A stretch of DNA of 20,000 nucleotides, taken from an uncultured virus (IMG/VR IMGVR_UViG_3300028835_002692). Lineage: Duplodnaviria > Heunggongvirae > Uroviricota > Caudoviricetes. A program made the translations under genes and the position numbers. Under the pieces are notes generated by a model. The model was not told the origin of the DNA. It did no database searches and saw only the letters and a program-made list of their open reading frames with translations. Below are positions 1 to 20,000 of this stretch, piece after piece. Position 1 is the stretch's first letter; each line of letters opens with the position of its first letter. The stretch lies in IMG/VR virus record IMGVR_UViG_3300028835_002692; one strand, given 5' to 3'.

Positions 1-1
1 T

Positions 2-361
2 ATCCTGTTGCAGACCCTCCACTACGCCGATGAGCTGCGAAATGCCGATGAGGTGGCTCCCAAGCTGGTTGATGTAAGCGACAAGGAGCTGGAGATGGGG
101 ATTACTCTCCTGCAGACCCTCCAGACACCTACCGCAAACCTTGACCAGTACCAGGATGAGTACCGCAACACCCTCCTGAAGGTCATCGAGGCGAAGCTGA
201 ACGGAGTAACCCTGACGGTAGAGACTCCCCAAGAAGAGCCGAAGATGGATTTGGTTGATGCGCTCATGGCCTCCATCAACCAGTCACAGCAGGCCAAGGC
301 TGAGGCCACAGGCTCGCTAACCGAGAGGATAGAGGAAATTAAGACGGCGGAGGTGAGCTAG
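2..361 (+). CDS. ku: Ku (NHEJ DNA end-binding protein), C-terminal part, 5'-truncated by window
   Basis: Frame is open from position 2. ILLQTLHYADELR...ELEMGITLL...YQDEYRNTLLKVIEAKLNG...DLVDALMASI matches the bacterial Ku core C-terminus. Stop TAG overlaps the GTG of the ligase. Confidence 0.9.
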   Translation: MLLQTLHYADELRNADEVAPKLVDVSDKELEMGITLLQTLQTPTANLDQYQDEYRNTLLKVIEAKLNGVTLTVETPQEEPKMDLVDALMASINQSQQAKAEATGSLTERIEEIKTAEVS

Positions 362-1608
362 TGAACTCCGTCAATCCCATGCTTGCTCAGACGGGGGAAG
401 AGCCGTTTGACAGTCCCGACTACATCTACGACCTGAAGTATAACGGGATGCGGATTGTCGGCCATAAGGACGGTGGTTCAGCCCTCCTTCAAGGGAGAAG
501 TGGGCTGGACTACACCGCCCCGTTCCCAGAGCTGGCTGGTCTGGTCGAGAACATCAAGTCCGAGAGGGCAAGCGTAGACGGGGAAGTGGTTTGTCTGGGA
601 GCCGATGGGCTTCCCGACTTCAACGCTCTCCAGAACCGCTACAATCAGACTGACCCGCTGGCTATCAAGGCTCTGATGGCTCGATTTCCTGCCATCTATC
701 AGGTCTTTGATGTTGCCCGAGTGGACGACTATGACCTGACGGCCGGCGGAGGAGCCCAGGCCAAACTGATGCAACGGCGGGAGATCCTGGAGAAAATCCT
801 GATTCCCGATGAAAGGGTCAGGCTGGCTCCGTATGTGGACGGCAACGGTATCGCCCTGTTTGAGCAGGTGAAGAAAATCGACGAGAAGGCTGGGAGGCAG
901 GTCTTTGATGGAGTCATGGCCAAGACAAAAAGTGGCCTGTACTATCCCGGAGGCCGGGGCAAAGACTGGCAGAAGTTCAAGATTCCGAAGTATGCCAACT
1001 ACGTTATCTGTGGCTTTACCTTCGGGACTGGCTGGCGGGAGGACTTGATGGGTGCTGTCGTACTTGGAAAGCCCGAAAACGGGCAGCTCCGCTGGGTGGG
1101 GTGCGCTGGTTCTGGTTTCCAGTATCAGCAACTCGCTGACCTCTATGCAACCCTGCTTAGGCTGCGGACAGACGATAGCCCCTTCGCTAATGGCACGAAA
1201 GTCCCCAAGCTGGACTCTTGGGTGAAGCCTGTCCTGGTGTGCTACGTCAAATACTACGACATCTCCAAGACTGGCCAGCTCATCCAGCCTATCTTCCAGC
1301 ACCTGCAACCAATGTTTACACCGGAGGAGAGCAAGTCCAATCCCAGCGTAAGCCATACGGTGAACGTTGACCAGTTTGGGGAACTCTCCTGCACCTGCCC
1401 TGGCTGGTGTAAGCGTCCACCGCCTCGGTCATGCACCCATACCCTGCAAGAGGAGGAGAAGAGACGCCTGGGACAGGGCTACTGGTCGGGTGACCCAGTG
1501 GAAGCGATGGTGGCCACCGCTGAACCCGTGGTTCAGGCTGGCGAGAGAGAGAAAGGTGGCTCCCTGACTGACCTATTCAGGAAGCTGGGCGAGGACGGGT
1601 TGAAATGA
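361..1608 (+). CDS. ATP-dependent DNA ligase (LigD/LigC-type ligase module, NTase+OB) with C-terminal SWIM zinc finger
   Basis: PMLA; motif I YDLKYNGMR; III VDGEVV; IIIa YQVFDV; IV DGVMAK; YYPGGRGKDWQKFK; OB fold (VICGFT, GCAGSGF, WVKPVLV). Tail SCTCPGW...SCTH fits SWIM CxC...CxH. No POL or PE domain. Adjacent to Ku. Confidence 0.9.
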   Translation: MNSVNPMLAQTGEEPFDSPDYIYDLKYNGMRIVGHKDGGSALLQGRSGLDYTAPFPELAGLVENIKSERASVDGEVVCLGADGLPDFNALQNRYNQTDPLAIKALMARFPAIYQVFDVARVDDYDLTAGGGAQAKLMQRREILEKILIPDERVRLAPYVDGNGIALFEQVKKIDEKAGRQVFDGVMAKTKSGLYYPGGRGKDWQKFKIPKYANYVICGFTFGTGWREDLMGAVVLGKPENGQLRWVGCAGSGFQYQQLADLYATLLRLRTDDSPFANGTKVPKLDSWVKPVLVCYVKYYDISKTGQLIQPIFQHLQPMFTPEESKSNPSVSHTVNVDQFGELSCTCPGWCKRPPPRSCTHTLQEEEKRRLGQGYWSGDPVEAMVATAEPVVQAGEREKGGSLTDLFRKLGEDGLK

Positions 1609-1880
1609 TACGGAAAGAAATCATCATAGCAAACAAGGTGTTCGACCTGGGCCTCAAAGGGCTAGAGGATGCCACCAAGTCCTGTCGACTAGTCGGTCAG
1701 GAGATGGAGCTTGAGGTCGCTGGCCGGATTTTCCAGTTGGGCGTTCTCAGGCCGGATAAGGCGCTCGTCTTCCATGAAGTCGGGCAGACTATCCTGAGAA
1801 ATATCGTCTTCCATCGCTTCGTGGCACTGGGACTATGGTGGCCACCAGTCAAGGTTCTGAGTTGCTTTAGTTACTCTTAA
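1605..1880 (+). CDS. hypothetical protein
   Basis: ATGA overlap with ligase stop; fills the gap in the operon. Confidence 0.6.
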   Translation: MIRKEIIIANKVFDLGLKGLEDATKSCRLVGQEMELEVAGRIFQLGVLRPDKALVFHEVGQTILRNIVFHRFVALGLWWPPVKVLSCFSYS

Positions 1881-1897
1881 GGAGAAAGGAGGCTGCT

Positions 1898-2170
1898 ATG
1901 AAGATTAGGAGAAATAGCAAGGAGCTCCCGGAGATATTCGCTAGAGCCAAGAACATCAGGGTGTACTCCCTCGATAACTGCTTCGTGGGGAAGCTGCTGG
2001 CTGAAGACCCGATTGACCCTGAAGCCTGGCCGAAGGAAGTCAAGCATACCACACAGCAGGACTACCTGGCCAAAACCTTCAGGGGGACTAGCTTCGCTGA
2101 GCTTACCCGCAACACCGGGACTTTTACCCTGCGCATCCACTCGAATCTCTGGTATGAGTTTGAAAACTGA
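1898..2170 (+). CDS. hypothetical protein
   Basis: Strong RBS AAAGGAGG upstream of ATG. Confidence 0.75.
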   Translation: MKIRRNSKELPEIFARAKNIRVYSLDNCFVGKLLAEDPIDPEAWPKEVKHTTQQDYLAKTFRGTSFAELTRNTGTFTLRIHSNLWYEFEN

Positions 2171-2188
2171 ATAGAAAGGGGGTGGAGG

Positions 2189-2431
2189 TTGGTGAAACTA
2201 TGGAGGAACATAGTCAATACTTACAGGGCGGCTTTAGGCATGGGTAAGCAGGACAAGGTGTTCTACTCGCTTTGTGAGGATGACATCCTGGAAGTGGCCA
2301 ATGCCCTGGGCGTGGAGCTGACGCCTGATGAGATGACCAGGGCGAAATCTACGGTCGCGGACAGCGTCGGTGGACACTGGTGGGACGTAACCGAGGATGT
2401 CATAGGCGATATTCTGAGAGAAAGGAGGTGA
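2189..2431 (+). CDS. hypothetical protein
   Basis: G-rich RBS; start at TTG 2189 or GTG 2192; co-oriented. Confidence 0.7.
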   Translation: MVKLWRNIVNTYRAALGMGKQDKVFYSLCEDDILEVANALGVELTPDEMTRAKSTVADSVGGHWWDVTEDVIGDILRERR

Positions 2432-2435
2432 ACCG

Positions 2436-2645
2436 ATGTCAGAAGTAAAGGTGACCATTGACGGTGAGGAGGTTACCCTGGAACAGAACGGTAAATCGAG
2501 GAACGGGACATACGAGAAGTACAAGGAGCCGGAGCCATACGCTAGCGCGGGACCTGGCCAAAGTCCCCTCATCGTTACCGTCTATCGTAAGCCAGGGTGG
2601 AAGCCTTCTCAGGATGTCGGCCATGGTGACGCCGCCGACTCCTAA
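2436..2645 (+). CDS. hypothetical protein
   Basis: RBS AAAGGAGGTG just upstream of ATG. Confidence 0.7.
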   Translation: MSEVKVTIDGEEVTLEQNGKSRNGTYEKYKEPEPYASAGPGQSPLIVTVYRKPGWKPSQDVGHGDAADS

Positions 2646-2662
2646 GTAAGCTGTCGACGCCG

Positions 2663-2746
2663 GGCCCACGAATTATCGTTGGTATTCAACGGGAAAACCG
2701 TTGGGAAACAGTGGTTCGTGGGCCTCCGTGGGCATATTACTGCCCA
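2663..2746 (+). other. Intergenic long stem-loop plus second hairpin (candidate structured RNA)
   Basis: GGCCCACGAA 2663-2672 pairs with TTCGTGGGCC 2715-2724 and continues inward through G-U pairs to CAACGG/CCGTTG (loop GAAAA). Second hairpin TGGGCA-TATTAC-TGCCCA at 2729-2746. Confidence 0.55.
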
Positions 2747-2766
2747 AATCTATATAAGGAGGCAAT

Positions 2767-2946
2767 ATGAAGATTTGTGAGTATGAAAAGGTCACATGTC
2801 CTTATTGTCAAGAGGAAGACGAGCTGCAGGATGTCGGGAATGTAACGCTAAACAAGCCCAGTATTCCTTCTGCCAGCTTAGGACCCTGGCACTTCATTAC
2901 CTGTAAGGCTTGTGGCGGAGATTTCTGTATACCCTGTGCAGACTAA
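2767..2946 (+). CDS. small Zn-ribbon protein (59 aa, missing from ORF track)
   Basis: RBS TAAGGAGG then ATG 2767. Manual translation MKICEYEKVTCPYCQEEDELQ...HFITCKACGGDFCIPCAD* has two CxxC pairs. Confidence 0.75.
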   Translation: MKICEYEKVTCPYCQEEDELQDVGNVTLNKPSIPSASLGPWHFITCKACGGDFCIPCAD

Positions 2947-2965
2947 AAGGAAAGGAGGTGCTGTC

Positions 2966-3928
2966 ATGACAGGACAGACAGTGACGGCCAGCGTCAAGGT
3001 CGATGGTGATAAGCTGGCCGAAGCAATCAGAAGGGTAACTCCCTTCATGGCCGATGAGAGCCCACCCAGCTTGGCGTGCGTTTACGCCGAGTCCCAGGGT
3101 GGCGTTCTCCAGCTCACGACAACGGACGGGTACCGGATGGCTCACCTGACCGTGCCTCTGCCCTTCCCAGATGGTAACTATCTGATGAAAGGGGCGGGAG
3201 TCAAGGACTTCTCCACACGCCACTATAACGGCGCCGAGGTGACGGTCCAGGTCGGTGAGGGCGACAAGCTGGGGTTCATCGAGATAGGCGAGGTCACCGT
3301 AGGGCTCGAGACCAGCCCATACATCAACTATCCAGCCGCCGTCCCGGAGAGCTTTGACCTGGAGGCCATCATCGACACCAAGGCTTGGATAAAGCCCATT
3401 CGCCAGAACAAGTCCGAAGTGGTTGGTGTGGTCTACTCGTCTGCCGGCTGCCGAATTTACCTCCAGAACAGGGAGGGGGAAACGGTTGCCTGCGAGTCCC
3501 TACCGGTGCAGATGTTCTCCGGCCCGGACAAGAAGGTGGCCTACCATGCCGAACGTTTCAGGAGAGCCCTGACCAGCTGCGGTCCCAGCGCCACTATCCA
3601 GGTGGGCGACCCAGCTAAGGCTACTCTCTTTGAGGCCGAGGATTACTGGCACATCCTGACACCCTGGCAGGTCTTCCCCCGCGAGGTTAGCCTATCAAAC
3701 TCCGAGCGAGAGGCTATCAAGTGGGCCGAGGAAGCCCTAGAAGCTGTGCGCAAAGGAGAAGTCGCGGGCATTGTCCTCATCGGGGGCGGGAAATTCTACC
3801 TTGAGCTGCGACCCGGGCTGACCCAGACTCAGGTTCAAGTGCGTGAGCCGAAGCTAGCTGAGGAGCCTACAGCCGCCCCAGCTGAAGAGCCTGAACCAGA
3901 GGTGGAAGAAAGCACAAAGGAGGAATAG
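2966..3928 (+). CDS. DNA polymerase III beta (sliding clamp)-like protein, two clamp domains plus extra C-terminal region
   Basis: RBS AAAGGAGGTG before ATG 2966. LAEAIRRVTPFMADE...LQLTTTDGYRMA resembles the DnaN central domain (vaTDGhRLa); YINYPAAVP resembles the yPdy..viP linker; acidic tail. Confidence 0.75.
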   Translation: MTGQTVTASVKVDGDKLAEAIRRVTPFMADESPPSLACVYAESQGGVLQLTTTDGYRMAHLTVPLPFPDGNYLMKGAGVKDFSTRHYNGAEVTVQVGEGDKLGFIEIGEVTVGLETSPYINYPAAVPESFDLEAIIDTKAWIKPIRQNKSEVVGVVYSSAGCRIYLQNREGETVACESLPVQMFSGPDKKVAYHAERFRRALTSCGPSATIQVGDPAKATLFEAEDYWHILTPWQVFPREVSLSNSEREAIKWAEEALEAVRKGEVAGIVLIGGGKFYLELRPGLTQTQVQVREPKLAEEPTAAPAEEPEPEVEESTKEE

Positions 3929-3930
3929 CC

Positions 3931-4455
3931 ATGGGAAACACCACAGAAGGAGACCTCAGTGAGCTCGGTCTCCCACTCATGTATCAGAAACGGCTGAATC
4001 GAAACGGCATCACGACCATAAAGGAGCTCTGTGAGAAGTCTGAGCGGGACTTGTATTTCCTGCGGAACGTAGGTCACAAGTGCATCGAGGCGGTCAAGGA
4101 AGCCCTGGCAGCGAGGGGACTTTCCATATCGTCACCTACGGTAGCGCCGGCTCCTACCTGCATCTGCCCCGGGCGACCTGAGATGGAGCTGGTAGCGGAT
4201 ACCAGGAGGGGAACAATTTATGAGTGCGCAACCTGCAGTAGGCTCCTCTACCAGTCAAAGGTGGAACCTGTACAGACGTGGTATCGGCCTGAGATAACTT
4301 TTGGCGACCTACGGCTTGAAGTGTCTCAGAGGCACTGTAGCGCCTGTGACGGCCTTCAACTCCATGTCAGGGTAGAAGGGGGCTTGTGGCGGTGTCTCGC
4401 CTGTAGTTTAGTGGGTCGGGGCGATTTTAGCCAGAAATCACCAACAGGGTCTTGA
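3931..4455 (+). CDS. RNA polymerase alpha-CTD-like domain fused to Zn ribbons
   Basis: LSELGLP...RLNRNGITTIKELCEKSERDLYFLRNVGHKCIEAVKEALAARGL fits the alpha-CTD pattern. Followed by CICP/CATC and CSAC/CLAC. Confidence 0.85.
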   Translation: MGNTTEGDLSELGLPLMYQKRLNRNGITTIKELCEKSERDLYFLRNVGHKCIEAVKEALAARGLSISSPTVAPAPTCICPGRPEMELVADTRRGTIYECATCSRLLYQSKVEPVQTWYRPEITFGDLRLEVSQRHCSACDGLQLHVRVEGGLWRCLACSLVGRGDFSQKSPTGS

Positions 4456-4482
4456 CAATGCCTAGAGGCAATATAGTATAAT
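4452..4482 (+). promoter_or_regulatory. sigma70-type promoter with 19-bp spacer containing a dyad
   Basis: TTGACA 4452-4457 and TATAAT 4477-4482 are both perfect consensus. TGCCT-AG-AGGCA at 4459-4470 lies in the spacer. Confidence 0.7.
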
Positions 4483-4489
4483 GGTAAAA

Positions 4490-4573
4490 CCGACGGGGTC
4501 GGGCTGGTGGCACAGCGTTGTAGCTGGCAGAGCGGCTGGATACACCTTGGCGTTTAACCAGCCCGCCCGTCGG
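4490..4573 (+). promoter_or_regulatory. Structured 5' leader / candidate cis-regulatory RNA
   Basis: CCGACGGG 4490-4497 pairs with CCCGTCGG 4566-4573, and CGGGCTGGT 4500-4508 pairs with ACCAGCCCG 4557-4565 (17 bp, 2-nt bulge). Starts at the predicted TSS and abuts RBS GGGAGG. Confidence 0.6.
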
Positions 4574-4585
4574 GAGGGATAAGAA

Positions 4586-5227
4586 ATGACAACGGAAAAT
4601 CAACCACCGGATATCATCATGTGGGTCGGGACGAAGTTCTATCCAACTAAGGACTCCTACATCAAGGAGTCTTTCAACCTGGGATGTGCCAAGAGAGTCC
4701 CGAAGCTACCGAGTGAAATTGTGCCTGGAAAGTCCCGGTGCTTTCTCGCCCACGACGAGGGAAAGAAAGGGCAGGGTGTCATCTTCGGCTTCTTCGTCAT
4801 CTCCGGCGTCGATGTCATCCTTGATGAAGAGGAAAAGATCAGGAAATACCAGCAGGAGTACGAGGGTCTTAACGTCCAGCCGATTTCATCGGCCCAGGCG
4901 AGAGCTGAACCCCGCCGGCTCTGTGGCGAGCGAGTCTATGGAGCCAGCTACATCGTCTCCGAGAACGACATGTCCAAGGTGTTCGAGGCAGCTCTCCCGC
5001 TAGCGGAGAAGGCAGACATCCAGGGCTCCATGGTCGTCCTTTTGCACCCGATACCTTACCCCAGGATGCGATTCCGCAACTGGCGCTACATGGAGCCTGA
5101 GTTCCTGGCGAAGTACGACTGGCCACAGAGGTCGCTGCCGGTCACCAGGACGGTTAAAATTGAGCACAAGGAAAAGAAGCAGGTCGCCGTTGAGGACCTG
5201 CCCCTCTTTTCAGGAGATAAGAATTGA
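4586..5227 (+). CDS. hypothetical protein (virus-type, WVG..FY...KRVP...FLAH motif)
   Basis: RBS GGGAGG; 213 aa globular-looking ORF; first gene after the promoter. Confidence 0.8.
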   Translation: MTTENQPPDIIMWVGTKFYPTKDSYIKESFNLGCAKRVPKLPSEIVPGKSRCFLAHDEGKKGQGVIFGFFVISGVDVILDEEEKIRKYQQEYEGLNVQPISSAQARAEPRRLCGERVYGASYIVSENDMSKVFEAALPLAEKADIQGSMVVLLHPIPYPRMRFRNWRYMEPEFLAKYDWPQRSLPVTRTVKIEHKEKKQVAVEDLPLFSGDKN

Positions 5228-5451
5228 GCCAGAAGGGCAGAAGCGGTAGCCGGCGGAAGTGCGACACAGCGAAACACAAGAAGCGCCGACACCAGGAGCT
5301 GGACAACAGGGCCTACAAAGACCAGCAGCGGATAATGACCGAATGGGAGTTCGCACAGAGGCTACCCGATATCCATGTTCCCGAGGTGAAAAATGAGGAA
5401 GAAAGTTGGAGTACTGGCATTAGCCCTGGTCGCTCTTCAGGTAGCGGATAG
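5224..5451 (+). CDS. small basic hypothetical protein
   Basis: TTGA overlap with upstream stop; AGGAG RBS; K/R-rich N-terminus. Confidence 0.5.
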   Translation: MSQKGRSGSRRKCDTAKHKKRRHQELDNRAYKDQQRIMTEWEFAQRLPDIHVPEVKNEEESWSTGISPGRSSGSG

Positions 5452-5707
5452 CTCCCTGACGATGTGGGCGACCAGCCATGGCTACACGGAGGTCAACCCC
5501 TTTATGGCGCCCATCGCCCATACCTGGTGGATGGCTGCCGTCAAAGTATTGCCAACGGCGCTGGTGGGATGGCTGGCTTTCTGGGCGGTGGGACGCTTCC
5601 CTAAGACCTGGAGAGTAGCACCCAAGGTCGTGGTCTTCGGGCTGGGAGCTGCTTGCGCTTTCCTGGGTATCGTGCTGGCTTCTAATCTTGGGGAGTTGAT
5701 TAACTGA
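5393..5707 (+). CDS. small membrane protein, DUF5658-like
   Basis: Three hydrophobic segments; D..LT....G..E.NP.M pattern (ADSSLTMWATSHGYTEVNPFM); RBS GAGGTG. Confidence 0.75.
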   Translation: MRKKVGVLALALVALQVADSSLTMWATSHGYTEVNPFMAPIAHTWWMAAVKVLPTALVGWLAFWAVGRFPKTWRVAPKVVVFGLGAACAFLGIVLASNLGELIN

Positions 5708-5708
5708 T

Positions 5709-5924
5709 ATGGTAGAAGAGATGAAGAAACGGGCTGCCTACGCTCAAGCGGTTATCGCTGCCGGAGACCGACACCGAAAAGAGATGGATGCAGCCAATAA
5801 GGACTGCAAGGAAGAGATGGATAAAGCCAGTGAGCGATTCCGGGAAAGGATGCATCACTCTTTTCATATCTACGATGAAGAGCTTAAGGCGGCAGCGATT
5901 CAATACGAGAGAGAGGACAAGTGA
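5709..5924 (+). CDS. hypothetical coiled-coil protein
   Basis: RBS GGGGAG; charged helical sequence. Confidence 0.65.
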   Translation: MVEEMKKRAAYAQAVIAAGDRHRKEMDAANKDCKEEMDKASERFRERMHHSFHIYDEELKAAAIQYEREDK

Positions 5925-5925
5925 A

Positions 5926-6597
5926 ATGGTAGAGCAAGAGAGCTACACATGCCCAAAGTGTGGAAAGACCAGCTACCACCCGGAAGACGTGAAGCACGAG
6001 TACTGTGGTAACTGCCATCAGACCAGAATGGAGCTGGAGATGGAGACCATGGAACTGAAAAGGGCGCCAGGGACGTGCTGCCCAGAGCCGGAGTGCGATA
6101 AGTTCTCCTGCGTGGGGTGCGAATATCTGGGTCTCTGCCTGGGAGATCCCCAAAAGGTGGACTATTGCCCGCGTCCCAGAACCTGCCCGAGCTGCGGTGC
6201 CGACTGTACGAAGTGTGAGCTGTGGTTAGCTCCCGTCTACCATTGGGACTTCAGCAAGATGACGGAGGGCCAGGCTCTCTACTCGCTCGGTGCGAGGGCG
6301 ACTGAGAAGGACGGCAAGAAGGGGCTAAACATGCCCATCCCAGGCAAGCCCGGAGAGACCATCTTTATCGAGGCTTCCGATGAGAAGCCTGGCGCCATCG
6401 TTGCCAGCGACCGCAAGAAAGATAGGCTGAAGGGAGCCAAAAAGACCAGGTGTGCCGACTGCCGGCACAAGGTATGGATATCGCCATCGACCCAGGAGAT
6501 GCTCAAGCGTTATCCTGGGACACCGGTGATATGTATAGCCTGCTTCGTGAAGCGGGCAGAGGAAGAAAAGAAACAGGAGAAGGAGGCCAAACCATGA
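5926..6597 (+). CDS. Cys-rich multi-zinc-finger protein
   Basis: Start re-called to ATG 5926 after GAGAGG and the upstream stop. Contains CPKC/CGNC, CCPEPEC/CVGC, CPSC/CTKC, CADC/CIAC. Stop overlaps Ubl start (ATGA). Confidence 0.8.
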   Translation: MVEQESYTCPKCGKTSYHPEDVKHEYCGNCHQTRMELEMETMELKRAPGTCCPEPECDKFSCVGCEYLGLCLGDPQKVDYCPRPRTCPSCGADCTKCELWLAPVYHWDFSKMTEGQALYSLGARATEKDGKKGLNMPIPGKPGETIFIEASDEKPGAIVASDRKKDRLKGAKKTRCADCRHKVWISPSTQEMLKRYPGTPVICIACFVKRAEEEKKQEKEAKP

Positions 6598-6779
6598 GAG
6601 TCTTTGTCTACGATGGTCGAGAATTCCCAGACCCAGACCCGAAGCTAAAGGTCGACGAGGTCCGGCAGCACTTTGCTACCTTCTTCCCAGAGCTCAGTAA
6701 CGCTGAGTCGAAGGAGAGCAAGCGTGGTGAGGACACCATCATCGAGTTCAAGAAGCGGGTCGGCACCAAGGGAAGCTAA
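6594..6779 (+). CDS. Prokaryotic ubiquitin-like protein (PRTRC system protein C / Prok_Ub family)
   Basis: RBS AAGGAGG, ATG 6594. MRVFVYDGREFPDPDPKLKVDEVRQHFATFFPELSNA...IEFKKRVGTKGS* is the characteristic PRTRC-C pattern ending in GTKG. Confidence 0.92.
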   Translation: MRVFVYDGREFPDPDPKLKVDEVRQHFATFFPELSNAESKESKRGEDTIIEFKKRVGTKGS

Positions 6780-6783
6780 AGCG

Positions 6784-7044
6784 ATGGATCGGAAAACGTT
6801 TAATCTAGTAGATGTCACGCTGAGGTATGCGCCGACGGGGGAAAAGAATAACCCGTTCAAGGATGGCCGGGAGCTTACCTTAAGACTGCTCAAGGCCGGG
6901 GCGGCGATGGAGCAGCTTGATGAGGCGGTGGGGGTCGTCTGCCGTAAATTCACTCTCCGCCCCAAAGCGGTGCTTGACTGGTTTACCGCTAACCTGGAGA
7001 AGGAAACAGAGGAGCTGAAGCAATGTCAGAAGCCGAGGACATAG
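6784..7044 (+). CDS. hypothetical protein within PRTRC cassette
   Basis: ATG 4 nt after Ubl stop, in the frame of ORF 6673-7044. Confidence 0.6.
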   Translation: MDRKTFNLVDVTLRYAPTGEKNNPFKDGRELTLRLLKAGAAMEQLDEAVGVVCRKFTLRPKAVLDWFTANLEKETEELKQCQKPRT

Positions 7045-7268
7045 ACAAGGTAGTTAATGCTCTTCGGAAGGTACCAGAGAAAAGGCTGCTCATCATCGAA
7101 CTGGCCAACAGCATCCCTATTAAGAACGGCCTCCTGGACTTAAAAGTCATGTCAGATAAGCAACGGGAAATCAACCTTGCGATAGCTGAGGCTAAAGCCT
7201 ATGGAAGCCGTACCATCATGGCGGTGGATGCCCTGGTCAGGGTGAGGGGCAGGAAGGAGGTGGACTGA
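7023..7268 (+). CDS. hypothetical helical protein within PRTRC cassette
   Basis: RBS GAGGAG; TGATG coupling to next gene. Confidence 0.75.
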   Translation: MSEAEDIDKVVNALRKVPEKRLLIIELANSIPIKNGLLDLKVMSDKQREINLAIAEAKAYGSRTIMAVDALVRVRGRKEVD

Positions 7269-8710
7269 TGTGGGACCTCGATACGATTATTCAGCAAAAC
7301 AACCAGGCTGCCATCAATTACATGATGAGAGGGCGGGAAGTTGATATAGCTCAATCTCCACAGCCACAGGCTTGGTCGCTATCCTTGCTTGCCGAGAAGT
7401 TGAGGGTCGGCCCACCGCTTCTGTCTGCACTCCTGCAGAGCTTCACGAACTTTGATATTCTGGAGAATTTCCTGGGTTTAATCAGGGAGTTTCTCCCAGA
7501 ACACGAAGAAGAAATCTTGTCAGAAGCTGGAGGGCGACGTGTGTATAGGTTCTGTTATCTCTTTGGTAAGAGATATTTCCCGCTGCCTCCTTACGCCTTC
7601 GAGGCTGACTATGGGCAACTCGTGAACGGCATGCCGATAGAGCTTATGGCTATGTCCTACTCAGCGTACCATGACCTTGATATGAGGCAGGGATATCTCT
7701 TGCTGCTGTCACTCATAATCTACCCCTACGAAGGTGATGAAAGAGACATGGAAAATGATGACGTTCCTTTTGACCCCTTCAATCCCATGGCACGCTTCAA
7801 TATGGAAGCAAAACTCGAAGGAATAGCGAACGTCAAGGACAAGAAATCGGAGTGGCGCCCAAAACGCTCTGACATCGCCTGGGTAAAGAATCTGGTTTTG
7901 ACTCTGGACGATGGGGGTAAATGGATTGCCCCGATGGGGTTTACCTTCATCAAAATCGATGACCGTAATATCGAACTGAGACAGGCCGAGAATACGCCTG
8001 CAGTCCGGGAGACGGTACATCGAACCGTGTTAATCGCAGAAAAGGCCGGCCTCAAAGTTAAAGTTAAGGTCGGAGAAACGGCAGAAGAGAAACAGGGAAA
8101 GACACTTATGGAAGTCTTCAGTGGAGCCCGGGTGCCACTCCTCGACGCGGTGCAGCGGATTGTCGGTGAAGACCTGGCCAGGAGACTACCACGGGACGGC
8201 TGGGAGCCCTCTGAGTTGCACCTGATGACCGATGGGACACCGCATGACGGAGTGGGCCACTTCGCTGATTGGGCGTGTTCTGAAACAGGGTGTGTCATCA
8301 TGGATTCGAGCTATGAAGATTGTGAATTCATGGAAGGGATGGGAGAGCCGTTATTCAAATGGACGCAGTTTAATGTTGATACCCTGACCAAAGAATGGCC
8401 CAAGGTTCAGGAAATCTGGCAGAAAATAGACCATATGGTTGAATGGCTGGAAGCCGACCCGATAAGTCACTTCGGGGAGCTCCTGGAGTTTCTGACGGCA
8501 AAGGCCGCATCCAAACTGAAGAAAACCGCTAAAGCAAGGGGCAAGAGCTTCTACGACCCCACCGAGCATTGGTGCCCCTTAGACCAACAAGGCGAAATTG
8601 ATGAGGAGGAATACGATGGTGAAGACGAAGGTGGACTCGAGCTCGAAGAAGGTGAAACCCGACTCCGGCGAGCAACCAGAGACGACATCCAAGCCGCCCT
8701 CCAGTTTTAG
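7268..8710 (+). CDS. 480-aa protein in the position of PRTRC protein F
   Basis: RBS AAGGAGGTG; lies between the Ubl and E2-like genes; acidic C-tail. Family assignment is positional only. Confidence 0.7.
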   Translation: MWDLDTIIQQNNQAAINYMMRGREVDIAQSPQPQAWSLSLLAEKLRVGPPLLSALLQSFTNFDILENFLGLIREFLPEHEEEILSEAGGRRVYRFCYLFGKRYFPLPPYAFEADYGQLVNGMPIELMAMSYSAYHDLDMRQGYLLLLSLIIYPYEGDERDMENDDVPFDPFNPMARFNMEAKLEGIANVKDKKSEWRPKRSDIAWVKNLVLTLDDGGKWIAPMGFTFIKIDDRNIELRQAENTPAVRETVHRTVLIAEKAGLKVKVKVGETAEEKQGKTLMEVFSGARVPLLDAVQRIVGEDLARRLPRDGWEPSELHLMTDGTPHDGVGHFADWACSETGCVIMDSSYEDCEFMEGMGEPLFKWTQFNVDTLTKEWPKVQEIWQKIDHMVEWLEADPISHFGELLEFLTAKAASKLKKTAKARGKSFYDPTEHWCPLDQQGEIDEEEYDGEDEGGLELEEGETRLRRATRDDIQAALQF

Positions 8711-9374
8711 ATGGGCGGTACCGGAAGAGTTGGGCATCCCACCTGACGCGCTGAGACTGAGGCTGGACTTTCACCACCAGGCGGTGGAGATGACCTTCTT
8801 TGAGGGAGATATCGCAACCAGCAAGCCCGTCTCGGCTATGGACGTAGCGCATGCCCTGGCCAGCGAGCTGTCGTTTGGCTCCGGGCTATTACCGCCTGGG
8901 TCTATCTGGTGGCGAAACACGAGGAGTGGGACTGTGGTCGCGCTCTACGTCGAGAAACACATCAGGCAACTGGCGCTGCAGACGGATATTAAGAAACCGC
9001 CCCGTCGGTACAAGGTACCGATGCCCGGGCTCATCTTTCTCTGCCGGCCTGGGATAGCACCCTGGGTCTTTGCGGTGAAGAGGAAGCCGACGAAGGAGAC
9101 GGATATCGTCTATCGGGCTCCGCTGGCCAACATCCATGCCAACGGCCGATCCTGTGCGGGCACCCATAAATATCCCACCCGCCTCGAGGACATGGTTCAG
9201 TCCTTCTTCACCTCATTCTTCAGCGCGACGGCTGACCTGCATAATCGGTCAAAGCAATTCCCTGGGAATGTGATTCACCTGTGGGAGTTCCTGAACGACA
9301 AGAAGAAGTACCCGCTGGCGGATCTGGTCGAACATGGCACAATAAGTGACCTTATGGATATGGAGATGGACTGA
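8616..9374 (+). CDS. Prokaryotic E2 family D protein (PRTRC system protein B)
   Basis: RBS GAGGAGG 8603-9 then ATG 8616. GLLPPG, VPMPGLIF, VFAVKRKP, YRAPLANIHANGRSCAG (Cys at 9153), FFTSFFS. Confidence 0.88.
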   Translation: MVKTKVDSSSKKVKPDSGEQPETTSKPPSSFRWAVPEELGIPPDALRLRLDFHHQAVEMTFFEGDIATSKPVSAMDVAHALASELSFGSGLLPPGSIWWRNTRSGTVVALYVEKHIRQLALQTDIKKPPRRYKVPMPGLIFLCRPGIAPWVFAVKRKPTKETDIVYRAPLANIHANGRSCAGTHKYPTRLEDMVQSFFTSFFSATADLHNRSKQFPGNVIHLWEFLNDKKKYPLADLVEHGTISDLMDMEMD

Positions 9375-10105
9375 TGAATATGGTCGGATATCTGACGCAG
9401 CACCCCGACGGGCTGAAGGGTGAACGGGGACTGTACTACGACTATGTCCTGGCGTCCAACGGCCTCTTCATCGAGGCCGAGGGAAAGCGGATGGCAGCCC
9501 GGGTACCCGTCGCTGGGTGCGAGGTTAGGGGACTGGCGCCGCTAGAGCCAAAGTTTGTCCTGCGCTATGGCCGCATCCCGCAGCGTTTCTTCGACCTGGC
9601 GCTGAGTACGTTCCTGGTAGATACGAGCAAGGAGCGGTACGTGGCGGTGACCTGGCAAGATGGCTACCACCTGTACGTTCCGGAGCAGGAGACCGAGGAA
9701 GCCAAGGTCGAGTACCAGGTGGGAGATAGCATCGCCCTGGAGCTCCACTCCCACGGCAAGATGTCGGCCATGTTCAGCACGAAGGATAATAAGGACGAGA
9801 CTGGGATGAAGCTCTACGGAGTCGTCGGAAAGCTCGACGGAACCCCGGTCGTTCAACTGCGGGTTGGGGTCTATGGCTACTTTCACCCCGTACCTTGGGT
9901 TGACGTTTTCGACGGTTATCTGATGGGAGCCGAGGATTGGTTAGAGACCTCTCTTTTAGGCATAGAAGAGAAGGAGGTGATAGACGACGATGAGTTATAC
10001 AGTGTGCTTGTCGGACAGCCTGGGAGCCCCGAAAATCGTGGTGGTTGGCTGCGGCGGCACTGGTGGTTTTGTCGTCGAGGGTCTGTGCCGGCTATTGATG
10101 TATAG
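9374..10105 (+). CDS. JAB/JAMM metallopeptidase (PRTRC system protein A)
   Basis: YVLASNGLF N-terminus; upstream Glu in KERY; JAMM motif ELHSHGKMSAMFSTKDNKDE (HSH at 9746-9754); LYGVVGKLD...LRVGVYGYF. Confidence 0.92.
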   Translation: MNMVGYLTQHPDGLKGERGLYYDYVLASNGLFIEAEGKRMAARVPVAGCEVRGLAPLEPKFVLRYGRIPQRFFDLALSTFLVDTSKERYVAVTWQDGYHLYVPEQETEEAKVEYQVGDSIALELHSHGKMSAMFSTKDNKDETGMKLYGVVGKLDGTPVVQLRVGVYGYFHPVPWVDVFDGYLMGAEDWLETSLLGIEEKEVIDDDELYSVLVGQPGSPENRGGWLRRHWWFCRRGSVPAIDV

Positions 10106-10850
10106 CGACCTGGACATTCTCCTGGTCGACCATGACCGTGTGGAGCCCCACAACCTGTGGAGGCAGAACTTTTTTGAGGGAGACGTGGGCAAGTTCAAGT
10201 CCCAGGCCCTCGCCGAGCGCATGGCACGGCAGTATGGTCGTCCGGTAGGCTACAGTGTCTATCCCTATGACCGCGACCAGCTCAATGAGGCTTCCGGGAT
10301 TGGGATGCGCATGGTAAAGGGCATCATCATCGGCTGCGTCGACAATGCTGGCGCCAGGCGGAGCATCGCCGAAAGTATTTCATGGGGGGACTGGTGGCTG
10401 GATGCGGGAAACGGGCATCAATCCGGCCAGGTCCTCATCGGCAATACCAAGAGTGTAGAAAATCTTGAGGAGGCGTTTGACGAAACGGGGCAGACGGTTG
10501 ACCATCTGCCGCTGCCGTCTCTCCAGCTCCCCTCGCTCCTGCACCAGCCAACTAAGCCCGTAACACGGCGGCAGGACTGCGCCGAAGCGGTGGAAGATGA
10601 GGAACAAAGTCCGACGATAAATCAGACGATGGCAACTCTGGTTATAGAGTTTATGTATCGTCTCCTGAAAGGCACACTGACCTGGATGGGGGCTTACATA
10701 GACATGGAGGCGGGAACACTCACGACCGTACCGGCTGAACCCGAGACGGTCGCCAGGATGTTCGGGGTAAAGGTCGATACCCTATGCAGCCATGAGGAGG
10801 GCTGCCATATAGGTGGCAGACGTCAAATGCAGGGAAGAAGGCGAAGGTGA
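9990..10850 (+). CDS. ThiF/E1-like ubiquitin-activating enzyme (PRTRC ThiF family)
   Basis: VVGCGGTGG; LVDHDRVEPHNLWRQNF; GKFKS; GCVDN..ARR; WLDAGN...GQV; DCAEA (Cys at 10578); RBS AAGGAGGTG. Confidence 0.95.
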   Translation: MSYTVCLSDSLGAPKIVVVGCGGTGGFVVEGLCRLLMYSDLDILLVDHDRVEPHNLWRQNFFEGDVGKFKSQALAERMARQYGRPVGYSVYPYDRDQLNEASGIGMRMVKGIIIGCVDNAGARRSIAESISWGDWWLDAGNGHQSGQVLIGNTKSVENLEEAFDETGQTVDHLPLPSLQLPSLLHQPTKPVTRRQDCAEAVEDEEQSPTINQTMATLVIEFMYRLLKGTLTWMGAYIDMEAGTLTTVPAEPETVARMFGVKVDTLCSHEEGCHIGGRRQMQGRRRR

Positions 10851-10928
10851 CGTGCCAACGGAAAAACAGCGTGTCAAATCCGGGACAGTCAAATAAGACG
10901 CCGGAAATCTAAAAAGAAGGAGGGAGTC

Positions 10929-11633
10929 ATGGCAAACAGAAAACTGGTTATGGAGGAGCATGATGGGAGCGTGCTGGTAGGCGTCATGCAGGAAGGCTGC
11001 GACCCGGTGGTTAAAACTATCGAGGGTAGCCTGAATGATGCCCTAAACCAGGTACCCCAATTCTTGACCGAAGCTCAGGAGAAGTGGGCGGTTCAGCCAA
11101 AGTACCCGGCCCACACCCCGCCGGCACCAACACCGAAGCCAGTAACCACCCCGGCAGCGACACCAGCTCAGCCACAGACGGCGGAGAAATTACCGTTGCT
11201 GGCAGGAGCGGAGCAGGCTGCGCCAGCGGAGGAGAAGGTAGACGAAGCGAAGGTGGAAGCTACCGAGGCCCCAGCCGCGCCGGCACAAATCGAGCCTGAG
11301 GCAGAGGGTCCACCGGCAGCGCTCGTACATGCTACGCCTAGAGAGGACGCATCTGAGGAGGATAAGGCTAAAGACATCACTGCGATGCAGGAAGACGTGA
11401 GCCAGAGAATCACCGAGGCACCAGCACCCCAGCCATCGGCACCGACGCCCAGTACCCCGGCAAAGCCTGGCGAGTGGAATTACTACCTGCAGGATGGACG
11501 CGGCCCGTTTGAGTCCGTTCAGGCTGCCATGGATGAGCTGGGTCTGGACAAGGCTGCTCGGCCTCAGCATAACCGGTGGGATCGTCTCTCTACAGAGCTG
11601 AAAGAGAAGATTCAGCGCCGACCGAAATCATAG
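10929..11633 (+). CDS. Two-domain protein with long Pro/Ala/Glu linker (possible PRTRC protein E counterpart)
   Basis: RBS AAGGAGG. About 60-aa N-domain, low-complexity linker, about 50-aa C-domain. Directly follows ThiF. Confidence 0.7.
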   Translation: MANRKLVMEEHDGSVLVGVMQEGCDPVVKTIEGSLNDALNQVPQFLTEAQEKWAVQPKYPAHTPPAPTPKPVTTPAATPAQPQTAEKLPLLAGAEQAAPAEEKVDEAKVEATEAPAAPAQIEPEAEGPPAALVHATPREDASEEDKAKDITAMQEDVSQRITEAPAPQPSAPTPSTPAKPGEWNYYLQDGRGPFESVQAAMDELGLDKAARPQHNRWDRLSTELKEKIQRRPKS

Positions 11634-11643
11634 GGAGGTGACC

Positions 11644-11982
11644 ATGCTTGATGAAGAGACTAGGGCTCGGCTGGTAGCCCTGGGGAGAAAGCTAAAACAG
11701 CGAAGGCGGGAGAGAGAGATGACGCTTCAGGCTCTTAGCAAGGCTTCTGGGGTGCATACTTCATACCTGGGAAGAATTGAGAGAGCTCAGCGTCGTCCCT
11801 CTGCTCCTGTCCTGCGCCAGATAGCCGGGCCTCTAGGGTTCACGGAGGTTGAGCTCCTGAAGACGGTTGGCTACCTCTCACCTGACAGGACTGATGATAG
11901 GCTTGTCAAGTTCAAGGAGTCCATGAAGGGTGAGATAAAGGTGGCGATGGCTAACCTGATGGAGAAAGTCGATACTCTGTAA
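11644..11982 (+). CDS. XRE-family HTH transcriptional regulator
   Basis: LGRKLKQRRREREMTLQALSKASGVHTSYLGRIERAQRRPS; RBS GGAGG before ATG 11644. Confidence 0.92.
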   Translation: MLDEETRARLVALGRKLKQRRREREMTLQALSKASGVHTSYLGRIERAQRRPSAPVLRQIAGPLGFTEVELLKTVGYLSPDRTDDRLVKFKESMKGEIKVAMANLMEKVDTL

Positions 11983-11992
11983 GAGGTGAGCG

Positions 11993-12304
11993 ATGTGCAA
12001 GGTTAAGGTACCTCAAGAGGATGCTGACCACATCCTGGCCGTCGGGCATAAGGTGACATACCAGGGTAAGGAGTGCGTTATCACCAGCATCCGGGTGTGG
12101 CATGATATGGGGACACTTCTAGGTCGTCCGTTTCGCGGCAAGCCCGTCTTCGACCTGAAAGGTGATGGCTGGACTGCCATGAATATCCCGATAGACGAAC
12201 TAGATCTCTGGTTTCCGCCAGTAGTGCCTCCAGAGGGGGTGAAGAGCGATGATAAAGGACGCAAGCGGACTAAGCAAGGTAGGACTGGCCCTGCTACGAA
12301 ATAA
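11993..12304 (+). CDS. hypothetical protein
   Basis: RBS GAGGTG. Confidence 0.65.
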   Translation: MCKVKVPQEDADHILAVGHKVTYQGKECVITSIRVWHDMGTLLGRPFRGKPVFDLKGDGWTAMNIPIDELDLWFPPVVPPEGVKSDDKGRKRTKQGRTGPATK

Positions 12305-12539
12305 TCTGGATAAACTGGCCCCGGCCAAGAGCATTGAATTGAAGATCCGGGGCGAGCAACAGATAGTCATTGTAACGGGGCCGATGGACAGCTTCGAGAG
12401 TTGCTCATTCGGATGGGGTAGAGCCGATGAGCGCACCACTTCTCTCGCTAAAGCTGCCGCTGCCCTGGGGTGGCCACTACCCGTTGAGACGTTCCAGGAT
12501 TTCCCAGCCAGCGAGGACCACCTCATAAAGAAGTGGTAA
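12249..12539 (+). CDS. hypothetical protein
   Basis: G-rich RBS; fills the gap before the ispH leader. Confidence 0.6.
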   Translation: MIKDASGLSKVGLALLRNNLDKLAPAKSIELKIRGEQQIVIVTGPMDSFESCSFGWGRADERTTSLAKAAAALGWPLPVETFQDFPASEDHLIKKW

Positions 12540-12548
12540 ATTTAACAT

Positions 12549-12616
12549 GGGAGAGGATAAGGGATCAGTTCTGCAAAAGGTCTATCCCCCTTTCGTAGGT
12601 CACCCTTGCCTCTCCC
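12549..12616 (+). other. Intergenic stem-loop upstream of ispH
   Basis: GGGAGAGG 12549-56 pairs with CCTCTCCC 12609-16; TAAGGG 12558-63 pairs with CCCTTG 12603-08. Confidence 0.5.
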
Positions 12617-12637
12617 GCCATAGAAAGGAGCATCAAT

Positions 12638-13567
12638 GTGCTAAGAGTAAGAACGGCAGGACCGCTGGGCTACTGCTTCGGCGTCTCCCAGGCCATTGAG
12701 AAGGCCATTAAATATGCGGAAGAGCATGGGAAAGTCTATAGCTGGGGTACACTTGCTCACAATGAAGATGTTGTAGACCTGCTACGTCGGCATGGGGTGG
12801 AGCCTATCAAAGCAGAAGATATGGGTTCCGTGTCGCATGTCGCTATAACCGCCCATGGAGCCCCACCTGAACTCTATAAGAGGTTCGAGGATGCAGGCTT
12901 GCATATACTTGACTGCACCTGTCCCATCGTTCGGAAAGCCCAGAAGGTGGTAAGCCAGCAGCTGGACGGCTTCGACATCGTCATATTCGGGGACCGAGAC
13001 CATCAGGAGGTCATCGGCCTTAATGGGTGGGCAAAGGGCGCCAAGTTCGTCGGCAACTTCAACGACCTGTTTACACCGGGACAAGACTTCAAGGAACTGA
13101 AGCTGAGTAGAAAGGTCGGGATTATCAGCCAGACTACAAAGATACACTCCCAGTTCGCGGACTTCGTGACAACCCTGGTCAACCGCAACATTGAACGGCT
13201 GAACGAGGTCAGGATACTCAACACCATCTGCCCGATAGTGGCAGCCCGGGTCAATGAGACCCGAAAGTTATCTCAGGACGTGGATATGATGTTCGTGGTC
13301 GGCTCTCAGGAGTCGGCAAACACCAAGAACCTGGCTGATGTCTCCAGACCATGGGTAAGCTCCCAGTTCGTCTACATCGTCCAGGACACAGACCAGATAG
13401 GGCATGCCCTGAGCGACTGGTATGTGGAAAACGAGATGGCTTTCCCGAGAGTCGGTGTCACCGCGGGTACCTCAACACCGATAGAGGTGGTGAAGGAAGT
13501 GGTTAATAAGCTGAAGGAGCTGCTGTATGAACGTGAAAGTGGTGATCAATGTCAAGGAGACGAGTAA
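12638..13567 (+). CDS. ispH: 4-hydroxy-3-methylbut-2-enyl diphosphate reductase (IspH/LytB)
   Basis: GYCFGV, AHN, TAHG, DCTCPIV, GDRDHQEV, SQTT, NTIC, SANT, GVTAGTSTP. The three Fe-S Cys and the catalytic His/Glu/Thr/Ser/Asn positions are present. RBS AAAGGAG, GTG start. Confidence 0.95.
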   Translation: MLRVRTAGPLGYCFGVSQAIEKAIKYAEEHGKVYSWGTLAHNEDVVDLLRRHGVEPIKAEDMGSVSHVAITAHGAPPELYKRFEDAGLHILDCTCPIVRKAQKVVSQQLDGFDIVIFGDRDHQEVIGLNGWAKGAKFVGNFNDLFTPGQDFKELKLSRKVGIISQTTKIHSQFADFVTTLVNRNIERLNEVRILNTICPIVAARVNETRKLSQDVDMMFVVGSQESANTKNLADVSRPWVSSQFVYIVQDTDQIGHALSDWYVENEMAFPRVGVTAGTSTPIEVVKEVVNKLKELLYERESGDQCQGDE

Positions 13568-13907
13568 AGAGGATATTAAAACCCTCGTCCAGATGATTAG
13601 AGAATGGGAGCTGAAAACTCCCCAGGCCACTATCTGCGGTGTTCTGTTTGACACTGACCCGGAGATAACCAGTGAGGAGGCAAAGCAAATCTTCGAGGGG
13701 ATATTCACCGAGTTTGAACATCTGGTGGAGATACCACCGGCTAGAGCCCCGCTGTTACGCCTGGGTGCCCGGGGCATCACAGTCGAAGGTAAGCTCGTGG
13801 GCACCTGTGACGAGCTCACCCTGAGCATTGATGAGGCTAGTGAGGAGGATATTAAAAGACTACAGGATGCACAGGCTATTGCGCTCGTCCGTATTCAGAA
13901 GGGCTAG
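13527..13907 (+). CDS. hypothetical protein (N-domain paralogous to 14099-14332)
   Basis: RBS AAGGAG within the ispH 3' end; similarity to the downstream ORF. Confidence 0.75.
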   Translation: MNVKVVINVKETSKEDIKTLVQMIREWELKTPQATICGVLFDTDPEITSEEAKQIFEGIFTEFEHLVEIPPARAPLLRLGARGITVEGKLVGTCDELTLSIDEASEEDIKRLQDAQAIALVRIQKG

Positions 13908-13909
13908 GC

Positions 13910-14092
13910 ATGAAGCTGCGAGTGAAGAGGAAAAACGGCCGGATTATAGCCGTTACCCTTGTCTCGGAGGACCAAGCCGATAATGAAGTCCTGGAAGCTC
14001 TCTTCCATTACGATGTATCGAGGGAGAGGCTAATCTACCGAGCAGGTAAGGCGATACTGCAGGCCAAGGTGAGTGAGTTCAGAAGGAGGTGA
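13910..14092 (+). CDS. hypothetical protein
   Basis: Tight packing with neighbours. Confidence 0.6.
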   Translation: MKLRVKRKNGRIIAVTLVSEDQADNEVLEALFHYDVSRERLIYRAGKAILQAKVSEFRRR

Positions 14093-14098
14093 TGAGAA

Positions 14099-14332
14099 TT
14101 GAAGGTTATTTTCTCCATTACCAGCTACCAGTTAACTAAGGAAGACATCCGGGCCTTACTACAGGCTATCCGTGACTGTGAGATGGCTACTTTCCCTCAG
14201 AAGGAAATCTACGTCTCCGCTGAAGCGCCGGACATGACCTCGGAAGATATGACGGATATCCTGACGAGCATAAAGCCACCGTATGATTACGGCCCGGTGA
14301 TATTTAAATTCAGAGACAAGGAGAAGCCATGA
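14099..14332 (+). CDS. hypothetical protein (paralog of 13527 N-domain)
   Basis: RBS AAGGAGGTG, TTG start; KEDIRALLQAIRDCEMATFPQ. Confidence 0.75.
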   Translation: MKVIFSITSYQLTKEDIRALLQAIRDCEMATFPQKEIYVSAEAPDMTSEDMTDILTSIKPPYDYGPVIFKFRDKEKP

Positions 14333-14595
14333 GAGAAGTGGAAAAAGAGGCACTAATCCAAGAGGGGCGCAACCAGGTTCTCTACCTCCTTCTTTGCCTC
14401 GGTGATGAGAACGTGGCCCATGATAACTGGCGCCCGGATCGGGCTACGATTCTTGTCGGGGCGAGGCAGGAAATCGTGGTGAGACTAAAACACCCCAGAC
14501 CCGATGGGGTTATGAACACCGTCTGGCCACGGTTAAAAGCCGATGGGACTAGAGACTGGCCAAACTTTGCGGAATACACCTGCTGCCCGGGGTGA
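14329..14595 (+). CDS. hypothetical protein
   Basis: RBS AAGGAG; ATGA overlap. Confidence 0.7.
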   Translation: MREVEKEALIQEGRNQVLYLLLCLGDENVAHDNWRPDRATILVGARQEIVVRLKHPRPDGVMNTVWPRLKADGTRDWPNFAEYTCCPG

Positions 14596-14616
14596 AAGAT
14601 GAAGGAGGGAAATCAT

Positions 14617-14844
14617 ATGTCAAAGCTAAAGAGAGCAAGAACGCTGATGGCTATAATCCTGATATCCGTCTGTGGCTGGGTAGCTGTGGTCGGATTGGTG
14701 ATTAAGCCAAACATCTGGGTCGGCGCAGCCCTGTCTATTATCGGTGGTGTTGCCATCGGAGGAGTCGTAGCTTACCTGATAAAAAGGTGGTGGTTCAAGG
14801 GAACCCTGGCCAACAGGATGCTTAAAGTCTTGAAGGAGAAGTGA
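14617..14844 (+). CDS. small two-TM membrane protein
   Basis: RBS AAGGAGG then ATG 14617; two hydrophobic segments with basic termini. Confidence 0.7.
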   Translation: MSKLKRARTLMAIILISVCGWVAVVGLVIKPNIWVGAALSIIGGVAIGGVVAYLIKRWWFKGTLANRMLKVLKEK

Positions 14845-14845
14845 G

Positions 14846-15112
14846 GTGATCCTTAACAAGCAGCGCTTAGCGGAGCCTCCAATCTACCCCTGCTACAAAG
14901 GCGAAGGGCTATGTGACATGAGAATCGTGGAGACCGATAAATTCCAGTGTGTCTATGACGCAGGGACGTGCCTCCACAGAAAGGTTATCAAGGCAAAATC
15001 TGAGGAGGGTGAGACCTCTAAACTCTGGGATAGTCTGGGTAGGAGAAAGGAGAAAAGCAATGCCACGGTGCCCAGTGTGCAGAGAGAAGGAGACTATGCA
15101 AGTCCAACCTGA
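14846..15112 (+). CDS. hypothetical Cys-containing protein
   Basis: RBS AAGGAG; four spaced Cys. Confidence 0.55.
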   Translation: MILNKQRLAEPPIYPCYKGEGLCDMRIVETDKFQCVYDAGTCLHRKVIKAKSEEGETSKLWDSLGRRKEKSNATVPSVQREGDYASPT

Positions 15113-15254
15113 GTATGGAGCACCGGCGGTCGAGAGGGCAGCGCCATTATATCAGATAAGTTGGAAAGGCTCACCAGATTACGTGTCCCCAAGGTGTAGC
15201 CATTGTATAAGTCGAGTGCTGGATAAGAGGGCAAATAGAAAGGGAGGTACATAA
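15060..15254 (+). CDS. small Zn-finger protein
   Basis: RBS AAAGGAG then ATG 15060; CPVC...CSHC. Confidence 0.7.
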   Translation: MPRCPVCREKETMQVQPEYGAPAVERAAPLYQISWKGSPDYVSPRCSHCISRVLDKRANRKGGT

Positions 15255-15257
15255 AAG

Positions 15258-15482
15258 ATGATAACAGTTTTCTTTGAAGATGACGGACAGGATTTCCTAG
15301 AATGGGATATCAACGATAAAGGAGAGGTTGTGGGTTGCCGGCCGCTCCAGGGCGACATTTGGATTGGCACGAAGGTCCAGAACAAAGATATCCAACCTGG
15401 TGACCACCTCGACATCACTACGACAGATGGCATCAACCGACATGTGATTCACGCCGTAGAGAAAGTTCAGGAGCTTGTCTGA
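15258..15482 (+). CDS. hypothetical protein
   Basis: RBS GGGAGGT; FEDDGQDFLEWDI...GCRPLQ..IWIG motif. Confidence 0.75.
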   Translation: MITVFFEDDGQDFLEWDINDKGEVVGCRPLQGDIWIGTKVQNKDIQPGDHLDITTTDGINRHVIHAVEKVQELV

Positions 15483-15485
15483 AGG

Positions 15486-15520
15486 ACTAAGCGTATAAGG
15501 TGGATTATACGCAGAGGAGG
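15486..15520. repeat. 35-bp palindromic element, copy 1 (ACTAA-GCGTATAA-N6-TTATACGC-AGAGGAGG)
   Basis: Perfect 8-bp inverted arms with a 6-bp spacer; 27/29 identity to 19207-19241 outside the spacer. Confidence 0.85.
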
Positions 15521-15524
15521 CTAA

Positions 15525-15719
15525 ATGCAGGTCTATCTAACTGAACAAAGTGCGGATATCGTGTTGAACGAGAAAGAGGTGCAGGACCTCGTTGAGGGCA
15601 AGGAGGTGATTGGAAACCCTGATACTGAATTTTTATCCCCCTTTGGGAAGAGGATTGTCATAATCAGAAAAGGAGAGAGGTGTACCCATGAAAGAAAGGT
15701 TCAAGGTCTGCGCCCATGA
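15525..15719 (+). CDS. hypothetical protein
   Basis: RBS GAGGAGG (3' end of the repeat). Confidence 0.65.
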   Translation: MQVYLTEQSADIVLNEKEVQDLVEGKEVIGNPDTEFLSPFGKRIVIIRKGERCTHERKVQGLRP

Positions 15720-15888
15720 CCAGCTGCCGGGCAAGATGATGGTCGAATACTGGCGGGATGGTGAGTTTATCGCCACTATCTACCCCCATCTCGACGGCAT
15801 CCGCATCGTGAGCAAATACCTGGATGGCGTGAGTATGGAACCCAACTACCCACCGGCGGCCGTTGTCAAGCTATCGGGAGGAGGCTAA
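15688..15888 (+). CDS. hypothetical protein
   Basis: RBS GAGGTG. Confidence 0.7.
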   Translation: MKERFKVCAHDQLPGKMMVEYWRDGEFIATIYPHLDGIRIVSKYLDGVSMEPNYPPAAVVKLSGGG

Positions 15889-15891
15889 CGT

Positions 15892-16074
15892 ATGAAGGTG
15901 GTTAAGGTCAACTTTGCTGGCATAGAGAAGAGTAAGGACGGGAAGCTGTCTATCATCTATATCCCGAACCAGACCCAGATGCTCCGTGCCGGGCAGAAGT
16001 ACCAAATCGTAATCGAAGGGCTTACCTACGAGGAGTGGGGGCGTGGCAAGAAAGCCGACAGACCTGCCCGATGA
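15892..16074 (+). CDS. hypothetical protein
   Basis: RBS GGAGGAGG. Confidence 0.65.
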   Translation: MKVVKVNFAGIEKSKDGKLSIIYIPNQTQMLRAGQKYQIVIEGLTYEEWGRGKKADRPAR

Positions 16075-16510
16075 GGTGAAGGACGCCGTAGTGCGTGACT
16101 ACCTGGCCGGGGCTAAAACCGTAGTCATCCAGTGGGAACACGGGGTCACCCCGGGCACGATGTACCGCATCCTTCATGCGGCGAAGGTCAGGCTAAGAGT
16201 TGATAGCCGCAAGCCTGAACTACAGGTGGATAGCGGCTTCCGAGCTGCCGTAAGGGAATGGGTGGCGACGGAGGAGAATGACACACTGGAGCAAGGCGGG
16301 GAAAAGCTGGCGGAGCTATTGGATGAGTATTTGAAGAAGGAACCTGCAAAGACTCTAATCGCTCTGGGCATCGGGGACAAGCCATTTACGCCGGAGGACC
16401 TTCTTAGAGGCAGTTTGCAGGTTCTTGTTGAAGAAACCCTAGACCATTACCCCTGCTTTGTGCGGGTTGGTGATGACCAATGGAAAGTACGCAAAGGAGG
16501 TGATGCTTAA
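16043..16510 (+). CDS. HTH DNA-binding protein
   Basis: LPDEVKDAVVRDYLAGAKTVVIQWEHGVTPGTMYRILH resembles a resolvase/homeodomain-like HTH; RBS GAGGAG. Confidence 0.7.
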   Translation: MARKPTDLPDEVKDAVVRDYLAGAKTVVIQWEHGVTPGTMYRILHAAKVRLRVDSRKPELQVDSGFRAAVREWVATEENDTLEQGGEKLAELLDEYLKKEPAKTLIALGIGDKPFTPEDLLRGSLQVLVEETLDHYPCFVRVGDDQWKVRKGGDA

Positions 16511-16511
16511 G

Positions 16512-16919
16512 ATGAGGCTATTTATCAAAGTTGGCGGCCGGGATAAGCTCATCAGCAAAGCTAAAGACGGTGGCGGATTCCAGACCATTGAGGTCCTGGT
16601 CACCAACAACTTTGAACTAGCGGTCCCGGAGTGGGAGCGTAAAGACTGGCTTGAGCTTTATCCCTCGTGGGATTATCGGACTCTCAAAGCAGACGGCATG
16701 CAGTGTGGCGCCCTGATGGCCCTAATACTTCAGGCTAACCCGGCGGCACAAGGAATTCTCGACAGTTTCGGGAAGCAACTCGCGACCATAAAGAAGGCGG
16801 CCGAGGAAGAAGCGGGGGTGACGAAAGAAATCTTACCTGGTGGGATGCTAAAGATTACCGATAGGGACGGCAATGTGTTTACCAGGCTACCCTACCCGGA
16901 TGAGATTAAGGGAAACTGA
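16512..16919 (+). CDS. hypothetical protein
   Basis: RBS AAAGGAGGTG; start at 16503 or 16512. Confidence 0.7.
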   Translation: MRLFIKVGGRDKLISKAKDGGGFQTIEVLVTNNFELAVPEWERKDWLELYPSWDYRTLKADGMQCGALMALILQANPAAQGILDSFGKQLATIKKAAEEEAGVTKEILPGGMLKITDRDGNVFTRLPYPDEIKGN

Positions 16920-17191
16920 TGTCCGAAGAGCGCACGTGGGAACTTAAAGCCCGAATAAGCGAAGACGTGAAGGAAAAACTCGAGGCCCTGGCAGAGCGCC
17001 GGTATGGCAACAGGAGCCACGAGTCGAAGTCCTTTGTTGTTGAGGATATCCTGCGCTGGAAGCTAGATAGCTGGCGGCAGCATGACATCAGCCTGGGTGA
17101 TTGGTTCTGGCTCCTGATAAAGGAGCGGGCGCCTATCTCTTTGTTAAAGGAAATCGCCTGGGGTAAACTAATTGAGGGGTATTTCGATTAA
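16919..17191 (+). CDS. ribbon-helix-helix DNA-binding protein
   Basis: ELKARISEDVKEKLEALAERR...KSFVVEDIL fits the RHH pattern. Confidence 0.65.
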   Translation: MSEERTWELKARISEDVKEKLEALAERRYGNRSHESKSFVVEDILRWKLDSWRQHDISLGDWFWLLIKERAPISLLKEIAWGKLIEGYFD

Positions 17192-17203
17192 GAAGGAGGA
17201 GAC

Positions 17204-18196
17204 ATGACCTACAGTGTAGCCGAGCGGGAGCTCATGTTCCGGAACCTGGCCGGCAACCCAGTCGCCAGGCGTGTCGCCGAGAGAGCTCTGCGAATCGAAG
17301 ACGAAGAGGAGGCCAAACGTCGGGAAAAGCCTGAAATGTATCCATGGTCTGGCTTTGAGTGGTCAGACATCCCGGCTCAGACAGCAGTCCTTAATCAGTT
17401 CGTCATTGATGAACTCCTGGTCACCGGTGGTCCGAGAGGTACCTACCGCAGCCGGTCGACAACAGCCTACAAGCTTAAAGACCCCGAGCTGGTGAGGGAG
17501 TGCCTGGAGAAGCTAGATGAGATTGAGGAGGGCGTTGAAGAAGGAGATATCCCACCTGACCTGTTTGACTTCATCCTCGGCCATGAGAAGGTGAAAGACC
17601 TGATCTGGAAGAGCATCAATGCCGAGCGACCGGTACACATACTAATGGTCGGACCGCCCGCATCAGCCAAGTCTATGTTTCTGGGAGAGCTGGCCCGGCT
17701 ACCGTTTTCCCGCTTCACTCTTGGAGGTGGTACCTCAAAGGCGGGGCTTGCCGATTTCCTGCTAGAGTTTCGCCCGCGGTACCTAATCATTGACGAGATA
17801 GACAAGATGCCAATGACTGAACAGAGCATTCTCCTCTCGCTGATGGAGAGCGGAATTGTGGCCAGGCTAAAGAAGCGGATGAGGGAAATTGAGACCATAA
17901 CTACTACGGTGTTCGCCGCGGCTAACCGGGATAACACAATGTGGGCCGAACTGAAGAGTCGATTCTTCGACATTCACCTGAAGGAATACTCGGAGGCTGA
18001 CTTCGTCAACATATCTAGGGCAGTTCTCATGACCAGGGAGAAGGTTGACCCCGGGTTGGCCACCCTTATCGCCGGGCTACTGTCTCGATATACCAGGGAC
18101 GTGCGTGATGCCATTCACTTCGGTAGGCTGTGTAAGACTGAGGAAGATGTCAGGAGCCTCCTGCAGCTTAAATTCCCCAGCAGGGGGTTATTTTAG
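17204..18196 (+). CDS. AAA+ ATPase (MCM/RuvB-like motifs) with N-terminal winged-helix-like region
   Basis: Walker A GPPASAKS (17651); SKAGL; Walker B IIDEIDKM; LLSLMESG; sensor-1 AAAN; Arg finger LKSRF; sensor-2 DVRD. Confidence 0.9.
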   Translation: MTYSVAERELMFRNLAGNPVARRVAERALRIEDEEEAKRREKPEMYPWSGFEWSDIPAQTAVLNQFVIDELLVTGGPRGTYRSRSTTAYKLKDPELVRECLEKLDEIEEGVEEGDIPPDLFDFILGHEKVKDLIWKSINAERPVHILMVGPPASAKSMFLGELARLPFSRFTLGGGTSKAGLADFLLEFRPRYLIIDEIDKMPMTEQSILLSLMESGIVARLKKRMREIETITTTVFAAANRDNTMWAELKSRFFDIHLKEYSEADFVNISRAVLMTREKVDPGLATLIAGLLSRYTRDVRDAIHFGRLCKTEEDVRSLLQLKFPSRGLF

Positions 18197-18508
18197 ATGA
18201 AAGACTGGCTGTGGCTCGTTAAGACGAGCAAGGGTGACTTCTTCATAACCGTGATAGGAAAGTGGACTCAGGAAGAGGCTGCCGAGAAAATCCGGCTAAC
18301 ATTCGCTCGAATAAAGCTCGACATCACCGCCATGATTCCGAGAAAACGAGTCACCGGTCCCGATGATGCGATGGGCACTATATATGAGCCGGAGGAGCCA
18401 AAGGACGAGCTGGGGTTCTCTTTCTTGGGAGGTAAGAAACTCTGGGAAGCCTGCGGCCGGGGAGTCGAATACCAGGCTGAGCTGATACGCTTAAAGAAGG
18501 AGGGATGA
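18197..18508 (+). CDS. hypothetical protein
   Basis: Abuts the ATPase stop. Confidence 0.65.
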   Translation: MKDWLWLVKTSKGDFFITVIGKWTQEEAAEKIRLTFARIKLDITAMIPRKRVTGPDDAMGTIYEPEEPKDELGFSFLGGKKLWEACGRGVEYQAELIRLKKEG

Positions 18509-18512
18509 TCGA

Positions 18513-18911
18513 ATGACTCAATTCTTTACTCCAGGGCAGACGGTTTACCTTCTTTACTGGAGAAGACGAGAGGAGAGCGAATTAACCCGGGTGCAAATCT
18601 TTGTCTCGAAACGACGTCGCGATAATGCTAATGTCGACCTCTTAGCCTGGGGACTGATAACAATGACCGCCACATGGGAAATCCCTACCCCTGTAAAGGT
18701 GCCGTTTGAGCTTCTGAGCCGTAACCTGAAGGAGGTGAAAACAACGCCGAATTGCCCCAAATGCGGAGCGTCCATGGAGTGCCTCTATCATGGTAAAGGG
18801 ACAGAGCAATGGGTTTGCCCAAATGCCTGTGATAGCACTCTTGACGAAGTGCTTAAGAAAGCGGACAGACTGGCCCGCCAAGTGCTAGGTGATGATGAAC
18901 TATGCGTCTAG
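18513..18911 (+). CDS. hypothetical protein with Zn ribbon
   Basis: RBS AAGGAGG; CPKCGASM...WVCPNAC. Confidence 0.7.
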   Translation: MTQFFTPGQTVYLLYWRRREESELTRVQIFVSKRRRDNANVDLLAWGLITMTATWEIPTPVKVPFELLSRNLKEVKTTPNCPKCGASMECLYHGKGTEQWVCPNACDSTLDEVLKKADRLARQVLGDDELCV

Positions 18912-18938
18912 CTTTAACGAAGGGATTTGCCATAGCTA

Positions 18939-19211
18939 ATGATACCACTAACGCCGCGCGAGTTTGAGATACTGAAATACGTCGCAGGAGGCAATGGCAA
19001 CAAGGCCATTGCTAACCAACTCAAGATTAGCGAGCAAGTCATCAAGAATCATATCTCTCTAATCATGTATAAGCTGGCAGCCAACGACCGAACACATGCT
19101 GTAGTACTAGCAATAGAAGCTGGCTTGATGAAAACCACAGATGCCATCATGTTAGGGCGGCGGAGGCGTCTGATGTCTAGGTTGCCCAGAGCAGGAGAGA
19201 CTTTCTACTAA
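18939..19211 (+). CDS. stand-alone LuxR-family HTH regulator
   Basis: LTPREFEILKYVAGGNGNKAIANQLKISEQVIKNHISLIMYKLAANDRTHAV; no receiver domain. Confidence 0.92.
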   Translation: MIPLTPREFEILKYVAGGNGNKAIANQLKISEQVIKNHISLIMYKLAANDRTHAVVLAIEAGLMKTTDAIMLGRRRRLMSRLPRAGETFY

Positions 19212-19241
19212 GCGTGTAATTGACGTTATACGCAAAGGAGG
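19207..19241. repeat. 35-bp palindromic element, copy 2 (ACTAA-GCGTGTAA-N6-TTATACGC-AAAGGAGG)
   Basis: Matches 15486-15520; includes the LuxR stop codon and the RBS of the next gene. Confidence 0.85.
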
Positions 19242-19249
19242 TATTGAAG

Positions 19250-19513
19250 ATGTGCTGGAAGGATGAGTGGGCCAAAGCGGTGAACAACCTCTCATGGGCC
19301 ATAATACATACGGAGAGGGCTCAAGTCAAGCTCGAGAAGAAAAGGCGATTCCCAGGGGTTGACGAGTGCAAGGAGGTAATCACTGACCTAAGGCAGAGAC
19401 AGGAACAGCTCAAGGAGATGATAGAGAAGTATGGGATAACAAGAGCTGAGAAACCGGCGATGACCGAGAATTCAATGGCTGGCCGCAGAACATCTAGTGG
19501 GAAACCATGGTAG
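19250..19513 (+). CDS. hypothetical coiled-coil protein
   Basis: RBS AAGGAGGT then ATG 19250. Confidence 0.7.
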   Translation: MCWKDEWAKAVNNLSWAIIHTERAQVKLEKKRRFPGVDECKEVITDLRQRQEQLKEMIEKYGITRAEKPAMTENSMAGRRTSSGKPW

Positions 19514-19778
19514 CGAGGATTTGAGCGTGAAAAAGGACTATATGCAAAAGAGAAAAGTTAGAGAATTTGACGGGGTGCCTTATGCGCTATATGGGACTGC
19601 GAGGGAATCGGCTGTCGCCGACCAGGTTCAACTAGCCTGCCAGGGAAAAGGCGCAATGACTAGGCTAACACACCGCTTCTTCCCCCGCAAATACTTCATT
19701 TGGGTAGACATGGATTGGTACACGAGAACTCCCCAACCGGACCCCGGAATGCTAAAGCTTGAGAACGCATGCTGGTAG
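19497..19778 (+). CDS. hypothetical protein (start uncertain)
   Basis: Co-oriented ORF filling the gap. Confidence 0.55.
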   Translation: MGNHGSEDLSVKKDYMQKRKVREFDGVPYALYGTARESAVADQVQLACQGKGAMTRLTHRFFPRKYFIWVDMDWYTRTPQPDPGMLKLENACW

Positions 19779-19820
19779 GCAAAGGTCTGATAGCTAAAAC
19801 GAAGAAGGGAGGAATCTGAT

Positions 19821-20000
19821 ATGAGAACTCAATTTCAAATAAGAGCCAGGCAATATAAAGCGGACACGGCGAATGATTTGCTTACCTGGATTAGAGAGAA
19901 CGACCTCGCTAATGGAAGCAAGGCTTTTGAGCGAGTAATTAAACCATTCGCAGCAGAGAAGAAGCTCCCCCTTTTTCAGGTTTGGCAAGCGTGGGGTCTG
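19821..20000 (+). CDS. hypothetical protein, 3'-truncated
   Basis: RBS GGGAGG, ATG 19821; frame open to the window end (MRTQFQIRARQYKADTAND...). Confidence 0.6.
   Translation, partial: MRTQFQIRARQYKADTANDLLTWIRENDLANGSKAFERVIKPFAAEKKLPLFQVWQAWGL

Follow-up and report, generated by a model that had tools for sequence, protein, structure and literature searches.

Uncultured phage-like elements of one group carry, at gene junctions of the accessory-gene arm, a recurrent 22-bp palindrome with the consensus GCGTRTAA-N6-TTAYACGC. The sequence of its arms is conserved without covariation, its copies are restricted to these elements, and the genes lying between conserved copies are replaced from one relative to the next. 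Our preferred reading, held tentatively, is that a dimeric regulator binds the palindromes as operator-like DNA sites and that they double as anchors for cassette exchange. Here, we describe the palindromes in one stretch of DNA of 20,000 nt from an uncultured virus (IMG/VR IMGVR_UViG_3300028835_002692; hereafter the window), their distribution among relatives, and the explanations that can be offered for them. A preliminary description of the window had reported two such sites and proposed that they bracket a single 3.7-kb module. Instead, they are two of at least nine copies in this genome, and the scan for further copies that the description had recommended found 53 in 17 related phage-like sequences.

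The palindromes in the window

The two palindromes themselves are real. Positions 15486-15520 and 19207-19241 align without gaps and, outside a 6-nt spacer that reads GGTGGA in the first and TTGACG in the second, differ at 2 of 29 positions, just as first reported. One difference is A/G in arm 1 and the other is G/A just 5' of GGAGG. Both sites have the form GCGTRTAA-N6-TTATACGC, followed by ARAGGAGG and a start codon. The palindrome pattern, allowing up to three mismatches, has four matches (two sites on two strands) against 0.09 expected, and four or more matches occurred in 0 of 200 shuffles. Both sites are also intergenic as claimed, filling short gaps between plus-strand ORFs ahead of a Shine-Dalgarno stretch: the gap around copy 1 runs from an upstream stop at 15480-15482 to the ATG at 15525, and that around copy 2 from a stop at 19209-19211 to the ATG at 19250. 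The array begins with copy 1, which is also the left boundary of the variable accessory-gene region (Table 1).

Table 1. Palindromes and neighbouring features in the window
Feature	Position	Strand	Remarks
XRE-type HTH gene, conserved left region	11638..11982	+	homologues in L047, L053
Upstream 74-aa gene, phrog_27241	15258..15482	+	stop 9 nt before palindrome 1
Palindrome copy 1	15491..15512	.	GCGTATAA-GGTGGA-TTATACGC
Shine-Dalgarno stretch and ATG (15525) of 64-aa ORF 15525-15719	15513..15527	+	AGAGGAGG
Ten co-directional genes between copies 1 and 2	15525..19211	+	
Stand-alone LuxR/GerE-type HTH gene, 90 aa	18939..19211	+	TAA stop abuts palindrome 2
Palindrome copy 2	19212..19233	.	GCGTGTAA-TTGACG-TTATACGC
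Shine-Dalgarno stretch and ATG (19250) of 87-aa ORF 19250-19513	19234..19252	+	AAAGGAGG

The genes said to lie between the two sites held up in part. The AAA+ ATPase at 17204-18196 is confirmed by matches to Pfam MCM and AAA_5 and is the sole conserved gene of 15525..19211, the others being mosaic among relatives. The LuxR gene is likewise confirmed, and a GerE gene in G004, 47% identical to it, also abuts a palindrome. For the proposed HTH gene at 16043-16510 the sole match, a weak one, is to a DNA-binding protein in PHROGs, and an RHH fold for 16919-17191 finds no support in Pfam or NCBIfam.

Copy number and distribution

The sequence L043 is 99.98% identical to the window across a 12.8-kb overlap (window position = L043 position + 7203) and carries nine copies with up to three mismatches, seven of them past the end of the window. 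The carriers form a group of phage-like elements that come from sediment and subsurface metagenomes and are uncultured, and the motif is identical in elements that have almost no genes in common (G001, G003 and G004 compared with the window). In all 53 copies the spacer is 6 nt long, never 5 or 7, giving a constant 8-6-8 layout. The copies are scattered through the variable accessory-gene arm, are confined to this one functional arm of the genome, and are all oriented so that the flanking genes are co-directional. Of the 53 copies, 40 have a start codon 10-19 nt 3' of the palindrome that is accompanied by a Shine-Dalgarno-like motif. On the other side, the longest upstream frame has its stop inside arm 1 in 25 copies and 0-3 nt before arm 1 in 21 (46 of 53). 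What immediately follows the last copy of the array is a terminator hairpin instead of a gene (L043 19590, L047 17060). In L053 a gene-free stretch of 42 nt separates two copies; the corresponding L047 copies are 1281 nt apart. Decayed half-sites persist beside ribosome-binding sites. Additionally, contig G001:C48 carries a second palindrome family, GCGTTC-N7-GAACGC, with three copies in the same kind of position, which two regulators would easily explain.

In four MAGs of 1.5-5.3 Mb each, all matches with at most one mismatch lie on phage-like contig(s), and a reversed control pattern gives 0 matches. The inner core GTRTAA-N6-TTAYAC is also confined to phage-like contigs in these MAGs, which are incomplete and in which binning may err. 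Since the core occurs nowhere else in the four MAGs, there is no sign in them of a matching host dif.

Constraint on arms and spacer

Ten of the 16 arm positions are invariant (52 copies). Position 5 of arm 1 is A in 38 copies, G in 12 and T in 2, and its mirror position in arm 2 is T in 38, C in 10, A in 3 and G in 1; the outermost pair shows G 45 and A 6 against C 48 and T 3. Such mirror-symmetric degeneracy is expected of two equivalent half-sites. Conservation ends at 8 bp on the left, where no position from -20 to -2 exceeds 0.3 bit, and on the right nothing but the ribosome-binding site prolongs it. In seven relatives, orthologues of copy 1 keep 16 of 16 arm bases and change the spacer, which across the eight loci reads GGTGGA, GATGGA, GATGAG, TATGGA, CAAGGG, CGGGGG or TAGGGG. 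The copy 2 spacer TTGACG is also found in L042, with TTGGCG in L047, L057, G001 and G002. An enrichment of G on the coding strand makes the spacer strand-asymmetric.

We found no covariation between the arms: 94.8% of cells were paired against 94.7% in shuffles, 222 of 500 shuffles scored as high, and just three cells have changes on both sides. The one variable pair is AU in 28 copies, GU in 10, GC in 1, UA in 1 and unpaired in 13. Conserved arm sequence without covariation argues against an RNA hairpin selected for its structure and for a dimeric protein that reads double-stranded DNA.

A hairpin in a polycistronic mRNA was one of three readings offered in the preliminary description. Such a hairpin could insulate the ribosome-binding site or make it accessible, link translation to the stop codon upstream, or, recognised by an RNA-binding protein with sequence specificity, serve to signal processing or stability. 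On its own it is stable, at -9.8 kcal/mol in the single fold that contains no other structure, and it is present in 7 of 7 minimum-energy folds; the upstream stop in or near arm 1, the start codon shortly after arm 2 and a spacer that is G-rich on the coding strand only would all suit it, and the last copies, preceding a terminator, would be transcribed. We nevertheless consider it improbable. The description had itself named covariation without sequence conservation as the mark of a hairpin, and the reading is weakened because the sequence is conserved without covariation. The middle pair is broken in 13 of 53 copies, and pairing-breaking T-to-C changes (10) are as common as pairing-keeping A-to-G changes (12). 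Hairpin-binding proteins typically read loops, the reverse of the pattern here, where conservation falls on the stem and the loop varies freely. Fold z-scores are weak (-0.7 to -2.8 in five ribosome-binding-site contexts), no Rfam family matches, and the half-sites beside ribosome-binding sites indicate that individual genes do without the stem.

Replacement of genes between the sites

The preliminary description had asked whether gene content changes exactly at the sites, and it does: the same anchors enclose unrelated cargo in three intervals. Close relatives keep the same palindromes, spacer included, in the same order, and the genes between them are unrelated, so that gene content changes at the sites. 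The interval from TTGRCG to TGGGTA measures 1112, 342 or 216 nt, that from TGGGTA to GAGAGG 1623, 769 or 1973 nt, and that from CCTACG to TATTGG 1259 or 20 nt. No protein matches below E 0.01 were found between cargoes of the same anchors, and the sole similarity of the relatives between the same ordered anchors is the palindrome with its ribosome-binding site. Identical 22-mers, spacer included, recur in unrelated elements (TGGGTA seven times; CCTACG, TTGGCG and GAGAGG four times each) with different genes on both sides. A spacer is repeated within a locus once, against 3.95 times expected (P about 0.05), and one spacer in G002 is inverted relative to the genes.

In the contigs of four metagenome runs, a palindrome lies at an end of 13 of the 15 joints listed; these come from contigs, not reads, and have sides of just 19-31 nt, so that they may be mere repeat matches from relatives. 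Gene shuffling is equally common at junctions without a palindrome, and the gene family f02 is found behind different anchors.

A proposed operator-like site and its alternatives

Among the readings proposed earlier, an operator for a dimeric regulator fits best, given the conserved arms, the free spacer, the mirror-symmetric degeneracy and the lack of covariation. The number and placement of the copies, their confinement to the elements and the second palindrome family in G001 favour it as well. The protein bound to the double-stranded 22-bp palindrome would be a homodimer with sequence specificity, most likely an HTH regulator encoded by the element, with each monomer reading one 8-bp arm and the 6-bp centre left uncontacted. 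Binding at many junctions of the one-directional array could switch the accessory arm on or off as a block, either as a roadblock to RNA polymerase or through control of local initiation. The palindromes would also be anchors for gene exchange between co-infecting relatives, because those relatives have no other sequence in common at these junctions.

Nearby genes encode candidates for a dimeric HTH protein. The GerE/LuxR protein abuts a palindrome here and in G004, and the XRE-type protein, a candidate trans-acting factor, is found in the window contig, L047 and L053. Neither was found in all motif-bearing contigs, most of which are incomplete. Phage repressor-operator pairs usually drift together, and the same motif in elements with almost no common genes points to a very conserved or host-encoded factor. 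Other observations speak against an operator: a purely regulatory site does not predict the same spacers with unrelated flanking genes or require a near-fixed distance to the ribosome-binding site, the last copy lies before a terminator, the spacer lacks strand symmetry, and neither the promoter scan nor the upstream conservation shows promoter-like elements at the sites.

The palindromes could alternatively be true recombination sites of the dif, pdif or heterospecific-lox kind, at which a host Xer or an element tyrosine recombinase swaps cassettes between co-infecting relatives, binding the arms and cutting at the edges of the 6-nt centre, with differing spacers limiting self-deletion. Within the 8-6-8 layout lies the inner core ATAA-N6-TTAT to which the preliminary description drew attention, and this reading accounts for unrelated cargo between the same ordered anchors, identical 22-mers with different neighbours, spacers rarely repeated within a locus, the inverted spacer in G002 and the joints that end at palindromes. 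We regard it as unlikely, and as marginally less likely a natural array of spacer-differing lox/dif-like sites in which a tyrosine recombinase, from the host (Xer) or from an unseen part of the genome, exchanges cassettes at matching spacers and differing spacers prevent self-deletion. Neither tyrosine (PF00589) nor serine (PF00239) recombinases were found in a six-frame search of G004 (estimated to be 86% complete) and G001:C48, and no recombinase was found with Pfam and PHROGs in the called ORFs of the window, L043 and the scanned parts of L047 and L053; G003:C19 has two PF00589 matches, one of them beside a tRNA-like end repeat. The proposal that recombinase sites define the cassettes finds partial support in the change of gene content at the sites; against it stand two motif-bearing contigs in which no tyrosine or serine recombinase was found and the missing host core in the four MAGs. 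At 8 bp the arms are short, and their full symmetry leaves no separate XerC and XerD halves. A further enzyme would have to act on the second palindrome family in G001, and the shuffling at palindrome-free junctions, f02 behind different anchors and the short sides of the joints also count against this reading.

Were each palindrome a complete promoter, used by transcription machinery that is modified or specific to the element, with a start in or just after arm 2 and a short leader with a ribosome-binding site, this would explain the near-fixed distance to that site and the start codon, the TATAA stretch in arm 1 and the confinement to one functional arm. The window does encode a GerE protein resembling sigma region 4 and a protein like the alpha-CTD of RNA polymerase. 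Such a promoter appears quite improbable, as perfect two-fold symmetry is not a promoter property, the base after TATAA is never A and otherwise free, two copies would fire directly into a terminator, and the L053 pair has no intervening gene. Promoter-like elements were found at the sites neither by a consensus promoter scan nor as conservation in the 20 nt scored upstream, a span that ends just short of the -35 location. Most improbable of all is a selfish, REP-like miniature palindromic repeat that spreads between gene junctions with no function for the element. Identical 22-mers in unrelated contexts and decayed half-copies would agree with such a repeat; against it, the rest of the four MAGs holds no copies, no transposase of any kind was found in the scanned regions, and orthologous arms stay perfect while spacers and flanking genes diverge, which indicates selection.

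Comparison with known systems

Xer dif sites consist of two recombinase-binding arms of about 11 bp, with distinct XerC and XerD halves, around a 6-8 nt centre. The palindromes resemble dif, pdif and heterospecific lox sites in their inverted arms, 6-nt centre, ATAA...TTAT core, several copies per replicon and changing gene content, and differ in their symmetric 8-bp arms, with no XerC/XerD asymmetry, recombinase partner or matching host site found. Integron attC sites are much longer, imperfect palindromes recognised by structure rather than sequence. Like integron arrays, the array described here is one-directional, carries mostly small orphan genes and has palindromic sites abutting stop codons; unlike them, it has no integron integrase or attI, and up to ten genes lie between sites. 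REP/BIME repeats occur in hundreds of copies across a host chromosome and have a RAYT transposase, whereas all copies here are on phage-like contigs, with no transposase in the scanned regions.

The palindrome family is akin in kind to the PeSL, ESAS and stoperator repeats of other phages. The ESAS inverted repeats found in Cluster K mycobacteriophages likewise lack support for pairing, from which the authors inferred DNA-binding sites (PMC3203893), a published precedent for the operator reading; the function of ESAS/SAS is described as still unproven (PMC3203893, PMC12699233). As far as these accounts describe them, ESAS/SAS share with our palindromes an inverted-repeat pair with a variable spacer directly 5' of a conserved ribosome-binding-site block and start codon, many copies per genome in one orientation within the non-structural half (ESAS) or one genome half, and arm departures that give RNA pairing no support. 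The likeness is architectural only, with no sequence relation and different hosts. ESAS are imperfect 17-bp repeats with a 4-13 bp spacer and a consensus that varies between subclusters (PMC3203893, PMC12699233), whereas the palindromes here have near-perfect 8-bp arms, a constant 6-nt spacer and the same sequence in elements with almost no common genes. They also mark points of cargo exchange, which the ESAS passages of PMC3203893 and PMC12699233 do not report.

The PeSL (promoter-early stem-loop) cassettes of T4-type phages (PMC2839356; also PMC4122927) are, as outlined in the former, short conserved intergenic repeats with a stem-loop in hyperplastic regions of small orphan genes, and the ends of insertions, deletions and replacements between relatives fall at them, as at the palindromes. 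A PeSL comprises a sigma-70-type promoter and a GC-rich terminator stem-loop and is exchanged by homologous recombination, according to the account in PMC2839356; the palindromes have no promoter consensus and no T-run, and their stem sequence is itself conserved. The stoperators of Cluster A mycobacteriophages are portrayed as numerous dispersed repressor sites at which binding terminates transcription elongation (PMC9283540), a mode of action like that proposed for the palindromes. They are asymmetric and bound by a monomeric two-domain repressor in that portrayal (PMC9283540), whereas our sites are two-fold symmetric.

Significance

Conserved intergenic repeats offer a rare handle on gene control and gene exchange in unculturable phages. 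Three features make this family distinctive: the same 22-mer, 'free' spacer included, is common to elements that share almost no genes, close relatives keep the order of the sites while everything between them is replaced, and among the cargo are host-like genes such as those for peptide deformylase, a GHMP kinase and a ribosome modulation factor-like protein. Operators at these positions would make the accessory arm of these phages a regulon. Recombination sites would represent a new cassette-exchange system and, should exchange prove to be spacer-matched, a case in phages of recombinase-mediated cassette exchange or of an integron-like system.

The palindrome pair and its wider family

The two sites that a preliminary description had reported at 15486-15520 and 19207-19241 are as described there: in an ungapped alignment they are identical at 27 of 29 positions outside a 6-nt spacer. 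Each contains a 22-bp palindrome, GCGTRTAA-N6-TTAYACGC, whose two 8-bp arms enclose the spacer, and a pattern scan found only these two sites in the window with up to three mismatches. They give four strand-matches in the window scan against 0.09 expected, a number reached in 0 of 200 shuffles. Either site occupies a gap of ~40 nt between plus-strand ORFs; A(G/A)AGGAGG and then an ATG come after it.

This pair is part of a wider palindrome family. The metagenome locus L043, which is 99.98% identical to the window across a 12.8-kb overlap and extends 8.2 kb past the window end (window position = L043 position + 7203), carries nine copies at the three-mismatch threshold, which leaves the earlier idea of a bracketed module unsupported. 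Among other relatives, L053 has eight copies, L047 seven, L042 three and L057 two, and seven shorter loci have one apiece. At the same threshold there were none in L046, L048, L051 and L054, and none in the distant loci L059-L070; a single three-mismatch match in L058 was taken for chance. L054 and L055 have the AAA+ gene and the Ku-ligase-clamp block, yet no repeated palindrome of their own was found.

Scanned for the palindrome with ARAGGAG, a collection with one genome per species gave five stretches in four metagenome-assembled genomes (MAGs; record titles Chloroflexota, Anaerolineales, Ignavibacteria and Aenigmatarchaeota), and one IMG/VR contig, G004, matches likewise. In all four MAGs, matches with at most one mismatch are confined to phage-like contigs: five on contig C48 of G001, four on C327 of G002, three on C19 of G003 and one apiece on four small contigs of G005. 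A reversed control pattern gave no matches in the four MAGs. This confinement led us to reject a host REP element. G001:C48 encodes a primase, HNH endonucleases, a PAPS reductase and a baseplate-like protein. The bare palindrome as query returned 40 IMG/VR contigs with a single match in each; apart from L025, which is G004, these look like chance matches, and no ribosome-binding site stands beside the palindrome in them save in L023 and L039. The set tabulated for analysis comprises 53 copies in 17 sequences, many of them orthologous and so not independent; it leaves out L041 (a duplicate of L043), loci without copies and L058-L070.

Genomic setting

All plausible window genes lie on the plus strand. 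Besides those in the table, they encode an XRE HTH protein, an MCM/RuvB-like AAA+ ATPase and a stand-alone GerE/LuxR protein. The genes from the 480-aa protein to ThiF form a ubiquitin-like conjugation set within a phage-like gene array and are kept in L047 and L053. The window proteins recur on metagenome contigs of ~76-77 kb. With the AAA+ protein as query, 30 loci were retrieved from metagenome contigs; the AAA+ proteins of L041, L042 and L044-L057 are 77-99% identical to that of the window. A phage collection held no match to the window DNA or to the AAA+ protein, and no relative of this protein was found in IMG/VR. It matches only MCM/RuvB-type cores, which are uninformative on the palindromes, and we set it aside as a clue to their role. 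The host-like cargo of the relatives includes peptide deformylase and a ribosome modulation factor-like protein, which suggests a bacterial host; the MAG titles do not settle the host phylum because the binning of such contigs is unreliable.

In L043, L047 and L053 the left part is syntenic (480-aa protein, E2, JAB, ThiF, XRE and LytB) and palindrome-free, and the first copy comes after the last conserved gene. To the right of it, the loci have no more than the AAA+ gene and a few small genes in common, and most genes lack a homologue in the other compared loci. The palindromes thus belong to a hyperplastic accessory arm, the syntenic left part being free of copies and the right part a mosaic. 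In L043 and L047 the array ends with a copy that precedes a strong terminator-like hairpin instead of a gene, and homology between the two loci picks up again directly past the hairpin.

Coordinates of the palindromes and associated features in the window and in other sequences
Feature	Sequence	Position	Strand	Remarks
Palindrome copy 1	Window	15491-15512		GCGTATAA-GGTGGA-TTATACGC
Palindrome copy 2	Window	19212-19233		GCGTGTAA-TTGACG-TTATACGC
Copies equal to the two window sites	L043	8288, 12009		
Copies beyond the window end	L043	13143, 13752, 14788, 15019, 15243, 19359, 19590		
Terminator-like hairpin	L043	19627-19652		GC-rich, conserved, closes array
Terminator-like hairpin	L047	17090-17125		GC-rich, conserved, closes array
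Second palindrome family	G001:C48 (L078)	36223, 36424, 38343		Two abut a ribosome-binding site, third ~22 nt ahead of one
Ku-like protein and ATP-dependent DNA ligase, then clamp-like protein and RNA polymerase alpha-CTD-like protein	Window	2-1608 and 2912-4455	+	
480-aa protein, then Prok-E2_D, Prok-JAB (weak match) and ThiF-family genes	Window	7268-10850	+	
LytB/IspH	Window	12638-13567	+	Host-like cargo gene
Peptide deformylase, ribosome modulation factor (weak match), GHMP kinase	L047	9085-9579, 11005-11202, 14768-15547		Host-like cargo; also L053 8850-9341
Cargo TTGRCG to TGGGTA	Compared loci			1112, 342, 216 nt
Cargo TGGGTA to GAGAGG	Compared loci			1623, 769, 1973 nt
Cargo CCTACG to TATTGG	L047			1259 nt
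Cargo CCTACG to TATTGG	L053			20 nt

Structure of the individual copies

The spacer is 6 nt long in all 53 copies. Of the 16 arm positions, 10 show the same base in every one of the 52 distinct copies that have flanks. Upstream, no position from -20 to -2 exceeds 0.3 bit; the 3' side reads A (83%), R, A (85%) and then GGAGG. The stop codon of the longest upstream frame falls in arm 1, which ends in TAA (25 copies), or 0-3 nt ahead of the palindrome (21 copies), and this total of 46 of 53 is biased upward because the script chose the longest frame ending nearby. A start codon with a Shine-Dalgarno-like motif lies 10-19 nt downstream in 40 of 53. In wider gaps the palindrome is kept either beside the stop (L043 13752 and 19590, L047 17060, L053 12454 and 13175) or beside the ribosome-binding site (L043 19359, L047 11229, L056 59), and is thus tied to neither. 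An intrinsic terminator was rejected, the stem having no T-run after it, as was a sigma-70 promoter, on a consensus promoter scan and the absence of upstream conservation.

Solitary arms, some with the spacer, also occur beside ribosome-binding sites (L043 14417, L047 12363 and 12601, L049 3472, G002, and 10926 in L080 of G003) and are apparently decayed copies. Since 11 solitary arms were found against ~16 expected by chance in 258 kb, it is their placement alone that is telling.

Probable selection on arm sequence rather than on pairing

An RNA hairpin had been among the readings proposed at the outset, to be favored if the arms covaried without sequence conservation; instead the arms are conserved and pair no better than shuffles. 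As RNA the stem would be stable: it is predicted in seven of seven minimum-energy folds, at -9.8 kcal/mol in the one fold without other structure. Across the 53-copy alignment, 94.8% of cells are paired, against 94.7% after shuffling, and 222 of 500 shuffles do equally well or better. The sole pair that varies much is AU in 28 copies, GU in 10, GC in one, UA in one and unpaired in 13. The arm 1 A-to-G change, which keeps pairing as G-U (12/52), is not commoner than the arm 2 T-to-C change, which breaks it (10/52), and arm variation is mirror-symmetric. The shuffle test, the varying pair and this symmetry speak against selection for pairing. No Rfam family matches the palindrome. At window 19191-19245 the C/U-rich end of the GerE gene is predicted to pair with AAAGGAGG of the gene that follows, so that the hairpin is enclosed; this fold has a z-score of only -0.86 and is peculiar to copy 2.

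Among orthologues of copy 1 in eight loci, all 16 arm bases are unchanged and the spacer is altered at most positions; the flanking genes are 65-83% identical in DNA. The arm sequence is therefore under selection and the center is free, the pattern to be expected of a dimer that recognizes two half-sites in double-stranded DNA. The ESAS authors make the same inference from the same type of evidence (PMC3203893). One feature is at odds with a purely symmetric DNA site: on the coding strand the spacer is rich in G, and although A never stands first in it and T never last, a symmetric restriction, positions 3 and 4 do not mirror each other.

Candidate binding proteins encoded in the window are the GerE protein (18939-19211), the XRE protein (11638-11982) and a 155-aa protein (16043-16510). 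The 3' end of the stand-alone GerE/LuxR gene abuts a palindrome in the window and likewise in G004 (47% identity), and L042 encodes such a protein too. Aligned, the three show only the usual family-wide residues and no unusually conserved recognition helix. An XRE protein is common to the contig of the window, L047 and L053, and neither protein was found in every motif-bearing contig. AAA+ ATPase homologues (34-67% identical) are present on three of the four compared contigs fetched by the motif (G002, G003 and G004, none on G001:C48); close homologues also occur in L054 and L055, loci nearly devoid of copies. The identical motif is found in elements with almost no common genes, which is compatible with a strongly conserved or host-encoded factor or with recent spread of the sites themselves.

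Gene exchange at the palindromes

Gene content does change at the sites, close relatives having ordered anchors with unrelated cargo. Certain 6-nt spacers recur across elements (TGGGTA seven times; CCTACG, TTGGCG and GAGAGG four times each; GGGCTG, GCTACA and TATTGG three times each), mostly with unrelated gene families on either side. Their order is conserved in close relatives (TTGRCG, TGGGTA, GAGAGG; also CCTACG, TATTGG) and different in the more distant G001, G002 and G004. DNA similarity in these intervals is limited to the palindrome and, at the left anchor, ~7 nt of the ribosome-binding site, and no protein comparison between cargoes fell below E 0.01. At L053 13175-13238 two palindromes start 42 nt apart with no gene between them and a short duplicated word at the junction; the counterpart pair in L047 encloses 1.26 kb. 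Spacers repeat within a locus once against 3.95 expected (P ~0.05, marginal and confounded by orthology).

These exchanges might be the primary function of the palindromes, catalyzed at the sites themselves, a possibility that we consider unlikely. When contigs of four metagenome runs were compared with L043, there were at least 15 joints, and 13 of the 15 listed have an end at a palindrome, nine of them both ends; 22 further joints lie beyond those listed. Their short sides measure 19-31 nt, close to the repeat length, so that the joints show mosaic relatives in the samples, not excision or circles. Shuffling is also frequent at palindrome-free junctions, for example from copy 1 to the AAA+ gene, and one gene family can follow different anchors, both of which weigh against a special role of the sites. 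A tyrosine recombinase, which the preliminary description proposed to look for, was absent from the window and L043 in Pfam and PHROGs scans (~49 kb of the ~77-kb contig lies outside these), and the same scans found no recombinase in the scanned parts of L047 and L053. Six-frame searches gave no PF00589 or PF00239 match in G004 (estimated 86% complete) or G001:C48. G003:C19 does have two tyrosine-recombinase matches, one adjoining a repeated tRNA-like end. The inner core GTRTAA-N6-TTAYAC was not found elsewhere in the four MAGs, which are incomplete and of uncertain binning, and thus no matching host dif was found. G001:C48 also has three copies of a second palindrome family, GCGTTC-N7-GAACGC, interleaved with the first; two palindrome classes are readily explained by a pair of regulators, less readily by a single recombinase.

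In G003:C19, a tRNA 3'-end-like stretch is repeated at both contig ends (L080 1-70; L082), with a gene for a tyrosine integrase at 217-1119, an arrangement that fits a temperate or circularly assembled element.

Proposed role of the palindromes

We tentatively regard the palindrome as a dispersed operator-like site for a predicted dimeric DNA-binding protein that also serves as an anchor for cassette exchange, a reading that we hold to be plausible rather than probable. A non-exhaustive search of the literature on known analogues found no description of the motif. A dimeric protein at these sites would control the accessory arm in the manner of stoperators or ESAS, and the palindromes may additionally anchor the exchange of cassettes, as PeSLs do.
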